Source of the DNA: a virus | Lineage: Duplodnaviria > Caudoviricetes | Direction: 5' to 3' (one strand) | Virus record (IMG/VR): IMGVR_UViG_3300011008_000049 | Coordinates: 1 to 64,000 of that record | Length of the DNA stretch: 64,000 nucleotides | Part shown: positions 1 through 64,000 of the stretch, piece after piece | How positions within the stretch are numbered: the stretch's first letter is position 1 | Layout of the letters: each line of letters starts with the position of its first letter | Notes under the pieces: generated by a model | What the model saw: the letters and a program-made list of their open reading frames with translations, nothing else | Databases searched by the model: none | What the model was told of the DNA's origin: nothing | Position numbers and translations under genes: made by a program

Positions 1-1596
1 ATACCAAAACAGAACATCATCTGTTTTCGCAAGTCTCATTCTTCTGATATTTGAATGACACGTCATCGGCGCTCTGAAACAGGAAATTTCATCAGCGCCC
101 TTGTCAATCCAATACTTGTGATACACTTCTCCTGGTTTTAATAATCCGGTTACTTTAAGACTAAACATATTCTGCGCAAGAGCATATGGGTCGCCAGAAA
201 TCATTGCATAATTAGCATTGATTCTAATAGCACCGCGTTCTCCCATTTCAATGCGTTTCTTTATCATGTTATAAATCTTGCGCCTAATAAATGGGTCATT
301 TATCATCCTGCGGTCAATCATTAAAGCCTTTATGTAATTGTCAAGGTTCTCATTAAATGCGTTATCATCATCTAAACCAAATCCGGCAAGGAATGTTAAA
401 CTTTTGCGATAATCCAATCCAATAACATCTCTGATTTCATCAATTGTCGGCTGGCATAATTCGGCTAATTCTTCATCTGTAAATTCATAACTTTGTAAGA
501 ACTGATAATTCGTATCACGAACATTCTCCAACTCATCGGGTGTAGTTTTCGTGGTAGAAAATTGATAATGATTCTTTTCACAATTCTCATAATAATCTTC
601 CCACGACTTATAACTATCATAAAGTTTTAACATTGATTCTGTCAGAATTACTTCCGCCTGTCGCACATCTCTCTTATCGCCCCATACATCCGTTATCTCA
701 TATGTACCAGCAACTTTTTCTGCGAATTCGATAAAATCAAATGTATAGCACATACCTTTTGTCCAGGCATATCGTGTATTCATTCCTGCAATAGTATGTT
801 CCGAGTCTCCTGTAAGAAACTCATTTACCCTTTTTGAATACGATGGAAGCATTAAACCATAACCATCAGAATCATTATGTTCTATCTCATAATCCGATTC
901 ATGCGTTAATTCCGGCTCTCCATCAACGGCATCATTAATCAATATAATATTTTCCTTAAAATGAGTGATACAGTCTTTTACAACGATTATTCCGTTTGGC
1001 GGTGGAAGCGGAGTAGAGCCAGAGCATATCAGAGCTTGATATGCTTCTAATTTTGCCGGAACAAGTTCCTTTGACATATCTCTGCCATTATCAAGTCTTT
1101 TCTTCAACTCCGGATAGATTTCTTCATTTACATAAACAATAGTTGAGTTTTTAATTCCACCGTTTGTTCCAAGAAATCTCTTATATCGAATAACACACTT
1201 TTTCCCATCAACAACGCCATAGTCTATACTGAAACCTTGATTAGCTCTATCATAGTCAGAATCATTGTTCATGATTACACAAATATAGTCTTTTTGAAAT
1301 TGAAGATTATAAAGCGTATCATAATAGTTTCTGATAAGCATTTTATTATTTGGGCTTTTTGGTTGTTTCTTAATGCCTCTTATCTTTTTTTGAATGCTGC
1401 GAACTTTTTCGTTAATGTCCTCAACGCCATTTATTTCGTCAATGAATCTTAAACACTGGCTGTCGTTAAGTGAAACTATAACTTCCGGGCAAGTCCGCAT
1501 AGCCACTTTGAGAGGGAGAGTCAAATTCCATTTTGCTCTCTTTAATACCTTGCTCTCAATTTTGTAAATGAATTTGTGAACTGCCTTTTGTTCCAT
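1..1596 (-). CDS. YonO-like single-subunit (RdRP-fold) phage DNA-dependent RNA polymerase, runs off the left edge
   Basis: Hand translation from ATG at 1596 (GGAGG RBS) is open to base 1: MEQKAVHKFIYKIES...NDSDGYGLM...TKGMCYTFDF...ISGDPY...CFRAPMT; the catalytic DxDGD would lie beyond the window. Confidence 0.75.
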   Translation of the reverse strand, partial: MEQKAVHKFIYKIESKVLKRAKWNLTLPLKVAMRTCPEVIVSLNDSQCLRFIDEINGVEDINEKVRSIQKKIRGIKKQPKSPNNKMLIRNYYDTLYNLQFQKDYICVIMNNDSDYDRANQGFSIDYGVVDGKKCVIRYKRFLGTNGGIKNSTIVYVNEEIYPELKKRLDNGRDMSKELVPAKLEAYQALICSGSTPLPPPNGIIVVKDCITHFKENIILINDAVDGEPELTHESDYEIEHNDSDGYGLMLPSYSKRVNEFLTGDSEHTIAGMNTRYAWTKGMCYTFDFIEFAEKVAGTYEITDVWGDKRDVRQAEVILTESMLKLYDSYKSWEDYYENCEKNHYQFSTTKTTPDELENVRDTNYQFLQSYEFTDEELAELCQPTIDEIRDVIGLDYRKSLTFLAGFGLDDDNAFNENLDNYIKALMIDRRMINDPFIRRKIYNMIKKRIEMGERGAIRINANYAMISGDPYALAQNMFSLKVTGLLKPGEVYHKYWIDKGADEISCFRAPMTCHSNIRRMRLAKTDDVLFWY

Positions 1597-1625
1597 TCAT
1601 TTACCTCCTATTTCATGGGTATAGT

Positions 1626-2108
1626 TTAATTTCCTAAATAAACCGAAAACTCAACGGTTGCAAAATAATTACCTGCTTTCAAATAATCCGCTTCATAGTT
1701 TTCTTCTCCAACACAAAAACTGATTTTTGAATTTGTATCTTCTCCATAAAAACAGCCGACACAGTATTGAGGGACATCCGTATCTCCCGAAGTAACAATA
1801 TTTTTCTTTAACGTGTTCTCACCGTTATCGTGTGTAAAAAGAATTCTTCCGTTCTCATCAACATTTGAAACAACAACAAAAACTCTTTCTCCATTTGCTA
1901 CATTAAGATAATCAGCCTGAAAAGTATATTGTCCACAATCGGCATCAATGTATTCAGGGATTAAAATACAATAACTGCTTTGTACTCGATATGTAATTGT
2001 CGTACTTGCGCTTCCTTCATATACTTGTGAATCTTCTGCGTGAGCAGTAACACAAGAAATTGACAGCAATAGAATCATTGCCAAAATAAGTGATATTAAC
2101 TTTTTCAT
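1626..2108 (-). CDS. secreted hypothetical protein
   Basis: Signal peptide MKKLISLILAMILLLSISCVTAHA. Confidence 0.75.
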   Translation of the reverse strand: MKKLISLILAMILLLSISCVTAHAEDSQVYEGSASTTITYRVQSSYCILIPEYIDADCGQYTFQADYLNVANGERVFVVVSNVDENGRILFTHDNGENTLKKNIVTSGDTDVPQYCVGCFYGEDTNSKISFCVGEENYEADYLKAGNYFATVEFSVYLGN

Positions 2109-2112
2109 AAAT

Positions 2113-2595
2113 CTACCTTTCTATAACTATTAAATTAAAATTGACCTTTGCAGAATTCAATTCAGAACCATCAGACTTGAAACATTGAATCCGCAAAACT
2201 CCGCTGTATTGACCTTTTGATAATTCATCGGCAAGCTCGATTTGATAATAACCATTGCCGGGAGCAACATATCCGGATTTCCATACCTGCTTTTCATTAA
2301 CAAACAAAGTCATTAGGAAAAGACAGTCGTTGCCTTCAGGATTGTAAAAATTGACCGCTTGTTCCTTTTGCCGTTCAATAAAAACCAATTCATCAAATCC
2401 AGGAATTGCGATTACATCTCCCTGCGCCCGCGCCGCCCTCGGTAAAGACTGTTCACCGTTCCACGGAGTTGCATTGTCATCTTTAATAAGAGACTCATTA
2501 TCCGTCCGATGGGTGCGCAGCACCTCCGCCGTGCCAAAAATCAACAGCAAAATTATAATGATGATTAAAACAATAATTATCTTTTTTGATTTCAT
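2113..2595 (-). CDS. membrane-anchored hypothetical protein
   Basis: N-terminal hydrophobic anchor, beta-rich C-terminus. Confidence 0.75.
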   Translation of the reverse strand: MKSKKIIIVLIIIIILLLIFGTAEVLRTHRTDNESLIKDDNATPWNGEQSLPRAARAQGDVIAIPGFDELVFIERQKEQAVNFYNPEGNDCLFLMTLFVNEKQVWKSGYVAPGNGYYQIELADELSKGQYSGVLRIQCFKSDGSELNSAKVNFNLIVIER

Positions 2596-2615
2596 AAATA
2601 TATACCAGTATTATT

Positions 2616-3029
2616 CTATCTTATTTTTAATGACAATCTAAAACAACGCTCTTTTTCTAAATATCTAACCTGCAAATTATCATGCTCATATCTCAATAAC
2701 TCTGCTACTTGATATATGTAAAAGCAATAATCAATCTCACCTTTGCGGATATGAGATAAAATATCATTGATAAAATCACAATAACATTGATACTGTGTCT
2801 TACCGTGATATGTTCTGTCCGGACTATATGGTAACTCCGGTATAACAGTCATTTGGCTGAATGGAGATTGACTTATCTTTGATTTCAATAATTCAAAATC
2901 ACATTGCCATTGTTTGTCTGTATAGTCTGATGGTGGTTTTCCGGTTCTCTCTAAAATGCTAACAATAGTGAAATACCTCCTTTCAAAATTCTGGATGTAA
3001 AGTACCGCCCACCATGGGCGATTGACCAT
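2616..3029 (-). CDS. hypothetical protein (true start probably near 2966)
   Basis: ORF; an AGGAGG RBS at about 2976-2982 suggests a later start. Confidence 0.6.
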   Translation of the reverse strand: MVNRPWWAVLYIQNFERRYFTIVSILERTGKPPSDYTDKQWQCDFELLKSKISQSPFSQMTVIPELPYSPDRTYHGKTQYQCYCDFINDILSHIRKGEIDYCFYIYQVAELLRYEHDNLQVRYLEKERCFRLSLKIR

Positions 3030-3049
3030 TCCTTTTTAACTCCACGGTC

Positions 3050-3078
3050 ATTATAGCATACTTTTAGAGTTATGTCAA
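3050..3078 (-). promoter_or_regulatory. sigmaA promoter, leftward
   Basis: TTGACA-N17-TATAAT on the minus strand. Confidence 0.8.
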
Positions 3079-3468
3079 GAGGTTTTCGCAAATTATTTTT
3101 AACATTTTTCCGGGTTCAGAATTTGAATCGTTGCGCCATCGGTAAAGACGAAACCAACAAAGAAAATTTTCTTCTCTTATATATATATATATATATTAAT
3201 ACTATTCTTGATTTCTAATAGAAATTAAGAATAGTCTTAAATGAGTTAGAAATCAATACTATTATTAATTTCTATCCTATACTATACTGAATTGTATTAC
3301 TATTAAGAATTGTATTAAAGTATAGTATAGTGCATTTTCTAATTTCATTTTTCGGAGAAGAAAGTAATTGAATTACTTCAATTTTCGGGAATAAAAAGAT
3401 AATTGTTTTGCACCAATTTTGTTCCGAAACATGATTTGAAACCATAGCAATACAATTACTGATTCTTA

Positions 3469-3703
3469 TAAACTCCGAAACTTTGGGAGTTACAATTCTT
3501 TTTAAGCTGCTAAAAATCATTATTTTATAAAACCGTTTTCGGTACACCGAAAATTAGATACTCAAACTCCGAAACATTGAGGGTTAGAATCGTTAAAAAT
3601 GTGTTTTCGGTAAATGATTTATTTTAGACCAAACACCCAATAATTGAGGGTTTATGATGTTAAAGAACTCTTTTCGGTAAACTCCGAAAGTATGGGGGTT
3701 TAT
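3469..3703. repeat. four imperfect palindromic ~24-bp repeats AAACWCCSAA..TGRGRGTT
   Basis: Copies near 3470, 3564, 3631, 3679; also TTTTCGGT-AC-ACCGAAAA inverted repeat near 3536. Confidence 0.6.
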
Positions 3704-4300
3704 AGAGGTTTAAGAAAAATGAATCGAAAAATTTGGGTGAGGTTAGTGAGGAACACATTCCGCTCTGGAGGACTGCTCCGGCAGTCATGGAAATGTAAAC
3801 ATACCCGCCTATTAAGGACAAAAAACAGAATTACAGAAAAGCAATAAAATTTTTGTTTTATGCTGATTCTGTCAAGCTGTCATTTTTGAAAAAATCAATT
3901 TTGATTTTCGATTTTTTCGGGAACGGTTCAAAAATCAATTTTTATTTTTGATTTTTTTATCAATTCATTTTTTCATTTTTTCCATCAAATCAAAATCCAT
4001 CTTTTCCGGTTCAGTTATTCAAAAACCATCTTTTTATATTTCCGATAATGATATATTTTTCTGTTATTCCTTTATATTTCTTTTTCCGGCGTTTATTGCT
4101 TTTCCGATATTCCTATAATATCCAGGTTTAGCAATTCCGGCAACATGATATATATTGATTCAATATTGATATTATCCAGAGCATACCGGCAGAGTTGATT
4201 ATATTATGCAATATGCACAACACAATATCATTATATCACTTTGTCAATTATGCAATTCTTACAAATCCGCAAAAATCACAAAAAAATTTCAAAAAAGGGC

Positions 4301-4329
4301 TTGACAGACTGAAAGCAGTTTGATATAAT
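4301..4329 (+). promoter_or_regulatory. sigmaA early promoter with ACTG-N4-CAGT palindrome in the spacer
   Basis: TTGACA-N17-TATAAT. Confidence 0.85.
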
Positions 4330-4433
4330 AAGCACAACAAAGGCAAGCGGGCAGCACAAAAGCCCGCAAATATAAAGCCTTTATAAATAATCCGGAGCAA
4401 CACAAAAAGCGGATTATAAATCAGGAGGACAAA

Positions 4434-4754
4434 ATGAAAAAGAATATTTTTACAATCGGATTAAACGACAAAGACAAAGAAATTCAGATTATCAGCACCC
4501 CCGAAGCGAAGCAGATTATAGCCGAAACACTGATAAATAAATATGATGTTTTCGCTTTTACAATGTACGAATGCGCCGGAGTCTACCGCATGAATAGCAC
4601 GGGCGCAATTATCCAGGAGGCAAGCATCCGCGTTGAAATTGCAACCGATGAAGAATTGACCGCCGCCGATGGAATAATCGGAGAATTGAAGGAAAGACTG
4701 AATCAGGAAAGTATCATGCACGAAGTAACCGAAGCAAATATATATTTCAAATAA
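4434..4754 (+). CDS. hypothetical early protein
   Basis: AGGAGG RBS, first gene after promoter. Confidence 0.8.
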   Translation: MKKNIFTIGLNDKDKEIQIISTPEAKQIIAETLINKYDVFAFTMYECAGVYRMNSTGAIIQEASIRVEIATDEELTAADGIIGELKERLNQESIMHEVTEANIYFK

Positions 4755-4827
4755 TAAGACTGAATAACACTATAACATATATCACGCTGACCGGCGGCAG
4801 CGAAATCCCGCCGGAGGGAGGTTTAAT

Positions 4828-5079
4828 ATGAAAACTATGTATTTAATCAAAGGCGAATACACGAAAACCGGCAAGATATTTTATTTAGGTAAAGGCGGTT
4901 ATGTTGTAGATTATGAAGGCGGTTATTGCTTTTATATGGACTGTTACGAAACAGAACGCGCCGCGAAAATGACCGCTACAAAATACAATAAAAGAAATGA
5001 ATTTGATGTGAAACACAATTCAAAGTATATCAGCGAAACGCATTATTCCGCTTTTCCCGTTGAGTTTGGCACGGTATAA
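4828..5079 (+). CDS. hypothetical protein
   Basis: GGAGG RBS, early operon. Confidence 0.75.
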   Translation: MKTMYLIKGEYTKTGKIFYLGKGGYVVDYEGGYCFYMDCYETERAAKMTATKYNKRNEFDVKHNSKYISETHYSAFPVEFGTV

Positions 5080-5115
5080 CACAATAAACAATTATATTAT
5101 AGGAGGGCTATTACA

Positions 5116-5448
5116 ATGGCACGCAATACAAAACCGGAATACATTAAAAAACTTTTGAAGCTGGAAGCGCCGAAGGGCTATAAATTCGATGTTGCGAATT
5201 ATCTTTATAATCCGGCGTATGGGTACGATTATCCCGCCTTTATCAAAGTTATTGATGAAGATGAAACGACTGAAACAGTCCGCCGCGTTTACTATTTCAA
5301 GTATTACGGAGGAACGGGCGAATACAAAGAAGAAATTTATAAAAGAGACAAAAGCAAAGAGGGATGGCAAGTTATCACGAATAGACAAGAAAAGACACTT
5401 GAAGAATCAAACCGCTTTAATCTCAATAAACTATTATCTTTGATTTAA
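5116..5448 (+). CDS. hypothetical protein
   Basis: AGGAGG RBS. Confidence 0.75.
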   Translation: MARNTKPEYIKKLLKLEAPKGYKFDVANYLYNPAYGYDYPAFIKVIDEDETTETVRRVYYFKYYGGTGEYKEEIYKRDKSKEGWQVITNRQEKTLEESNRFNLNKLLSLI

Positions 5449-5461
5449 GGAGGAAACGAAA

Positions 5462-5803
5462 ATGACCGCAACATTCAATAATATCATGAATCGCTATGAA
5501 TGTGAATTTACGAATAACAAAGGCGAAAAAATCCTTCTTTGGATTAGCAAAACGAAGCACGACAGAAAAGCGAAAAGAGGATTGATGAATCTCTGGATTA
5601 AAGCCGGATATATGAAAAAGTTTATTCCGGAAACGTGGAACATTGACACATATGTATATGACTCTGAAGGAAATTGTAGAAGAAAATACAATCCGCAAAT
5701 TACAGCGGACGGACGGAAAATCAATTTTGAATGGATGATTGAAGCAACGCCGGAGAATTTACAGAAAATTATATCGGAAGTTGAACGGCGGGCGAATGGA
5801 TAA
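5462..5803 (+). CDS. hypothetical protein
   Basis: AGGAGG RBS. Confidence 0.75.
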   Translation: MTATFNNIMNRYECEFTNNKGEKILLWISKTKHDRKAKRGLMNLWIKAGYMKKFIPETWNIDTYVYDSEGNCRRKYNPQITADGRKINFEWMIEATPENLQKIISEVERRANG

Positions 5804-5992
5804 GGAGGCGGAAAAATGGAAGTAAAAACCTATTGCATAAACAGAGGAACGGCAGCGGAATTTTACGGGCTGAAAAACGCGGAAGATAATATACCATTAT
5901 ACGCCGCGCCGAATAACTGGAAAACGGAAAAAGGCGCGGAACGATGGGCGGAAAAACACGGTTACAAAGTACAGAGATAAACGGAGGCAAAC

Positions 5993-6178
5993 ATGGAATA
6001 TAAACCGAAAAGATATATCATTGAAATGTGCAACGATTTTGTAAAAAGGCACGAAAACGCCGGAAACATTGAGAGCGCCCGGAAGATTGACAGAATCCGA
6101 AATGATTATATTTGCGGAATGCTGACGGAAATTGATGCTATAAAATCAATCATGGCAGAGGAGGAAAAAGAAAGATGA
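5993..6178 (+). CDS. hypothetical protein
   Basis: GGAGG RBS. Confidence 0.7.
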   Translation: MEYKPKRYIIEMCNDFVKRHENAGNIESARKIDRIRNDYICGMLTEIDAIKSIMAEEEKER

Positions 6179-6447
6179 AACGAATCGCGGAAAATTTTGA
6201 TGAATTTATCGTCAAGGTAGAGGAAGCGGAAAGAACGGTATTAAATACCGAAATCGGGCAGCAATTCACAAAGGAATATTTGAAAGAGTGTTTACGGAAA
6301 AATCCAGGAATGACGGCGGAAGAATGGACGGAAAAGAAAAGCGAATTGATGACCGTTATATTCTTGATGTTCGTCAAGGAAAATCCGGAAGCGTTCAAAG
6401 AATTTGCGGAACATACATACAACGAATTAAGGAAGGAGGAAAATTAA
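6175..6447 (+). CDS. hypothetical protein, paralog of 22531..22815
   Basis: ATGA overlap; shared GQ..NP.MT.EEW..K....IF...KENP pattern. Confidence 0.75.
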   Translation: MKRIAENFDEFIVKVEEAERTVLNTEIGQQFTKEYLKECLRKNPGMTAEEWTEKKSELMTVIFLMFVKENPEAFKEFAEHTYNELRKEEN

Positions 6448-6511
6448 AGCCGAAACGGGCGGAAGCCCGTCACCGGAAAGATGGGCTATCCGGTCTGATG
6501 ATGGCAGCCCG

Positions 6512-7135
6512 ATGGAGGAAAATATGAAAAGAATATCAGAGCTTTTAACACTTGAAAAGGAATCCGATGTAAAAATCGCATATTGTGAAATCATATCGGA
6601 TTATACAAACGAAAAGGAAAATACAAGAACACGAATTTTATTTGATGAGCATACCGGAAAATATTATTTCCACCAGATGAAAGACGGAAAAATTTTGAAA
6701 TGTTTTGAAATCGCTTTATCGTGGAAACCGTTTGAAAAGATTTATATATTCTGTTTTACGCTGGATGATATGCACGTTTACGAAATCGACTCACGGCAGC
6801 CGGAGAAAATCGAAATTAAAAAGTTGGAGGAAAATCAGATAAGCGCCGGAATGAAATGCGAATATGACGGAATGACGGTTGAATATGAATCGGAAAATTC
6901 TTTGAAATTCAATGGAAAATCTATTGAAGTGATACCGGAATCCGGATATGTTTTCAAGTTGAGAAAACGGAAGATATACGCCCAGGACGGAGCAAAAGGA
7001 TTATATATCTTTTTGGAAAATATCGCGGTGAATGGAAATTTTGCCGGACACGGTGAAGATATTAAAATCGGAAATTTTGTTTTAATGTCGCCGGATAGAA
7101 ATTACTGGATGAGATTTAAGGATATGTATTTATAA
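6512..7135 (+). CDS. hypothetical protein
   Basis: 207-aa ORF in early operon. Confidence 0.75.
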   Translation: MEENMKRISELLTLEKESDVKIAYCEIISDYTNEKENTRTRILFDEHTGKYYFHQMKDGKILKCFEIALSWKPFEKIYIFCFTLDDMHVYEIDSRQPEKIEIKKLEENQISAGMKCEYDGMTVEYESENSLKFNGKSIEVIPESGYVFKLRKRKIYAQDGAKGLYIFLENIAVNGNFAGHGEDIKIGNFVLMSPDRNYWMRFKDMYL

Positions 7136-7148
7136 GGAGGAACGAAAC

Positions 7149-7388
7149 ATGACAAAAGCGGAACGAATGGAAGATATAAAGAATAGATATTCCCTTGCAT
7201 TATCCGAAAGGAATTTTACAGAGCCGGGAACGGAAAGTTATAAAATATTATCGGAAGTCGCAAAAATGATATTGTCGGAAATTTCCGGAATCTGTTTGAA
7301 TCGCTGTAAGGATGTAAACCGTTATGGTTTTAGGATGTACGGAAGTAAATATAAAATGATTATTTTATCGGAAAATCAGAGAGTATAA
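7149..7388 (+). CDS. hypothetical protein
   Basis: AGGAGG RBS. Confidence 0.7.
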   Translation: MTKAERMEDIKNRYSLALSERNFTEPGTESYKILSEVAKMILSEISGICLNRCKDVNRYGFRMYGSKYKMIILSENQRV

Positions 7389-7403
7389 AGGGAGAATATA
7401 AAA

Positions 7404-7832
7404 ATGAAAAATTGGGAATTTGCCGTTAAATCAGCGGAAGAAATCAGGCAGCGCGGATTATGCGGATGGTATGCAATTCTTGTAAACGGAAAAGACAGTT
7501 ATACCGGAAAGACAAAGGATGATTATATCAAAGAAGGATATACCGTTCTATCGGAAAATGAATTTGATGAGCTTATAGCGGAAAACGAAAGAAATCAATG
7601 CAACGACTGGAAAGAAATCACGGAGGAAGAATACGAAAGAGCGTTGAACATTCTACCGCCGAAAAAGTGGCACGATGGCGGATTTTATATCGGAGAATGT
7701 TACAGCGGTTCGCTTTACGGATTTTATCAGAAGTTTAACGGAAAATACTACACGTCATTACAGAGTATTTACACAAAGCGGGAGGAAATCCTGGAAAATC
7801 TCAAAAAGTTTATAGAAAGGAATGTCAAGTAA
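7404..7832 (+). CDS. hypothetical protein
   Basis: GGGAG RBS; EITEEEY...LNILPP motif typical of phage early proteins. Confidence 0.7.
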   Translation: MKNWEFAVKSAEEIRQRGLCGWYAILVNGKDSYTGKTKDDYIKEGYTVLSENEFDELIAENERNQCNDWKEITEEEYERALNILPPKKWHDGGFYIGECYSGSLYGFYQKFNGKYYTSLQSIYTKREEILENLKKFIERNVK

Positions 7833-7852
7833 ATTCCGAAAAAACTTGACAA

Positions 7853-8128
7853 ATGACAAGTAAAATGAAATTAACTGATATTGAATTATTGGCGGCGTTG
7901 GAAAATTTAAGGATTGGTTATCAATACAGGGATATTGATGATTATACAATGCGCATAGCATCCGCCATAGTTGCGAAAAATCTCGGTTATAAGGATAGAG
8001 CCGAATGGACGGAAAAATTAAGCGAATCCGGACTTGTAAAATATGAAATTTGTGATGACACGGAAGCCGCAAGAGCAAATTATTTGCGATTGATGGAAAA
8101 ATTAGATAAAGGAGAAAATGAACAATGA
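7853..8128 (+). CDS. hypothetical protein
   Basis: ORF overlapping next start. Confidence 0.65.
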   Translation: MTSKMKLTDIELLAALENLRIGYQYRDIDDYTMRIASAIVAKNLGYKDRAEWTEKLSESGLVKYEICDDTEAARANYLRLMEKLDKGENEQ

Positions 8129-8826
8129 AAAAGTATAAAGTATTTTGTAGAGCCGACAAAAGAGGCGCACAGTGGAGAGCATACAGCGGATTATTTGACA
8201 CAATGGAAGAAGCCGCCGACAGTCTTTTAATGGCGATTGATTTTGATAAGTGTGACCCGGTTATTTTCAAAGTTGAAGCCGTTGAGACAACGGAAAACGC
8301 CTCCAGAAGCGCGGAATGTATTTGTTTTACCGATGTTCAAGCAGATGTATATGAACAGGTTAAAAAGGCAAAGAAAGCCGGAGAGACGGAAAAACTAAAC
8401 GGAATCCGCGACAAATACGGATATGACCTTTATAAATGGGCGCTGGATGAATTGAATAAACAGGAGGAAAAGGTTATTGAAATTCTATGGGGCGCAGCTT
8501 GTAGCGGAGAAATTGACACGCTGAAGGCATATTATGAGAACGGCGGAAAAGTAAACCGCAGATATTATAAATTTGGAATTGCGCATAGTTTAATCGCCGG
8601 AGCATTGCGGAACGGTCAAACGGAAACAGTCAAGTATTTACAGAGCAGAGGCGAATCAGTGGCAAGCGTAACGGAACATAGCGAATTGAGAGGGCTATAT
8701 CTGAACGTTTTAATCGAAGCGGCGGAAAATCTGGTTGATTATTTCAAATACCATAACAAGAATACGACAAAGGCGCAGGACGAAAAAATTGATGATTTAG
8801 CGGAGATTTTACGCATAATCAAATAG
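8125..8826 (+). CDS. protein with ankyrin-repeat-like segment
   Basis: LWGAACSGEIDTLKAYYENGGKVN and LIAGALRNGQTETVKYLQSRG resemble ankyrin repeats. Confidence 0.55.
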   Translation: MKKYKVFCRADKRGAQWRAYSGLFDTMEEAADSLLMAIDFDKCDPVIFKVEAVETTENASRSAECICFTDVQADVYEQVKKAKKAGETEKLNGIRDKYGYDLYKWALDELNKQEEKVIEILWGAACSGEIDTLKAYYENGGKVNRRYYKFGIAHSLIAGALRNGQTETVKYLQSRGESVASVTEHSELRGLYLNVLIEAAENLVDYFKYHNKNTTKAQDEKIDDLAEILRIIK

Positions 8827-9027
8827 GAGGACAAAATGAAAAAGAATATAATCGGAAAATCGCTTGTAGTATTATCCGTGATGTTGATTGCATGGTTCAT
8901 GTTGAGTTGGGCGGAAATTGTAGCCCATAATCTGGACGAGCATCCTACATATAATAAATATAATATGTTCGTTCTGATGACGGAAAATCAAAATTAAAAA
9001 TAATTTTGAAAAATTTCAAAAAAGGTA

Positions 9028-9056
9028 TTGACAAACTGAAAGCAGTATGATATACT
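9028..9056 (+). promoter_or_regulatory. sigmaA promoter
   Basis: TTGACA-N17-TATACT, spacer near-identical to that at 4301. Confidence 0.8.
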
Positions 9057-9149
9057 ATTATCAGAAAGGAACAAGAGAGCGCCGCAGCGGGCGCAAAATT
9101 AAAACCGTTATAAATAAGACGGAGCAACAACAGAACGGAGGATAAAACA

Positions 9150-9458
9150 ATGGAAATCAAAATCACAAGGCGCAGAAAACTTTATGAGAATCACAATTCG
9201 ATGGTATCAAATTATTGCTATTTGGTACAGGGCAGAATTTATGATGAAAGCGGAGCATGGTATAAGAAATTCCGATTTGTGGTTATCTTTGATGGATATG
9301 ACCTTTACGAAGCAGAAATGACCGCAGCGGAATATCTGGAGGAAAGTATCGCCGGATTTACGATGAACATTGAAAGTTTTGAGAATTGCAAAGCGTTTTA
9401 TGAAATGTGCAAGGACTCAATTGAACACTACAACGAAACATTCGCAAGAGCGGCATAA
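9150..9458 (+). CDS. hypothetical protein
   Basis: GGAGG RBS. Confidence 0.75.
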   Translation: MEIKITRRRKLYENHNSMVSNYCYLVQGRIYDESGAWYKKFRFVVIFDGYDLYEAEMTAAEYLEESIAGFTMNIESFENCKAFYEMCKDSIEHYNETFARAA

Positions 9459-9474
9459 GAAAGGAGAAATCAAA

Positions 9475-9994
9475 ATGTCAGCACCGAATTTTAAGCCGAT
9501 GGAATACAATATGCCGATGGTATGCGGCGGCATGAACTATTGGGAACAGAAAGAAGCATATGAAAAAGAATATGGAGAAGAATACACGCCTGGAATGTTC
9601 TACATGGACACGGAAGAAGAATTTACCGAAGCGCAGAGAATGGCGGAAAACTTCACCGAAAATCTGAAATTTCACGATGTAACGGTAATCGGGGGGATAT
9701 TACGAAGGTTTTCAATTTTGGGTAGAAGAAAAGTATAGCGGATATTTTGACCTTGATAAAGGTTCAAGATACTGTATCGACAATGAAGATGCAAGATACT
9801 ATTTCGATATGTACCGTAGTCAAGCATTGAGAGCAGCGGAATCGGAAAAGCGCAAAATCGAAAGATGGCTTGAAAGTCTGAATGGACACGGTTTTGAAAT
9901 CCTTGTATGTACCGGTAGATTTTCCGATGGTTCGGCAACATACGGAAACAGAAACAATGTTCGGGCAAGGCTGAAAGCCGCTTGCATAGCATAA
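9475..9994 (+). pseudogene. hypothetical protein frameshifted at G6 tract 9691-9696
   Basis: Removing one G joins 9475 ATG to the 9809..9994 frame (IGGYYEGFQFWVEEKY...). Confidence 0.6.
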
Positions 9995-10013
9995 AAGAAA
10001 GGAGGAAATCGAA

Positions 10014-10214
10014 ATGAAAATCATGGTTATTGTTGTGATTTGCCTTTATGCAGCATTCAACTTTGTGACCGCAAAGATGATGAACGCAAGTGAAATGAAG
10101 GAACACTTCATTGACGGTCAGTGTGTTGTCGGCAAAATTGCCGCGAATGTGTTCTACATTCCGGCATGGGTACTCAAAGGATTAAAATTCGTTATCGACA
10201 TTCTGGTTAAGTAA
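10014..10214 (+). CDS. small membrane protein
   Basis: RBS, hydrophobic segments. Confidence 0.7.
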   Translation: MKIMVIVVICLYAAFNFVTAKMMNASEMKEHFIDGQCVVGKIAANVFYIPAWVLKGLKFVIDILVK

Positions 10215-10281
10215 ACTACATAATCCGGATGAGCTATCAGACCGGCAAACAACGGGCGATTAAAAACGGAGGATATTAAAA

Positions 10282-10482
10282 ATGATGTATAAAGAGCTGA
10301 AAAAGCGTATTATTGATTGGCTTATGGAAAACGAAAATCAATGGCAGAGAGTAAATAGTTGTCATGAGGCATTCAGAGAATACATTTATGATAAAAACGG
10401 TCAATATATTATTGGCGGTGAGGACGTATCAAAGTTTATCAGCGAAGCAGATAATTTAATTTATGGAGGGAGAAAGATATAA
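10282..10482 (+). CDS. hypothetical protein
   Basis: GGAGG RBS. Confidence 0.7.
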   Translation: MMYKELKKRIIDWLMENENQWQRVNSCHEAFREYIYDKNGQYIIGGEDVSKFISEADNLIYGGRKI

Positions 10483-10688
10483 TGAAAGATTTTGAAGTTA
10501 CTGGATTTACTAAAAATGGCGTTTGGTCAACCGTAACGGTTCATACAATCCGCGAATGTGTTGAGCAAAGAGCAAAAGAAAAGGGACTTGAAATCATTAC
10601 AAATATTCAGGAAGTAGCCGGAAGATTTGTTGATGAACAGCGGAGATTATACGAAGATTTGAGACTTGAACAATGTGAACAGATGTAG
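10482..10688 (+). CDS. hypothetical protein
   Basis: Coupled start/stop. Confidence 0.7.
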   Translation: MKDFEVTGFTKNGVWSTVTVHTIRECVEQRAKEKGLEIITNIQEVAGRFVDEQRRLYEDLRLEQCEQM

Positions 10689-10697
10689 GAGGAAAAT

Positions 10698-11024
10698 ATG
10701 CGTAAGGTTACATTTTATATTGATGATATTCAGTGTTTGCGAAATCGGTTAAAGGAAAGACACAATTTGCCGGATTCACAGATTGATGAAATTGTTTCTG
10801 GACTGAAAGAATTAAAAGCTATCTATTCCCTTTTCGGAGACAAATATATTGACCGTTATGAACTAACGGACATGGACGGAAACAAAATCAATATTAACAG
10901 TCTAAACAATTACGAAAGAGCCGTTGTATTGGGCGATTGTATGGCATATTTTGAAGGTAAGAAATTCCATTTTGACGGAGATTCACCGACAGGAGTTATT
11001 AAGATTGAAGAAACGGAGATTTGA
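10698..11024 (+). CDS. hypothetical protein
   Basis: AGGAGG RBS. Confidence 0.75.
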   Translation: MRKVTFYIDDIQCLRNRLKERHNLPDSQIDEIVSGLKELKAIYSLFGDKYIDRYELTDMDGNKININSLNNYERAVVLGDCMAYFEGKKFHFDGDSPTGVIKIEETEI

Positions 11025-11027
11025 AAA

Positions 11028-11291
11028 ATGAAATTATCAAAGAACGATAAAGAATATTTGAAAGAAATCGGATATTCTGAAAAAGATTTTAGTCAGATTG
11101 AGCGGGCAACCGGAAAAACCGATTATATGTATCAGCGCAAGAGAATCGGGCAGCAGAAAGCCGTTGAGCTTTTGGGAAGAAAGGATTATTTGAGCGGAAT
11201 TGCCAGGAGCGCATTTCATTTTACCGCTTGCAGAGAAACGCAGGACGGAAAGCCGGTATATTTCAATTCTATGAGATTTTTCAGAGATTAA
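11028..11291 (+). CDS. hypothetical protein
   Basis: RBS, operon context. Confidence 0.75.
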   Translation: MKLSKNDKEYLKEIGYSEKDFSQIERATGKTDYMYQRKRIGQQKAVELLGRKDYLSGIARSAFHFTACRETQDGKPVYFNSMRFFRD

Positions 11292-11301
11292 GGAGATAAA
11301 G

Positions 11302-11517
11302 ATGTTTACAATCAAAAGTATATCAGATGAAGGAATTTATTATCTTGTCAACGGATGGGATAGACATAAAGCATTCTGGAAGTTAAAAGAAAATTTGAAG
11401 CCGGATATGCTTTTCAAGAGTGCGGCAGATGCTAAACGTTCATTAACAAAGTTGTTAAAGATTATGCCGGATTATGCAACGGATAAATTTGAAATCGTTC
11501 AGATGGATATTGCGTAA
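11302..11517 (+). CDS. hypothetical protein
   Basis: AAGGAG RBS. Confidence 0.7.
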   Translation: MFTIKSISDEGIYYLVNGWDRHKAFWKLKENLKPDMLFKSAADAKRSLTKLLKIMPDYATDKFEIVQMDIA

Positions 11518-11553
11518 ATAAAACTGATATTTCATTTACTGAAGGGGAACGTT

Positions 11554-11757
11554 ATGGAGAACATTATTATTGATATGATTGAGGCGGCGTATAGGCACGC
11601 AGACAGAGAGATGGCAACACAGGCATATAAAATCATGTGCGAGTTTGCAAACACCGTAAATTGCCCGTCAAATTGGCGCGACATTGGTGAGAAAATGGCG
11701 GCACGGTATCAGGGCAACACCTGGATTGAGGAAAATTGCTGTCTGTACGATTTTTAA
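11554..11757 (+). CDS. hypothetical protein
   Basis: RBS. Confidence 0.65.
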   Translation: MENIIIDMIEAAYRHADREMATQAYKIMCEFANTVNCPSNWRDIGEKMAARYQGNTWIEENCCLYDF

Positions 11758-11769
11758 TTGCCGGACATA

Positions 11770-11798
11770 TTGACAAACTGAAAGTAGTATGATATAAT
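11770..11798 (+). promoter_or_regulatory. sigmaA promoter
   Basis: TTGACA-N17-TATAAT. Confidence 0.8.
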
Positions 11799-11824
11799 AT
11801 AGTAAATGGAGACAGGAGGATAAT

Positions 11825-12019
11825 ATGAGTCTTTTAGCAACAGTATTGATTTTGATGGTATGGGCGATTTATGGAATTGTTAGAGGACTAACGCCTTCAG
11901 ACCTGCCGATTGATGATATTGATAAGCATTGCAAGGGAGTAATGCAATGCAGTAATCAAAAGGAAAGACGGAAATATATAAAGCAGGATACAGCCAGACG
12001 GAGAAATAAAAACGGTTAA
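11825..12019 (+). CDS. small membrane protein
   Basis: AGGAGG RBS, N-terminal TM segment. Confidence 0.7.
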   Translation: MSLLATVLILMVWAIYGIVRGLTPSDLPIDDIDKHCKGVMQCSNQKERRKYIKQDTARRRNKNG

Positions 12020-12033
12020 GAGAGGTACACAAT

Positions 12034-12282
12034 ATGGCATATACACCGGAAGAAGCAAGGCAAAGAAAGAATAAGAGCCAAAGAGAATACGCAAAAAGAA
12101 CAGGTTATGCGGGCGGAGCAAAGTATAATAAGGAAAGAGGAAAAGTAATCAATTTCCGCCTATTTACGCCGCAGGATGATGCAATTTTGAACTGGATTAA
12201 CAGTCAATCAAATAAATCCGGTTATCTGAAATCTTTGATTAAAGAAGATATGAAGCGTAACGGAATTAAGGTAGACGATTAA
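12034..12282 (+). CDS. putative ribbon-helix-helix DNA-binding protein
   Basis: KYNKE..VINFRL..DDAILNWINSQSNKSGYLKSLIKEDM pattern. Confidence 0.55.
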   Translation: MAYTPEEARQRKNKSQREYAKRTGYAGGAKYNKERGKVINFRLFTPQDDAILNWINSQSNKSGYLKSLIKEDMKRNGIKVDD

Positions 12283-12352
12283 AGAAGGCATTCCTGGAAA
12301 CAGGAATTTCTTCAAAAATCTAAAAATAATTTGGAAAATTTTCAAAAAACAC

Positions 12353-12381
12353 TTGACAAACTGAAAGCAGTATGATATAAT
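12353..12381 (+). promoter_or_regulatory. sigmaA promoter
   Basis: TTGACA-N17-TATAAT with AAAATAATTTGGAA upstream element. Confidence 0.85.
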
Positions 12382-12413
12382 AAAGGTACAAAATAACAAA
12401 GGAGATAAAAACA

Positions 12414-12911
12414 ATGAGAGATTTAACAGAGTATGCAATCAGAAGTATGGAGTACCTTGACAATATCGGTATCGAGTACGGAAATATTATTGATTTTACG
12501 GTCAATACCAGAGCAAGAAACAGATGGGGACAGTGTAGAGCCGTTCCGGGCGGATATACGATTAACATTAACGCCGCATTGCTTGATGAAAGAAATGATG
12601 AAAACGGATTGATTAACACTATCCTCCATGAGTTGCTGCATAGTTGCAAAGGATGTATGAATCACGGCGAAAACTGGAAGCGGTTAGCCGCAAAGGTATA
12701 TCGTGAATATGGTTATAATATCAAGAGAACAAGCAACGCAGCAGAAAAGGGAGTTAAAGAGGAAACAAGACCGGAAAAGACGGTTAAACATAAATTCGTA
12801 TGTGAAGGATGCGGACAGGTTATTACAAGACAACGTGAAAGCGATTTTACAAAGAGATATGACAAATACACTTGTGGTAGATGTCACAGCCATTTCAAGA
12901 AAATTTTTTGA
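12414..12911 (+). CDS. SprT-like zinc metalloprotease
   Basis: HELLH..HG..W motif and C-terminal CxxC..CxxC zinc ribbon. Confidence 0.8.
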   Translation: MRDLTEYAIRSMEYLDNIGIEYGNIIDFTVNTRARNRWGQCRAVPGGYTININAALLDERNDENGLINTILHELLHSCKGCMNHGENWKRLAAKVYREYGYNIKRTSNAAEKGVKEETRPEKTVKHKFVCEGCGQVITRQRESDFTKRYDKYTCGRCHSHFKKIF

Positions 12912-12965
12912 TGTTTATAATAAGACGGAACAACACTATTACATAGAATAACGGAGGCAATATCA

Positions 12966-13160
12966 ATGAAAGACTATTATAAAGAGATTGACCAGGCATT
13001 GAAATCTTTTGAGGACTTCAAGCCATATCATACAAAGTCGATTGATTGGATTTGCAACCGGATTGATTGGTGCTGGAAATTCCGCCATATTACAGAGAAT
13101 CAGATGCACGAACTTGCAGACAGAGCCGTTACCGTGATGAACATGAGAAAGTTTTTCTAA
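12966..13160 (+). CDS. hypothetical protein
   Basis: GGAGG RBS. Confidence 0.7.
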   Translation: MKDYYKEIDQALKSFEDFKPYHTKSIDWICNRIDWCWKFRHITENQMHELADRAVTVMNMRKFF

Positions 13161-13188
13161 AAAATTAAAAATAATTTGGAATAACCTC

Positions 13189-13239
13189 TTGACAAATCAA
13201 AAACAAGGTGCTATAATGGTTATAGTAAATGAGTTACTA
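13189..13239 (+). promoter_or_regulatory. sigmaA promoter with TAGTAA-N5-TTACTA operator at +1
   Basis: TTGACA-N17-TATAAT; palindrome 13223-13239. Confidence 0.8.
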
Positions 13240-13256
13240 AACAGGAGGCAGCCAAA

Positions 13257-13472
13257 ATGAAAACAACAAGATTTTATGTAATAGTGGTTGAGCATATCAA
13301 GAGCCAGACCGCAAAAGTATCACAGGAAGCATATTTCGATTATGAGGAAGCAAAGAGCTTTATTGAATCCCGCAGCGACAAACCGGAACAGATAAGCCCA
13401 TTCAAATTTGAATCAGCGGAATACAGATACTTAATCAATGATGTATTCGCAAACAGAAAGGAAGGCAATTAA
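13257..13472 (+). CDS. hypothetical protein
   Basis: AGGAGG RBS. Confidence 0.7.
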   Translation: MKTTRFYVIVVEHIKSQTAKVSQEAYFDYEEAKSFIESRSDKPEQISPFKFESAEYRYLINDVFANRKEGN

Positions 13473-13473
13473 A

Positions 13474-13764
13474 ATGGTAGACTATTACGGAAATTGGACT
13501 TATGAAAAGAACACGCCGATGACCAGGATGTGCGATATGGACTATATCGCAAGGATGGTTGAGGCAAACGGCTATGAGCCGATGACCACGATGGAAAACC
13601 TGGTTGAAATGATTATTTCTTCCTATCAGACCTATCTTGATGATACCGGTTATGAGTATTACGGAATCGAGAATGACCCGGAGAGTTTGACAGTCAATGT
13701 TGATGACATTGAATGCTATGTTCATGATAACGGCGGATTCGCAGAATTTGATTATTATTGCTGA
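13474..13764 (+). CDS. acidic hypothetical protein
   Basis: Start moved to ATG 13474, after the upstream stop. Confidence 0.65.
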   Translation: MVDYYGNWTYEKNTPMTRMCDMDYIARMVEANGYEPMTTMENLVEMIISSYQTYLDDTGYEYYGIENDPESLTVNVDDIECYVHDNGGFAEFDYYC

Positions 13765-13804
13765 TAAAAATAAGATAGAATAACACAGAAAGGAAACTAT
13801 AAAA

Positions 13805-14578
13805 ATGAAGATTAAAACATGGATTAAATATGAAGAAAGTTATTTGCCTCCGAGATGCCGCAAGTTGCGTTATCGTGAGTGTGAGGATTATATCAACGTC
13901 AATCTGAAGGAAGTTGCGCCGGATGAAATGAGACTTGCATTTGAGGATAATTCCTATTCCGGCAAGGGAAAGATTTATTACTACAAAGGAAAGTTGTGGA
14001 GTAAGGTAAAATCCGGAAACTTTATGTGTAATCCAGAGGAACGCGGAATTAAAACGCCTCTTGAAGAACTGAAATATGTAAATGCACATTGTTCAATCTA
14101 TTTCCCACGCAGTTGGAGAGACGGAGAGCATCCGGGCAAAGAAAGAATGTTGTCGGCAGCCAGGAAAGCAATCAAGAATTACGTTCTGATTGATGAAGAA
14201 ATTTATGAACAGACCGCCGAGCCGAGATACGTTATCAATACCTTCGGACTTGGACACAATCACGGCGGTACTGGAATGTTTGTTGAGTATCATTACAATC
14301 CGAATATTCGCAACGACAATTATTTTTCGGCGCTGGATGGTAAGAAAGCCGTTGAATATGCGAACAGTGTAGCCGCAGGGCGCGGAGATACAAACGATGT
14401 CGGAAGATTTAAGGAACTGATTATTGTCTATATGCCGGAGCTTGTCAAGGTTAAGCCGAAGAAACAACACGGAGAGGGCAACAAATTTCTTAATGACGTT
14501 GAAGATATTATCAATGGTTCAGGTGATGCGCTGACAGCCGGATTGCTTTGTATGTCTCTGATTGCACATGAAAAGTAA
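13805..14578 (+). CDS. hypothetical protein
   Basis: 257-aa ORF with RBS. Confidence 0.8.
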   Translation: MKIKTWIKYEESYLPPRCRKLRYRECEDYINVNLKEVAPDEMRLAFEDNSYSGKGKIYYYKGKLWSKVKSGNFMCNPEERGIKTPLEELKYVNAHCSIYFPRSWRDGEHPGKERMLSAARKAIKNYVLIDEEIYEQTAEPRYVINTFGLGHNHGGTGMFVEYHYNPNIRNDNYFSALDGKKAVEYANSVAAGRGDTNDVGRFKELIIVYMPELVKVKPKKQHGEGNKFLNDVEDIINGSGDALTAGLLCMSLIAHEK

Positions 14579-14744
14579 GGAGGCACAATATGAGCAAAGA
14601 AATGACAACGGATGAGTGTATGGAAGTATTCAAGAAGTACGACATGGAACTTTATAACTACTATAAAAACAATATGTGGTATTTCGGATGTGATGCAAGA
14701 CGGTATGCGGAATATCTGAAAAGGACAAAGGAAGGAGCATAAAA

Positions 14745-15173
14745 ATGGCAAGAGAGATTAACGGAACACTTTATCGAATCCGTGGTTATAGTGGAGTACC
14801 GCATTATGTGGAGTGTGAAAATCTGTATGACCTTTATTGCTATATATCGGAAAACTGGATGATGAAAGGTTATCCCATTTCTTCTATTAACCGGATGGAT
14901 GCCGATGGAACAACACCGAAAGTCGCAGTATTGACAAACAAGGATTTTAAGCGGATTTTAGCAAAGTATCAGAATTTCGCTTATGCAACACAACAGTTAA
15001 TGAAATTTAATTATCATGTTGAATTCACTATTACGAATCACGCCAGGGTTTATTACAAGGACAAGAGCGGAGATTTTACGGAGTTATCGCCTTGTGATGA
15101 GATGAGACACGGATATGTAACAATCGAAGGAAAGGTTCAGAACATTGACGAATGGTTGAATAGGAGAATATGA
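14745..15173 (+). CDS. hypothetical protein
   Basis: RBS. Confidence 0.7.
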   Translation: MAREINGTLYRIRGYSGVPHYVECENLYDLYCYISENWMMKGYPISSINRMDADGTTPKVAVLTNKDFKRILAKYQNFAYATQQLMKFNYHVEFTITNHARVYYKDKSGDFTELSPCDEMRHGYVTIEGKVQNIDEWLNRRI

Positions 15174-15574
15174 GAATGAACATTATTATTGAAAGTTTTG
15201 ATAAGAAAATCAAAGAGTTTGAATCTCATAAAGAATATCCGTGGTTAAAGCAAGAAGCTGAAAAGGCAAAGAGAGCATACGGCGGTTATGGATTAGAAGC
15301 AATTATCTATGAGGATTTTATAGAAAGAATTGTAGCAATGCCGAGCGATTATATCCTGGATTGGCTTGATAAAAAGAATGAGCTTAAATGGCGCGAATGT
15401 GACAAAAAGATGATTAACGCAATTAAAGGCGGATATGTTCATTTGCTTGAAAAGTACAAAAATCATTCAATTCATCATATCGGAACTGGTTCGGAAAAGT
15501 TTTATGAATCATGTGGATATGAAATAATCAAGGATGGCGATAATGTTTTTGCAGTAAAGGAGGATGCAGCGTGA
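15170..15574 (+). CDS. hypothetical protein
   Basis: ATGA overlap. Confidence 0.7.
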   Translation: MRMNIIIESFDKKIKEFESHKEYPWLKQEAEKAKRAYGGYGLEAIIYEDFIERIVAMPSDYILDWLDKKNELKWRECDKKMINAIKGGYVHLLEKYKNHSIHHIGTGSEKFYESCGYEIIKDGDNVFAVKEDAA

Positions 15575-15756
15575 GAGTTAAAAGAATGACACTTGTTGAA
15601 GGAATGAGTGTAAAGATTGACGATTATCCGAACTTTCATAAAAGCGGAAATGTTCGCGGAATGAAAGAAAATGTTTACGGAAAGGATGCGCTGTTAGTAC
15701 GGTGCGGAAATTATATTTACAAAGTACCGAAAGAGATATATGACAGCGCCCATTGA
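15571..15756 (+). CDS. hypothetical protein
   Basis: GTGA overlap, AGGAGG RBS. Confidence 0.65.
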   Translation: MRVKRMTLVEGMSVKIDDYPNFHKSGNVRGMKENVYGKDALLVRCGNYIYKVPKEIYDSAH

Positions 15757-15767
15757 GGAGGAAAATC

Positions 15768-15959
15768 ATGTATAAGCCAGGTGACAGAGTTAAATATAAA
15801 ACTTCAACAATCAGAACAATTCATCAAGGAGAAATTATCGGACAAACAAAAACCGGAATAATTGAGGAAGTGTTTTCAACACTTGATAACAAGCCTTGTT
15901 ATTGGATTGCAGGAGAAAAAGAATTGATTTTGCAAGGACAAATTATCGGAGGTGTATAA
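15768..15959 (+). CDS. small SH3/KOW-like hypothetical protein
   Basis: YKPGDRVKY motif; GAGGAGG RBS. Confidence 0.55.
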   Translation: MYKPGDRVKYKTSTIRTIHQGEIIGQTKTGIIEEVFSTLDNKPCYWIAGEKELILQGQIIGGV

Positions 15960-16187
15960 ATGCAAGTCAACGATGTTGTGCAGTTTACGGAAAATCACAA
16001 ATGGTGTGGTTGTCTGGGAATTGTAACGGAAGAAAAGCATTGTGGAGATGATATTCGGTACATGGTCGGAGTACCTATTCCGGAGCAAGGAACGGCATAT
16101 ATCTTCACGATGAAAAGTAAAAACGAAATCGAGCATATCGGAAAAGCCGTATTGATTGCGGTGGAAACAAACGAAAAAGGAGAATAA
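15960..16187 (+). CDS. hypothetical protein
   Basis: GGAGG RBS. Confidence 0.7.
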   Translation: MQVNDVVQFTENHKWCGCLGIVTEEKHCGDDIRYMVGVPIPEQGTAYIFTMKSKNEIEHIGKAVLIAVETNEKGE

Positions 16188-16189
16188 CA

Positions 16190-16960
16190 ATGACAAAAGA
16201 AATGAATTTAACACGAATAAGCGGAAAACCTAAAAGGAAGCGCAGACCTCTATCAGAGAATGCAAAACAGAAATTACGATGGATTAGATTGACGGTTATC
16301 ACTTTTATAATTCTGTTCGTTCTTTCGATGATTGTAAATGCAATTGTATCAGCCGGAAACGCAGAAGCAGTAAAGGATTCTGACATTGAAACAATTACTA
16401 TTGAAAATCATAAAGAAGATATAGCATCTAATCTTTTATACATAGTATCGAGTGAAAGCAGTGCGCCGGAAATTGCAGAAAAGGCAACGGAAAAAGTAAC
16501 GGAAAGCAAGCCGGAAAAGGTTGTATCAACTGTATCAGAGGAAGCAACGGAAGCGGTAACGGAAAAAGTTATAGAGCCGGTAGCAGAAGTAAGAAGTTAC
16601 ACAGATGATGACCTGTTCTATCTTGCCGCAGCGGTATGCCGAGAAGCAGGGGGCGCAACGGATGAAATTCAATTGCTGGTTGCAAACGTGGTTATCAATC
16701 GAGTTAATTCTTCAATCTATCCGAACACTATTTATGAAGTATTAACACAGAAATCACAGTACGGAACAATGTGGAAATACGGAATATCTTTTCCGAATTG
16801 GGCTGACCAGAGCATTCAAGACCATTGTTATGACATAGCAAGGAGAATCCTTGACGGTGAGCGAGTTTGTCCGGAAAATGTGCTTTTCCAGGCGGAATTT
16901 GAACAAGGTTCAGGAATCTATAAACAGTTTGGTGACGATTATTATTTCTGTTATTACTAA
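16190..16960 (+). CDS. membrane-anchored SleB-like cell wall hydrolase
   Basis: TM helix, Glu/Thr linker, LAAAVCREAGG..VANVVINRV..YPNTIYEVLTQKSQY. Confidence 0.85.
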   Translation: MTKEMNLTRISGKPKRKRRPLSENAKQKLRWIRLTVITFIILFVLSMIVNAIVSAGNAEAVKDSDIETITIENHKEDIASNLLYIVSSESSAPEIAEKATEKVTESKPEKVVSTVSEEATEAVTEKVIEPVAEVRSYTDDDLFYLAAAVCREAGGATDEIQLLVANVVINRVNSSIYPNTIYEVLTQKSQYGTMWKYGISFPNWADQSIQDHCYDIARRILDGERVCPENVLFQAEFEQGSGIYKQFGDDYYFCYY

Positions 16961-16982
16961 TACATAAAGGAGAACAAAAGGA

Positions 16983-18131
16983 ATGAAATTTTCTATCTAT
17001 TCAACGGAATTTAAGAACATTACGGAGCGTGCGGCGATTGTATGCTTGAAAAAGGGTTTATCCACTGTTACAAGTCTCTTGATTATCGCAGACAAGGAAA
17101 ATCAGAGAGTAATTATCAAGGCGGCAAATCTGAATTCCTTTGTTGAAATCTTTTCTGACGATGTAAGAGTTGAGGAAGGCGGGAAAATCTTTGTCGAGTT
17201 GGAGAATATTAAGCGCCTTTATAATGTTGTCGGAGAAATAACAGTTGAAGCAACAAAGAATTCTATCAAGGTAAGAAGCAATAAGAAGCAGGGCGAAGTT
17301 TACGCCTTTGCAGAACTTGATGAAATCGCATTCCCGGAAATCGTATCTGATAAGGCGTTTTCAGCGGATAAAGACGATATGCTTGAAACGTTCTCAAAGC
17401 TATCTTGTTGCCTTTCCGGAGACGAATCCAGACCGATTTTCACGGGATTTAATGTAGCAGTAAATAATTCGGGGGCAGACCGTATTGTTTCTTGTGATGG
17501 TTACAGAGCCGTTATGAGAAAAGTTGATTGGAACTTCAATCCCGTTCTCAATATTACAATTCCTGGATATATTGTCAAAGAACTTTCAAAAGTATCGGCA
17601 AACAAGCGAAAGGAAAATATCGAAGTATTTTACAATGAAAAATACGCATGGTTTGTCGGAAATGACTTTACATATACTACAAGACTTCTTGAAGGAAAGT
17701 ATTTTGACATTGATAAGAACTTTGAATCCGGATATTCTACATACGGATTTGAAATTCCCGCAAATGTTCTCTTTTCCATTGCAAAAGAATACAGCGGTTT
17801 TCTGAAAGGTACGCAGATTCCGATGTATGTATGCTATATCAACGGAAAACTTGTTACAGCAGCAATGAGTAGCAATTACAGGACTTCCGATGTTCTGGAA
17901 GTTGATAATATGCACGACATTCCGGAAAATTTGAGATATGCAATGAATCCCATGTATGTCAAAGACGTTTCAGAAATCTTTGAAAAGGATAAAATCGTTA
18001 TCGAAGCGGATTTGAACAACAAATATACGGCATGGTTTTTCAAGGGAGACAACGGATATACCGGCTTGATTCTTCCGGTAAGACCGAGAGAAGATTTGAG
18101 CGATATTGAGGAATTTGTTGCGAGTGCTTGA
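16983..18131 (+). CDS. dnaN: DNA polymerase III beta sliding clamp-like protein
   Basis: 382 aa; SRPIFTG, SCDGYR, RLLEGKY, C-terminal LILPVR. Confidence 0.85.
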   Translation: MKFSIYSTEFKNITERAAIVCLKKGLSTVTSLLIIADKENQRVIIKAANLNSFVEIFSDDVRVEEGGKIFVELENIKRLYNVVGEITVEATKNSIKVRSNKKQGEVYAFAELDEIAFPEIVSDKAFSADKDDMLETFSKLSCCLSGDESRPIFTGFNVAVNNSGADRIVSCDGYRAVMRKVDWNFNPVLNITIPGYIVKELSKVSANKRKENIEVFYNEKYAWFVGNDFTYTTRLLEGKYFDIDKNFESGYSTYGFEIPANVLFSIAKEYSGFLKGTQIPMYVCYINGKLVTAAMSSNYRTSDVLEVDNMHDIPENLRYAMNPMYVKDVSEIFEKDKIVIEADLNNKYTAWFFKGDNGYTGLILPVRPREDLSDIEEFVASA

Positions 18132-18179
18132 TTGACAATTTGAATTTCGCAGGGTATAATAGTAGTAAATCAATTACTA
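18132..18179 (+). promoter_or_regulatory. sigmaA promoter with TAGTAA-N5-TTACTA operator
   Basis: TTGACA-N17-TATAAT; palindrome 18163-18179. Confidence 0.8.
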
Positions 18180-18203
18180 TTATACCTTGCAGGAGGAAAA
18201 CAA

Positions 18204-18500
18204 GTGAAAGATAAGATTGCAGCACAAATTTTGATTTACAATGACCTATGGGAGAAAACAGATAAATCTGTAATTGCTGACAATGTGGAAAAATATCTGT
18301 TTATCAAATTTCCGGAGTGTTCGGGGGCGTTTGATACCAAAATGAACAAACTGGAAGAAATAACAGGTTCAAAAAGACAAACAATATACGCATGGTTGAA
18401 CCGGAGCAGAAACAGAGTAAAAGTACCGTTAATGAAACTATGTACGATTGCAAACGCATTGGATGTTGATATTGCGGATTTATTGAAAAAGGAAGATTGA
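18204..18500 (+). CDS. Xre-family HTH regulator
   Basis: LEEITGSKRQTIYAW...LCTIANALDVDIADLL. Confidence 0.75.
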   Translation: MKDKIAAQILIYNDLWEKTDKSVIADNVEKYLFIKFPECSGAFDTKMNKLEEITGSKRQTIYAWLNRSRNRVKVPLMKLCTIANALDVDIADLLKKED

Positions 18501-18531
18501 AAAATAATTTAGAAAATATTCAATCTTGCTA

Positions 18532-18560
18532 TTGACAAACCGAAGGAATTGTGATATAAT
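18532..18560 (+). promoter_or_regulatory. sigmaA promoter upstream of riboswitch
   Basis: TTGACA-N17-TATAAT. Confidence 0.85.
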
Positions 18561-18568
18561 ACATTACA

Positions 18569-18650
18569 CTATCAAGAGTGCGTAAGGGAGCAAGCCCAAT
18601 GACCGCACAGCAACCTACCAGATGGCAAGGTGCTAATGCTTGACCGATAG
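18569..18650 (+). promoter_or_regulatory. SAM-I family riboswitch aptamer (P4-less, SAM-I/IV-like)
   Basis: CTATCAAGAG..AGGGA..GCCC.ATGA..CAGCAACC..AAGGTGCTAA..GATAG; P1 CTATC/GATAG; CAAGC/GCTTG pseudoknot. Confidence 0.8.
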
Positions 18651-18670
18651 GATTATATGAGATTATTCCC

Positions 18671-18701
18671 TATCCTATCGGTAACGATGGGATATTTTCT
18701 T
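18671..18701 (+). terminator. riboswitch-controlled intrinsic terminator
   Basis: TATCCTATCG-GTAA-CGATGGGATA then TTTTCTT; competes with ACCGATAGGAT/ATCCTATCGGT antiterminator. Confidence 0.7.
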
Positions 18702-18743
18702 ATGAACTCTGATAAATAATCTAAATTTATTGGAGGATTTGAA

Positions 18744-19064
18744 ATGAACAGAACTATTAGAAAATTGGCAGAGAAGAACGGCAGAGTTTATGTATATCTT
18801 GCAAACGGAGAAATTGGAAATAAATTCTTGCAGCAAGCCGAATCGGAAGGATTTACTTTTTGTGACGGTGCAAAACCTACTGAAAGATGTTATGCAGAAA
18901 TTATGACGGTAAACCGTGATATTACTATTAACTTTGTCGGAGCAAATGGAAGAATTGCATTCGGCGCAGGAGCAAAGAAAATCGGAGACGAAGAACTCAT
19001 CCGCGTTGATTATGAAAAGTATATCGCCGGAGACGAGGACTATAATTTCAATGGCAAACATTAA
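18744..19064 (+). CDS. hypothetical protein under riboswitch control
   Basis: GGAGG RBS, first ORF after riboswitch. Confidence 0.75.
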   Translation: MNRTIRKLAEKNGRVYVYLANGEIGNKFLQQAESEGFTFCDGAKPTERCYAEIMTVNRDITINFVGANGRIAFGAGAKKIGDEELIRVDYEKYIAGDEDYNFNGKH

Positions 19065-19219
19065 CCAAAACACAGTTTTCTTCATGGAGAAAAACATTCA
19101 CGGCGCATGGGTTGTCTATGGTACAGAAGGAGTAAAACAATACTATGGATATACGAAAGCCGAAGCCAGGAAGAAATATATTGAAGAATGTAAAACAATA
19201 ATTAATCAAAGGTGATATT

Positions 19220-19426
19220 ATGAAATGTCCATATTGTGAAAATGATACAAACGATTTTATCATCTTAAATCAAACTGTTGAATATTCCGGAATTGAAATG
19301 GCAGTGAATAGGCAAGGTTGTTTGAGAGTAAGAACATATCCAGATGGAACAGACAATAATTTTGATTCGCAGGATATAGTTGAAATAAAGTATTGTCCGA
19401 ATTGCGGAAAACGATTTATGAAGTGA
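19220..19426 (+). CDS. small zinc-finger protein
   Basis: CPYC...YCPNCG. Confidence 0.7.
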   Translation: MKCPYCENDTNDFIILNQTVEYSGIEMAVNRQGCLRVRTYPDGTDNNFDSQDIVEIKYCPNCGKRFMK

Positions 19427-19436
19427 GGTCTAATGT

Positions 19437-19769
19437 ATGAACAAAATGCGCGTTTGGTGGATTCCGCAAGTTGGAGCGGATGCAACCTTTTATGTGCCAG
19501 TTGAAACAGTTGAAGAAGCAAAGAAAGTTATGGATATGCTTGCAGCTTATGACTGTTTCCAGTATAACCATAGAATTAAGCCAGATTTTTGTAATACCGG
19601 TGGGCTTCAAGTGTGGGACGAAGCAGAGAATGATTGGGTCGATTGGACTTATGAGGATGATGAATCCTACTATGATGATGTCGATGAGTATTGTGAGGAA
19701 AAATCTGAAAAGTCGGAAGAACTTTCTGAATTTACAAAATCAGTAATGTCGCAAGTTGAATTCGATTAA
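19437..19769 (+). CDS. P22 gp17-like (superinfection-exclusion escape) protein
   Basis: RVWWIPQV..LAAYD.FQY...IKPDFCN.GGL, recalled from the gp17 family. Confidence 0.55.
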   Translation: MNKMRVWWIPQVGADATFYVPVETVEEAKKVMDMLAAYDCFQYNHRIKPDFCNTGGLQVWDEAENDWVDWTYEDDESYYDDVDEYCEEKSEKSEELSEFTKSVMSQVEFD

Positions 19770-19932
19770 GTAAATAAAATGCTCGTTTTATTAAATGTTT
19801 ATTATTATTGACAAAACAAGCAATAATGTTCAAAACAATAAACAAAATACTTGCAATCAAAATAAATGATGGCGTAAAGCCTTGAAAAATAAGAAAAATT
19901 TAGTTGCAGTTATTTGCAGATTGGAGATTTAT

Positions 19933-20097
19933 ATGGAAAACAAGTTTTATTCCAAAGGCGAGTTGAAAGACAAAAAGATTCTTGAAGTTTTGAAGAAGTT
20001 ACCGGAGCAATACGAAAATGGAGAAATTGCAGAGGTAAGAGATATAATGGAAGAAATCATTTTTGCGATTGATGAATTTGAAAAGAGCGGGCAATGA
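19933..20097 (+). CDS. hypothetical protein
   Basis: GGAG RBS before ATG 19933. Confidence 0.6.
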   Translation: MENKFYSKGELKDKKILEVLKKLPEQYENGEIAEVRDIMEEIIFAIDEFEKSGQ

Positions 20098-20291
20098 ATA
20101 AAAGAATAGTCGAATTGACCGAACTTGAAACAGAAAAAGCAAATGCCTGTATTATGTTGATTGCAAAAGACTTTGAAATACAGTGTTATAAAAACGGAAT
20201 TGATATAAACGGAAACGATGAACTTGCACAAAAAGCAAGATTCTATTCTGACCTTGCGAAGAAGTTTGAAAGAGGTTTAGTCCAGAGCTAA
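20094..20291 (+). CDS. hypothetical protein
   Basis: ATGA overlap. Confidence 0.65.
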   Translation: MNKRIVELTELETEKANACIMLIAKDFEIQCYKNGIDINGNDELAQKARFYSDLAKKFERGLVQS

Positions 20292-20331
20292 ACTTTTTTC
20301 AAAAAAATTAAAAATAATTTGGAATAACCTC

Positions 20332-20382
20332 TTGACAAATCGGGAACACTATGCTATAATGAGTATAGTAAATGAGTTACTA
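20332..20382 (+). promoter_or_regulatory. sigmaA promoter with TAGTAA-N5-TTACTA operator
   Basis: TTGACA-N17-TATAAT; palindrome 20366-20382. Confidence 0.8.
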
Positions 20383-20405
20383 CTAAAACAAAGGAGCGAA
20401 AAACA

Positions 20406-22259
20406 ATGACAAACATTACTTTGAGAAACGATTTGAATGGTATCGAAATCCGATTTGACGGAAAGCCCGCAGAAGAGGTTATTTCTTCCCTGAAAGAGAA
20501 CGGATTCCGTTGGAGCGGTAAGCAGAAAATGTGGTATGCGAAGCAGAGTGCAAGCCGTATTGACTTTGCAATGTCAATCGGGGGCATTGAGAATACCGAT
20601 GATGGTTTTTCTAACACCGTAAAAAATAAGACGGAGCAAATTCCTACTTATGATTTGTGGGGAATGACCCGTACAGATGGTATCGAAAACAATTACGAAA
20701 AGTACCATATTCACGATTGTAAAGAAATCGCAGCCATTATCCGCAAGCATATCCGCGCCAGATTCAAGATGTGCAGATGGTCGGTTACTTCCGATTATAA
20801 CAGCATTGATATTGACCTTCTTTCCAGCCCTTTCGCAAAGGACAGCGAAGAAGTAAAAGCAATCGTTCATTATGTTTATAAGTTTTCACAGAGTTATAAC
20901 TATGATAACAGTGATTATATGAGTGATTACTTTGATGTCAATTTCTACGGTGTGCATGAGGGAAGCATTGTTTCTTGGAAATATGAACAGACCGAACTGA
21001 CGGTTGAAATGAAGAACATTTCCGACAAATACCAGGAGCGCAAGGCAGAGTTTGAAAAGGCAGAAGCCGAGCGAGAAGAAAGAGAATTCCAGGAAAGAAT
21101 GGCGCAGAGAGAAATCGAGCGTAAAGAAGCCGAGAGAATCAGAGCGGAAGCCGATGCAATTCACGAAAAGATTGAGGCAAATCATACCGTTAAAGAAGTC
21201 AATTATTTTGTTATGAACGCTGATACTTCAACGGTTAATAAGATGAATTCTGTTTCTTCAATCGAGGAATACGAAGAACACAAGAGAGAAAATTGCAAGG
21301 TTACAAGAGAAGTCTATATGACCGAAGAAATCTATCAGATGTTCTCAAATCATCTTCTTGCTGATTATTCTTTCCTTGCCGGAATGGGCGGTACTGCAAC
21401 AGATGACCTCCGCATTCAGTCAATAGATGATTACAGAATGATGGATAGGGACGATAGAGATACCGTTGAATGGTATAACACAAATTGCGTTGCCATTTAT
21501 TGCGGTGATGACCTGAAACTTGTTATCAATCCTGAAGGATTCAGTTACGCCAGATATACTTATATCGTTGATAGTAAGAGTTATCGAGTTGACGATTACA
21601 GCGGAGCAAGCGGAATTACCGAAGAAGAACATCAGAAGAATCTTGAACTTGCCGAAACGATTGAAGATGTAAGCACCGGAATCATTGTAAATAATGAACT
21701 TCAAAACATTTGGGACAATGACGGATTTGACACTTATAGAGCGTTGATGAAAGAGTGGATTTATTCTCATGATTTCAAGTTTAACGTTGGAGTTATCAGA
21801 GCCGTTGAAAACGAAAGATTAAAGATTGCGCTATATCGAATCTATCGTGAAGTTGTAAGTATTACAGAGCAATTCAAATGTGCAGACTTGAAAGCCGGAC
21901 AGAGACTAACGATGATTTACATTAGCGATTTCGGCGGAATAGTGACTCATAGAGTGACTTTCGCAGATGTCCAGTACGGAAGATATGCACAGTATGAAAA
22001 CGCCGTAAAACTGATTTATAAGCCCCAGAAAGGCAGAAATCTTTGTTATAACTGGTTTCATAGGGATATGCTTGTATTCGATGGTTGGTTTGAGCTTCCG
22101 GAAAGTGTTTTATGGGAGGAACTTCCGAGTGTGAACGGTGTTGCACTGAAAAAGACAAAATTTATGTCATGCGATAATAAACAGTACGATGCTATTCTTG
22201 AATACTTTAACTCTATCGGAGTTAAGCCGATTATCAACACATATAAACCGCAGTTTTAA
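20406..22259 (+). CDS. polyvalent-protein-associated (LPD29-like) domain protein
   Basis: GFRWS..KMWYA N-domain; IRKHIR..F..WSV..SYNYDNSDYMSDYFDVNFY; coiled coil. Confidence 0.6.
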   Translation: MTNITLRNDLNGIEIRFDGKPAEEVISSLKENGFRWSGKQKMWYAKQSASRIDFAMSIGGIENTDDGFSNTVKNKTEQIPTYDLWGMTRTDGIENNYEKYHIHDCKEIAAIIRKHIRARFKMCRWSVTSDYNSIDIDLLSSPFAKDSEEVKAIVHYVYKFSQSYNYDNSDYMSDYFDVNFYGVHEGSIVSWKYEQTELTVEMKNISDKYQERKAEFEKAEAEREEREFQERMAQREIERKEAERIRAEADAIHEKIEANHTVKEVNYFVMNADTSTVNKMNSVSSIEEYEEHKRENCKVTREVYMTEEIYQMFSNHLLADYSFLAGMGGTATDDLRIQSIDDYRMMDRDDRDTVEWYNTNCVAIYCGDDLKLVINPEGFSYARYTYIVDSKSYRVDDYSGASGITEEEHQKNLELAETIEDVSTGIIVNNELQNIWDNDGFDTYRALMKEWIYSHDFKFNVGVIRAVENERLKIALYRIYREVVSITEQFKCADLKAGQRLTMIYISDFGGIVTHRVTFADVQYGRYAQYENAVKLIYKPQKGRNLCYNWFHRDMLVFDGWFELPESVLWEELPSVNGVALKKTKFMSCDNKQYDAILEYFNSIGVKPIINTYKPQF

Positions 22260-22269
22260 GGAGAAAACT

Positions 22270-22530
22270 ATGGATAAATGTTTTTCAAAGGGCAATACAT
22301 TTTCCGTATGCCGATTGGACACGGATAAAATGGAGTATGTAAGGCTTTATGAATTTATAGAAACACTGGAAGAAGCCTACATTTTGGCACAGTATTCAAT
22401 GAAAGCACATAGAACAAGTTATTCGCAACTGATATTTATTTTTCCTGGATGGAATATAGGAATTGAGGAAAAGCCGGAAATGTATCAGAAAGCGATTGAA
22501 CTTGATAAAAAGTATAAGGAGGAAGATTAA
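22270..22530 (+). CDS. hypothetical protein
   Basis: AAGGAG RBS before ATG 22270. Confidence 0.65.
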   Translation: MDKCFSKGNTFSVCRLDTDKMEYVRLYEFIETLEEAYILAQYSMKAHRTSYSQLIFIFPGWNIGIEEKPEMYQKAIELDKKYKEED

Positions 22531-22815
22531 ATGAATTTTGATAAGAAGCAGGAAGATATTATCAGAAGGGCGATTATGGCGGAAACTTCCGCTTTGAACA
22601 GTCCAAAGGGACAGGAAATCATGCAGCAGCTTCTTGATAAAGCAAAGGAACAGAATCCAAATCTCACGCCGGAACAGTGGAGCGAAATTAAAAAGAATTT
22701 TCTCATTGTAATTTTCAATGAGATTATCAAGGAAAACCCTGGTTTTGTAAATCATTTTGCGAAAATCGTAAAAGAATATATAGAAAAGGAAAGGAACGAT
22801 AACGATGAAGATTAA
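22531..22815 (+). CDS. hypothetical protein, paralog of 6175..6447
   Basis: AGGAGG RBS; shared motif. Confidence 0.75.
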   Translation: MNFDKKQEDIIRRAIMAETSALNSPKGQEIMQQLLDKAKEQNPNLTPEQWSEIKKNFLIVIFNEIIKENPGFVNHFAKIVKEYIEKERNDNDED

Positions 22816-23136
22816 AGCAGGTAAGGAATCGGATTACAAGAAATTTGTTGAGGTAAACAGTAAAGACCCGTATTCTTCCGCAGTTGTTTCTTATGCGGAA
22901 CGATGGGCGGACATGATGGAATCAAGAATCCTTCGGGGGAGAGATTGATTGACATTGCAGATGAGACTTCCCGTAAAGCAGATACAGATGGAATCACTGG
23001 TTTCATGTATGGATGTGCTGTAAATGCTCTTTCTCAACTTTGGGAATATGGTGAGGAATTGAGAAAATGGCATAATAAAGAGTACAATTACGATGGAGAC
23101 GGTGTAGTTAATCCGGCAATCTTAACAATCGGATGA
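22805..23136 (+). pseudogene. hypothetical protein frameshifted at G5 tract 22935-22939
   Basis: One extra G joins MKIKAGKE..RWADMME to ...GITGFMYGCAV..GVVNPAILTIG. Confidence 0.6.
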
Positions 23137-23352
23137 AAGGAATATACATATGATTGTAGGAGAAGTTGTTGAAATACTTATACAGATGCGCGATAATATG
23201 GTGCTTGACCGTAGAACCGATGAAGCCGTATGCGCCGCCTGTAATATACTTGATGAACTTCCGCGATTAGAAGAAGCGGAAATCGTAAGAGAACAATTGA
23301 GAGAGCGTAAAAAAGAAAATTAAAAATAATTTGGAAAAGTTTCAAAAAAGAC

Positions 23353-23403
23353 TTGACAAACGGAAAAGGTGGAGGTATAATGTGTATAGTAAATGAGTTA
23401 CTA
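23353..23403 (+). promoter_or_regulatory. sigmaA promoter with TAGTAA-N5-TTACTA operator
   Basis: TTGACA-N17-TATAAT; palindrome 23387-23403. Confidence 0.8.
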
Positions 23404-23418
23404 CAAGGAGGTAACGAC

Positions 23419-24366
23419 ATGAGTACAGCAACAATGCAGATTACATCTCCCCTTTTTCCTGGTAAGGTAATTGTTTTTCCGCAGGAGCAGCAGGGACAGA
23501 AATTGAAGAAAGACGGTACGCCGAAAAACATTGTATGTAATAAGAAGAAAGGTAAGAAATCGGAAGTATATCCTTTTGAAATTGAGGATATGAAGAAGAT
23601 GATTCACTACTTCTATGACAACGAAATGTGGGCGCATTACTTGATTTTCGTTATGTCGTGCAACATGGCAAGACGTATCGGTGATACTTTATCTCTGACC
23701 TGGGAGCATATCTTCAATCCGGAAACCGGTAAGATGAGGGCAGACCTTCTTGAAATTGTTGAAGATAAGACGGATAAACTCGCCAACCCACGAATTAACA
23801 CAGCTTGCAGGAAAGCAATTGAACTCTATATCGAAAAGACGAAATGCAATCCAGCGGAAAACGGTTATAAGGGCTATGTATTCATGCAGACAAGCGGAAC
23901 AGGCAAAGGAAACGTTCTTTCCGCCGATGGCTACCGTAAGGCGCTGAAAAAGGTTGCTGTTGCGGTTGGTATTGAATACAATGTCGGAACGCATAGCCCG
24001 CGTAAGACTTTCGGTAAAATGAGCAGAATGCTCCATCCGGGAGATTACGACAGTATGGAACTCCTTCAGACGATTTACAACCACAGCGATACAAAGACTA
24101 CAAAGCACTATATCGGCTTAACCAAACAGAAGGTTGATAAATACTATGACGATATGGGCGAATTCTTTGATGACTATGTGACCGGCGACAAGACGTTTGA
24201 GGATAATTCCGATAAGCCGATTATCAGTCTGGATTCAAATGACCTTCGTGATATTATTGCGGCGGCATACAAGGCAGGAAGCGAAAATGCCGGAGATTCC
24301 GATGGAATGGTTCACATCGAAGCAATCAATGAGATTATGCAGATGATAGAGGGATTAGCAAAATGA
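23419..24366 (+). CDS. tyrosine recombinase/integrase
   Basis: RIGD, HSPRK, NH, Y catalytic residues; AAGGAGG RBS before 23419. Confidence 0.85.
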   Translation: MSTATMQITSPLFPGKVIVFPQEQQGQKLKKDGTPKNIVCNKKKGKKSEVYPFEIEDMKKMIHYFYDNEMWAHYLIFVMSCNMARRIGDTLSLTWEHIFNPETGKMRADLLEIVEDKTDKLANPRINTACRKAIELYIEKTKCNPAENGYKGYVFMQTSGTGKGNVLSADGYRKALKKVAVAVGIEYNVGTHSPRKTFGKMSRMLHPGDYDSMELLQTIYNHSDTKTTKHYIGLTKQKVDKYYDDMGEFFDDYVTGDKTFEDNSDKPIISLDSNDLRDIIAAAYKAGSENAGDSDGMVHIEAINEIMQMIEGLAK

Positions 24367-24677
24367 AGATTTGGGTTGATGATGTACGCCCAGCACCAGA
24401 AGGATATGTTTGGTGTAAAAGTGTATATGATGCAATTTATGTAATTGAGGGCGCGTACTTGTATCATTGGGTATGTAAACCCGATGAAGAAATAGAATTA
24501 TTAGATATTGACCACGATGCAGGAGATTATGCAAGGTATGGCGGAGATTATATAAAATTGCTTGACTGGCTTGAAGAAGTCGGATTGAGTTTACCAATCC
24601 ATATTCATTCTATGAATCCTGTCGGAGTTGAAAATATGAGAAGGATTATCCAAAGAAATAAATGGATTGAAGTGTAG
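24363..24677 (+). CDS. cyclic-phosphate-processing receiver-like domain protein
   Basis: IWVDDVRP, LDIDHDAG, IHSMNPVG motifs. Confidence 0.7.
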   Translation: MKIWVDDVRPAPEGYVWCKSVYDAIYVIEGAYLYHWVCKPDEEIELLDIDHDAGDYARYGGDYIKLLDWLEEVGLSLPIHIHSMNPVGVENMRRIIQRNKWIEV

Positions 24678-24690
24678 AAAGGAATAGTTT

Positions 24691-24903
24691 ATGGCGGAAG
24701 TAAAAGGTATTCCGAAAACAGAGCGAATATGGGTAAAACGCACGACATTAAAAGGTGAAGTGTTTTACACAACATCAAAAGAAAATGACCGAAGTTATTA
24801 CTTCTTATATAAAATGGAAGGAGATAAAGCGGTTAAGTTAGGAAAATCTAAATCACCTGTTGAATTGGAACGAAAGTACATAGATGGAGGAAAAGATGAT
24901 TAG
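24691..24903 (+). CDS. hypothetical protein
   Basis: RBS. Confidence 0.7.
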   Translation: MAEVKGIPKTERIWVKRTTLKGEVFYTTSKENDRSYYFLYKMEGDKAVKLGKSKSPVELERKYIDGGKDD

Positions 24904-25579
24904 TAGATACGATGTAAGGCGATATGAAGAAAAACATCCGGACACATGGTTTTCTATTGATGAAAAAGATAACATAATTAATAAAGAAGATGGAGAAGTT
25001 GTATGTTCTCTTGATACTTTCGTTGATATTCTCCGCAAGAAGAATCATTGTGATTTTGAATCTGTTTATTATTGTCATGCGACATTACAAGATACAATTC
25101 GTTGTAAAGAATGCGGGACTGTAATATTTGCAACGGATGATGAATGGGGGTATGACCCGAACTTATGTTGTCCTACTTGCGGGAAATATGAAACAGACCT
25201 TGAATACTGGACTGCCGAAGAAATTGAGAATGACCCTAAAAAGAAAAATACGATTGAATTTCTTGAACAAATGGAAAGAGATTCAATCGAAGCTGAAAAG
25301 AGACGGAAGAAACGAAACGGAAAATATGATTGGCAAATCGGAAGTTGCAGAATTAAACTCGGAAGCCGCGCTCTATATTTTGATTTAGAATGTGATAATC
25401 TTTTCAGAACAAAATTGAAAGGGTTAAGGCTTCAAGTGAATTGGGCGCATAAAGAAGATTTCGGATTTGTTTATAAAAAGCATTTCACAATTCCTCTTTC
25501 CTTCTCGTCTTTAAGGATTCAGATACACATTCATAGTAAGAAATGGAAAGAAGAAAATAAGGAGGTATTTTTCAGTTGA
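24884..25579 (+). CDS. zinc-finger hypothetical protein
   Basis: CKECG and CPTCG pairs. Confidence 0.7.
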   Translation: MEEKMISRYDVRRYEEKHPDTWFSIDEKDNIINKEDGEVVCSLDTFVDILRKKNHCDFESVYYCHATLQDTIRCKECGTVIFATDDEWGYDPNLCCPTCGKYETDLEYWTAEEIENDPKKKNTIEFLEQMERDSIEAEKRRKKRNGKYDWQIGSCRIKLGSRALYFDLECDNLFRTKLKGLRLQVNWAHKEDFGFVYKKHFTIPLSFSSLRIQIHIHSKKWKEENKEVFFS

Positions 25580-25866
25580 CAATTAAAAACGGAATTTACA
25601 AGTGCAAGCCAGACGGATGTTATGGAGAAATCACAATCGAAGTCAAGGAAACGGAGAAAGCGTTTTCGTTCAAGTTGATTGAAAATACTTGCCGATACAG
25701 TCCGGCACACATTGATATGCTATTCTCAAAATCAGATAAGGTTATCAATAAGAAACAGGGCGGCAAACATCCTATGAGATTTGTTTCCGGCATGACAGAT
25801 TGGTTTGTTATCTATCCATATCAAGCAGGTATTCCATTTTCTTTTGACCTGGTGAAAGAATTCTAA
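25576..25866 (+). CDS. hypothetical protein
   Basis: AAGGAGG RBS, TTG start. Confidence 0.7.
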   Translation: MTIKNGIYKCKPDGCYGEITIEVKETEKAFSFKLIENTCRYSPAHIDMLFSKSDKVINKKQGGKHPMRFVSGMTDWFVIYPYQAGIPFSFDLVKEF

Positions 25867-25896
25867 AATTATTTATAAATAATTTGGAATAACCTC

Positions 25897-25947
25897 TTGA
25901 CAAATACCATACCATATGCTATAATACTTATAGTAACAGAGTTACTA
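25897..25947 (+). promoter_or_regulatory. sigmaA promoter with TAGTAA-N5-TTACTA operator
   Basis: TTGACA-N17-TATAAT; palindrome 25931-25947. Confidence 0.8.
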
Positions 25948-26064
25948 TTAATGGGCTGGAGGAGGTCGAACATAACATAGCCCATAAACTTTCATAAGTT
26001 ACACGCAGCAAATCCAGCCTATGAGCAAGTTTTACATATGAGATAGTAAAGGCAGGTATGGATT

Positions 26065-26448
26065 ATGCTGAACGAAAGGAACTACGACACAAAACCGCAT
26101 TGCGGAGAAATATGGATGTGCTACCTTACGAACAAAGACGGAAGTGTTCAGGGTGGTTACAGACCCGTATTCATTCTCTCTAACGACAAGAACAATACAT
26201 ATAGCACAACGCTTAACATTATTCCGATAACATCTAAAATGAACAAGCGCAAATTGCCGGTTCATGTTGAGCTTTGGAGTTATCAGCAATACGGATTAAG
26301 GACTCCAAGTACAATGTTAGTTGAACAGATAATGACCGTTAATTCAGAATGTTTAGACAAAAGAATCGGATGTGTAAGTGATAGTGAAACTTTGTGCAGC
26401 ATTAGAATGGCTATGTCTGTGCAGTTTCCGGTTTTGGCAATGGCTTAA
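26065..26448 (+). CDS. PemK/MazF-family endoribonuclease
   Basis: GEIW..GSVQGG.RPV.ILSND..N..IIPITS..LPVHVEL..EQI. Confidence 0.85.
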   Translation: MLNERNYDTKPHCGEIWMCYLTNKDGSVQGGYRPVFILSNDKNNTYSTTLNIIPITSKMNKRKLPVHVELWSYQQYGLRTPSTMLVEQIMTVNSECLDKRIGCVSDSETLCSIRMAMSVQFPVLAMA

Positions 26449-26466
26449 AAATAATACGGAAAAGCC

Positions 26467-26495
26467 TTGACAAATACTATTAAATTTGCTATAAT
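26467..26495 (+). promoter_or_regulatory. sigmaA promoter
   Basis: TTGACA-N17-TATAAT. Confidence 0.8.
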
Positions 26496-26527
26496 GATAA
26501 CAAGTCGTAGATTCGAGGTGTAATGTT

Positions 26528-27520
26528 ATGGGTAAAATTACAACAAAAGAGATTTTAGATGGATATTATGAAAGTGTTGCCGGAACTTCCGCAGCGTTGA
26601 CAAGAGTACAGATTGATAAAGCAGAGTTATATGCCTATGAAATGAAAATCGGCAAAGAATTCATTGACATGGACGTTGATGATTTGTTTGGACTGATTAT
26701 TGAACTGAAAAATAAGAGAAAAGGGAAAGAAATAAATTACATGATTTCTCATTCCTCTTATGACCAGATTTCAACACTATTCAGAGCGATTTTCAATTGG
26801 TATATCGACAATGTTGAAATTATCAAGAACCCTCTCAATGATAAGCGGATGAAAGGCAAAGAGGCAACGAAACGCCTTGCACAAGGTCGAGAACCGTTTA
26901 GATGGAAAATCGTTGAGGATGTTATTAAAAAACTTCATCAGGAGAAAGACCAGGATAACGCAGATTATATTGAATTAATAATGCTGATGTTCTATAATGG
27001 TTTTTCAAAAGCGGAAGAAGTTGTAAAACTTCAAGAGAATATGATTGACCATAGAAATCATACGGCGAAACTTCCCGGCAGAACTGTTCATCTTTCTGAA
27101 AGATGTTACGAGCTTCTTCAAAAGTTTCACAATATGGAAGAAATCGAAGGTTGGCGTGGCAATTATCTGATGGCAAGTTGGAACGGTAGTTACTTCAAAT
27201 TCATTATTCGGCAAAGCCAAGAGGATAAGTTGAACGAAAGACCTATGACAGCAATGTGCGATATTCTAAATCGAGCATTAGCGGTAAATGTCAATGACAG
27301 ATTTGGAATTAAGATTAACTATCATATTCTTTATCTCTTGGGATTCTATGATTTCATAGTCAGCAAATACGGAGAGGAAAGAACAAGCGAAATGCTAACC
27401 TCTTATAGAAATTCGGAAGATGTAACGGCATTGATGAGTGCAGCACGAGAATACGGTGTAGAAGTGGATAATATATCTCATCTTAAACGGTATTTAAGAC
27501 CGTTCATCGAGGCGGATTAA
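26528..27520 (+). CDS. recombinase-fold protein, MrpR/YopR-like repressor candidate
   Basis: SAM-like N-domain with ..KNP.., LMFYNG..EEVVKL box I lacking catalytic Arg, no HxxR. Confidence 0.55.
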   Translation: MGKITTKEILDGYYESVAGTSAALTRVQIDKAELYAYEMKIGKEFIDMDVDDLFGLIIELKNKRKGKEINYMISHSSYDQISTLFRAIFNWYIDNVEIIKNPLNDKRMKGKEATKRLAQGREPFRWKIVEDVIKKLHQEKDQDNADYIELIMLMFYNGFSKAEEVVKLQENMIDHRNHTAKLPGRTVHLSERCYELLQKFHNMEEIEGWRGNYLMASWNGSYFKFIIRQSQEDKLNERPMTAMCDILNRALAVNVNDRFGIKINYHILYLLGFYDFIVSKYGEERTSEMLTSYRNSEDVTALMSAAREYGVEVDNISHLKRYLRPFIEAD

Positions 27521-27529
27521 AGGCAATTA

Positions 27530-27555
27530 TAGACTGCCTGAAACATGGCAGTCTA
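27530..27555 (+). terminator. hairpin after repressor-like gene
   Basis: TAGACTGCC...GGCAGTCTA. Confidence 0.6.
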
Positions 27556-27615
27556 TATAAAATGATTATAAAATAAGACGGAATAACACTAAAACAGAGA
27601 AAAGGAGCGGGAGCA

Positions 27616-28168
27616 TTGGGTGTATATGTCCTAACAGATGGAAGCGGTACTTATATTCGCAAAGATGAAGCAACTGGAAGATATGTACCGATTAGAAGTT
27701 TTAAGCACGCAAAACAATGGGATAGCATTCTGAAGGCAAAATCTGTATTGGATAATTCTATTTCAAAGTCAATCAGAAATTCATATGCTGTTCAGTTGGT
27801 AGACACAGAAGAAATCATTGAGAAAGAAGATTTAAGCAAACAGAACGAATTGATTTTCCGGGAAATCGAGGATGATAATATATCCGATTGGTTATCCAAG
27901 ATAAATACTATTAAAGATGTTCTCTCCGGTTCTGATAGTCGTGTTAGTGAGTTGACGGAAAAGTTAAGCGAGGTTGACAGAGAAATTGTTGACGTTCAGC
28001 ATTACATAGAATTTGGAAAGTTTAATTGTTATCAGGATTAAACATGATTAAGCAATGCAAATTTGATATGACTTCAATCTCTGCTCTATCTCAAACAATT
28101 TCAGATGCAAAGAACAAGTGTTATACTCCGAGAGCTTTTCCGGAATTGTTTAGGAGCGGAAAATGATA
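27616..28168 (+). pseudogene. coiled-coil hypothetical protein, apparently broken near 28040
   Basis: ORF stops at 28041; a plausible C-terminus (..KQCKFD..CYTPRAFPELF) follows in another frame. Confidence 0.45.
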
Positions 28169-28302
28169 AAGAAATTACGATTATGGTTACATGACCTGAA
28201 ACCGCGCATTTATAATTGTCCAGATGTTTATTACATAGTCTGGCGCGGAAACGAATACATAATTAAAAAATGTGGAAATAATTACAGATTTAGGGGGTGA
28301 AA

Positions 28303-28574
28303 ATGTGGGAGCAGACGTTTTTGAAAAGTTGGTAAAAGAAATCGTTGCGAAATATACCAACGAGCATCTTGATAAAAGTGATGATAAGCAGATTACAGAA
28401 GATGATGTATTTATCGTTTGGCAGGTTAAGGCTTTGCAGAATAACAAGGCATTAGCAAGTACAACTCTCTTTGACGGAATGTATTATGAACTTACTTATA
28501 ACGGCGATAAAGAAGAAATCTATCTCGATGCTTATAAGAAGTGGGAAAACAAATGTATCAGTCTGAAAGGATGA
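28303..28574 (+). CDS. DUF6275-like phage protein
   Basis: DVFIVW..KALQNNKALASTT..DGMYYELTYNGDK.EIYLDAYKKWEN. Confidence 0.7.
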
Positions 28575-28578
28575 TTAA

Positions 28579-28890
28579 ATGAAAGTCGGAGATTATATCG
28601 GCGCTTTGTATAAGAAAACGAAGCCGGACGGAAAAGAAGTATGGGAACTATGCGAAAGTAAGATAACCAGAATTGTCCAGAACACGAAAGGAACAAGAGT
28701 ATATAGCAAGAGATTCAATGCTCTCGATATTGATGAAATTCAAAGCAATACGGAGATGATGGAAGAAGCCGATAACTTTATTCTTGTTCGTGAAGTTGTA
28801 TTGCTCAATGAAATAACCAGACCGAAATATGAACGGTGGGTAAAATGGGCGAATGAGAATCCGGATGAAGTAAAGTCGATATTACAATAA
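28579..28890 (+). CDS. hypothetical protein
   Basis: RBS. Confidence 0.7.
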   Translation: MKVGDYIGALYKKTKPDGKEVWELCESKITRIVQNTKGTRVYSKRFNALDIDEIQSNTEMMEEADNFILVREVVLLNEITRPKYERWVKWANENPDEVKSILQ

Positions 28891-28932
28891 AAGACGAGTT
28901 TTATTATCAATTTTGAAAGGAGATTATAAGAT

Positions 28933-29280
28933 ATGGTAGAAATGAGACTACGCCCAAGCGGTAGCATTGTCCGTGTTTACAGTTTTAATTCAGATGGAAC
29001 GGCTTTTATTTTTGACCCAATGGCATATATGAATAACAATCAAGGAATGATTAAGGTTAAAATCGGAAAACTTGTTCCAATTGATTATCCTCTGCATAAT
29101 TCTGATGCGTGTTCTAAAACAAAAAAGAATAAGGCAAAAGCAAGATTACATTTAGTTGATGCCGTATGGGAATCCACAGATGGAATCAAATACAGCCATG
29201 ACTGTATCGAAGAAGCAATTCAACATGAATTAGACCTTATGGAAAAAGAAAATAATGAAAGTGAGATTGTTAAAGAATGA
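28933..29280 (+). CDS. hypothetical protein
   Basis: AAGGAG RBS. Confidence 0.7.
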   Translation: MVEMRLRPSGSIVRVYSFNSDGTAFIFDPMAYMNNNQGMIKVKIGKLVPIDYPLHNSDACSKTKKNKAKARLHLVDAVWESTDGIKYSHDCIEEAIQHELDLMEKENNESEIVKE

Positions 29281-29822
29281 AGAAACTATTAGTTGTAGTT
29301 GATATGCAAAATGACTTTATAGATGGCTCTCTTGGCACAAAAGAGGCAGAAGCTATTGTTCCGAATGTTGTAGATAAGATTGAGAAATGGGATGGAGATA
29401 TTATTACTACACAAGATACTCATTTTGACAATTATCTGAATACAAGAGAAGGAAGATATTTGCCGGTTCAACATTGTATTTCTGGAACAAATGGTCATAA
29501 AATTAATGAAAAAGTCAATGAAGCCGTTCTGTCATCTGGTCATCATATAATGAATGTTAGTAAGTTCTCATTTGGTAGCAAGGGACTTCCGCATTTCATA
29601 TTTAATGAGATTTTCAAAAATGGAACAGAATACGGATATATTGAAATCATCGGATTATGTACCGATATATGTGTTGTTTCAAATGCACTTTTGTTAAAAA
29701 CACATTATCCAGAAGTTGATATTGCTGTTGATGCTTCCTGTTGCGCCGGTGTTACGCCAGAAAGCCATAAAGCTGCGCTTCTTACCATGAAGATGTGCCA
29801 AATTGATATTATCGGAGAATAA
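29277..29822 (+). CDS. pncA: nicotinamidase (isochorismatase family)
   Basis: VVDMQNDF..GSLG, TQDTH, HC, K, GLCTDICV. Confidence 0.85.
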   Translation: MKKLLVVVDMQNDFIDGSLGTKEAEAIVPNVVDKIEKWDGDIITTQDTHFDNYLNTREGRYLPVQHCISGTNGHKINEKVNEAVLSSGHHIMNVSKFSFGSKGLPHFIFNEIFKNGTEYGYIEIIGLCTDICVVSNALLLKTHYPEVDIAVDASCCAGVTPESHKAALLTMKMCQIDIIGE

Positions 29823-29824
29823 AA

Positions 29825-30685
29825 ATGATTAAATTAAACGGAACAGAGATTGTTATTGATAAATTTCCGGATGGAACACTTCATTTTGCAGATAGTTGCG
29901 GAATGGATAAGCATTCGGGATGGACTTGTGCAGATATTGAATGGTATTTTGAAAGCAATGAAGAAATGGTTTCTTTAATGTTTATTGTCAAACATTTAAG
30001 GGCGCACGATGTTCAAATAGCCAGATTGACAATGCCATATATTCCAAACGCAAGGCAGGACAGAGTTAAGAGCAGCGCAGATGTTTTTACATTGAAGTGG
30101 TTTGCCGATTTTATAAATTATCTCGGATTTAACGAGGTAAGAGTTCTTGACCCGCATTCTTCTGTTAGTGAGGCTTTATTTAATAATCTACGAGTACAAA
30201 ATCCTTCTCATTATATTATGAAAGCAATCACTAAAATCGGTTGTATTAAGGAAGATACTAATAAAAATTTAATTGCGTTTTATCCGGATGAGGGTGCTAT
30301 GAAACGTTATTCTGGTCTGATTCCGTTGGAATATGCTTTTGGAATCAAAAGACGTGATTGGAAAACAGGAAAGATTGAAGGAATTGATGTTGCTGGTTCT
30401 GTTGATGCAATTAAAAATAGTAGCATTATCATCATTGATGATATAAGCAGTAGAGGCGGTACATTTTACTTTTCAGCGAAAAAGTTAAAAGAACTTGGAG
30501 CAAGCCATATCTATTTATATATAACTCATTGTGAAAAGACAATTTTTGAAGGAGAAGTTTTCAAAAGTGGTCTGATTGATAAGGTTTATACTACAAATAG
30601 TATTTTTAATGCGAAAGTCCAGGAATACGGTGTATCTCTTGGATTGAAAGATAAATTTGAGGTGTTTGAATATGAAAAATACTAA
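29825..30685 (+). CDS. prs: ribose-phosphate pyrophosphokinase-like (Adps-like candidate)
   Basis: FPDG, MPYIPNARQDR, LDPHS, PDEGA, IIDDISSRGGTF, THC. Confidence 0.85.
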   Translation: MIKLNGTEIVIDKFPDGTLHFADSCGMDKHSGWTCADIEWYFESNEEMVSLMFIVKHLRAHDVQIARLTMPYIPNARQDRVKSSADVFTLKWFADFINYLGFNEVRVLDPHSSVSEALFNNLRVQNPSHYIMKAITKIGCIKEDTNKNLIAFYPDEGAMKRYSGLIPLEYAFGIKRRDWKTGKIEGIDVAGSVDAIKNSSIIIIDDISSRGGTFYFSAKKLKELGASHIYLYITHCEKTIFEGEVFKSGLIDKVYTTNSIFNAKVQEYGVSLGLKDKFEVFEYEKY

Positions 30686-32144
30686 CCCTATGCTTTTGAT
30701 TGATTTTTATAAGGCTGTTCATGCAGAAATGCTTCCGAACAATATTACAAAATCCGTATCATATTTTACTCCGCGTATGAGCAGAGTCAAAAGATGGGAT
30801 AAGGTCGTAATGTTTGGATTACAGGGATTTATTAAAAGGTATTTGATTGATTATTTTAATAATGAATTTTTCAATAAACCTTTTGATACGGTTATATCGG
30901 ACTATAAACGCATTATGGATGCAACTCTTGGAAAAGATGCTTATAAAATCGAAAAAATTGAGCATTTGCATAAGTTAGGCTACTTACCAATTGAGATAAT
31001 TGCCCTTCCGGAAGGAACTCTTGTCCCTATGCACGTTCCTATGTTTGGCATTACGAATACACATCCGGACTTTGCATGGCTTCCGCAATCTCTCGAAAGT
31101 CTTATTTCCGCCGAAAGCTGGCATCCAATGCTTGCTGCAACAGTCGGATATACTTACCGTGAGATAGTAAACAAGTATTATGATTTAACTTGTGATGACA
31201 ATGTACCGAGAGCAAAGGCACTTGGGGCATTTGATTTCAGAGGCGAGGAATGTACTGAATCGGCAGTTAAAGCCGGAGCAGGATGGTGTTTATCGTTTTT
31301 GAATACTGCAACAGTTCCAACAATTCCTTATCTTGAAGAAATGTATAATTGCGATTGTACGAAAGAACCAGTTGCGTTTGGCAGCCCAAGTACAGAACAT
31401 TCTGTAATGTGTAGCAATTATGCAGTTGATGGTGATGAAATCACATTATTGCGAAAGTTATTAACAGAAATTTATCCAAACACATCATTTTCTGCTGTTT
31501 TGGATTCCTATGACTATTGGAATGTTATTGATAACATTCTTCCGCAACTTAAACCTGAAATTTTAGCACATAACGGATGTATGCTGATGCGTGGAGATTC
31601 CGGAGATTGTGTTGAGGTTGTTACAAAAACTGTATTCAAACTCTGGGATGAATTTGGAGGTAACATTAATAGCAAAGGATATAAAGTTCTTAATCCCCAT
31701 GTAAAAGCAATCTATGGAGACTCTATTACAATTCAGAGATGCGAAGAAATTTATAAAATCCTGATGAGTAATGGGTTTGCCTGTTCAAACGTGGCTCTTG
31801 GTGTTGGTTCGTTTTCTTTCCAGTGCGTTGAAGAAGATGGAATTTTGAAGCCGTTTACCAGAGATACATTTAGTTCTTGTATTAAAGCAACATATTGTGA
31901 AATTGATGGAAAACCAACTCCAATTTTTAAGAATCCAAAAGATGGTGGGTTTAAGAAATCGCAAAAAGGATGTTGTGTTGTTTTCAAAGACAATGATGGA
32001 CATTTAACATATCATGATGAATACACCTGGGATGAGGCAAGTAAAGAAAACAACTTGTTAAAGCCTGTTTATAAAGATGGAGTTTTACTTTTTGAGCAAA
32101 CTCTTTCCGAAGTTAGAAGCAATCTACACGGAGGTAATTTTTGA
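30672..32144 (+). CDS. nadV: nicotinamide/nicotinate phosphoribosyltransferase-like (Namat-like candidate)
   Basis: DFYK..H, DF.RG, STEHSVM, DSYD, RGDSGD, IYGDSI, KKSQKG; start moved to ATG 30672. Confidence 0.85.
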   Translation: MKNTNPMLLIDFYKAVHAEMLPNNITKSVSYFTPRMSRVKRWDKVVMFGLQGFIKRYLIDYFNNEFFNKPFDTVISDYKRIMDATLGKDAYKIEKIEHLHKLGYLPIEIIALPEGTLVPMHVPMFGITNTHPDFAWLPQSLESLISAESWHPMLAATVGYTYREIVNKYYDLTCDDNVPRAKALGAFDFRGEECTESAVKAGAGWCLSFLNTATVPTIPYLEEMYNCDCTKEPVAFGSPSTEHSVMCSNYAVDGDEITLLRKLLTEIYPNTSFSAVLDSYDYWNVIDNILPQLKPEILAHNGCMLMRGDSGDCVEVVTKTVFKLWDEFGGNINSKGYKVLNPHVKAIYGDSITIQRCEEIYKILMSNGFACSNVALGVGSFSFQCVEEDGILKPFTRDTFSSCIKATYCEIDGKPTPIFKNPKDGGFKKSQKGCCVVFKDNDGHLTYHDEYTWDEASKENNLLKPVYKDGVLLFEQTLSEVRSNLHGGNF

Positions 32145-33319
32145 TGATTGATAAATTTGATGGTGAATATGCTTTTTTAAGCAACTTTTTTGAAGTTCCT
32201 GTAAATTATGACGGTCTTTTATATAGAAATAGTGAAGCAGCATTTCAAGCACAAAAAACCATCAATCAAAATGAACGATTACAGTTTGTGAATCTTAACG
32301 CATCTCATTCAAAGAGGCTCGGAAGAACTATTGAATTACGGAAAGATTGGGAATCCATTAAAATCAGAGTTATGTATGAAATTTGCCTCGCAAAATTTTC
32401 TCAAAATCCTGAACTTGCTAAAAAACTGATTAAAACCGGTGACAATATTCTTATTGAAGGCAACACTTGGAATGATACATTTTGGGGCGTATGTAACGGC
32501 GAAGGCAGAAACAATCTCGGTAAAATACTGATGAGAATAAGAGCGGAACTTTCATTTGATGCGGTAAAAGTTAAAGAAAATGTCGTAAAATGGATAAAAG
32601 ACATTTTTGAAACAAACGGGAAAGGGTGTAACGCCGTTGTTGGAATCTCTGGTGGAAAAGATTCAAGTGTTGTTGCTGCGCTGTGTGTTGAGGCACTTGG
32701 TAAAGAAAAAGTAATCGGTGTTTTAATGCCTAATGGCGTACAAAATGATATATCTGATTCTGTAAAATTAGTTGAACATCTTGGAATCAAATATTTAACT
32801 GTTAATATTTCCGATGCTTATAATGGCGTGATAAATGAAATCAATAGTATTTTTGTTCCCGAAAGAGATGGATATGAAGATATTGTTATTTCGGAGCAGA
32901 CAAAGGTAAATCTTCCGGCAAGAATTAGAATGTCAACATTATATGCAGTATCACAATCTATGAATGGCAGAGTAATGAATACTTGTAATTTGTCAGAGGA
33001 TTGGGTTGGATATTCCACGAGATATGGAGATGCAGCAGGAGATTTTAGTCCAATATCATCATTAACGAGTGGTGAAGTTGTTAAAATCGGTAAAGTGTGT
33101 GGCTTACCAGATGAATTAATTTATAAAGCTCCTTCGGATGGGTTATGCGGCAAAACAGATGAGGATAATCTTGGGTTTACTTATGATGTTTTGAACACAT
33201 ATATAAGAACCGGTATATGTGATAATGATGAAATCAAAGACAAAATAGATTTAATGCACAACAAAAATAAGTTTAAGTTGCTTCCTATGCCAAAATATGA
33301 GTATAATCCAAATGATTAA
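32141..33319 (+). CDS. nadE: NADAR (YbiA-like) domain fused to NH3-dependent NAD+ synthetase
   Basis: N-term FLSNF..EAAFQAQK..KF.QNP.L..L..TG..LIEGN..D.FWG..G.N.LGKILM; C-term GISGGKDS, ARIRM, GYSTRYGD, PSDGL..TDEDNLG. Confidence 0.9.
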   Translation: MMIDKFDGEYAFLSNFFEVPVNYDGLLYRNSEAAFQAQKTINQNERLQFVNLNASHSKRLGRTIELRKDWESIKIRVMYEICLAKFSQNPELAKKLIKTGDNILIEGNTWNDTFWGVCNGEGRNNLGKILMRIRAELSFDAVKVKENVVKWIKDIFETNGKGCNAVVGISGGKDSSVVAALCVEALGKEKVIGVLMPNGVQNDISDSVKLVEHLGIKYLTVNISDAYNGVINEINSIFVPERDGYEDIVISEQTKVNLPARIRMSTLYAVSQSMNGRVMNTCNLSEDWVGYSTRYGDAAGDFSPISSLTSGEVVKIGKVCGLPDELIYKAPSDGLCGKTDEDNLGFTYDVLNTYIRTGICDNDEIKDKIDLMHNKNKFKLLPMPKYEYNPND

Positions 33320-33348
33320 AAATAATTTAGAATATTTTCAAAAACTAC

Positions 33349-33377
33349 TTGACAAATTAAGATTCGTGTGCTATAAT
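33349..33377 (+). promoter_or_regulatory. sigmaA promoter driving the DGR operon
   Basis: TTGACA-N17-TATAAT. Confidence 0.8.
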
Positions 33378-33440
33378 ACAGATACACTAAATAAGACGGA
33401 TAAACACCGTAACACATTTATAAAAGAAAGAGGTATTAAA

Positions 33441-34052
33441 ATGAAAATCGAAGTTAAGAACAATGTTCCCGGACTGAATGTGACCGTGAACCAGAATGCA
33501 GATGGTTCTTTCGCCATCCTTCTCGCAGAGCAGCGCAAAAAGACTCTTGGAGATGTTAAGCCCGGAGAAGTTGTGAAACTCGGAAACCGTGAATATATCG
33601 TTCTCGGTCATGCTGCGGAGACTACTGCTGTAATTACCAAGGAATTTGCAAAGAAAATGGAGTTTGGTAATAACGGAGATTATTCAAAGAGTTATGTCCG
33701 TGAATATTGCAATGGAGAGTTCTATAATGAACTTGTAAAGGCTGTCGGAAAGGATAACATTGTAAAGCATACCGTGAACCTTATGGCTGATGATGGCACT
33801 GGTAAGGGCAATGTTGTTCAGGACTATGTTTCTATTCTGACTACTGACCTTTATCGCCGCTATCGCGCCTTTCTCCCCTCTTATGGAGATTGGTGGTGGA
33901 CTGCAACCAGAGTTTCCGCTGATGATAGTCTTGGATATGCTCGTGACGTTTGCTATGTCTGCTCCAGCGGTATTCTGGGCTGGCGTGGCTGTGGCTGTTC
34001 CAGTGGGGTTCGCCCGTTTTGTATCTTGAATTCTTCTGTCTTGGTATCTTGA
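33441..34052 (+). CDS. DGR target protein, C-type-lectin fold (DUF6273-like)
   Basis: WWWTAT...GVRP C-terminus contains the VR; start moved to ATG 33441 (GAGG RBS). Confidence 0.85.
   Translation: MKIEVKNNVPGLNVTVNQNADGSFAILLAEQRKKTLGDVKPGEVVKLGNREYIVLGHAAETTAVITKEFAKKMEFGNNGDYSKSYVREYCNGEFYNELVKAVGKDNIVKHTVNLMADDGTGKGNVVQDYVSILTTDLYRRYRAFLPSYGDWWWTATRVSADDSLGYARDVCYVCSSGILGWRGCGCSSGVRPFCILNSSVLVS
33939..34018 (+). repeat. DGR variable repeat (VR)
   Basis: 80 bp, 12 mismatches to TR, all opposite TR adenines. Confidence 0.95.
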
Positions 34053-34067
34053 CAGAAATTATAAATA

Positions 34068-34433
34068 ATGAGTGATGAACGAAAATTTGAGATAGGTGAA
34101 AAGGCTGAACAGTTATATTTTAAGGTATTTGACCTAACAACGAATAGACAGCATTATCCGGTCAAATTTCGTAGGATGGCAGACAGACTTCAAGAATATG
34201 CTCTTGATATACATAGTGATGTTTTGGATGCGAATTCATATACATCAAGTTCAATGTCTCATAAGCAGAAACGATATGACTTGCAGACTAACGCTATAAC
34301 AAAATGCAACAAGTTATTAAGTTTGACGAAGTATTGTTTGCACGCTCATTTAATAAGTTATGCTACAAGCGAGGAATGGACTAATTTAGCCCATGATATA
34401 AAATATATGACTCTTGCTTGGAGAAAGACCTGA
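34068..34433 (+). CDS. avd: Avd-like four-helix-bundle DGR accessory protein
   Basis: 121 aa helical protein, YP..FR..L, C-terminal W, between target and TR. Confidence 0.85.
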   Translation: MSDERKFEIGEKAEQLYFKVFDLTTNRQHYPVKFRRMADRLQEYALDIHSDVLDANSYTSSSMSHKQKRYDLQTNAITKCNKLLSLTKYCLHAHLISYATSEEWTNLAHDIKYMTLAWRKT

Positions 34434-34462
34434 CTTGATATTCTTTTAGGCTATATGCTGTC

Positions 34463-34542
34463 GCTCGTAACGTTTGCTATGTCAACTCCAACGGTATTCT
34501 GAACTGGAATGACTGTGACTATTCCAATGGGGTTCGCCCGTT
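34463..34542 (+). repeat. DGR template repeat (TR)
   Basis: AAC/AAT-rich copy of VR between avd and RT. Confidence 0.95.
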
Positions 34543-34656
34543 CTGGTGGAAGTGCGAGGTCTATAAACCGCTTCGGCGGTTACAAGGAGAGCGCCACATC
34601 AAAAGAGCATATAACCTTTCTCATAAGAAAAGATGGGATAAATACAAAAGTCTATT

Positions 34657-36087
34657 ATGGGTGATTTTCAGAAACTTACTGATTTCGGGAATCTCTATAA
34701 TTCTTGCCAAGTTTCTTTAAGAGGTAAAGGCAAGAAAAAGAGTGCGGCGAAGTTCAATGTTATGGCACTCGAACACCTATGCGTGATGAAAAGACAATTA
34801 TTGAGTCGCACATACAAAATTTCGCCGTATTCTGAATTTATCGTAAAAGAACCAAAAACAAGAGTTATCAAGTCAGGTTCTTTCAAAGATAAGGTGTTGC
34901 AGCATTGTCTATGTGATTATGTTTTGCTGCCTACAATGAAAGACATTTTTATAACAGATAATTATGCCGGACAGATAGGAAAAGGAACATTATTCGGTCT
35001 TGACAGATTATCTGAAAATCTCCAAGAGTTTTATAATGAGCATGGGAGCAAAGGATATATTCTAAAATGTGATATAACTAAATTCTTTTATTCAATCAAT
35101 CATGATTTGATGAAAGAAAGTATCAAAGAATATTTCCAGGATGATGGTATTCAATGGATATGTAATCTTTTCATAGACAGCGTAGATGGTGATGGACTTC
35201 CTCTCGGAAATCAAAGCAGTCAAGTTTTTGCACTTATATTCCTGAATGGTCTTGACTATTTTATAAAAGAAGAATTGAAGTGCGAATACTATGGTCGCTA
35301 TATGGATGACTTCTATCTGTTGTCAAATGATAAGGATTATCTAAAATACTGTTTACAACGGATTACAGAATTTTTATCTGGTTTGCGCCTATCACTAAAT
35401 AGTAAAACAGAAATTGTTCCAATGAGCAAAGGAATAAGATTTCTCGGTTTTCATACATATCTTACGGACGATGGAAAAGTAATAAGAAAATTAAATGGAG
35501 AGAACAAAAGACAAATTAAAAAGCGTTTAAGAATTTATTCAAAATTGGTACTTGCCGGAATAATGACAAGAGAAAAATTTGATGAAAGTTATAATTCTTG
35601 GCGCAATCACGCTTCTCATGGGAATTGCTTTAAGTTGTTATGTGAGATTGATAAATATGTAGAAGAATTGTTTGGAGAGAAGAAAATGGAAACCAGAATT
35701 ATTATTGCAGGTAGCAGAGGATTTACGGATTATCAATATCTTAAATCTAAAATGGAACAGTTTATCAAAGAACATCCGAATCAAAGGTTTGTCATTATAA
35801 GCGGAACTGCCAATGGAGCGGATAAACTTGGAGAACGATTTGCGATTGAAAAAGGAATTGAACTCCGCAGATTTCCAGCAGAGTGGAATAAATATGGTAA
35901 ACGAGCTGGATATTTAAGGAACGTTCAAATGTTGGATTTTGCAGCACAAGCTGACGGAGAATCTGTTCTTATGGCGTTTTGGGACGGTAGCAGTAAAGGC
36001 ACAAGGCATATGGTTAAAATTGCAAAGAACGCCGGAATTACCGTCAATGTATTTTTGAAAGAAGAAAAGAACAATGAGAATAATTAG
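34657..36087 (+). CDS. DGR reverse transcriptase fused to C-terminal SLOG (YspA/DUF2493-like) domain
   Basis: LKCDITKFF, GLPLGNQSSQ, RYMDD, FLGF; from aa 344 IIIAGSRGF..ISGTANGAD..AGYLRN..AFWDGSSKGT. Confidence 0.9.
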   Translation: MGDFQKLTDFGNLYNSCQVSLRGKGKKKSAAKFNVMALEHLCVMKRQLLSRTYKISPYSEFIVKEPKTRVIKSGSFKDKVLQHCLCDYVLLPTMKDIFITDNYAGQIGKGTLFGLDRLSENLQEFYNEHGSKGYILKCDITKFFYSINHDLMKESIKEYFQDDGIQWICNLFIDSVDGDGLPLGNQSSQVFALIFLNGLDYFIKEELKCEYYGRYMDDFYLLSNDKDYLKYCLQRITEFLSGLRLSLNSKTEIVPMSKGIRFLGFHTYLTDDGKVIRKLNGENKRQIKKRLRIYSKLVLAGIMTREKFDESYNSWRNHASHGNCFKLLCEIDKYVEELFGEKKMETRIIIAGSRGFTDYQYLKSKMEQFIKEHPNQRFVIISGTANGADKLGERFAIEKGIELRRFPAEWNKYGKRAGYLRNVQMLDFAAQADGESVLMAFWDGSSKGTRHMVKIAKNAGITVNVFLKEEKNNENN

Positions 36088-36265
36088 AAAAGGAAATCTT
36101 GAACTTCCAAAGAAAATTAAAAGGTTTCATTGTGAAGAATGTGGATGTATTTTTGAAGCAGAGAAATCAGAATATCAATCTGGAAGTCAATATAACGAAA
36201 CATACTATTATTGTCAATGTCCTACTTGTGGAAAGATAACTTATAAAGAGATTCCGATAAGATAA
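36074..36265 (+). CDS. small zinc-ribbon protein
   Basis: CEECGC...CPTCG. Confidence 0.7.
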   Translation: MRIIRKGNLELPKKIKRFHCEECGCIFEAEKSEYQSGSQYNETYYYCQCPTCGKITYKEIPIR

Positions 36266-36293
36266 AAAAATAAAAATAATTTGCAAAAACCTC

Positions 36294-36322
36294 TTGACAG
36301 ATAAATAAAAGTATGGTATAAT
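36294..36322 (+). promoter_or_regulatory. sigmaA promoter for tRNA/ncRNA region
   Basis: TTGACA-N17-TATAAT. Confidence 0.8.
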
Positions 36323-36502
36323 GTAAGAGCATTAGATGAGAGCCGACAAATAAAAGGTCGGTAATCATTTGAGGCTAATAAATAAGATGGAATAACAACA
36401 CAATTATTTGAGTAGTGAGTATAAAGCCATATTGAGTATGCCACAACGTACAAACTATTATATAAGCGCCCGTACAACGCTGTAATAGTGTGGCAGGGAT
36501 TA

Positions 36503-36576
36503 GAGTGATGGTGTAATAGGTTGCATTCTGCCCATGAGGGGGCGGAGGTACGGTTCGAGTCCGGTAATATCTCGCC
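36503..36576 (+). pseudogene. degenerate tRNA-like element
   Basis: D-arm and GGTTCGAGTCC T-loop present; anticodon loop and acceptor stem irregular. Confidence 0.4.
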
Positions 36577-36754
36577 CAAAAAGAAAGTCCCTTAAAAGTA
36601 CAAGATATGAAAAAGCGACAAATCAAATGATGGAATTAGAAAGACTGTTTAAGCCAACAGAATGTAAAAACAAAATGGCTTGCCGGTAGCAGTGCTGCGC
36701 AGACTAAATCCGGTTGTCGCTCCCACAGGTGAAAGTCCTATGGCTCAATAATTT

Positions 36755-36831
36755 GCGGGCATGATGTTTAATGGTTAGCATCCCAGTTTTCCAAACTGGT
36801 TGTGAGGGTTCAAATCCCTTTGCCCGCTCCA
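36755..36831 (+). tRNA. tRNA-Gly(TCC)
   Basis: Cloverleaf, loop TTTCCAA, CCA end. Confidence 0.9.
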
Positions 36832-36835
36832 ATAT

Positions 36836-36909
36836 TGGGATATGGTGTAATGGTAACACACAAGACTTTGACTCTTGCTTTGTAGGTTCGAGTCCTGCTA
36901 TCCCAGCCA
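36836..36909 (+). tRNA. tRNA-Gln(TTG)
   Basis: Cloverleaf, loop CTTTGAC, CCA end. Confidence 0.92.
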
Positions 36910-36912
36910 TTT

Positions 36913-37003
36913 GGAGAGGTAATCCTAATTGGTAAGGAAGCAGTTTGCTAAACTGTTAGTAACCAGCAATGGCGTGTGAGTTCGAGTCTCGCCCTCTCCG
37001 CCA
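36913..37003 (+). tRNA. tRNA-Ser(GCT)
   Basis: Long variable arm, loop TTGCTAA, CCA end. Confidence 0.9.
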
Positions 37004-37006
37004 TTT

Positions 37007-37083
37007 AGGAGAGTAGTTTAACGGTAGAACTCCGGTCTCCAAAACCGATGTAGATGAGGGTTCAAATCCTTCCTCTCCTGCCA
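37007..37083 (+). tRNA. tRNA-Trp(CCA)
   Basis: Loop CTCCAAA, CCA end. Confidence 0.88.
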
Positions 37084-37088
37084 AATAT

Positions 37089-37164
37089 GAGCCAGTAATT
37101 CAGTTGGTAGAATATCGCACTTTTAATGCGAAGGTCATGGGTTCGAGTCCCATCTGGCTCACCA
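37089..37164 (+). tRNA. tRNA-Lys(TTT)
   Basis: Loop CTTTTAA, CCA end. Confidence 0.92.
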
Positions 37165-37165
37165 T

Positions 37166-37243
37166 AGTGGCTATTGATAATCTTCCTTCTTTAATAGAAG
37201 AAATTATTTAAGAAAGTAGATTTTAGATTATCAGATTTCCACT
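37166..37243 (+). ncRNA. Y-RNA-like element 1
   Basis: AGTGGCTA-TGATAATCT-TCCTTCT...AGATTATCA-GATTTCCACT. Confidence 0.7.
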
Positions 37244-37258
37244 CCGTTCCTTTTTGCA

Positions 37259-37332
37259 CGGCTATGTAGAAACTTCCTTCTTTATATAAAACCAAAATCA
37301 AATATTTATAGAAATAGTTTCTGCAATTACCG
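37259..37332 (+). ncRNA. Y-RNA-like element 2
   Basis: CGGCTA-TGTAGAAACT-TCCTTCT...AGTTTCTGCA-ATTACCG. Confidence 0.7.
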
Positions 37333-37361
37333 ATAAAATTAAATTACAAGGAGAAAAGAAA

Positions 37362-39599
37362 ATGAACGCAACTGAAAAAATCCTACTTCGCCGTAAGCAC
37401 TTTCTGATTGTCAATCCGGGTGATTCAGAGTATCAGCAGGATAAGAGTGAAAAAACTCTTGTAATTACGGCATTGAAAAATGTGCAATCTCTTGGATTCA
37501 CTTTTTCACAGGCACTTCTCGAATCACTGTTCCATTTTACGAAAACCGAGTTCAAGGCTTTTTATAAGGCGCTTATTCCTGAACTGAAGGAATTGGTTGG
37601 TGCTGATGTTACATACGAGCCGATGTACCCGAATTTTCCGGAGCAGGTCGCAAATGCAGATGATGTTGAACTTTTCATCAATGCAATCATTCACTATTGG
37701 TCTTTCGGAACTTTGATGCCGGAATATGAGAAAGATGAGCGTTTACCTCTGATTGACGATAATAAAATGACCGTTTTATCTATCGGAACGCATGAGGATT
37801 TAATGAAAATCTTCTCTAATTTGGTTGAAAGCAAAACTTCCCTTTCTATCCAGGACAAAGAGGATATTACCACTGTTGTAAAGTCTTGCACTGATTATTC
37901 TGACTATCTGCCGGACGTTATTCCTCTGAAAGAGAATGTGGCTTTTATCGGAAAACTTATTATTGAAGAAGCTCCTATCAAATCCGCAAAGGCAATTCAG
38001 AAGTATTTCAAGACTGCAACTGATGTTCTTCGTCTTGTTACCGCTCTGTCTGATGGAGATATTAGTCTTGCAACAAAGACAAAGTTTAGGAATTTGAAGC
38101 GCAGAGAACGCAGAATGATTCTTGATTTACTTGCTGGCTGCGGAAATATCACAGAAGATTTGTTCCGTTATCAGTATGAATGGATTAGAGTTGCAGAAAT
38201 TCTTCATCCCTTTGAATACAAGATTGCGAAGTATAAGAATGTAAATGCTTCTTTCAACACGCTTCGTAATGAGCATAAGCCTCTTATGTTTGGTGGTAAA
38301 GTTCAGAATGCTATTCTTGCGAAAGATATGCGTACTGCTGCTAACTTGTTAAAGACCAGACCTGGCGAATTTGCGAGACAACTTGATAAGGTTATCCGCG
38401 ACTCTGACAATGTGAACTATGTTCTGAACTGTTTCAAAGAAATTGCGGTAGAGATTTCGACTCCGGTACTCCTTCAGGTAAGACAGCATTTCATTGGTCG
38501 TATGGCTGATGAGAAAGCACCTATCAGAGTATTCTTCCCCAAGGGCAATCTTGCAAGAGCAACATCTATCAAGAATGAACTTCCGGAAATTCCCATGAAT
38601 GTTTGTAAGAACGTTGCAAGGATTTGCAGAGATGCACTTATTGAGCAGTACAGAAATAAAGATTTCATCGGAAATGTTTATATTGATGATGAGTTAAAGA
38701 ATTATCTCGTACCGTTCAGCCAGAGAAGCGCAAGCAAAGCCGTTAAGACTATTGTTCGTGGTAGCCAGCTCCCTATTTCCAACGATGCAAAAGCAATCAG
38801 AGGATTTATTTGGTGGACTAACACCGACAAGGGAAAGGGTTATTATTATGATGACGGTAGAGTTGACATTGACCTTTCAGCAGCAATTTATGATGAGAAT
38901 TGGAGATATGTTGAACACGTTTCATATACAAATATCCGCTCTCATAAGTACAGAGCATATCACTCTGGTGATATTACCAACGGTGGAAGTGTAAACGGAA
39001 AAGGCGTTGCCGAATTCCTTGATGTTGACATTGATGCTGTTGCCAGAAACGCAGGTAGATATATCGTCTATCAGGTTTACAATTATACCAGTCAGAAATT
39101 CTCTGAACTTCCTAATTGCCGTTTCGGTTGGATGGAAAGAGCGGATGTTGACAGTGGAGAAATCTTTGAACCTACCACGGTAGAAATGAAGATGGATTTG
39201 ACCGCCGAAGGAACTACCGCTATCCCTGTAATCTTTGATTGTGTAGAGCGTAAATTCATCTGGTGTGATATGAACCTTGGCATTGAGCGTTCTTATTATG
39301 GTGGCAATAACCTTGAAAGCAATTTTTCCGGCGTAACTGCGACCTGCTATGCAATGACTCACTTGAACAAGCCAAACATCTATGACCTTGTTATGCTGAA
39401 TGCGGTTGCAAGAGGCAATGTCGTAACCGACAGAAACAATGCCGACATCATTTTCAGTAATGATACGACAGTTCCTTATGAGATTGTAACCGAAATTGAT
39501 GAAATTACCGGTACTGAAAAGAGAGCAATTAAAGAAAAGACCGATGTTCCGATTATCACAGCGTTTGATACGGACTACTTTATGGGACAACTCCTTTAA
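37362..39599 (+). CDS. large helical protein with C-terminal TerD-like domain; candidate Ro60/TROVE-like RNA-binding protein
   Basis: TerD-like VDIDLSA..YTN..HSGDIT..AEFLDVD; helical N-region with TATDVLRL and RPGEFARQLD; flanked by Y-like RNAs. Confidence 0.6.
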   Translation: MNATEKILLRRKHFLIVNPGDSEYQQDKSEKTLVITALKNVQSLGFTFSQALLESLFHFTKTEFKAFYKALIPELKELVGADVTYEPMYPNFPEQVANADDVELFINAIIHYWSFGTLMPEYEKDERLPLIDDNKMTVLSIGTHEDLMKIFSNLVESKTSLSIQDKEDITTVVKSCTDYSDYLPDVIPLKENVAFIGKLIIEEAPIKSAKAIQKYFKTATDVLRLVTALSDGDISLATKTKFRNLKRRERRMILDLLAGCGNITEDLFRYQYEWIRVAEILHPFEYKIAKYKNVNASFNTLRNEHKPLMFGGKVQNAILAKDMRTAANLLKTRPGEFARQLDKVIRDSDNVNYVLNCFKEIAVEISTPVLLQVRQHFIGRMADEKAPIRVFFPKGNLARATSIKNELPEIPMNVCKNVARICRDALIEQYRNKDFIGNVYIDDELKNYLVPFSQRSASKAVKTIVRGSQLPISNDAKAIRGFIWWTNTDKGKGYYYDDGRVDIDLSAAIYDENWRYVEHVSYTNIRSHKYRAYHSGDITNGGSVNGKGVAEFLDVDIDAVARNAGRYIVYQVYNYTSQKFSELPNCRFGWMERADVDSGEIFEPTTVEMKMDLTAEGTTAIPVIFDCVERKFIWCDMNLGIERSYYGGNNLESNFSGVTATCYAMTHLNKPNIYDLVMLNAVARGNVVTDRNNADIIFSNDTTVPYEIVTEIDEITGTEKRAIKEKTDVPIITAFDTDYFMGQLL

Positions 39600-39609
39600 T
39601 TGATTGTTA

Positions 39610-39676
39610 TTGCGGCTATGGATTCCCTTCCTTCTAATAATAATATGGGATTATAAAGGGAATCCGATTTCCGCAA
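39610..39676 (+). ncRNA. Y-RNA-like element 3
   Basis: TTGCGGCTAT-GGATTCCC-TTCCTTCT...GGGAATCC-GATTTCCGCAA. Confidence 0.7.
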
Positions 39677-39687
39677 ACCGACATTTT

Positions 39688-39758
39688 GCGGCTGAAATAC
39701 TCATCCTTCTTTTACATAAAAACTTGAAATTTTTTAATTCAGAGTATTTAATTTCCGC
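39688..39758 (+). ncRNA. Y-RNA-like element 4
   Basis: GCGGCTG-AAATACTC-ATCCTTCT...GAGTATTT-AATTTCCGC. Confidence 0.7.
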
Positions 39759-39774
39759 GATTTTCCTTTTCTTG

Positions 39775-39853
39775 CGGCTATTGTTTCTCATCCTTCTATG
39801 GCTGGTTACAGCACTTTACTGGTAATAAAGAGATTTAGAGAAACGCATTTCCG
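39775..39853 (+). ncRNA. Y-RNA-like element 5
   Basis: CGGCTATT-GTTTCTC-ATCCTTCT...GAGAAAC-GCATTTCCG. Confidence 0.7.
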
Positions 39854-39881
39854 ACATTATTTTAGAAATGAGATAAGTAGA

Positions 39882-41135
39882 TTGTCAAAAGTATTTGAAA
39901 TTATTGAAAAAGAAAAGGCAAGGCAGGACAAAACATTTGAATTGATTGCAAGTGAAAACTTTGTAAGTGAAAATGTATTAAAAGCGGTTGGCTCTTGCCT
40001 TACAAACAAGTATTCTGAAGGTTATCCAAAGAACAGAATTTCCGGCAATAAAGGAAGATATTATGGTGGTTGTCACTTTGTTGATGAACTTGAAGAATAT
40101 TGTTGTGAAAAATGGAAAGAAGTATTTAACACAGATTATCATGTAAATGTTCAACCTCATAGCGGTTCATCAGCGAATCTTGCAGCATATATGTCTATAT
40201 TGGAGCAAGGAGATACAATTCTCGCCATGAACCTCAACAATGGCGGACATCTTACTCATGGCTCTCCTGTTAATTTTTCCGGAAAACTTTTTAACATGGT
40301 TTTTTATGATGTTGATTGCAATGGCTATATAGATTATTCCGATATGGAAGATAAAATATATAGATACCGTCCGAAACTTATTCTTGCAGGAGCAAGCGCA
40401 TATTCAAGAATTATTGATTTTGAAAGAATCAGAAAAATAATTGATGATGTTCTAATTTGCATTGCTCATGAGACGGTGGAACGACAAATATTCGATTATG
40501 ATGGAAATTTGATTTCGGAGTTGCCAGAACAATATAATCCGCTGTTTATGGTCGATATGGCGCATATTGCCGGGTTGGTTGCAGCAAATATTCATCCTTC
40601 TCCTTTCGGTGTTGCAGATATTATTACTACAACTACTCATAAAACATTGAGAGGGACACGAGGCGGCTTAATTTTCTGTAAGCCAGAATTGGCAAATAAG
40701 ATAGATAGTGCAGTATTCCCTTGTTGCCAGGGTGGGGCGTTACAACACGTTATCGCAGGAAAAGCAGTTACAGCGGAAGAAGATTGCACAGAGGAATTCA
40801 AACAGTATATCGTTAATGTTGTAAATAATTGTAAAGCAATGTGCAATGAGTTTATTACATTAGGATATGATGTTGTAACTGGTGGAACAGATAATCATTT
40901 ATTTCTGATTGATTTTTCAAGAACGCATCCACATCTCACTGGAAAAATGGTTCAGGATGAACTTGATAAACACGATATTTCATTAAATAAGAATTGTGTT
41001 CCGGGAGAAAAGAGAAAACCATCAGAAACAAGTGGTGTTCGTATCGGTACGGCTGCAATGACCACAAAAGGATGCACCGAAAAAGATTTTGTAGAAGTTG
41101 CAAGGCGAATTGATAGTATTATAAAAACAATGTAA
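39882..41135 (+). CDS. glyA: serine hydroxymethyltransferase
   Basis: LIASENF, NKYSEGYP, NVQPHSG, GGHLTHG, DMAHIAGL, TTTHKTLRG; start moved to TTG 39882. Confidence 0.95.
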   Translation: MSKVFEIIEKEKARQDKTFELIASENFVSENVLKAVGSCLTNKYSEGYPKNRISGNKGRYYGGCHFVDELEEYCCEKWKEVFNTDYHVNVQPHSGSSANLAAYMSILEQGDTILAMNLNNGGHLTHGSPVNFSGKLFNMVFYDVDCNGYIDYSDMEDKIYRYRPKLILAGASAYSRIIDFERIRKIIDDVLICIAHETVERQIFDYDGNLISELPEQYNPLFMVDMAHIAGLVAANIHPSPFGVADIITTTTHKTLRGTRGGLIFCKPELANKIDSAVFPCCQGGALQHVIAGKAVTAEEDCTEEFKQYIVNVVNNCKAMCNEFITLGYDVVTGGTDNHLFLIDFSRTHPHLTGKMVQDELDKHDISLNKNCVPGEKRKPSETSGVRIGTAAMTTKGCTEKDFVEVARRIDSIIKTM

Positions 41136-41142
41136 TAATCAT

Positions 41143-41271
41143 GCGGCTGGATGATACCATCCTTCTAATGTAATGGGAACTATGTGTCGTTGGTTCGAGT
41201 CCAACCGTCCCGGCAATCGGGACGTGGCGCAGTTGGTAGCGCAATAGTATTTAGGGTATCGAAATTACCGC
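41143..41271 (+). ncRNA. Y-RNA-like element 6 with permuted tRNA module (YrlA-type)
   Basis: Same terminal stem motif enclosing T-arm GTTGG-TTCGAGT-CCAAC, loop-closed acceptor stem, then D-arm GCGC-AGTTGGTA-GCGC. Confidence 0.8.
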
Positions 41272-41305
41272 TTAAAAATAAATATAAATATTTTTGAAGA
41301 ACCTC

Positions 41306-41334
41306 TTGACATATTTATAAAAGTGTGATATAAT
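41306..41334 (+). promoter_or_regulatory. sigmaA promoter
   Basis: TTGACA-N17-TATAAT; nearly identical to promoter at 63852. Confidence 0.8.
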
Positions 41335-41361
41335 GACCATGTAATCGAAAAGGATATATGC

Positions 41362-41437
41362 GCGGCTGGAAATGCTCATCCTTCTATCAAGGAACAAACT
41401 TTTAATTTGTCAATCTAATAGAGCATAAAATTTCCGC
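41362..41437 (+). ncRNA. Y-RNA-like element 7
   Basis: GCGGCTGGAA-ATGCTC-ATCCTTCT...GAGCAT-AAAATTTCCGC. Confidence 0.7.
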
Positions 41438-41448
41438 ATTACATATCT

Positions 41449-41587
41449 GTCGGCTGGTTGGATTCATCCTTCTATTTACATAATGCCAAACCGCCAATCG
41501 TGGGTTCAAATCCCACCTTCTTACGGAGTAAGATGTAGCCAAGTGGATAAGGCAGCGGTCTATTAAAGAGAATCCAAAATTACCGAC
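41449..41587 (+). ncRNA. Y-RNA-like element 8 with permuted tRNA module (YrlA-type)
   Basis: GTCGGCTGG-TTGGATTC-ATCCTTCT; ACCGC..GTGGG-TTCAAAT-CCCAC, closed acceptor stem, TAGCCAAGTGGATAAGGCA-GCGGT; GAATCCAA-AATTACCGAC. Confidence 0.8.
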
Positions 41588-41642
41588 TTTATATTATTCG
41601 ATTATAAATAAGACGGAGAAAAACCGTGACGGAGGTTTAACG

Positions 41643-42416
41643 ATGGCAAACAAGATTACGAGACAGGCTTCAAACGAAAAAGAAAAGATGTTCCTCGAAA
41701 GGTTCAATTCTCTTTGCTACACCAGAAGCAGTTGGCAAGTTTGGTCTGATTTCATAACTGCCGCCGCTATTGCTATTGCAAATTCAACGGAACAGAACCC
41801 GAAGATACATGAAGAAAGAGAAAAAGAATTCTCAAAATGTATTGAACGGCTCGGCGGTCAGGATATTCCGGCTGAAATGCTCGGAATAATTACGATGGCT
41901 CTCGAAGAAAATTCAGAACAAGATTTCCTTGGGAACATCTTTATGAAGCTCGAACTTGGAAGCCATTGGCATGGTCAGTTCTTTACACCGTATAACATTT
42001 GCGAGTTAATGGCTGAAATCAATTCTGATAATTTGAAACAGCAGATTGAAGATAAAGGATGGATTTCAGTAAATGATTGTGCTTGCGGTGCTGGTGCAAC
42101 ACTTATCGCGGCAGCGAATGTATTCAGAAAACACGATGTTAATTTTCAAGACCATGCTTTATTTGTAGCACAGGATGTTGATAGAATTGCTGGAATGATG
42201 TGTTTCATCCAATTATCATTAATCGGATGTTCTGGCTATGTTGTAATAGCAAATTCTTTAACAAGCCCTCTCACCGGCAACAGTGCTTTGTTTCCGGAAG
42301 AAAAAGAAGAACAAGAATTCTGGTACACGCCGATGTGGTTTTCAGATGTTTGGAATATGAGACGTGCTTGGAATCTAATGGATTTAATGTTTAGGAAAAT
42401 GTCAAATGAATTATAA
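41643..42416 (+). CDS. N6-adenine methyltransferase-like protein (no obvious NPPY)
   Basis: GQFFTPY and DCACGAG SAM-binding motif. Confidence 0.7.
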   Translation: MANKITRQASNEKEKMFLERFNSLCYTRSSWQVWSDFITAAAIAIANSTEQNPKIHEEREKEFSKCIERLGGQDIPAEMLGIITMALEENSEQDFLGNIFMKLELGSHWHGQFFTPYNICELMAEINSDNLKQQIEDKGWISVNDCACGAGATLIAAANVFRKHDVNFQDHALFVAQDVDRIAGMMCFIQLSLIGCSGYVVIANSLTSPLTGNSALFPEEKEEQEFWYTPMWFSDVWNMRRAWNLMDLMFRKMSNEL

Positions 42417-42591
42417 GTTTATTTGTCCGAAATGCGGTAAGCAGGTCACTGTATCAATGCCAATTACAGAATATAAACCAGATGGTCATTACTGTGAATG
42501 TGGCGAAGAATTAAAACGAGATACGAATGATTTCTGCACATATAGTCCGAGAAATATAGAAGGATTTTTCGGAACTTCTAAAAAATCATAA
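42406..42591 (+). CDS. FmdB-like zinc-ribbon protein
   Basis: YKFICPKCG...CECG. Confidence 0.65.
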   Translation: MNYKFICPKCGKQVTVSMPITEYKPDGHYCECGEELKRDTNDFCTYSPRNIEGFFGTSKKS

Positions 42592-42746
42592 ATAACGACT
42601 TTCACAAAGCCTAACCGATACACTTTATATCATGTAGTTCTCCTTTCTGTTGTTCGTTTTGTTGTTGCTCATTTACTTATTTTAATCGGTTAAAACTGCA
42701 AATGCAGAGTGCAAAGTTTATTCGATAAAGGTCTTTGCACATATAT

Positions 42747-42831
42747 GCTGGCGTGGTGGAATTGGCAGACACGCAAGATTAAGGTTCTTGTTCCGTAAGG
42801 AGTGCAGGTTCAAGTCCTGTTGCCAGCACCA
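42747..42831 (+). tRNA. tRNA-Leu(AAG)
   Basis: Leu-type D-loop and variable arm; loop TTAAGGT. Confidence 0.88.
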
Positions 42832-42835
42832 TTAT

Positions 42836-42922
42836 GCGGGAGTGACGGAATTGGCAGACGTAGCGGACTTAAAATCCGCTGGTAGCAATACCGTGTGGGT
42901 TCAAGTCCCATCTCCCGCACCA
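42836..42922 (+). tRNA. tRNA-Leu(TAA)
   Basis: Loop CTTAAAA, CCA end. Confidence 0.93.
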
Positions 42923-42926
42923 ATAT

Positions 42927-43001
42927 ACTGCATTAGCTCAACGGTTAGAGCAATCGCCTTATAAGCGATAGACATTAGTTCGACTCTACTATGCAGTACC
43001 A
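42927..43001 (+). tRNA. tRNA-Ile(TAT)
   Basis: Loop CTTATAA, CCA end. Confidence 0.85.
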
Positions 43002-43083
43002 ACGGCGACTTTCTTAAAAGTTAGTTCTTTAAGCCGGAAAAATCAAAGTAAACTACGCTTGACATTCGGAGAGACGATAATAC

Positions 43084-43173
43084 GGTGAGGTGGCAGAGTC
43101 CGGCTTATTGCACCAGTCTTGAAAACTGGCGGCGGGAAACCGTCCCTGGGTTCAAATCCCAGCCTCACCGCCA
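43084..43173 (+). tRNA. tRNA-Ser(TGA)
   Basis: Loop CTTGAAA, long variable arm. Confidence 0.92.
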
Positions 43174-43319
43174 TAAGATTGCCGATGATACGAATATAGG
43201 CGGTGCAAATTGCTCATAAGTGTGAATCTCGCAAAGTCATCGTTAGCGACCTCCGTGGATGCTGCTCCTATGGCTGATGGCATCTATCGGCAATCGAAAT
43301 TATATTGCTGGAGGAAACA

Positions 43320-43589
43320 ATGTTTAGAAATGTTGTGGTTGGGAAACCTCTTGTGGATGTAAGAATGTTGTTATCGGAAGATGAGGAAGATTGGGAAAGA
43401 AATGAGAAAAAAGATACTCTTTTTACTGAAACAAGATTCCTTCCGGCAATATTAAAGGAAGCAGGTGTTGTTTCGTCAACCGGAGAAATAAGAAGAAACA
43501 AACCTGACCTTGTAATAAATTTGGATAAACCAGATTGTCTATGGGTTAAATGGGGCAAGAAATTTATTTACATAGTTGTCGGTGAATAA
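43320..43589 (+). CDS. S4-like RNA-binding domain protein
   Basis: ILKEAGVVSSTGEIRRN...VKWGKK resembles the TyrRS C-terminal S4 domain. Confidence 0.55.
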   Translation: MFRNVVVGKPLVDVRMLLSEDEEDWERNEKKDTLFTETRFLPAILKEAGVVSSTGEIRRNKPDLVINLDKPDCLWVKWGKKFIYIVVGE

Positions 43590-43592
43590 TAT

Positions 43593-43669
43593 GCGCCATT
43601 AGTTCAGATGGATAGAACAATGGACTTCTAATCCATAGGTCGAAGGTTCAAGTCCTTCATGGCGTGCCA
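43593..43669 (+). tRNA. tRNA-Arg(TCT)
   Basis: Loop CTTCTAA, CCA end. Confidence 0.92.
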
Positions 43670-43673
43670 ATAT

Positions 43674-43758
43674 GCTGGTATGACGGAATCGGCAGACGTG
43701 ACAGACTCAAAATCTGTTGCCGAGAGGCGTGTGAGTTCAAGTCTCACTACCAGTACCA
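43674..43758 (+). tRNA. tRNA-Leu(CAA)
   Basis: Loop CTCAAAA, CCA end. Confidence 0.92.
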
Positions 43759-43759
43759 T

Positions 43760-43835
43760 TGCGGGATAGAGAAGCGGTCATCTCACGACCCTCATAAGGT
43801 CGGAATCGTGGGTTCGAGTCCCACTCCCGCAACCA
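43760..43835 (+). tRNA. tRNA-Met(CAT), initiator-like body
   Basis: Loop CTCATAA; fMet-like acceptor/D arm but no GGG/CCC anticodon stem. Confidence 0.85.
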
Positions 43836-43838
43836 AAT

Positions 43839-43915
43839 CTGGATGTAGTTCAGTTTGGTAGAACGCTGCATTTGGGATGCAGAGGTCGCAGGTTCGAGTC
43901 CTGTCATCCAGACCA
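43839..43915 (+). tRNA. tRNA-Pro(TGG)
   Basis: Loop TTTGGGA, CCA end. Confidence 0.93.
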
Positions 43916-43940
43916 TTATTAAACGAAAGGAATACTACAA

Positions 43941-44753
43941 ATGAAGTACGATGCACTTGGTCAGAGAATGAAAAAGTATGAATTCATTACAAGAACACAT
44001 CTCATTCCGAGAATGCCGGTGATTATTAGAATTGATGGTAAGGCGTTTCATACTTTTACGAGAGGGTTTAAGAAACCATTTGATGAAATTCTTGTAAAGA
44101 CCATGCAGGAAACAATGAAATATTTGTGTGAAAACATTCAAGGTTGTGTTCTTGGATATACGCAGTCTGATGAAATCACGTTGGTTCTTGTTGATTACAA
44201 GAAATTAGACTCATGCTCATGGTTCGATTACAACATTCAAAAGTGTGCGAGTGTTGCGGCAAGTATGGCTACAATGGCATTTAACAGGGAATTCGCACAT
44301 CAGGTCAGACGATATAAGGAAGAACGGATTAAAGATAAAACACATATATGGAATAGTTATAAAGACAATTATTATGCAACCATATATAACGCCATTAGTA
44401 AGGGAGCTATGTTCGATGCTCGTTGTTTCAATATTCCAAAGGAAGAAGTTTGTAATAACATTCTTTGGAGACAAAATGATGCAACAAGAAATTCAATAGA
44501 AATGGTTGGTCATGCGAATTTTTCACAATCGCAACTTCACAAAAAGAGTTGTAATGATATTCAGGATATGTTGATGTTGGAACGTGGAATCAATTGGAAC
44601 AATTTCCCGACACATCTGAAACGTGGTAGTTGTTGTATTCGTGAGGAATCAGATGAATCTGGCAGAACAAGATGGGTTGTTGATACTGAAATTCCGATTT
44701 TCAAAGGAGACGGAAGAAAGTACATTGACGATTTGATTTTCATAGGAGAATAA
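43941..44753 (+). CDS. Thg1-like tRNA(His) guanylyltransferase / 3'-5' polymerase
   Basis: RIDGKAFH, YTQSDEI, FDAR, WRQ.DA.RNS. Confidence 0.9.
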   Translation: MKYDALGQRMKKYEFITRTHLIPRMPVIIRIDGKAFHTFTRGFKKPFDEILVKTMQETMKYLCENIQGCVLGYTQSDEITLVLVDYKKLDSCSWFDYNIQKCASVAASMATMAFNREFAHQVRRYKEERIKDKTHIWNSYKDNYYATIYNAISKGAMFDARCFNIPKEEVCNNILWRQNDATRNSIEMVGHANFSQSQLHKKSCNDIQDMLMLERGINWNNFPTHLKRGSCCIREESDESGRTRWVVDTEIPIFKGDGRKYIDDLIFIGE

Positions 44754-44757
44754 AGAT

Positions 44758-45012
44758 ATGAGTTACCGCAGAAGTAAAGAGCGTAATAGGAGACTTAAAA
44801 AGTTATATGAAGAAACGAAACATTCTTACGGAAGCGGAGCATGGTATGACGAAGAAAAAGGTAGATACATAAGATACTATCCATCAAGTAGCACAGGATA
44901 TACAAAATATCTCCGTAGAATATCCAACAGAAAAATCCGCAGAATGAAAGATATGTCGCTGAAAGGTTGTCAATATAAAAAAGCATTTGACTATTGGTGG
45001 ACACTGTTTTGA
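44758..45012 (+). CDS. small basic hypothetical protein
   Basis: Arg/Lys-rich 84 aa. Confidence 0.7.
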   Translation: MSYRRSKERNRRLKKLYEETKHSYGSGAWYDEEKGRYIRYYPSSSTGYTKYLRRISNRKIRRMKDMSLKGCQYKKAFDYWWTLF

Positions 45013-45020
45013 GGTGAATA

Positions 45021-45500
45021 ATGAGACGATTATTTATAATGAGAAAAGACTTACATATGAGTCCTGGTAAACTTGCGGCACAGGTTGGACACTGTTCAGA
45101 GGTCTTTTGGCTGAATTGGATTAGAGGAAATGTTGCATTAAGAAGTGTTTCTGAAAGAGAGGAAATTCAGCCAGATACAGGAGAACCGGTTAAGATTTCA
45201 GAAATTCATTATGAAATCAAAGGAAATGTTGATTACAAAATATATGAAGATTATATTTGCGGTTCTATTGTTAAAACGATATGTGAGGCAAGAAATAAAA
45301 GTCATTTATTAAAAGCAATGGATATGGCTTATGAACTTGGGCTGATTGAAGGAACTGATTTTGGGCTGATATTTGATAATTGTATGACAGAACTTATTCC
45401 AGAAGAAGCAAATGGAACTACATTGACCGGAATTTGGTTCAGACCTCTTGATGATGATATTGCACATTCTATCAGCAAGAAATATCAACTTTATAAATGA
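45021..45500 (+). CDS. peptidyl-tRNA hydrolase, Pth2 type
   Basis: RKDLHMSPGKLAAQVGH, D.C.TE..P, T..G..P. Confidence 0.8.
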   Translation: MRRLFIMRKDLHMSPGKLAAQVGHCSEVFWLNWIRGNVALRSVSEREEIQPDTGEPVKISEIHYEIKGNVDYKIYEDYICGSIVKTICEARNKSHLLKAMDMAYELGLIEGTDFGLIFDNCMTELIPEEANGTTLTGIWFRPLDDDIAHSISKKYQLYK

Positions 45501-45796
45501 TGATAGAGGTTAAAAAGTTTATAGACCATTTTCATAATATCAGCAAAACGGATGATTTGACGGAAGTTTTCACTTGCGGATGCTGCTATTGGTTTGCATT
45601 TGTTTTATGTAGCAGATTCAAAGAAGCAAAGATGATGTATGACCCTGTAATAAATCATTTCGTTGCAGAAATAGATAACAGGTTGTACGACATCACAGGA
45701 GATGTTACTGGAAGATACAATGTTGTACCCTGGGATGAATATGAAGATGATTTAGAAAAAGCAAGAATAATCAAGTATTGTGTTGATTTTACATAG
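45497..45796 (+). CDS. hypothetical protein (papain-like C/H/D motif)
   Basis: GCCYWFA, NHFV, YDITG. Confidence 0.6.
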   Translation: MMIEVKKFIDHFHNISKTDDLTEVFTCGCCYWFAFVLCSRFKEAKMMYDPVINHFVAEIDNRLYDITGDVTGRYNVVPWDEYEDDLEKARIIKYCVDFT

Positions 45797-45890
45797 TAAA
45801 TAAAATTACTGTTTTATTGTCAAAAATACCACAATATGTTGATTATAACAAAAAACATAAACACTATATATTGAGATTGAAGGAGTTAAT

Positions 45891-46643
45891 ATGGGCAATT
45901 ATTTAGATGGTAACGCAAGTGGCGTTTATTTGGACAGCAACTTTAATGTTGTAGGCTTTGAGCCAATTAACGGAGTTGAGTTGAAACAGAATATTGCAAG
46001 TTCTGATTGTACTCATAACTGCATTTCAAATTTCCCAAAATTTAATGATGGCGAGGTTACGATTACTATGCACTCAAAGGAAGTTGAAAATAAACTTTCG
46101 TGCTTGGCATTTCAGGGTGAAGTGCCGATGAATATGCCGAAAGAAGCATTGACCTATCTCTATGAGAAGTTCGGAGATTTGAAAGTTGGTGTATATAGAG
46201 ATGGCAAACTTGTTAAAATTCATCAGATTATTCCGTCTGTTAAAGATGTAAAAGTTATCGGTGATTCCGTAGTTATTATGTATTTCGCAGACGGAACGAC
46301 AGAAAAGGCTGTTTTGAATAAAGAAGATACTTTCTCTTTGGAACAGGGTATTTCGATTTGCTTGACAAAGAAGATGCTCTCTATGATTTCAGAGGATTCC
46401 GGCAGCTCGGTCTATAACAAGTTGGTTGAACATTGTCTCAACGTTTACAAGAATAACCGTCAGGCTGAACAGGATGAAGCACAGAAAAAGATTGCAGATA
46501 AGGAAGCAGCCAAGAAGTTTAAGGAGAAGTTGGACAGAAAGAAAGCGAGAAAAGCCGCAGAAAAGAGAGAGGCGCAGATTGAGATTCAGAAAGAAGCATA
46601 TCTGCGTGCAATGAAGGAATATAACGGCACTTCTGCTGAATAA
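45891..46643 (+). CDS. hypothetical phage protein with coiled-coil tail
   Basis: YFADGT..D.F..E.G motif. Confidence 0.7.
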   Translation: MGNYLDGNASGVYLDSNFNVVGFEPINGVELKQNIASSDCTHNCISNFPKFNDGEVTITMHSKEVENKLSCLAFQGEVPMNMPKEALTYLYEKFGDLKVGVYRDGKLVKIHQIIPSVKDVKVIGDSVVIMYFADGTTEKAVLNKEDTFSLEQGISICLTKKMLSMISEDSGSSVYNKLVEHCLNVYKNNRQAEQDEAQKKIADKEAAKKFKEKLDRKKARKAAEKREAQIEIQKEAYLRAMKEYNGTSAE

Positions 46644-46655
46644 TTGAAGCAATAG

Positions 46656-46681
46656 GGAGTGTGAAACATCACTCCCGTTTT
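46656..46681 (+). terminator. intrinsic terminator
   Basis: GGGAGTG...CACTCCC then GTTTT. Confidence 0.65.
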
Positions 46682-46850
46682 GCATTTTGGTGATGAAATA
46701 TGGGAGATTTAATACTTTTAGGATTTGCAATAATTGTTTTTGTTTATTTATTTTCCAGAGTATTTAGAAAAGAAAATCACGGATGCGGTTTTGATTGCAA
46801 AAGGTGTCCTTTTCCACCTTGCGACAAAGACACTATTAGGAGAATGAAAA

Positions 46851-47618
46851 ATGATTTACATAACCGGTGATACCCATGCACAGTTTAATAGGTTTTCTAC
46901 AAAGAATTTTCCGGAACAAAAGAATATGACAAGAGATGATTATGTCATTATCTGCGGTGATTTCGGGGGAATTTGGGATTATATCTTATCAAGTTCAACG
47001 GAAACTTATTGGTTAAATTGGCTTGCAGAGAAATCATTTACGCTTCTTTTTGTAGATGGAAACCATGAAAACTTTGATAGGCTAAAAGAATTTCCTGTTG
47101 TTAGTTATCACGGCGGTAAGGCACATCGAATAAGAGACAACATTTATCATCTTATGAGAGGATATGTGTTTGAGTTTGAAGGCAAAAAGTTCTTTACATT
47201 TGGCGGTGCGCAAAGTCACGATATTCAAGATGGTATTCTCGATATAAAGAACTATGAATCATTGACCGATTTAGTACATGATTATAACAAGAGAACCAAG
47301 AAAGGTGAAATGTTGCGAATAAATCATATTTCATGGTGGGCTAATGAACTTCCGGAGAAATATGAAATGAAACGCGGAATTGAGAATTTGAAAAAGGTAA
47401 ATTTTGAAGTTGACTATGTGATTTCTCATTGTTTGCCGCAAGATGTTTGTTCTGCTGCCGGGTATCGAAGCGCGGACAAATTGACGATGTATTTTAATTC
47501 TTTGATACTTGACCACAAGTTAAAATTCCATAGATGGTATTGTGGTCATTATCACAGAGAGCAAGCAATTTTCGGAAAATTTATTATCAAGTATGAAAAC
47601 ATTGAAAGGATTTTATAA
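46851..47618 (+). CDS. calcineurin-like metallophosphoesterase
   Basis: GDTH, GDFG, GNHE, GHYH. Confidence 0.88.
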   Translation: MIYITGDTHAQFNRFSTKNFPEQKNMTRDDYVIICGDFGGIWDYILSSSTETYWLNWLAEKSFTLLFVDGNHENFDRLKEFPVVSYHGGKAHRIRDNIYHLMRGYVFEFEGKKFFTFGGAQSHDIQDGILDIKNYESLTDLVHDYNKRTKKGEMLRINHISWWANELPEKYEMKRGIENLKKVNFEVDYVISHCLPQDVCSAAGYRSADKLTMYFNSLILDHKLKFHRWYCGHYHREQAIFGKFIIKYENIERIL

Positions 47619-47627
47619 AAGCAAAAG

Positions 47628-47810
47628 ATGAAACAGTCAAATAAAAAGAGGAACTATATCCGCAAGTGTGGATGTTGCGGACGTGTAGATGACCAGTCAA
47701 ATATGGTCAGAGTTAGCAAAAGACTTTCCGATAACGGGTGGCTTTGCGAGGACTGTTATGAAGATATTAAATATGAGGAATATGAAAACGATTATGAAGA
47801 TGATTGGTAG
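47628..47810 (+). CDS. small zinc-finger protein
   Basis: CGCCG...CEDC. Confidence 0.6.
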   Translation: MKQSNKKRNYIRKCGCCGRVDDQSNMVRVSKRLSDNGWLCEDCYEDIKYEEYENDYEDDW

Positions 47811-47987
47811 AAAGGAATAAAAATATGACATTTTTAGGCGGATTCATCGTTGGGATGATTGTCGGTGGAATTGTTGGTGTAATGGTTGCTGCGCTTGCCG
47901 TAATTAGTAGAGACAAGGCAGATGACGAGGAACAAGCCAGATATATCAGCGAAATGAAAGATAAAAACGAATATTAAGGTTAAGCAC

Positions 47988-48590
47988 ATGGGAAAGAATT
48001 TTTATATTTCAGATTTACACCTGTTTCATGATAATGTTTTGAAGAATGGCAGATTTCACGAAAGACCATTTGAAACAATGGATGAAATGCTTGCAGAGTT
48101 AAAAGATAGATGGAACAACGTTGTAACAAACGCAGATACGGTTTATTTACTCGGAGATGTTTCACATAAAGGTAATCCGGTTGAAGTTGCGGAATATCTC
48201 TCACAGTTAAGAGGACAGATTGTGCTTGTTAAAGGGAATCACGATTCTATTAAAGACCAAAGGTTAAGAAAGCAATTCTCTGAAATATGTGATTATAAAG
48301 AAATTGTTGATAACATTGATGGCAGAGCGTATTCGGTTATTATGAGTCATTATCCTATATTTAGTTGGAAAGGACAATTTAGAGGCGCTATTCACCTATA
48401 TGGTCATGTTCATGATAACGAAGATGAGGATTTGTACCAGAGCGCAATCAGAATGTTAGACAAACATTTTGAAGAAAGAGATTCAGAACACCACAAACAA
48501 TTTAGAGCTTTCAATGTTGGCTGTATGATTTCATATATGGATTATACGCCGAGAACATTAAAGGAATTGCTGGAAAGCAATAAGGAGTAA
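47988..48590 (+). CDS. calcineurin-like metallophosphoesterase
   Basis: SDLH, LGD, GNHD, GHVH. Confidence 0.88.
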   Translation: MGKNFYISDLHLFHDNVLKNGRFHERPFETMDEMLAELKDRWNNVVTNADTVYLLGDVSHKGNPVEVAEYLSQLRGQIVLVKGNHDSIKDQRLRKQFSEICDYKEIVDNIDGRAYSVIMSHYPIFSWKGQFRGAIHLYGHVHDNEDEDLYQSAIRMLDKHFEERDSEHHKQFRAFNVGCMISYMDYTPRTLKELLESNKE

Positions 48591-48593
48591 GAA

Positions 48594-48980
48594 ATGAATG
48601 TAGATAGATGTGTCTGTTGCGGAGAATATGTTCCTGAAGGTAGCATGGTTTGTAGAAGTTGTGCTTGCAAATCGGGGGCATTCGACCAAGTTAAATGGGA
48701 AAGAGATATAGCCATTTCGCAATTAAAAGATTATGGTGTTTCTCTTGGAGAGAAAGCAGAACTTAAAAAGGTAATTCATGCTAAATGGGTTACATTTGTT
48801 GGTTTCTTACATAACTTTTGTTCTCATTGTGGCTACAAGGTTAAAAATAGGACAAATTATTGTCCCGAATGCGGAGCAACAATGGATAAAGAATCGGTTT
48901 ATTCTTTCGCGTTTCGCGGTGTGCCATCATTAACTGCGCCAAATTATAGAAAGGTAAAGAAAGAAAAGGTTTTAGGTTAA
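48594..48980 (+). CDS. zinc-ribbon protein
   Basis: CVCCG, CSHCG, YCPECGA. Confidence 0.7.
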   Translation: MNVDRCVCCGEYVPEGSMVCRSCACKSGAFDQVKWERDIAISQLKDYGVSLGEKAELKKVIHAKWVTFVGFLHNFCSHCGYKVKNRTNYCPECGATMDKESVYSFAFRGVPSLTAPNYRKVKKEKVLG

Positions 48981-48981
48981 T

Positions 48982-49431
48982 ATGAAAAAGTTAATTTCTA
49001 TTTTAATGTGTATTGTATTATGCTTTGCGTTTGCCGGATGCTCCGGAAAAACAGATGACACAAATACAACGGTTGAAGAAACCGAATATAGTCCTTATTC
49101 AGAGGAAAAATATGAGAGGATTATGGTTGACTTTGCAACAAATGATAATGGTTTCTATTCTCTTTATGCTGATGTGACTCTCGGATATTATGAAAACGAA
49201 TTGGCAGAGGTCTTTATTGAAAATCCTGCACTTCTCGCATTTAAGGTGTCAGATATATATAGCGGCGGTGTTTGTCTTATTGACGGAGTAGACATTACAT
49301 TGTTAATAAACAAGTTAAATCTTGCACAAGAAGCCATCAACAATAACGATTTAGAGTCTGCGAAAGAGTATATTGCAAATGTTTTGGAATTCATTAAAAA
49401 TCAACCCATTTATGATTACTGCCCGACATGA
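48982..49431 (+). CDS. lipoprotein
   Basis: Lipobox FAGC. Confidence 0.75.
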   Translation: MKKLISILMCIVLCFAFAGCSGKTDDTNTTVEETEYSPYSEEKYERIMVDFATNDNGFYSLYADVTLGYYENELAEVFIENPALLAFKVSDIYSGGVCLIDGVDITLLINKLNLAQEAINNNDLESAKEYIANVLEFIKNQPIYDYCPT

Positions 49432-49441
49432 GGTGAACGAT

Positions 49442-50194
49442 ATGAACGGATTTGTAAAACCAACGAGTAAGAATATTTCCGACTCCGATTATATAACAAA
49501 ATTAGTCAACGCAAATCTCCACAAGGATTTACATGATAATGAAGAAATCTGTCAGCACTGCCATGGTACAGGAATGGTTGTTGTAGATAATCCGTATGGT
49601 CTTTCTGATGACCCTGAAAAACATATCGGAAATATGTTTCCATACAAACATCAATCAATTTCATTTTGTCCGCATTGTTATAATGGCATTGTTCATAGAT
49701 GTAGTATTTGCGGAAATCTTATTAAAAGAGGATTTACAAAGTGCGATTGTGACGGTCAGAAAGCAATTGACAGCGAAAAGAGAAGGCAAAAGTTAAAAGA
49801 GGAACTTGATAATGCTCCGATTGCTCCAAAGGAAATAGAAGATTCTATGGAATGCTTTTACTCTGATTGTTATGGATATAATGAAGGTTATTTCTTTGGA
49901 TGGGACGAATTCTTTGATTATTGGTTTGAAAACGAACCCGGCATTGAAAGACCAGAATTCGTATGGATTACAGAACCGGTTGAAATGTCAATAGATGCAA
50001 TGGACATTATCGAAAATGCAACCGAAGATTTGTATGAAGATGCAATTGATAGCATTTCAGATGAATCAAGGAAAGAGTTACAAGAATACCTTGATTCATG
50101 GTGTAAGACTTGTGGTGTTGGTACTACATATTATGAAAGCCATAAATATAAGGTAAGAATACCGTGGGAGTCAGCAGATGATTATAGAAATTGA
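49442..50194 (+). CDS. protein with DnaJ-type zinc finger and acidic C-domain
   Basis: CQHCHGTG, CPHCYNG; GAGGTG RBS before 49442. Confidence 0.7.
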   Translation: MNGFVKPTSKNISDSDYITKLVNANLHKDLHDNEEICQHCHGTGMVVVDNPYGLSDDPEKHIGNMFPYKHQSISFCPHCYNGIVHRCSICGNLIKRGFTKCDCDGQKAIDSEKRRQKLKEELDNAPIAPKEIEDSMECFYSDCYGYNEGYFFGWDEFFDYWFENEPGIERPEFVWITEPVEMSIDAMDIIENATEDLYEDAIDSISDESRKELQEYLDSWCKTCGVGTTYYESHKYKVRIPWESADDYRN

Positions 50195-50588
50195 AGATAG
50201 ATATATTGAAGAACTTAAATATAAAATTCGAGAGTTGAAAGAAGAAAACGCAAAGTTATCAGATAAATTGCGTTTAGCAGAGCAAGATAAGGAACATTTG
50301 TCTTTTAGAATTAAAAATGAGTTAGAGCCGAGGATTAAGGCAGAAGAAAGAGCGTATGATACTTATGTCTTGACAGACCATGCAGCAGAGGTGGCAGACA
50401 GCTTTTGTGGTAAAGTAGACGAACTTATTGAAATGGTTCAAGATAACAACAATTATTTTGTGTGGGATGATTCCGATGGCGATTTGTATGAGAAAATTCT
50501 TTCTTTGATTAAAAATAAAGGTAATTGCCAGGAAGATGACGTAAGCGTTTTTGCAGATGGTTCAGTACAATTAAAATTGGAGATATAA
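50178..50588 (+). CDS. coiled-coil hypothetical protein
   Basis: ORF in operon. Confidence 0.7.
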   Translation: MIIEIEDRYIEELKYKIRELKEENAKLSDKLRLAEQDKEHLSFRIKNELEPRIKAEERAYDTYVLTDHAAEVADSFCGKVDELIEMVQDNNNYFVWDDSDGDLYEKILSLIKNKGNCQEDDVSVFADGSVQLKLEI

Positions 50589-50589
50589 T

Positions 50590-52584
50590 ATGAGCAAAAT
50601 TGATACAATCAAAGATTTAATTACGCGGTTAAACAAATATAGAGACTCTTATTACAACAGGAATGAGAGTCTTATTTCTGATAAAGAGTATGACAGTATG
50701 TTTGATAAGTTGATTGAGTTAGAGAAAGAAACTGGAATTGTATTCTCAAACTCTCCGACACAGACGGTTGGCTATACGAGTGTGAGCCAACTTAAAAAGG
50801 TAAAACATAATCATCCTCTTTTATCACTTGACAAAACAACCGATATTGCGGAATTCACAGACTATTTTGATAATCATGACAGTCTTGTTATGGCAAAACT
50901 TGACGGTTTAACCTGTTCCCTACTTTACAGCAACGGTGAATTTGTCAGAGCCGAAAGTCGTGGAGATGGTGAAACCGGTGAGGACATCACACATAATGCG
51001 AAAGTGTTCGCAAATCTTCCTATGAAGATACCGTTTGATGGAGATATTGTTGTAGATGGAGAATGTATTATCACATATGATGAATTCAACAAAATCAACG
51101 AAAGAGAAAATACAGAATACAAAAATCCGAGAAATCTTGTAAGCGGTTCTGTTCGTCAGTTGAATAGTGAGATTGCAAAGAATAGGAACATTATCTTTAT
51201 TGCATGGAGATTACATAGTATAACAATGCCGGATGGTTCTGATTATCCAATCCGTTCTCATGCGGAAAGTTTTCGATGGTTAAAGGACTATGGATTTGAT
51301 GTTGTGCCTCATATTCTCGTAAAAGATGGAGACAGTACAAGTTTTGAAAAAGCCATTGATAATGTTAAATCAGAATGTGAAAGTAAAACGATTCCAATTG
51401 ATGGCGCTGTTGGAATGTTTGATGATGTTAAATATGGAAATAGCCTCGGAAGAACCGGTCATCATCCGCGCCATTCTCTTGCATTTAAGTTTTATCAAGA
51501 AGATAATGAAACAACATTATTAGATATTGAATGGTCAACCAGTAGGACTGGACTTGTTAATCCTGTTGCTATATTTGAGCCGACAGAAATTGACGGAACA
51601 ACGGTTACGAGAGCTACATTGAATAATGTAAGCATTATTAAAGAGTTAGAACTTGGAATCGGAGATAAAATTACTGTAATAAAGGCAAATCAAATTATTC
51701 CAAAAGTTACGCAGAATTTGACGAGAAGCAATTCTTATAAAATCCCAACGGAATGTCCGGTCTGTGGTAGTAAACTTGTTATCAAAAATGATAACGGTAG
51801 AGAGATGCTTTATTGCACAAACAATTATTGTCCTGCAATTATTCATGATAAGATTGCGAATTTTGCAACAAGAGATGGAATGAATATAGTTGGTATTTCA
51901 GAGGAACGCCTCCGTTCTCTTATGGATATGGGATTTGTTACAGATTTTGCAAGTCTATATAATCTTTACACTCATAGGGATGAGATTGCGAAAGAAAAAG
52001 GATGGGGCGATTCAAGCATTGATTCTCTTTTGCAAGCAATTGAAGAAAGCAAAAAGTGTAAACTGCAAAATGTGATTATTGCTATCGGCATTCCAGGAAT
52101 CGGTAAGTCTGCTGCAAAGTCAATTTCTGAATACATCAATGAAAAATATCTTGATAAGAGTTTGAATTTATATAAGACTTTCCTCTTGCTTGCGCTCGAT
52201 AATCACGATTGGTCAACACTTCCTGGATTTGGTAAAAACACAAGCGATAGTATTAACCAGTATGTAAAAGAAAACTATAATGAGCTTGAATCATTGGTTC
52301 ATATTATTAAGTTGGTCGGAGATAATGTTTCGGTTGGCAAAGTTCCAGGAAAACACAATGGAAAAACATTTTGTATTACCGGAAAACTCGAACATTTTGA
52401 TAATAGAAATGCACTTGTATATGATATTGAATCCAATGGTGGTATTGTTGTATCTGGTGTGAGCGCAAAAACGAATTATCTTATTACAAATGATAAGAAC
52501 TCCGGAAGCTCAAAGAATAAAGCAGCAGAAAAATACGGAACAAAAATCATAAGTGAATTAGAATACATTATGGGTCAGTTATAA
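50590..52584 (+). CDS. ligA: NAD+-dependent DNA ligase
   Basis: KLDG, SRGDG, NPRN, AFKF, zinc finger, BRCT. Confidence 0.95.
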   Translation: MSKIDTIKDLITRLNKYRDSYYNRNESLISDKEYDSMFDKLIELEKETGIVFSNSPTQTVGYTSVSQLKKVKHNHPLLSLDKTTDIAEFTDYFDNHDSLVMAKLDGLTCSLLYSNGEFVRAESRGDGETGEDITHNAKVFANLPMKIPFDGDIVVDGECIITYDEFNKINERENTEYKNPRNLVSGSVRQLNSEIAKNRNIIFIAWRLHSITMPDGSDYPIRSHAESFRWLKDYGFDVVPHILVKDGDSTSFEKAIDNVKSECESKTIPIDGAVGMFDDVKYGNSLGRTGHHPRHSLAFKFYQEDNETTLLDIEWSTSRTGLVNPVAIFEPTEIDGTTVTRATLNNVSIIKELELGIGDKITVIKANQIIPKVTQNLTRSNSYKIPTECPVCGSKLVIKNDNGREMLYCTNNYCPAIIHDKIANFATRDGMNIVGISEERLRSLMDMGFVTDFASLYNLYTHRDEIAKEKGWGDSSIDSLLQAIEESKKCKLQNVIIAIGIPGIGKSAAKSISEYINEKYLDKSLNLYKTFLLLALDNHDWSTLPGFGKNTSDSINQYVKENYNELESLVHIIKLVGDNVSVGKVPGKHNGKTFCITGKLEHFDNRNALVYDIESNGGIVVSGVSAKTNYLITNDKNSGSSKNKAAEKYGTKIISELEYIMGQL

Positions 52585-52632
52585 GTAGAATGTCAAGAGG
52601 TGAAATCTTATAAAATAATTTGTAAAAACCTC

Positions 52633-52661
52633 TTGACATATCTGTAATGATGTGGTATAAT
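52633..52661 (+). promoter_or_regulatory. sigmaA promoter
   Basis: TTGACA-N17-TATAAT. Confidence 0.8.
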
Positions 52662-52863
52662 GATGATGTCGTTGAAAAGGCGACAATTTATTAAAGCATT
52701 AAAAATAAGATGGAACAACACGGAAACATAAATAAAATACCGCTTTTATCATCAGAAAACGGTATTCAAGCCCTCAATTATTGGGAGTCAAACTTCACAA
52801 TAATAGATAGAAAATATGTATTTGTATTGCAAAATGCTTAAAAATAAGGAGTTTTAATAGTAC

Positions 52864-53868
52864 ATGGAAAATAAAAGCGGTACTTCAAAACCAAAAGGAT
52901 ATGAACTTGTAAACTTTTGTGAATTTGATAAATACGCAGCTACAAGTTATTGCGCAATTCACGGAGTAGATGAGAGTTTTAATCTTGGAGACATTACAAA
53001 AGTAGACGAAACAAAAATATCACCGTTTACAATGATTTGCGGTGGTAGTCCATGTCAAGATTTTAGCGTAGCCGGAAGGCAAGCCGGAAGTAAATGGAGA
53101 TGTACGGATTGTGGTTGTGAATACAATCCATTAACCGTTCACTATTCTGTAAGGCATAAATGCCCTAACTGTGGTTGTGAATACAATCCATTAACCGTTC
53201 ACTATTCTGTAAGGCATAAATGCCCTAACTGTGGTAAAGAAAATCTTGACAAATCAAGAAGTTCATTATTGGTTGAATGGTTGAGGGTAATTAGAGCCAA
53301 TAAACCAAAATGGGGAATCTATGAGAATGTAAAGAACATTGTCGGAAAGCAATTCAGAAATACTTTTAATATGTTTATTGAGGAATTGCATGAGTACGGC
53401 TACAATACATATTTCAAAGTTCTTAATTCAAAAGATTTTGGTGTTCCTCAAAACAGAGAGCGTGTATATCTCATAATTATCTTAAAAGAATTAGACAATG
53501 GCAAGTTTTCATTTCCTACCGGATTTGAGAGCGATATTTGCCTAAAAGACGTTCTTGAAGATGAAGTTGATGAAAAATACTATGTTAATACACCAAAGGC
53601 AAAAGAATTAATTGATGACCTTATTCAAAGCGGCAAATTAGATAAAGATGTTTCTAATACCGTAAGAGCCGGGGGGGAGAGGAAGTATAGACCGACATCA
53701 ATGGGATATGGTTCAGGTATGATTAAGACTGGACTATTTTCTAAACAGTGCAAAGTTTTTGATAGAGAAATTGATGTCGCTAATACTTTACTTGCCAGAG
53801 ATTATAAAGGATTTGGAAATCAAAGTATGAATGGAGTTATAGAATGCAGCAAGAAATACGAATTGTAA
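52864..53868 (+). CDS. dcm: C5-cytosine DNA methyltransferase, catalytic fragment (motifs II-VIII plus TRD)
   Basis: CEFD, GGSPCQDFS, ENV, PQNRER; lacks FxGxG motif I. Confidence 0.85.
   Translation: MENKSGTSKPKGYELVNFCEFDKYAATSYCAIHGVDESFNLGDITKVDETKISPFTMICGGSPCQDFSVAGRQAGSKWRCTDCGCEYNPLTVHYSVRHKCPNCGCEYNPLTVHYSVRHKCPNCGKENLDKSRSSLLVEWLRVIRANKPKWGIYENVKNIVGKQFRNTFNMFIEELHEYGYNTYFKVLNSKDFGVPQNRERVYLIIILKELDNGKFSFPTGFESDICLKDVLEDEVDEKYYVNTPKAKELIDDLIQSGKLDKDVSNTVRAGGERKYRPTSMGYGSGMIKTGLFSKQCKVFDREIDVANTLLARDYKGFGNQSMNGVIECSKKYEL
53110..53235 (+). repeat. exact 60-bp tandem duplication in the MTase zinc ribbon
   Basis: CGCEYNPLTVHYSVRHKCPN encoded twice. Confidence 0.9.
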
Positions 53869-54435
53869 ATGTTCTTGGTAGATTGATTCCCGAATCTGGC
53901 AAGATTCATCAAAATCAAGAAGTTTACTTAACATTCGGGGGGAGCATAATGTGTACTGTCAAAGCGACACATTACAAAGACCCACCAAAAGTAATGTATG
54001 TTCTGATGTGGTTAATAAAAATGAAGAAAAGTAGAGATATTATTAGACTAATACACCGAGGTTCGGGGGACAGCAAGGATGGATTTATTCAGTAAATGGA
54101 TTGATGTCAACAATTCCTGCTTCTGGCTATAAAGACCCGCCGAAAATTGTTGTAATAGACGAAAAGAGAAAATGTGATGAACAAGATAATTCAGATAGGA
54201 AACATGAGAGATGATACCAAAAATTTCTCAAATCCGCAAACCGGCAGAGTGTATTCGACTGATGGAATCGCACCAACAATTAACACTTGTCAGGGGGAGG
54301 CAGAGAACCAAAGGTATTGGTCGAGGTGGTTAATATGAAAATTGTATGCGAAAGGCGAACCGATGAAGGACTCCGAACATTTAAGGATAATGTAGTAGGA
54401 ACAATCCGAACCATTGATTCGGGGGTGATAAGCGA
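53844..54435 (+). pseudogene. series of MTase target-recognition-domain modules broken at G tracts
   Basis: Repeated RVYS.DG..PT.../KDPPK modules in shifting frames. Confidence 0.65.
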
Positions 54436-54834
54436 GTGATTGAAAATAGTAAACATAGTTCTGGTTATCGAATTAGAAAACTTACACCAAAAGAATGTTG
54501 GAGATTGATGGGATTTTCTGATGATGATTATGAACGAGCAAGAAAGGCGTTAAACGAAAGGTTTTATAAAGGTAAGAACAAATCAAGTTCTCAATTATAT
54601 AAACAAGCTGGAAATTCAATAGTAACAGATGTCTTATATTACATATTTAAGGAACTATATTCCGCTATGCCGTATCTATTCGATGATTTGAAAGTTAGCA
54701 GCTATTTTTCCGGCATTGGTGCATTTGAAATTGCACTTGATAGGCTGTTCAATGATGATGTAGGCAATAAAGAATTAACCGGTTCATCCGGGGGAGAGAA
54801 ATTATTATCTATGATGACTACAACAGCAATATAA
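54436..54834 (+). CDS. C5-MTase fragment carrying motifs IX, X and relocated motif I
   Basis: RKLTPKECWRLMGF, KQAGNSI, then FSGIGAFE. Confidence 0.8.
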   Translation: MIENSKHSSGYRIRKLTPKECWRLMGFSDDDYERARKALNERFYKGKNKSSSQLYKQAGNSIVTDVLYYIFKELYSAMPYLFDDLKVSSYFSGIGAFEIALDRLFNDDVGNKELTGSSGGEKLLSMMTTTAI

Positions 54835-55146
54835 GAGCAGACCAAAATACAATAGGAACAATCACAACCAATATAGGCAGTAACAGTTTAAGGAACGCAT
54901 ATAAACTGATAGAGCCTTAAATTATTTGGTTTATAGATAAGATAGAATAATACGCAAAAGGATAAATAAAATGAAAAATTGTAAATATGAGCAAGGCAAT
55001 TCAAGAAACAAATATATTCGATGTACTCTTGATAACTCTTTAAGAAATACAGAAAAGAGTTGCGGATATTTTTGTCCTAAATATAAGAAATCATTTTGGA
55101 AGAAGATTTCCGAATGGTTTAGAGGATATTAAAAGGAGTTTTACAA

Positions 55147-55673
55147 ATGGTAATTAACCGAGTATGGGCTATGCCTAATAGTAATACGTTTAGTATTCCT
55201 CCCATTGCTAAACTTGTGAATAGATACACGGCGCAGGGGGTAAAAGCAAAGTAATTGTAGACCCATTTGCTAATGGTTGCAAAATTGGGACGATTACAAA
55301 TGACCTTAATCCAAAATTTGATACTACATATCATTTAGATGCTCTTGACTTTTTGAAACTGCTTGATGATGATTCGGCAGATGTTGTTTTATATGACCCG
55401 CCATATTCTTTACGGCAAGTAAAAGAATGTTATGAAGGTGTCGGTGTAACTGTAACAGCAGAACATACAAAATCATCATGGAGAGCGAAACATCTTGATG
55501 AAATATCAAGAATCTTAAAACCAGGCGGAGTTTGTTTGTGCTTTGGATGGAACACAAATGGTGTAGGCAAGAAACGCGGTTTTGAGATGATTGAAGTTCT
55601 CATTGTTCCGCACGGTGGCAGTAAAAACGATACTCTCTGTACCGTGGAAGTCAAAAAGAGCAATGAAGAATAG
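55147..55673 (+). pseudogene. small adenine-specific DNA methyltransferase, frameshifted at G5 55236-55240
   Basis: WAMPN..TF, VDPFA, DPPYS; one extra G restores the frame. Confidence 0.7.
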
Positions 55674-55854
55674 GAAACCAATTTGTCTAAATAGTAAAGG
55701 CGGACGAAATGGTATTCCAGGATTACAACCATCATTGAAAGATAGGGTTTATAGTACAGATGGTGTTTCGTGCGCCATAACAACTTCTGAATTCTTTATG
55801 CCATGTTATTTGGTTAGAGATAAAGAAGTGAAAGGAAAGAACAATGAGAATTAA
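55663..55854 (+). CDS. stand-alone MTase TRD-like module
   Basis: QPSLKDRVYSTDGVSCAITT resembles the TRD modules at 54.2 kb. Confidence 0.5.
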   Translation: MKNRKPICLNSKGGRNGIPGLQPSLKDRVYSTDGVSCAITTSEFFMPCYLVRDKEVKGKNNEN

Positions 55855-56215
55855 AAGGTATTCAATTAGAGATGGAACGACAATTGAGGATATTAAATCT
55901 GCCGGTGGTAGAGATGGTGGCACATGGATAAACAAAGAATCAAAGTTGTTTATTTCAAAATATTGTGAGTATAAACCTACACAATTTGAATTTTCAATCG
56001 GTATTGCATTTAAGGATAATTTAGCAGATTGGAATGACTTTGATAATGTGCTGGTTTTAGATGAAGATTTCTGTCAGCCTTATACTCCATTTTACGGTGA
56101 AAATTTCGGGAAAGATATTACGAATTTTCCAACACTTGAAAACTGCATTGAACAATACAATCAGTTTATGGATAGTCTGCCATTCCTGATTGAAGATAAA
56201 ACGAAGAAAGGATGA
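55844..56215 (+). CDS. hypothetical protein
   Basis: RBS; VLDEDFCQPY motif. Confidence 0.7.
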   Translation: MRIKRYSIRDGTTIEDIKSAGGRDGGTWINKESKLFISKYCEYKPTQFEFSIGIAFKDNLADWNDFDNVLVLDEDFCQPYTPFYGENFGKDITNFPTLENCIEQYNQFMDSLPFLIEDKTKKG

Positions 56216-56401
56216 TAAAAATGAAGTTTGGAATTTGGCAAATCATTTATGTAGGTCTTATATTGATTGGTATTGGTATTTCCGCTGGTAAGCACGGACA
56301 GCCGAGAACCGACAAATGGAATGTTTGGGCTACATTGATTTCCGCTGCTATTGAAATTACAATTCTCGCATTTGGCGGATTCTTTGGGTAAGGAGATTAC
56401 T

Positions 56402-57460
56402 ATGGGATATTTCTATTCAAATGAAATTGTATTTAAGGGGCATCCAGACAAAGTGTGTGACCAAATTAGTGATGCCTTGTTAGATGCCTATTTACAGCAA
56501 GACAGAAATAGTAGATGCGGAATTGAAGTTGTTGGAGGCAAAGGCAAAATTTTCATTACTGGCGAGGTCAGTTCCAGAGGGAATATCAACATTGTAGAAA
56601 CCGTTAAAAAAACTCTGCGAGATGTAGGATATGCTGGAACTTACGATGTTGTATATGATATTGGATTTCAGTCTCCTGATATTGCGCAAGGAGTTGATGT
56701 TGGCGGAGCGGGCGACCAAGGTATGATGTTTGGCTATGCTTGTCGAGACACAGAAGAATATATACCTACTGCTATGGCTATTTTGCAGCAATTGTCTATG
56801 TTCTATGACCGTTTGAGAAGAATTGATTCTCGCTTTTTACCAGATGGTAAGGCGCAAATAACAGGTCACTATGATGACAATGACAAACTTGATTATATCA
56901 AAGACTTTGTTATTTCATATCAGAACACAGAGGAATTCCGGCAAGATACAGACCAAATTCTTAAAGACTATTGTGAGGAATTATGTTCTGAATATGGTAT
57001 TCCAATTAGAACATTTCATATCAATCCAACCGGTAAATTCTTAATCGGCGGATTTGAAGGAGATGCTGGATTGACCGGCAGAAAGATTGTTGTTGATAAC
57101 TACCATTCATTTGCTAATGTAGGCGGCGGTGCATTCTCCGGTAAAGACGGAACAAAAGTAGACAGGAGCGGAGCATATAAAGCACGTCAACTTGCTATTC
57201 GCTGGCTCAAAGAACATAAATCTGCGTATTGGTGTGAAGTTCAGTTATCTTATGCAATCGGAATGGCAAAACCTCTTGCCGTTTATGTAAGAACAAACAA
57301 TGGAGATTTCGATTGTACGGAAGAATTTGCTGATGAATGCACTCCGGCAAAGATTATTGAAGAATTTGGTCTGAACAATCCAAAGAAAATTAGATTCTTT
57401 GATACCGCTCAATTCGGTCATTTTGGTCATTCAAGTTTTCCGTGGGAGAAAACAAAATGA
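56402..57460 (+). CDS. metK: S-adenosylmethionine synthetase
   Basis: GHPDK, QSPDI, GAGDQG, GLTGRKI, GGGAFSGKD; AAGGAG RBS before 56402. Confidence 0.95.
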   Translation: MGYFYSNEIVFKGHPDKVCDQISDALLDAYLQQDRNSRCGIEVVGGKGKIFITGEVSSRGNINIVETVKKTLRDVGYAGTYDVVYDIGFQSPDIAQGVDVGGAGDQGMMFGYACRDTEEYIPTAMAILQQLSMFYDRLRRIDSRFLPDGKAQITGHYDDNDKLDYIKDFVISYQNTEEFRQDTDQILKDYCEELCSEYGIPIRTFHINPTGKFLIGGFEGDAGLTGRKIVVDNYHSFANVGGGAFSGKDGTKVDRSGAYKARQLAIRWLKEHKSAYWCEVQLSYAIGMAKPLAVYVRTNNGDFDCTEEFADECTPAKIIEEFGLNNPKKIRFFDTAQFGHFGHSSFPWEKTK

Positions 57461-57879
57461 CAGTTGCAAAAGATTCTGTAAGTAAAATCGAAAGTTTTTT
57501 GAAAAGATGCTTGTCACTAAAAGGATATATTATTAGTTTCTATGTTTTTGATGATGATTCTGCAAATTTTTTACTTGATACTATTAAGCAGTATTATCAA
57601 TCAATTGACGGAGATTCGGAAATTTCAGATATAATCCTTGGCTCTGTTTTAGAAATGCAGTTTTCAAATCAAAGCAAAATAAGGGTTTTCAGTAAACAGA
57701 GTATGCAACATAGTGTTCATGCAAATCTTGTGTTTATGGATTCAAGATTCAAGGAAGCATACATTAAGGAGTCAATTTTCCCAAGAATTGATAAGTTTGA
57801 TTTAGAGGAAGGGTTTTTATTGAATCCTAAACTCATCTATATAAAATTTACGGAGGAAAACAAAAATGAGAAAGATTAA
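57457..57879 (+). CDS. hypothetical protein
   Basis: ATGA overlap with metK. Confidence 0.65.
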   Translation: MTVAKDSVSKIESFLKRCLSLKGYIISFYVFDDDSANFLLDTIKQYYQSIDGDSEISDIILGSVLEMQFSNQSKIRVFSKQSMQHSVHANLVFMDSRFKEAYIKESIFPRIDKFDLEEGFLLNPKLIYIKFTEENKNEKD

Positions 57880-58108
57880 CCATCGTCAGAGGGTTACAAA
57901 CAAAACAGAGCAGGTGCTTGAACACCTTCAGAAAAACGGTTCAATTACAAGTTGGGAAGCGATTGAAAAGTATAGTGCTACAAGATTGAGTGCTATTATC
58001 TATAATCTGCGCAAAAATCATGTAATTGACAGCATTGATTCTATCTTCACTGATAGATATGGAAATCAGTCAACATTTACGAAGTATGTATATGTCGGCG
58101 CACTTTAA
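57866..58108 (+). CDS. winged-helix DNA-binding protein
   Basis: VLEHLQKNGSITSWEA..RLSAIIYNLR. Confidence 0.75.
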   Translation: MRKINHRQRVTNKTEQVLEHLQKNGSITSWEAIEKYSATRLSAIIYNLRKNHVIDSIDSIFTDRYGNQSTFTKYVYVGAL

Positions 58109-58126
58109 TTACATAAGGAGTTATAA

Positions 58127-58702
58127 ATGAAAAAGTTAATTAGTATTACTTTGGTTCTTATTATGGTTTTGTCTTTTGGTGCGGTATTGACAGGCTGCGA
58201 TTTAGATGAGACTGTTAGTGGAACGCAACAGGACACAGCAAACACCATCGGCAACGCAAATAAGTTACAGGCGAATCAGCCAACACCAACAGATATTAAC
58301 TATTCTCTCGAAAGATATAATTTGATTCGCAGAACTTATTGGGTGAATGGTCAGAGAGAAAAGGCGAATTCACTGCCATGTGAAATTGAAAAGCCTCTTG
58401 GTTATATTGTTTTATTTTCCGGAAATGTAGTAGTTGGGAATTTTGTTGTTGATGGGAAAGTTTCGAGTCTTAATAGTTTCCTAACACCGGACAGTGAACA
58501 TTATGGAGAAACAGGAGAATATCATTATTACAACGATTGGCTTGCAGATGTTGACGGTTCATATGGTCAGAATGATAACGGAATTTTCTTCTTTACCCCC
58601 GATGGCAAATACATTGAGTGGAGCGGAGATTATCTCTATTCTGATATTCCGTTTGTAGTTGAATCTCCTGTTCTTAATGTTGGAGGCGAAACTAATAAAT
58701 GA
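58127..58702 (+). CDS. lipoprotein
   Basis: Lipobox LTGC. Confidence 0.8.
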   Translation: MKKLISITLVLIMVLSFGAVLTGCDLDETVSGTQQDTANTIGNANKLQANQPTPTDINYSLERYNLIRRTYWVNGQREKANSLPCEIEKPLGYIVLFSGNVVVGNFVVDGKVSSLNSFLTPDSEHYGETGEYHYYNDWLADVDGSYGQNDNGIFFFTPDGKYIEWSGDYLYSDIPFVVESPVLNVGGETNK

Positions 58703-59088
58703 GAAAATTTGGGATTGTTGTTTTAGTAATTCTTGCGGTTTTAATTGTTATTCTTCCAATTTATTTTGGAGCTACACCATCTGGCAGAGCCACATGGAAT
58801 AATTGGTTTCATGCTGTTCAAAAGGCAGACGATGATACAAATTATGAAACGATTAAAAAGGTTGAAGATACCTGCCGCTCAATGATTGCCTCTTATAATT
58901 CAGATAAACTTACATACGAACAGTATAAAGATAATGAAAATGAAGAAAAGCAAGAATGGGCTGAACAGGCAAAAATGAGGGCAAATAAAACCGCAAGCAC
59001 ATATAACAATTATATTTTGAAAAACAGTTATATTTGGAAAGGGAATGTACCAGCAGATATTTATATGGAACTGCCATATATTGATTGA
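58699..59088 (+). CDS. membrane-anchored hypothetical protein
   Basis: N-terminal TM segment. Confidence 0.75.
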   Translation: MRKFGIVVLVILAVLIVILPIYFGATPSGRATWNNWFHAVQKADDDTNYETIKKVEDTCRSMIASYNSDKLTYEQYKDNENEEKQEWAEQAKMRANKTASTYNNYILKNSYIWKGNVPADIYMELPYID

Positions 59089-59098
59089 GGATGATTAA

Positions 59099-60079
59099 AT
59101 GAACATTATTAACACTCATACCGGCAAAATCTATGTCGATACAGATAGACAATTAGAATTTCTTACCGTTGGAGACTATGGCAAAGAGAATAATATTAAA
59201 GCTGATTTTCTTGGTTTGACCAAAGAAATCAATGGAGTTGCGAATACAGATGTTGACCTTACGGACAAATGGGTTGCAACAATCAGCACGCAAAAGGGTT
59301 GCCCTATGCACTGTAAATTCTGCGACTGTCCAAAATATGGATTCCACGGCAATGCAACTCTTGAAGATTTGAAATATGAAATTCAAACAATTATTGATGG
59401 AGAAGATGTAGACCACACCAATAGATTTAATGTCCATTTTGCCAGAATGGGTGAACCTACATTTAATCCGAGTGTTTTAAGATTTGCTGAATATTATCTA
59501 AAAGATATTGTTTCCGCAAAGATTAAAGCAAAAACAATTCATCCCGTTATTTCTACTATGCTACCGAAAGGTCACGCGCTTCTTGAACATTTCATTATGA
59601 AGTGGTGTGATATTAAAAACAATGTTTATGCCGGAGAAGCAGGATTGCAATTCAGTATCAACAGTACAGATGATGAACAGCGGAATGACCAATTCGGGGG
59701 CATGAGTTTAAGCCTCGATGAAATTTCCGAGTTGGCTAAAAAGTTGCCTATGCCGGTAGGTAGAAAATATACATTAAATTTTGCCGTTACTGCTAAAACA
59801 ATTCTTGATGCGAAACGTCTTTCTGAATTGTTTGACAAGGATAAGTTTATTGTAAAGATTACGCCTATTCACGAAACGAATGCAGCCGTAACAAATGGAT
59901 TTGATGTTACTACTACATATACGGATTATGATGTTTACAGAAAGTTCGAGAAGCCTCTTGTTGCTGAAGGATGGGATGTAATTGTCTTTGTTCCGAGCAA
60001 AGAGGAAGATAGCGACAGAATTACTTGTGGCAATGCTTTGATTGCAACAGAAATAGGAGTAACCAGAGAAGGAATGTAG
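59099..60079 (+). CDS. RlmN/Cfr-like radical SAM enzyme
   Basis: STQKGCPMHCKFC, MGEP, C-terminal ITCGN. Confidence 0.8.
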   Translation: MNIINTHTGKIYVDTDRQLEFLTVGDYGKENNIKADFLGLTKEINGVANTDVDLTDKWVATISTQKGCPMHCKFCDCPKYGFHGNATLEDLKYEIQTIIDGEDVDHTNRFNVHFARMGEPTFNPSVLRFAEYYLKDIVSAKIKAKTIHPVISTMLPKGHALLEHFIMKWCDIKNNVYAGEAGLQFSINSTDDEQRNDQFGGMSLSLDEISELAKKLPMPVGRKYTLNFAVTAKTILDAKRLSELFDKDKFIVKITPIHETNAAVTNGFDVTTTYTDYDVYRKFEKPLVAEGWDVIVFVPSKEEDSDRITCGNALIATEIGVTREGM

Positions 60080-60085
60080 AAGATT

Positions 60086-60784
60086 ATGATTAACAATACC
60101 CCCCTGCCGAATCTGATAAATGGAGAGTGTTTGGTAGAGTTAAAGAATATAAAAGACAATAGCATAGATTTAATTGTAACAGACCCACCTTATAAAATTA
60201 CCGCTCGTGGTCACGCCGGTAATTCAGGTGGAATGTTACAAAAGAAAATCAGTATGTCCGGACAGGTTTTCAAGTTTAACAACATTGATTGTTCAGAGTA
60301 TGCACCAGAGTTTTACCGCATACTAAAAGATGGTAGCCATTGTTATGTGATGACTAACCACGTCAATCTAATACATATGCTTAATACTTTTACTGGCGCT
60401 GGATTTCACTTTATTAAATCTCTGATTTGGGACAAAGGAAACAAAATAATGGGGCAGTTCTATATGTCTCAATATGAATATATACTGTTCTTTCGCAAAG
60501 GCAGAGGTATTAAAATTAACCATTGCGGAACAAGCGATATTCTATCTGTTCCAAATAACAAGTTGAAAGATGATAGTGGCAAGAATCTACATGATACTGA
60601 AAAACCAGTTAGACTGATGGAGATTTTGATAGATAATTCATCACAAATTGGTGGAACTGTATTAGACCCATTTATGGGAATCGGTAGTACCGGAATTGCC
60701 TGTAAAAATCTTGATAGAAAATTTGTCGGAATTGAACTTGATAAAGATTATTACGATATTGCGAAACAAAGAATTATGAATTAG
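60086..60784 (+). CDS. N4-C/N6-A DNA methyltransferase (beta class)
   Basis: DPPY, H.TEKP, DPFMGIGST. Confidence 0.9.
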   Translation: MINNTPLPNLINGECLVELKNIKDNSIDLIVTDPPYKITARGHAGNSGGMLQKKISMSGQVFKFNNIDCSEYAPEFYRILKDGSHCYVMTNHVNLIHMLNTFTGAGFHFIKSLIWDKGNKIMGQFYMSQYEYILFFRKGRGIKINHCGTSDILSVPNNKLKDDSGKNLHDTEKPVRLMEILIDNSSQIGGTVLDPFMGIGSTGIACKNLDRKFVGIELDKDYYDIAKQRIMN

Positions 60785-61208
60785 GTTTATAAGAGTCAAT
60801 CCAACCTTTGAATTGCAAAAGAAGTTTAGATTCCAAATCGGAAGTTTCAAAGGCATTGCGTTTGAGTAGCATTTTATATCTGTCAAACCTTTGCCTTGAA
60901 ATGTCAATAGGCAACTCTGTAATAATAGATAACTCATTTTCTGTTTTAATATCAAGTTTCTTTATTACAATCATCGGACAGAGGATTCTCACGGTGAGAT
61001 GTTTTGCGAGATTAGCGTTATAGCCAAATATTTCTAATATTTTATATGATATGGTTAAGGCATCGTTAAAAGTGTTGCCGGTTTTATTGTAGTTAATATT
61101 ATAGAGTTTTGCTATCTTTGAAATATCGACAGGTAATGATTTAATTTGAGAATCTATCAATAAATCCCATGCAAGATTTCTAATGTGTTGATATTCTTGT
61201 TTTTCCAT
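60774..61208 (-). CDS. ImmA-like paralog lacking HEXXH
   Basis: LPVDI.KI N-terminus and ..L.P C-region like 61255..61878. Confidence 0.5.
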   Translation of the reverse strand: MEKQEYQHIRNLAWDLLIDSQIKSLPVDISKIAKLYNINYNKTGNTFNDALTISYKILEIFGYNANLAKHLTVRILCPMIVIKKLDIKTENELSIITELPIDISRQRFDRYKMLLKRNAFETSDLESKLLLQFKGWIDSYKPNS

Positions 61209-61254
61209 AAAAAAATCACCTCATAAGGAGTGTTCCCTATGAGATGATAAGTAT

Positions 61255-61878
61255 TTATTGATTGATTATCTTTGAGTTGTAAATATGTACCATATCATTT
61301 TCCCAAGCTGTTTTCCGGTGATTGTTTTTCCATTTGAGATATTGCTTATAACGGTACAAAGATGCTTCTCCGGACAAACCAAACACATTCTGAATATCAA
61401 TTGCAGATTGTATATTTAGTAAACAGAACAAAGGGAAAGGTGCTAATAATGTCGCGGCAAAATAATCCGCTTCTGATTCAAATTCTTGGTTATTGGTTTG
61501 TGGCAGTAAACTATTTTCGGATAACTTCTCATAAGCAGAAATACTATGGTGTTTACAAAGAATATGACCAATCTCATGGCTGCAAGTCCATCTCTGCCTA
61601 CCAATGTTATTATTGTCGCGTGTAGACTGATTGCACAGAATTAAATATCTGTCCTGCAAAATATCATAATGAGTACATCCAGATTTGCTCTCACAAAGTT
61701 GAATTACATCATCAATTGAACAGCCATTAACTCTTGCAAAAGTCTGATACGACATATATCTACAATTTGGAATATATTTTATAACCTTCTTCACATCGAG
61801 CGGAAATTTAATTTCCGGCAAAGAAGAATAAATTTGTAAAACCAAATTGTTTATAAAAGTGTATCTAATCATATTCAA
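61255..61878 (-). CDS. ImmA/IrrE-family metallopeptidase (anti-repressor)
   Basis: RWT..HEIGH, E.EADYFAA.LLAP. Confidence 0.88.
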   Translation of the reverse strand: MNMIRYTFINNLVLQIYSSLPEIKFPLDVKKVIKYIPNCRYMSYQTFARVNGCSIDDVIQLCESKSGCTHYDILQDRYLILCNQSTRDNNNIGRQRWTCSHEIGHILCKHHSISAYEKLSENSLLPQTNNQEFESEADYFAATLLAPFPLFCLLNIQSAIDIQNVFGLSGEASLYRYKQYLKWKNNHRKTAWENDMVHIYNSKIINQ

Positions 61879-62234
61879 CTATTATTGTCCTCCTGGTCAG
61901 AGAAAGCATAATCAAATCCCACTTTCAGCATTTGCATCATGCGTTCTCTATCTTTTGCAGTCATCTTTTGCCTTGCTCTTTGGAAAGAGATTATATCCTC
62001 ATCTCCAAGAACTTCTGATATAGAACCTTTAATATCTGTTCTTCCGAGAAGATAATCAACTGAAACATCAAAATAGCTTGCAACTTTGATTATCTTATCA
62101 ACAGATGGAGAAGATATACGCTCCCATTTCTTTATAGAAGAATTCCCAAAATCAAGGTCGCTTTCTAATTTAGTGATAGTAATTCCCTTTTCCGAGCATA
62201 AATCCTTAATGCGTTGATACAAAATACTTTCCAT
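61875..62234 (-). CDS. Xre/ImmR-like repressor
   Basis: HTH_3 ending FDVSVDYLLGRTD. Confidence 0.9.
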   Translation of the reverse strand: MESILYQRIKDLCSEKGITITKLESDLDFGNSSIKKWERISSPSVDKIIKVASYFDVSVDYLLGRTDIKGSISEVLGDEDIISFQRARQKMTAKDRERMMQMLKVGFDYAFSDQEDNNS

Positions 62235-62257
62235 AATGTCCTCCAGAAATCAGGTCG

Positions 62258-62368
62258 TATTTTCTCAAAAACCTATTGACACGGGTAAAATTATCTGATA
62301 TAATACAACCAATGAGAAAATAAGACCGTTGATGAATACATTATAGCGAATATTTTCTCAAATGTCAA
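62258..62368. promoter_or_regulatory. face-to-face sigmaA promoters with TATTTTCTCA operator repeats (genetic switch)
   Basis: + strand TTGACA 62276/TATAAT 62299; - strand -35 at 62363 and -10 at 62340; TATTTTCTCA at 62258 and 62351, inverted at 62313. Confidence 0.75.
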
Positions 62369-62390
62369 TAGGCGAAAGGAAAATAATAAA

Positions 62391-62630
62391 ATGTTTTATG
62401 CAACGTTTAAGGGAATTGGAAAAAGTGATATTGCTGTTTTTCATACAGAGCAAGAAAGAAATGATTGGGTGAACTTCAAAGACGAATATAGTATTGCTCT
62501 TGGAGCAAATACAGAGAATTCAACCTTTGAAAGAATCCCTATATCTGCCGGGACAGCAAAGAAAAGAATTAAAACTATGTTACATAAAAAAGACGAGTTT
62601 AATCATAATCAGGAGTGGTATATATGTTAA
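62391..62630 (+). CDS. hypothetical protein
   Basis: First gene of rightward promoter. Confidence 0.7.
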   Translation: MFYATFKGIGKSDIAVFHTEQERNDWVNFKDEYSIALGANTENSTFERIPISAGTAKKRIKTMLHKKDEFNHNQEWYIC

Positions 62631-63025
62631 AGGAAATTAATTCAGCAAAGACAAACAAAGGTGAAATAAATTTTAGCAAAACAATATCTAAAAGAGGTTT
62701 TGATAAGCTGTTATTCAAAGACTATTATAACAATGGCTGTTCATTACAAATCAGTTCATTAGCAAGTGATGAATGTGTGTGGCTTGGAATTGAAGATGCT
62801 CAACCAAGAATTTTAACAAGAGATGCAATTAGACTTGGATTGCTTAAAGAAAACGAAGCGCCGCACAATTGTTACGGAGAACCTTGTGGATGGGTTGAAT
62901 ATCCAGTTCCAGAAGAAGTTTCATTTACAACAAGAATGCACCTTTCGAGAAAACAGATATTAAAGTTGGCACTTAAATTATTGGAATTTGCATTTTGCGG
63001 CAAAATCATCAGTGAAAAGGATTGA
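62615..63025 (+). CDS. hypothetical phage protein
   Basis: CSLQ.SSLA...WLG, RMHL motif. Confidence 0.7.
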   Translation: MVYMLKEINSAKTNKGEINFSKTISKRGFDKLLFKDYYNNGCSLQISSLASDECVWLGIEDAQPRILTRDAIRLGLLKENEAPHNCYGEPCGWVEYPVPEEVSFTTRMHLSRKQILKLALKLLEFAFCGKIISEKD

Positions 63026-63033
63026 GATAATAA

Positions 63034-63837
63034 ATGGCGTTAATTGGAGCAATACTCGGAGATATTATAGGTTCTCAATATGAGTTCAAAAGACCTGCCG
63101 ATTTTGATAATAAAACTGCACTTTTATTGACAGATAAATGCAAGTTTACTGACGATACGGTTATGTCCATTGCTACGCAGTATGCGATTGATAATAATGT
63201 GGGTTTTACAGATGCTTACCATTTCTTCGGCTTGAAATACTTTGATGTCGGTTATGGCGCAGAATTTATGAATTGGATAGACGAACAACGAAACGAACCT
63301 TATGGAAGTTATGGCAATGGTTCGGCAATGAGGGTTTCTTATGTTGCCGATTATTACAATGACAGAGATAAGGTTATTGCTGTTGCAAAGGAATCAGCGG
63401 AATGCACTCACAACCATCCCGAAGGAATTAAGGGAGCGGTTGTAACGGCAGATTGTATTTGGATGGCGAAGCATGGATATAGCAAAGAAGATATTCTTAA
63501 TTACGGTATTATGCAATATCCAAAATCCGATTATGCTTTCAGTTGTGAAATAAGTCTCGATGAATTAAAAGAATTCTATCATTGGGATGTTACTTGCCAG
63601 GGCAGCGTACCAGCAGTAATTAGATGTATTTATGAAGCAAATAATTACACGGAGTTTGTTCGGAATGTTTTCAGCTTAAAATGCGATACAGATACCTTGT
63701 GCGCTATTGGTGGTGGAATTGCAGAGGAATTGTTTGATAACAAGTATGATGAAATTCTTCCGTTTGCCGATTCAATATTGAAAAAGTATCTGGACGAATA
63801 CTTATATAACACATTGCTGAAAAGAAAAATAAAATAA
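63034..63837 (+). CDS. ADP-ribosylglycohydrolase (DraG/ARH family)
   Basis: GDI.G..YEF, TDDT, GNGSAMR, TH, DTDT. Confidence 0.9.
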   Translation: MALIGAILGDIIGSQYEFKRPADFDNKTALLLTDKCKFTDDTVMSIATQYAIDNNVGFTDAYHFFGLKYFDVGYGAEFMNWIDEQRNEPYGSYGNGSAMRVSYVADYYNDRDKVIAVAKESAECTHNHPEGIKGAVVTADCIWMAKHGYSKEDILNYGIMQYPKSDYAFSCEISLDELKEFYHWDVTCQGSVPAVIRCIYEANNYTEFVRNVFSLKCDTDTLCAIGGGIAEELFDNKYDEILPFADSILKKYLDEYLYNTLLKRKIK

Positions 63838-63851
63838 TATGGAAAAACCTC

Positions 63852-63880
63852 TTGACATATTTATAAAAGTGTGATACAAT
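63852..63880 (+). promoter_or_regulatory. sigmaA promoter
   Basis: TTGACA-N17-TACAAT. Confidence 0.75.
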
Positions 63881-63909
63881 ATGTGTGAGGTCAAGAAAGG
63901 AGTTCAAAA

Positions 63910-64000
63910 ATGAATATAGAAACTCTTTTGAAAACACCGGAATACGATTTCTTGCGGAATAATGAGCATCTGAACAGTAACATTATCCTTCTCGGATTTG
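63910..64000 (+). CDS. partial; probable Pol-beta-type nucleotidyltransferase
   Basis: EYDFLR.NEHL..NIILLG is a typical lead-in to a GS motif; only 30 codons visible. Confidence 0.4.
   Translation, partial: MNIETLLKTPEYDFLRNNEHLNSNIILLGF

What the first reader, a model, noticed from the sequence alone, without database searches (positions are those of the whole stretch)
41143..41587. Two elements carry circularly permuted tRNA domains
Seen: in elements 6 and 8 the order is T-arm, loop-closed acceptor stem, D-arm, and the anticodon stem (ACCGC/GCGGT in element 8) opens into the Y-like stem. There is no anticodon loop and no CCA end. Knowledge: this is the YrlA Y RNA topology. The two modules differ in sequence (AGTTGGTA vs AAGTGGATAA D-loops), suggesting independent capture of different tRNAs. 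tRNA scanners would miss or miscall them.
Basis: partly seen in the sequence, partly recalled or inferred. Interest (0 to 1): 0.8.

Follow-up and report, generated by a model that had tools for sequence, protein, structure and literature searches.

The report
Permuted tRNA bodies on phage handle RNAs
Two small RNAs of a 153-kb gut phage each carry a complete tRNA body in rearranged order on a conserved stem "handle", and the handle RNAs always sit beside a gene for a protein partly shaped like Ro60, so together they look like an undescribed cousin of the Ro60/Y-RNA particle.

Summary
Elements E6 (41143-41271) and E8 (41449-41587) each hold a T arm, a loop-closed 7-bp acceptor stem, a D arm and a 5-bp anticodon stem that opens into a longer stem. 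In 21 relatives from other phages all five helices covary. When the two halves are swapped back in silico, ARAGORN of 21 as tRNAs; in native order it calls none.

The order of the arms is that of YrlA, but these RNAs are not YrlA members. They score 33.9 and 20.5 bits against a threshold of 69, they lack the Rsr-binding motif, and the phage has no TROVE gene.

The tRNA body is cargo on a different, very conserved handle: GGCU, a covarying helix, UCCUUCU, the cargo, the return strand of the helix, then UUUCC. Ten RNAs of this phage share the handle. The handle RNAs flank a 745-aa gene in 74 of 80 phage loci and also lie next to its homologs in bacteria of many phyla. Rfam has no family for them.

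The protein carries a TerD domain. Otherwise it is closest in predicted fold to Ro60 (Z 8-9), which is moderate evidence.

The most likely reading is a Ro/Y-like particle whose phage versions display tRNA parts. This scan reached the same reading earlier on other DNA. I found no paper describing it.

The parts
41143..41271 (+). E6, a handle RNA with E6-type (class I-like) permuted tRNA-body cargo. It starts 8 nt after the SHMT stop codon.
   Evidence: R1 41.3 bits. R2 120.8 bits, E 1.7e-28. YrlA model positions 23-85 at 33.9 bits. Coordinates.
41143..41166 (+). E6 handle, 5' side: P1 GCGG, loop CUGG, P2 strand (AU)GAUACC, invariant A-UCCUUCU.
   Evidence: P2 covaries; GGCU and UCCUUCU are invariant.
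41179..41248 (+). E6 tRNA body: anticodon-stem 3' strand, variable region, T arm, acceptor closed by GCAAU, U8-G9, D arm, A26, anticodon-stem 5' strand.
41255..41271 (+). E6 handle, 3' side: P2' GGUAUC(GA), AAUUA, P1' CCGC.
41306..41334 (+). Perfect sigma-70-type promoter (TTGACA, 17 nt, TG-TATAAT; 12 of 12 matches) placed to drive E7 and E8.
41362..41437 (+). E7, a sibling handle RNA whose cargo is an anticodon-arm-like hairpin ACAAA-CUUUUAA-UUUGU (Lys UUU type).
   Evidence: R1 72.2 bits. Hairpin seen.
41449..41587 (+). E8, a handle RNA with E8-type permuted tRNA-body cargo. P1 is GUCGG/CCGAC and P2 is UUGGAUUC/GAAUCCAA.
   Evidence: R2 110.9 bits, E 6.8e-26. YrlA model positions 23-85 at 20.5 bits. 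Coordinates.
41490..41559 (+). E8 tRNA body: ACCGC, CAAUC, T arm, acceptor closed by CGGAG, UA, D arm, A, GCGGU.
37167..37333 (+). E1 and E2, sibling handle RNAs upstream of the 745-aa gene. E1 starts 3 nt after the encoded CCA of tRNA-Lys.
37362..39599 (+). 745-aa partner gene: N-terminal helical domain with Ro60-like predicted fold, TerD domain at about 471-665, and a C-terminal alpha/beta part.
39612..39854 (+). E3, E4 and E5, sibling handle RNAs downstream of the 745-aa gene, with small hairpin cargo (E4 CUUGAAA, E5 CUGGUAA loops).

Best explanation
E6 and E8 are two members of a ten-copy family of small structured 'handle-and-cargo' RNAs in this phage.

The handle has these parts: a terminal helix P1 that joins the 5' and 3' ends; a conserved pyrimidine-rich internal loop; a covarying 6-8 bp helix P2; an invariant UCCUUCU strand; and a 3' UUUCC. 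I infer that the handle is the binding site for the 745-aa protein encoded between the RNA arrays. That protein has a Ro60-like helical domain with an inserted TerD domain.

The tip of the handle carries exchangeable cargo. In E6 and E8 the cargo is a whole tRNA body in circularly permuted order. The acceptor stem is closed by a loop, and the anticodon stem is opened and continues into the handle. It should therefore fold into the tRNA elbow, but it cannot be charged and cannot decode.

By analogy with Ro60-YrlA, the particle would use this tRNA mimic to engage proteins that recognise tRNA shape. These could be tRNA-directed nucleases of host defence, or tRNA processing, modification or repair enzymes. 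The RNA would act either as a decoy or as a tether that brings such proteins to the ring protein.

What is shown: the RNA structures, their conservation, and the gene-RNA linkage. What is inferred: protein binding, the Ro60 relationship, and the decoy or tether function.

The permuted order most simply arose from the junction of two tandem tRNA genes: the 3' half with its encoded CCA, a spacer, then the 5' half of the next copy.
For: RNA structure:
- Handle covariation score 0.604 against 0.157 in shuffles, 0 of 500 reaching it.
- Handle plus cloverleaf covariation 0.677 against 0.217, with the acceptor covarying at 7 of 7 pairs.
- De-permuted modules are called as tRNAs in 21 of 21 cases.

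Family size:
- Ten copies in this genome by model R1 (8 in the window plus 2 beyond it; one R1 match to E8 is partial).
- R2 scores fall into two groups. There are 46 elements with a tRNA body at 72 bits or more in phage loci, including E6 and E8. Handle-only copies score 50 bits or less.

Linkage to the protein gene:
- A homolog of the 745-aa gene lies beside the RNAs in 14 loci that were found by the RNA pattern alone.
- In 80 loci found by the protein alone, R1 gives 308 hits. All are on the gene's strand and directly flank it; 74 of 80 loci have at least one hit, down to 35-38% protein identity.
- The same holds in 80 bacterial loci from many phyla: 136 hits, all on the gene's strand and nearly all directly flanking it.

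Protein fold:
- The AF2 model has pLDDT 93.3.
- The TerD domain matches at Z 16. After that, all four Ro60 structures are the best long matches (2nvo Z 8.2 with 324 residues aligned; 9l5y, 1yvp and 9nen at Z 5.6-7.1).
- In a search of 48,161 chains that does not rely on Foldseek, the N-terminal domain's two best hits are Ro60s (Z 8.9 over 271 residues and Z 8.4 over 239 residues). Other helical hits cover only about 97 residues.

Precedent and context:
- Known phage Ro60 genes have Y-like RNAs directly upstream (PMC12135203), and YrlA has the same tRNA-like arrangement (PMC4201824).
- Sibling cargo looks like anticodon arms.
- Nearby genes are tRNA arrays, a Thg1-like gene and PTH2.
- Origin: the phage tRNAs all encode CCA and are 1-5 nt apart within their runs. 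Two relatives have ACCA as the acceptor loop, and several others have ACAA.
Against: - There is no RNA-level or binding data.
- The Ro60 similarity is structural only and of middling Z. Helical repeats can reach such values by chance.
- Pfam TROVE is not detected in 54 family members even at E up to 10.
- The handle has none of the known Ro-binding motifs.
- Bacterial copies carry only minimal cargo, so tRNA mimicry cannot be the ancestral role of the particle.
- The target of the mimic is unknown.
Confidence: 0.6

Rival explanations
1. E6 and E8 are true YrlA-type Y RNAs that bind a canonical Ro60/Rsr, for example the host's.
For: They have the same arm order as YrlA, and the YrlA model aligns to both. 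Some gut bacteria have TROVE proteins: the control hit in Bacteroides thetaiotaomicron.
Against: Both score well under the gathering threshold, and no better than tRNA-tRNA junctions in the same window. Model positions 1-22 and 86-114, the Ro-binding stem, are not matched. The GNCGAA motif is absent. No TROVE gene was found in 6 phage genomes. The handle co-varies in location with a different protein gene.
Confidence: 0.05
2. They are circularly permuted tRNA genes, as in Cyanidioschyzon merolae. The handle would be removed, the anticodon loop joined, and the acceptor loop opened to give working tRNAs.
For: The 3' half precedes the 5' half. The junction bases can be read as an opened anticodon loop: E6 AU|UGGGA is Pro-like and E8 CU|GCCAA is Gly-like. 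Two relatives keep ACCA in the acceptor loop. The phage carries a Thg1-like gene and tRNA arrays.
Against: The acceptor loops are not conserved (2-7 nt) and most have no CCA. The supposed anticodon bases vary among orthologs. The RGGA stretch also complements the invariant UCCU, and it occurs in E7, which already has a closed Lys-type loop. The same handle carries non-tRNA cargo, partial tRNA cargo, and in bacteria almost no cargo. No splicing endonuclease or ligase was identified among the ten neighbouring genes I annotated; the rest of the genome was not scanned for them.
Confidence: 0.07
3. The RNAs act alone, without the 745-aa protein, as decoys for host tRNA-cleaving defence nucleases. 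The handle would only stabilise them or direct their processing out of tRNA operons.
For: The cargo is either tRNA bodies or anticodon-arm-like hairpins with canonical 7-nt loops (Lys UUU, Ser UGA, Pro UGG, Cys GCA and others). The RNAs are embedded in tRNA operons 3-6 nt after tRNA-Lys.
Against: The handle sequence is nearly invariant from phages to Cyanobacteria and Chloroflexi, and it is always next to the same gene. That argues for a specific protein partner. Bacterial copies have no tRNA-like cargo.
Confidence: 0.15
4. They are decayed tRNA pseudogene fragments or chance look-alikes with no function.
For: None beyond the absence of a closed anticodon loop and of CCA.
Against: There are compensatory changes in every helix across 21 sequences, and tertiary-contact bases are invariant. 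46 conserved copies occur at fixed positions beside the gene.
Confidence: 0.01

Closest known systems
YrlA Y RNAs with Ro60/Rsr (Rfam RF02553; Chen et al. 2014, PMC4201824; phage phiLo Ro60 with Yrl1/Yrl2, PMC12135203)
   Same: The 5' and 3' ends pair into a stem that carries the protein-binding part. The apical module is a T arm, a loop-closed acceptor stem and a D arm, without an anticodon loop or CCA. The RNA genes lie directly beside the gene of a large protein with a helical Ro60-like fold. Both systems occur in bacteria and in phages.
   Different: The handle sequence and shape differ (GGCU / UCCUUCU / UUUCC, with no GNCGAA motif). The RNAs score under the family threshold. The partner protein has no detectable TROVE sequence signature and contains a TerD domain. 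A phage carries up to about ten paralogous RNAs with exchangeable cargo: a full tRNA body, single arms, anticodon-like hairpins, or plain hairpins. The RNAs are embedded in tRNA operons.
Circularly permuted tRNA genes of Cyanidioschyzon merolae and other algae (reviewed in PMC4090602)
   Same: The 3' half of the tRNA is encoded upstream of the 5' half, and the acceptor ends are joined by a short linker.
   Different: In the algae the ends form a splicing motif and the product is a working tRNA with a complete anticodon loop. Here the flanks are a conserved protein-type handle, the loop bases are not conserved, and no maturation machinery was identified.
Phage-encoded tRNAs that replace host tRNAs cut by defence nucleases (established knowledge, not searched in papers here)
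   Same: Phage RNAs of tRNA shape located in tRNA arrays, plausibly connected with host attacks on tRNA.
   Different: Those are functional, chargeable tRNAs. E6 and E8 cannot be charged or decode.

Membership tests
YrlA / Y RNA-like (Rfam RF02553) | tRNA-like module in the order T arm, closed acceptor stem, D arm | tested here: met
   The model aligns positions 23-85 to both E6 and E8. Covariation supports the fold. De-permutation test passed.
YrlA / Y RNA-like (Rfam RF02553) | Score at or above the curated gathering threshold (69 bits) over the whole model | tested here: not met
   33.9 and 20.5 bits, covering only positions 23-85 of 114. tRNA-tRNA junctions in the window score 24.8 and 19.0 bits.
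YrlA / Y RNA-like (Rfam RF02553) | GNCGAAN0-1G motif near the 5' end, the presumed Rsr contact (PMC4201824) | tested here: not met
   The 5' parts read GCGGCUGGAUGAUACCAUCCUUCU and GUCGGCUGGUUGGAUUCAUCCUUCU. The motif is not present.
YrlA / Y RNA-like (Rfam RF02553) | Encoded next to a Ro60 (TROVE) gene | tested here: inconclusive
   No Pfam TROVE match in this phage, in 5 related phage genomes, or in 54 homologs of the neighbouring protein. However, that neighbour's best long structural matches are Ro60s.
YrlA / Y RNA-like (Rfam RF02553) | Binds Ro60/Rsr | not testable with these tools
   Needs co-purification or a gel-shift assay.
Handle-and-cargo RNA family defined here (model R1) | P1 closing helix, GGCU, covarying P2 ending in C-G, invariant UCCUUCU, 3' UUUCC, on the same strand as and adjacent to the 745-aa gene family | tested here: met
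   E6 scores 41.3 bits with R1 and 120.8 with R2. E8 scores 110.9 with R2. Covariation; linkage.
tRNA (Rfam RF00005 / ARAGORN) | Contiguous cloverleaf with an anticodon loop and free acceptor ends | tested here: not met
   No tRNA call at 41143-41587. Native order gives 0 of 21 calls. A tRNA is called only after in-silico de-permutation with a dummy loop.
Permuted tRNA genes (algal type) | 3' half upstream of the 5' half | tested here: met
Permuted tRNA genes (algal type) | Flanks that restore a conserved 7-nt anticodon loop, and processing to a mature tRNA | tested here: inconclusive
   The junction bases can be read as split loops but vary among orthologs and overlap a handle feature.
Ro60 / TROVE (partner protein) | TROVE sequence signature (Pfam PF05731) | tested here: not met
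   No match for the window protein or for 54 relatives at E up to 10.
Ro60 / TROVE (partner protein) | HEAT-repeat ring fold followed by an alpha/beta (vWA) domain | tested here: inconclusive
   2nvo Z 8.2 (324 aligned, rmsd 5.3). N-terminal domain alone: 2nvo_A Z 8.9 (271 aligned) and 9l5y_B Z 8.4 (239 aligned), ranked 1 and 2 of 48,161 chains. Foldseek gives probability 1.00 and E 4.9e-3 for 9l5y_B. The Z values lie in the range that helical repeats can reach by chance.

The most novel reading that the evidence does not exclude
The handle RNAs and the Ro-like/TerD protein form a previously unrecognised, ancient ribonucleoprotein found in bacteria of many phyla. Large gut phages have turned it into a modular display system for tRNA parts: whole tRNA bodies on E6 and E8, anticodon arms on their siblings. 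The display would trap or redirect host enzymes that attack or process tRNAs during infection.
Probability: 0.35. Interest if true: 0.9.

Novelty: new variant of a known kind. Interest (0 to 1): 0.78.

Why it matters
If the inference holds, Ro60/Y RNA has a widespread and unnoticed sister system. The protein family has about 2,800 clusters at 50% identity, and its RNA partner is missing from Rfam.

In this system tRNA mimicry, so far known from YrlA, is taken much further. One conserved handle presents interchangeable tRNA pieces.

This would give a concrete way to study how phages counter tRNA-directed host defences and how Ro-type rings are aimed at substrates. It would also provide a natural scaffold for displaying RNA modules.

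For annotation, it shows that dozens of tRNA-derived genes per phage clade are invisible to tRNA scanners.

Tried and rejected
- **Known RNA families.** Rfam at relaxed thresholds shows nothing over the handle, either in the window or at the bacterial copies. Only the tRNA-like core hits YrlA.
- **Self-cleaving ribozymes.** I compared the handle by eye with the HDV-like (theta) ribozyme fold, because E1 abuts a tRNA. The handle is a plain nested stem and lacks the nested double pseudoknot. No ribozyme family matched.
- **Type III antitoxin repeats, CRISPR-like repeats, retron msr/msd.** Rejected. The copies differ in sequence but keep their pairing, they flank a non-RT and non-Cas gene, and their cargo varies.
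- **Recent copies of the phage's own tRNAs.** Rejected. The best similarity scores are about 20 of 65.
- **Anticodon-loop relic.** Reading the junction as an opened loop (E6 AU|UGGGA, E8 CU|GCCAA) stays ambiguous. RGGA also complements the invariant UCCU and occurs in E7.
- **TROVE by sequence.** Not found in this phage, in five large related phages, or in 54 homologs.
- **Protein atlas search.** It gave only unnamed clusters.
- **Literature.** Searches for YrlA and phage, permuted tRNA and bacteriophage, TROVE/TerD/RING, SCO0854, Ro60/phage/Y RNA, and TerD/Y RNA found no description of this system.
- **Bacterial gene neighbourhoods.** In Priestia and Paenibacillus the neighbours are unrelated genes (GNAT, transposase, an McrC-like nuclease, LacI), so no operon partner emerged.

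Full report
**1. What is at 41143-41587**

The stretch lies between an SHMT gene (Pfam match 5.6e-140) and a small N6-methylase-like gene. It holds three RNA-like units. The window is the first 64 kb of a 152.6-kb phage record that is 99% complete.

Reading the sequence, E6 (41143-41271) and E8 (41449-41587) each contain the following parts, in this order:
- a 5-nt strand
- a 5-nt variable region
- a canonical T arm
- a 7-bp helix closed by a 5-nt loop
- two bases in the position of U8-N9
- a canonical D arm
- one base
- the complement of the first 5-nt strand

This is a tRNA body written 3' half first, with the acceptor ends joined and the anticodon stem left open. ARAGORN and the Rfam tRNA model report nothing here, although they find 13 ordinary tRNAs in the window.

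**2. Is it more than chance?**

The Rfam YrlA model aligns both units over the same model positions, 23-85. The scores are 33.9 bits (E 1.2e-5 for the 551-nt stretch) and 20.5 bits.

The stronger evidence is comparative. A pattern scan and a protein-anchored scan of IMG/VR brought in many related loci. I aligned 21 elements of this kind from about 15 phages (A4). Results:
- The proposed structure has 91.5% of cells paired, against 67.9% in shuffles and about 40% when the partners are slid.
- The covariation score is 0.677 against 0.217, and 0 of 500 shuffles reach it.
- All seven acceptor pairs, all five anticodon-stem pairs and three T-stem pairs show changes on both sides.
- The bases that build the tRNA elbow are invariant.

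I then rejoined the two halves in silico with a dummy 7-nt loop. ARAGORN called a tRNA in 21 of 21 cases. In native order it called 0 of 21.

A covariance model of the whole element (R2) scores E6 at 120.8 bits and E8 at 110.9 bits. It separates 46 body-bearing elements (72 bits or more) from handle-only siblings (50 bits or less) in the phage loci.

**3. The stem is a conserved handle shared by ten RNAs**

The 'elements 6 and 8' of the finding belong to a series: E1 and E2 (37167-37333), E3 to E5 (39612-39854) and E6 to E8. Two more copies lie at 150457-150652 on the minus strand, just upstream of tRNA-Glu.

All share the same layout: NNGG-CU(A/G)N, a 6-8 bp helix ending in C-G, (A/U)UCCUUCU, the cargo, the return strand of the helix, N-AUU(U/A)-CCNN.

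On 21 small-cargo members from this and other phages the helix covaries strongly: score 0.604 against 0.157, with 0 of 500 shuffles reaching it. GGCU, UCCUUCU and UUUCC are invariant, although the search pattern itself fixed part of that.

Cargo varies between copies:
- full tRNA bodies, of two conserved lineages (E6-type and E8-type)
- bodies that also keep a closed anticodon arm (for example L039:3734-3868 and L111:6271-6400)
- single T or D arms
- hairpins with canonical anticodon-like 7-nt loops (CUUUUAA in E7, CUUGAAA in E4; elsewhere UUUGGGA, CUGCAAA and others)
- plain hairpins

**4. The handle RNAs are tied to one protein gene**

E1-E2 and E3-E5 bracket a 745-aa gene (37362-39599) that has no Pfam match.
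- A homolog lies next to the RNAs in 14 loci that had been found by the RNA pattern alone.
- In 80 loci fetched by the protein alone, model R1 finds 308 copies. All are on the gene's strand, immediately upstream or downstream. 74 of 80 loci have at least one, down to 35-38% protein identity.
- The pair is not limited to phages. In 80 bacterial loci R1 finds 136 copies, all on the gene's strand and nearly all directly flanking it. These loci come from Paenibacillus, Brevibacillus, Priestia, Niallia, Cyanobacteria, Chloroflexi, Acidobacteria, Bacteroidota, Armatimonadota and others.
- The bacterial copies have minimal cargo.
- No Rfam family covers them.
- Gene neighbours in two bacterial genomes are unrelated to one another.
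- tRNA-body cargo appears in the phage clade and in Clostridia or Lachnospiraceae-type MAG contigs, but not in the Bacillales copies.

**5. The protein**

The family is large: 2,843 clusters at 50% identity. NCBI names it 'TerD family protein'. It matches NCBIfam NF041916 (MXAN_6230/SCO0854 family) below that model's cut-off.

The AF2 model is confident, with pLDDT 93.3 and pTM 0.91.
- Residues 471-665 are a TerD domain (Z 16).
- The next best long matches are all four available Ro60 structures: D. radiodurans Rsr (Z 8.2, 324 residues aligned), phage phiLo Ro60 (Z 7.1), Xenopus Ro (Z 6.3) and human Ro60 (Z 5.6). Each spans model residues ~142-745.
- The N-terminal 476 residues, modelled alone and compared with 48,161 chains without Foldseek, have Rsr and phiLo Ro60 as ranks 1 and 2 (Z 8.9 over 271 residues, Z 8.4 over 239 residues). 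Other helical-repeat hits cover only about 97 residues.

These Z values are moderate, and there is no TROVE sequence signal. I therefore call the protein Ro60-like in fold and rate common ancestry as likely, not established.

**6. How it most likely works**

Shown: the structured RNAs, a permuted tRNA body that keeps every elbow determinant, and an obligatory genomic pairing with the protein.

Inferred: the handle binds the protein, as Y RNA stems bind Ro60. The cargo gives each particle a specificity. For E6 and E8, the cargo offers a tRNA-shaped surface to tRNA-recognising proteins but cannot be charged or decode.

The phage context points to the tRNA conflict between phage and host, with the RNA acting as a decoy or a tether:
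- tRNA arrays on both sides
- E1 starting 3 nt after tRNA-Lys, and the same arrangement in 9 other loci
- Thg1-like and PTH2 genes nearby
- anticodon-arm siblings

E7 and E8 have their own perfect promoter. E6 follows the SHMT stop codon by 8 nt.

The permuted order is what the junction of two tandem tRNA genes gives. The YrlA model indeed also hits tRNA-tRNA junctions in this window. The phage tRNAs all encode CCA with short spacers. Two relatives have ACCA as the acceptor loop, and several have ACAA.

**7. Rivals**

- True YrlA bound by a canonical Rsr fails three defining tests (section 8 and the membership table).
- Permuted tRNA genes that mature into tRNAs cannot be excluded without RNA data. 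Against it: the loops and 'anticodons' are not conserved, and the same handle carries non-tRNA cargo.
- Protein-independent decoys fit the cargo, but not the near-invariant handle kept across phyla next to one gene.
- Pseudogenes are excluded by the covariation.

**8. Comparison with what is known, and novelty**

The closest known system is Ro60 with YrlA. It shares the same RNA logic and the same gene-RNA adjacency, and it is also known from phages (PMC4201824, PMC12135203).

The differences are:
- a different handle
- no TROVE signature
- an inserted TerD domain
- large paralogous RNA arrays with swappable tRNA parts

Six literature searches found no description of this system.

Earlier follow-ups of this scan reached the same reading on other genomes. 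The system is therefore not new to the scan, but it appears to be new to the literature and to Rfam.

I class it as a new variant of a known kind.

**9. Limits**

- There is no profile-profile test against TROVE.
- E-values from my models are rough, because calibration was shortened.
- Part of the handle conservation in alignment A2 was imposed by the search pattern. The protein-anchored scans do not have that bias.

Noticed in passing
window 34657-36087 (+): A 476-aa reverse transcriptase (RVT_1; closest to group II intron, Drt3a and retron RTs) fused to a YAcAr/SLOG domain. It lies just upstream of the first tRNA array. Its RNA partner and its role are unknown.
   Followed up: partly
window 6448-6513 (+): A type II hammerhead ribozyme match above the Rfam gathering score (43.8 bits).
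   Followed up: no
window 43941-45500 (+): A Thg1-like 3'-5' nucleotidyl transferase (tRNA 5'-end repair type) and a PTH2 peptidyl-tRNA hydrolase follow the second tRNA array. A metallophosphoesterase lies at 46851-47618.
   Followed up: partly
window 39798-39867: The longest ORF for the SHMT gene starts inside handle RNA E5. The Pfam match begins at residue 31, so the true start codon is probably downstream of E5.
   Followed up: no
window 43806-43864 and 36975-37030 (+): The Rfam YrlA model gives 24.8- and 19.0-bit matches across ordinary tRNA-tRNA junctions. This is a built-in source of false YrlA calls in tRNA arrays, and a hint at how permuted bodies arise.
   Followed up: yes
G000:C1:150457-150652 (-), outside the window: Two further handle RNAs lie directly upstream of tRNA-Glu and tRNA-Thr, far from the 745-aa gene.
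   Followed up: partly
L039:3734-3868, L045:1715-1848, L111:6271-6400: A third cargo type: a permuted tRNA that keeps a closed anticodon-like arm in front of the T arm. All four arms are present, and the break lies between the D arm and the anticodon arm.
   Followed up: partly
L177:42-1934 (+): In a Paenibacillus chromosome the RNA-protein module sits next to a DUF2357 plus PD-(D/E)XK (McrC-like) gene. In Priestia it sits next to a transposase. This suggests a location in variable or defence regions.
   Followed up: no
L177:2829-2889 and other bacterial handle RNAs: The 3' UAGAG next to the helix can pair either with the end of P2 or with the UUCUA of the invariant strand. This may be an alternative register or only low sequence complexity.
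   Followed up: no
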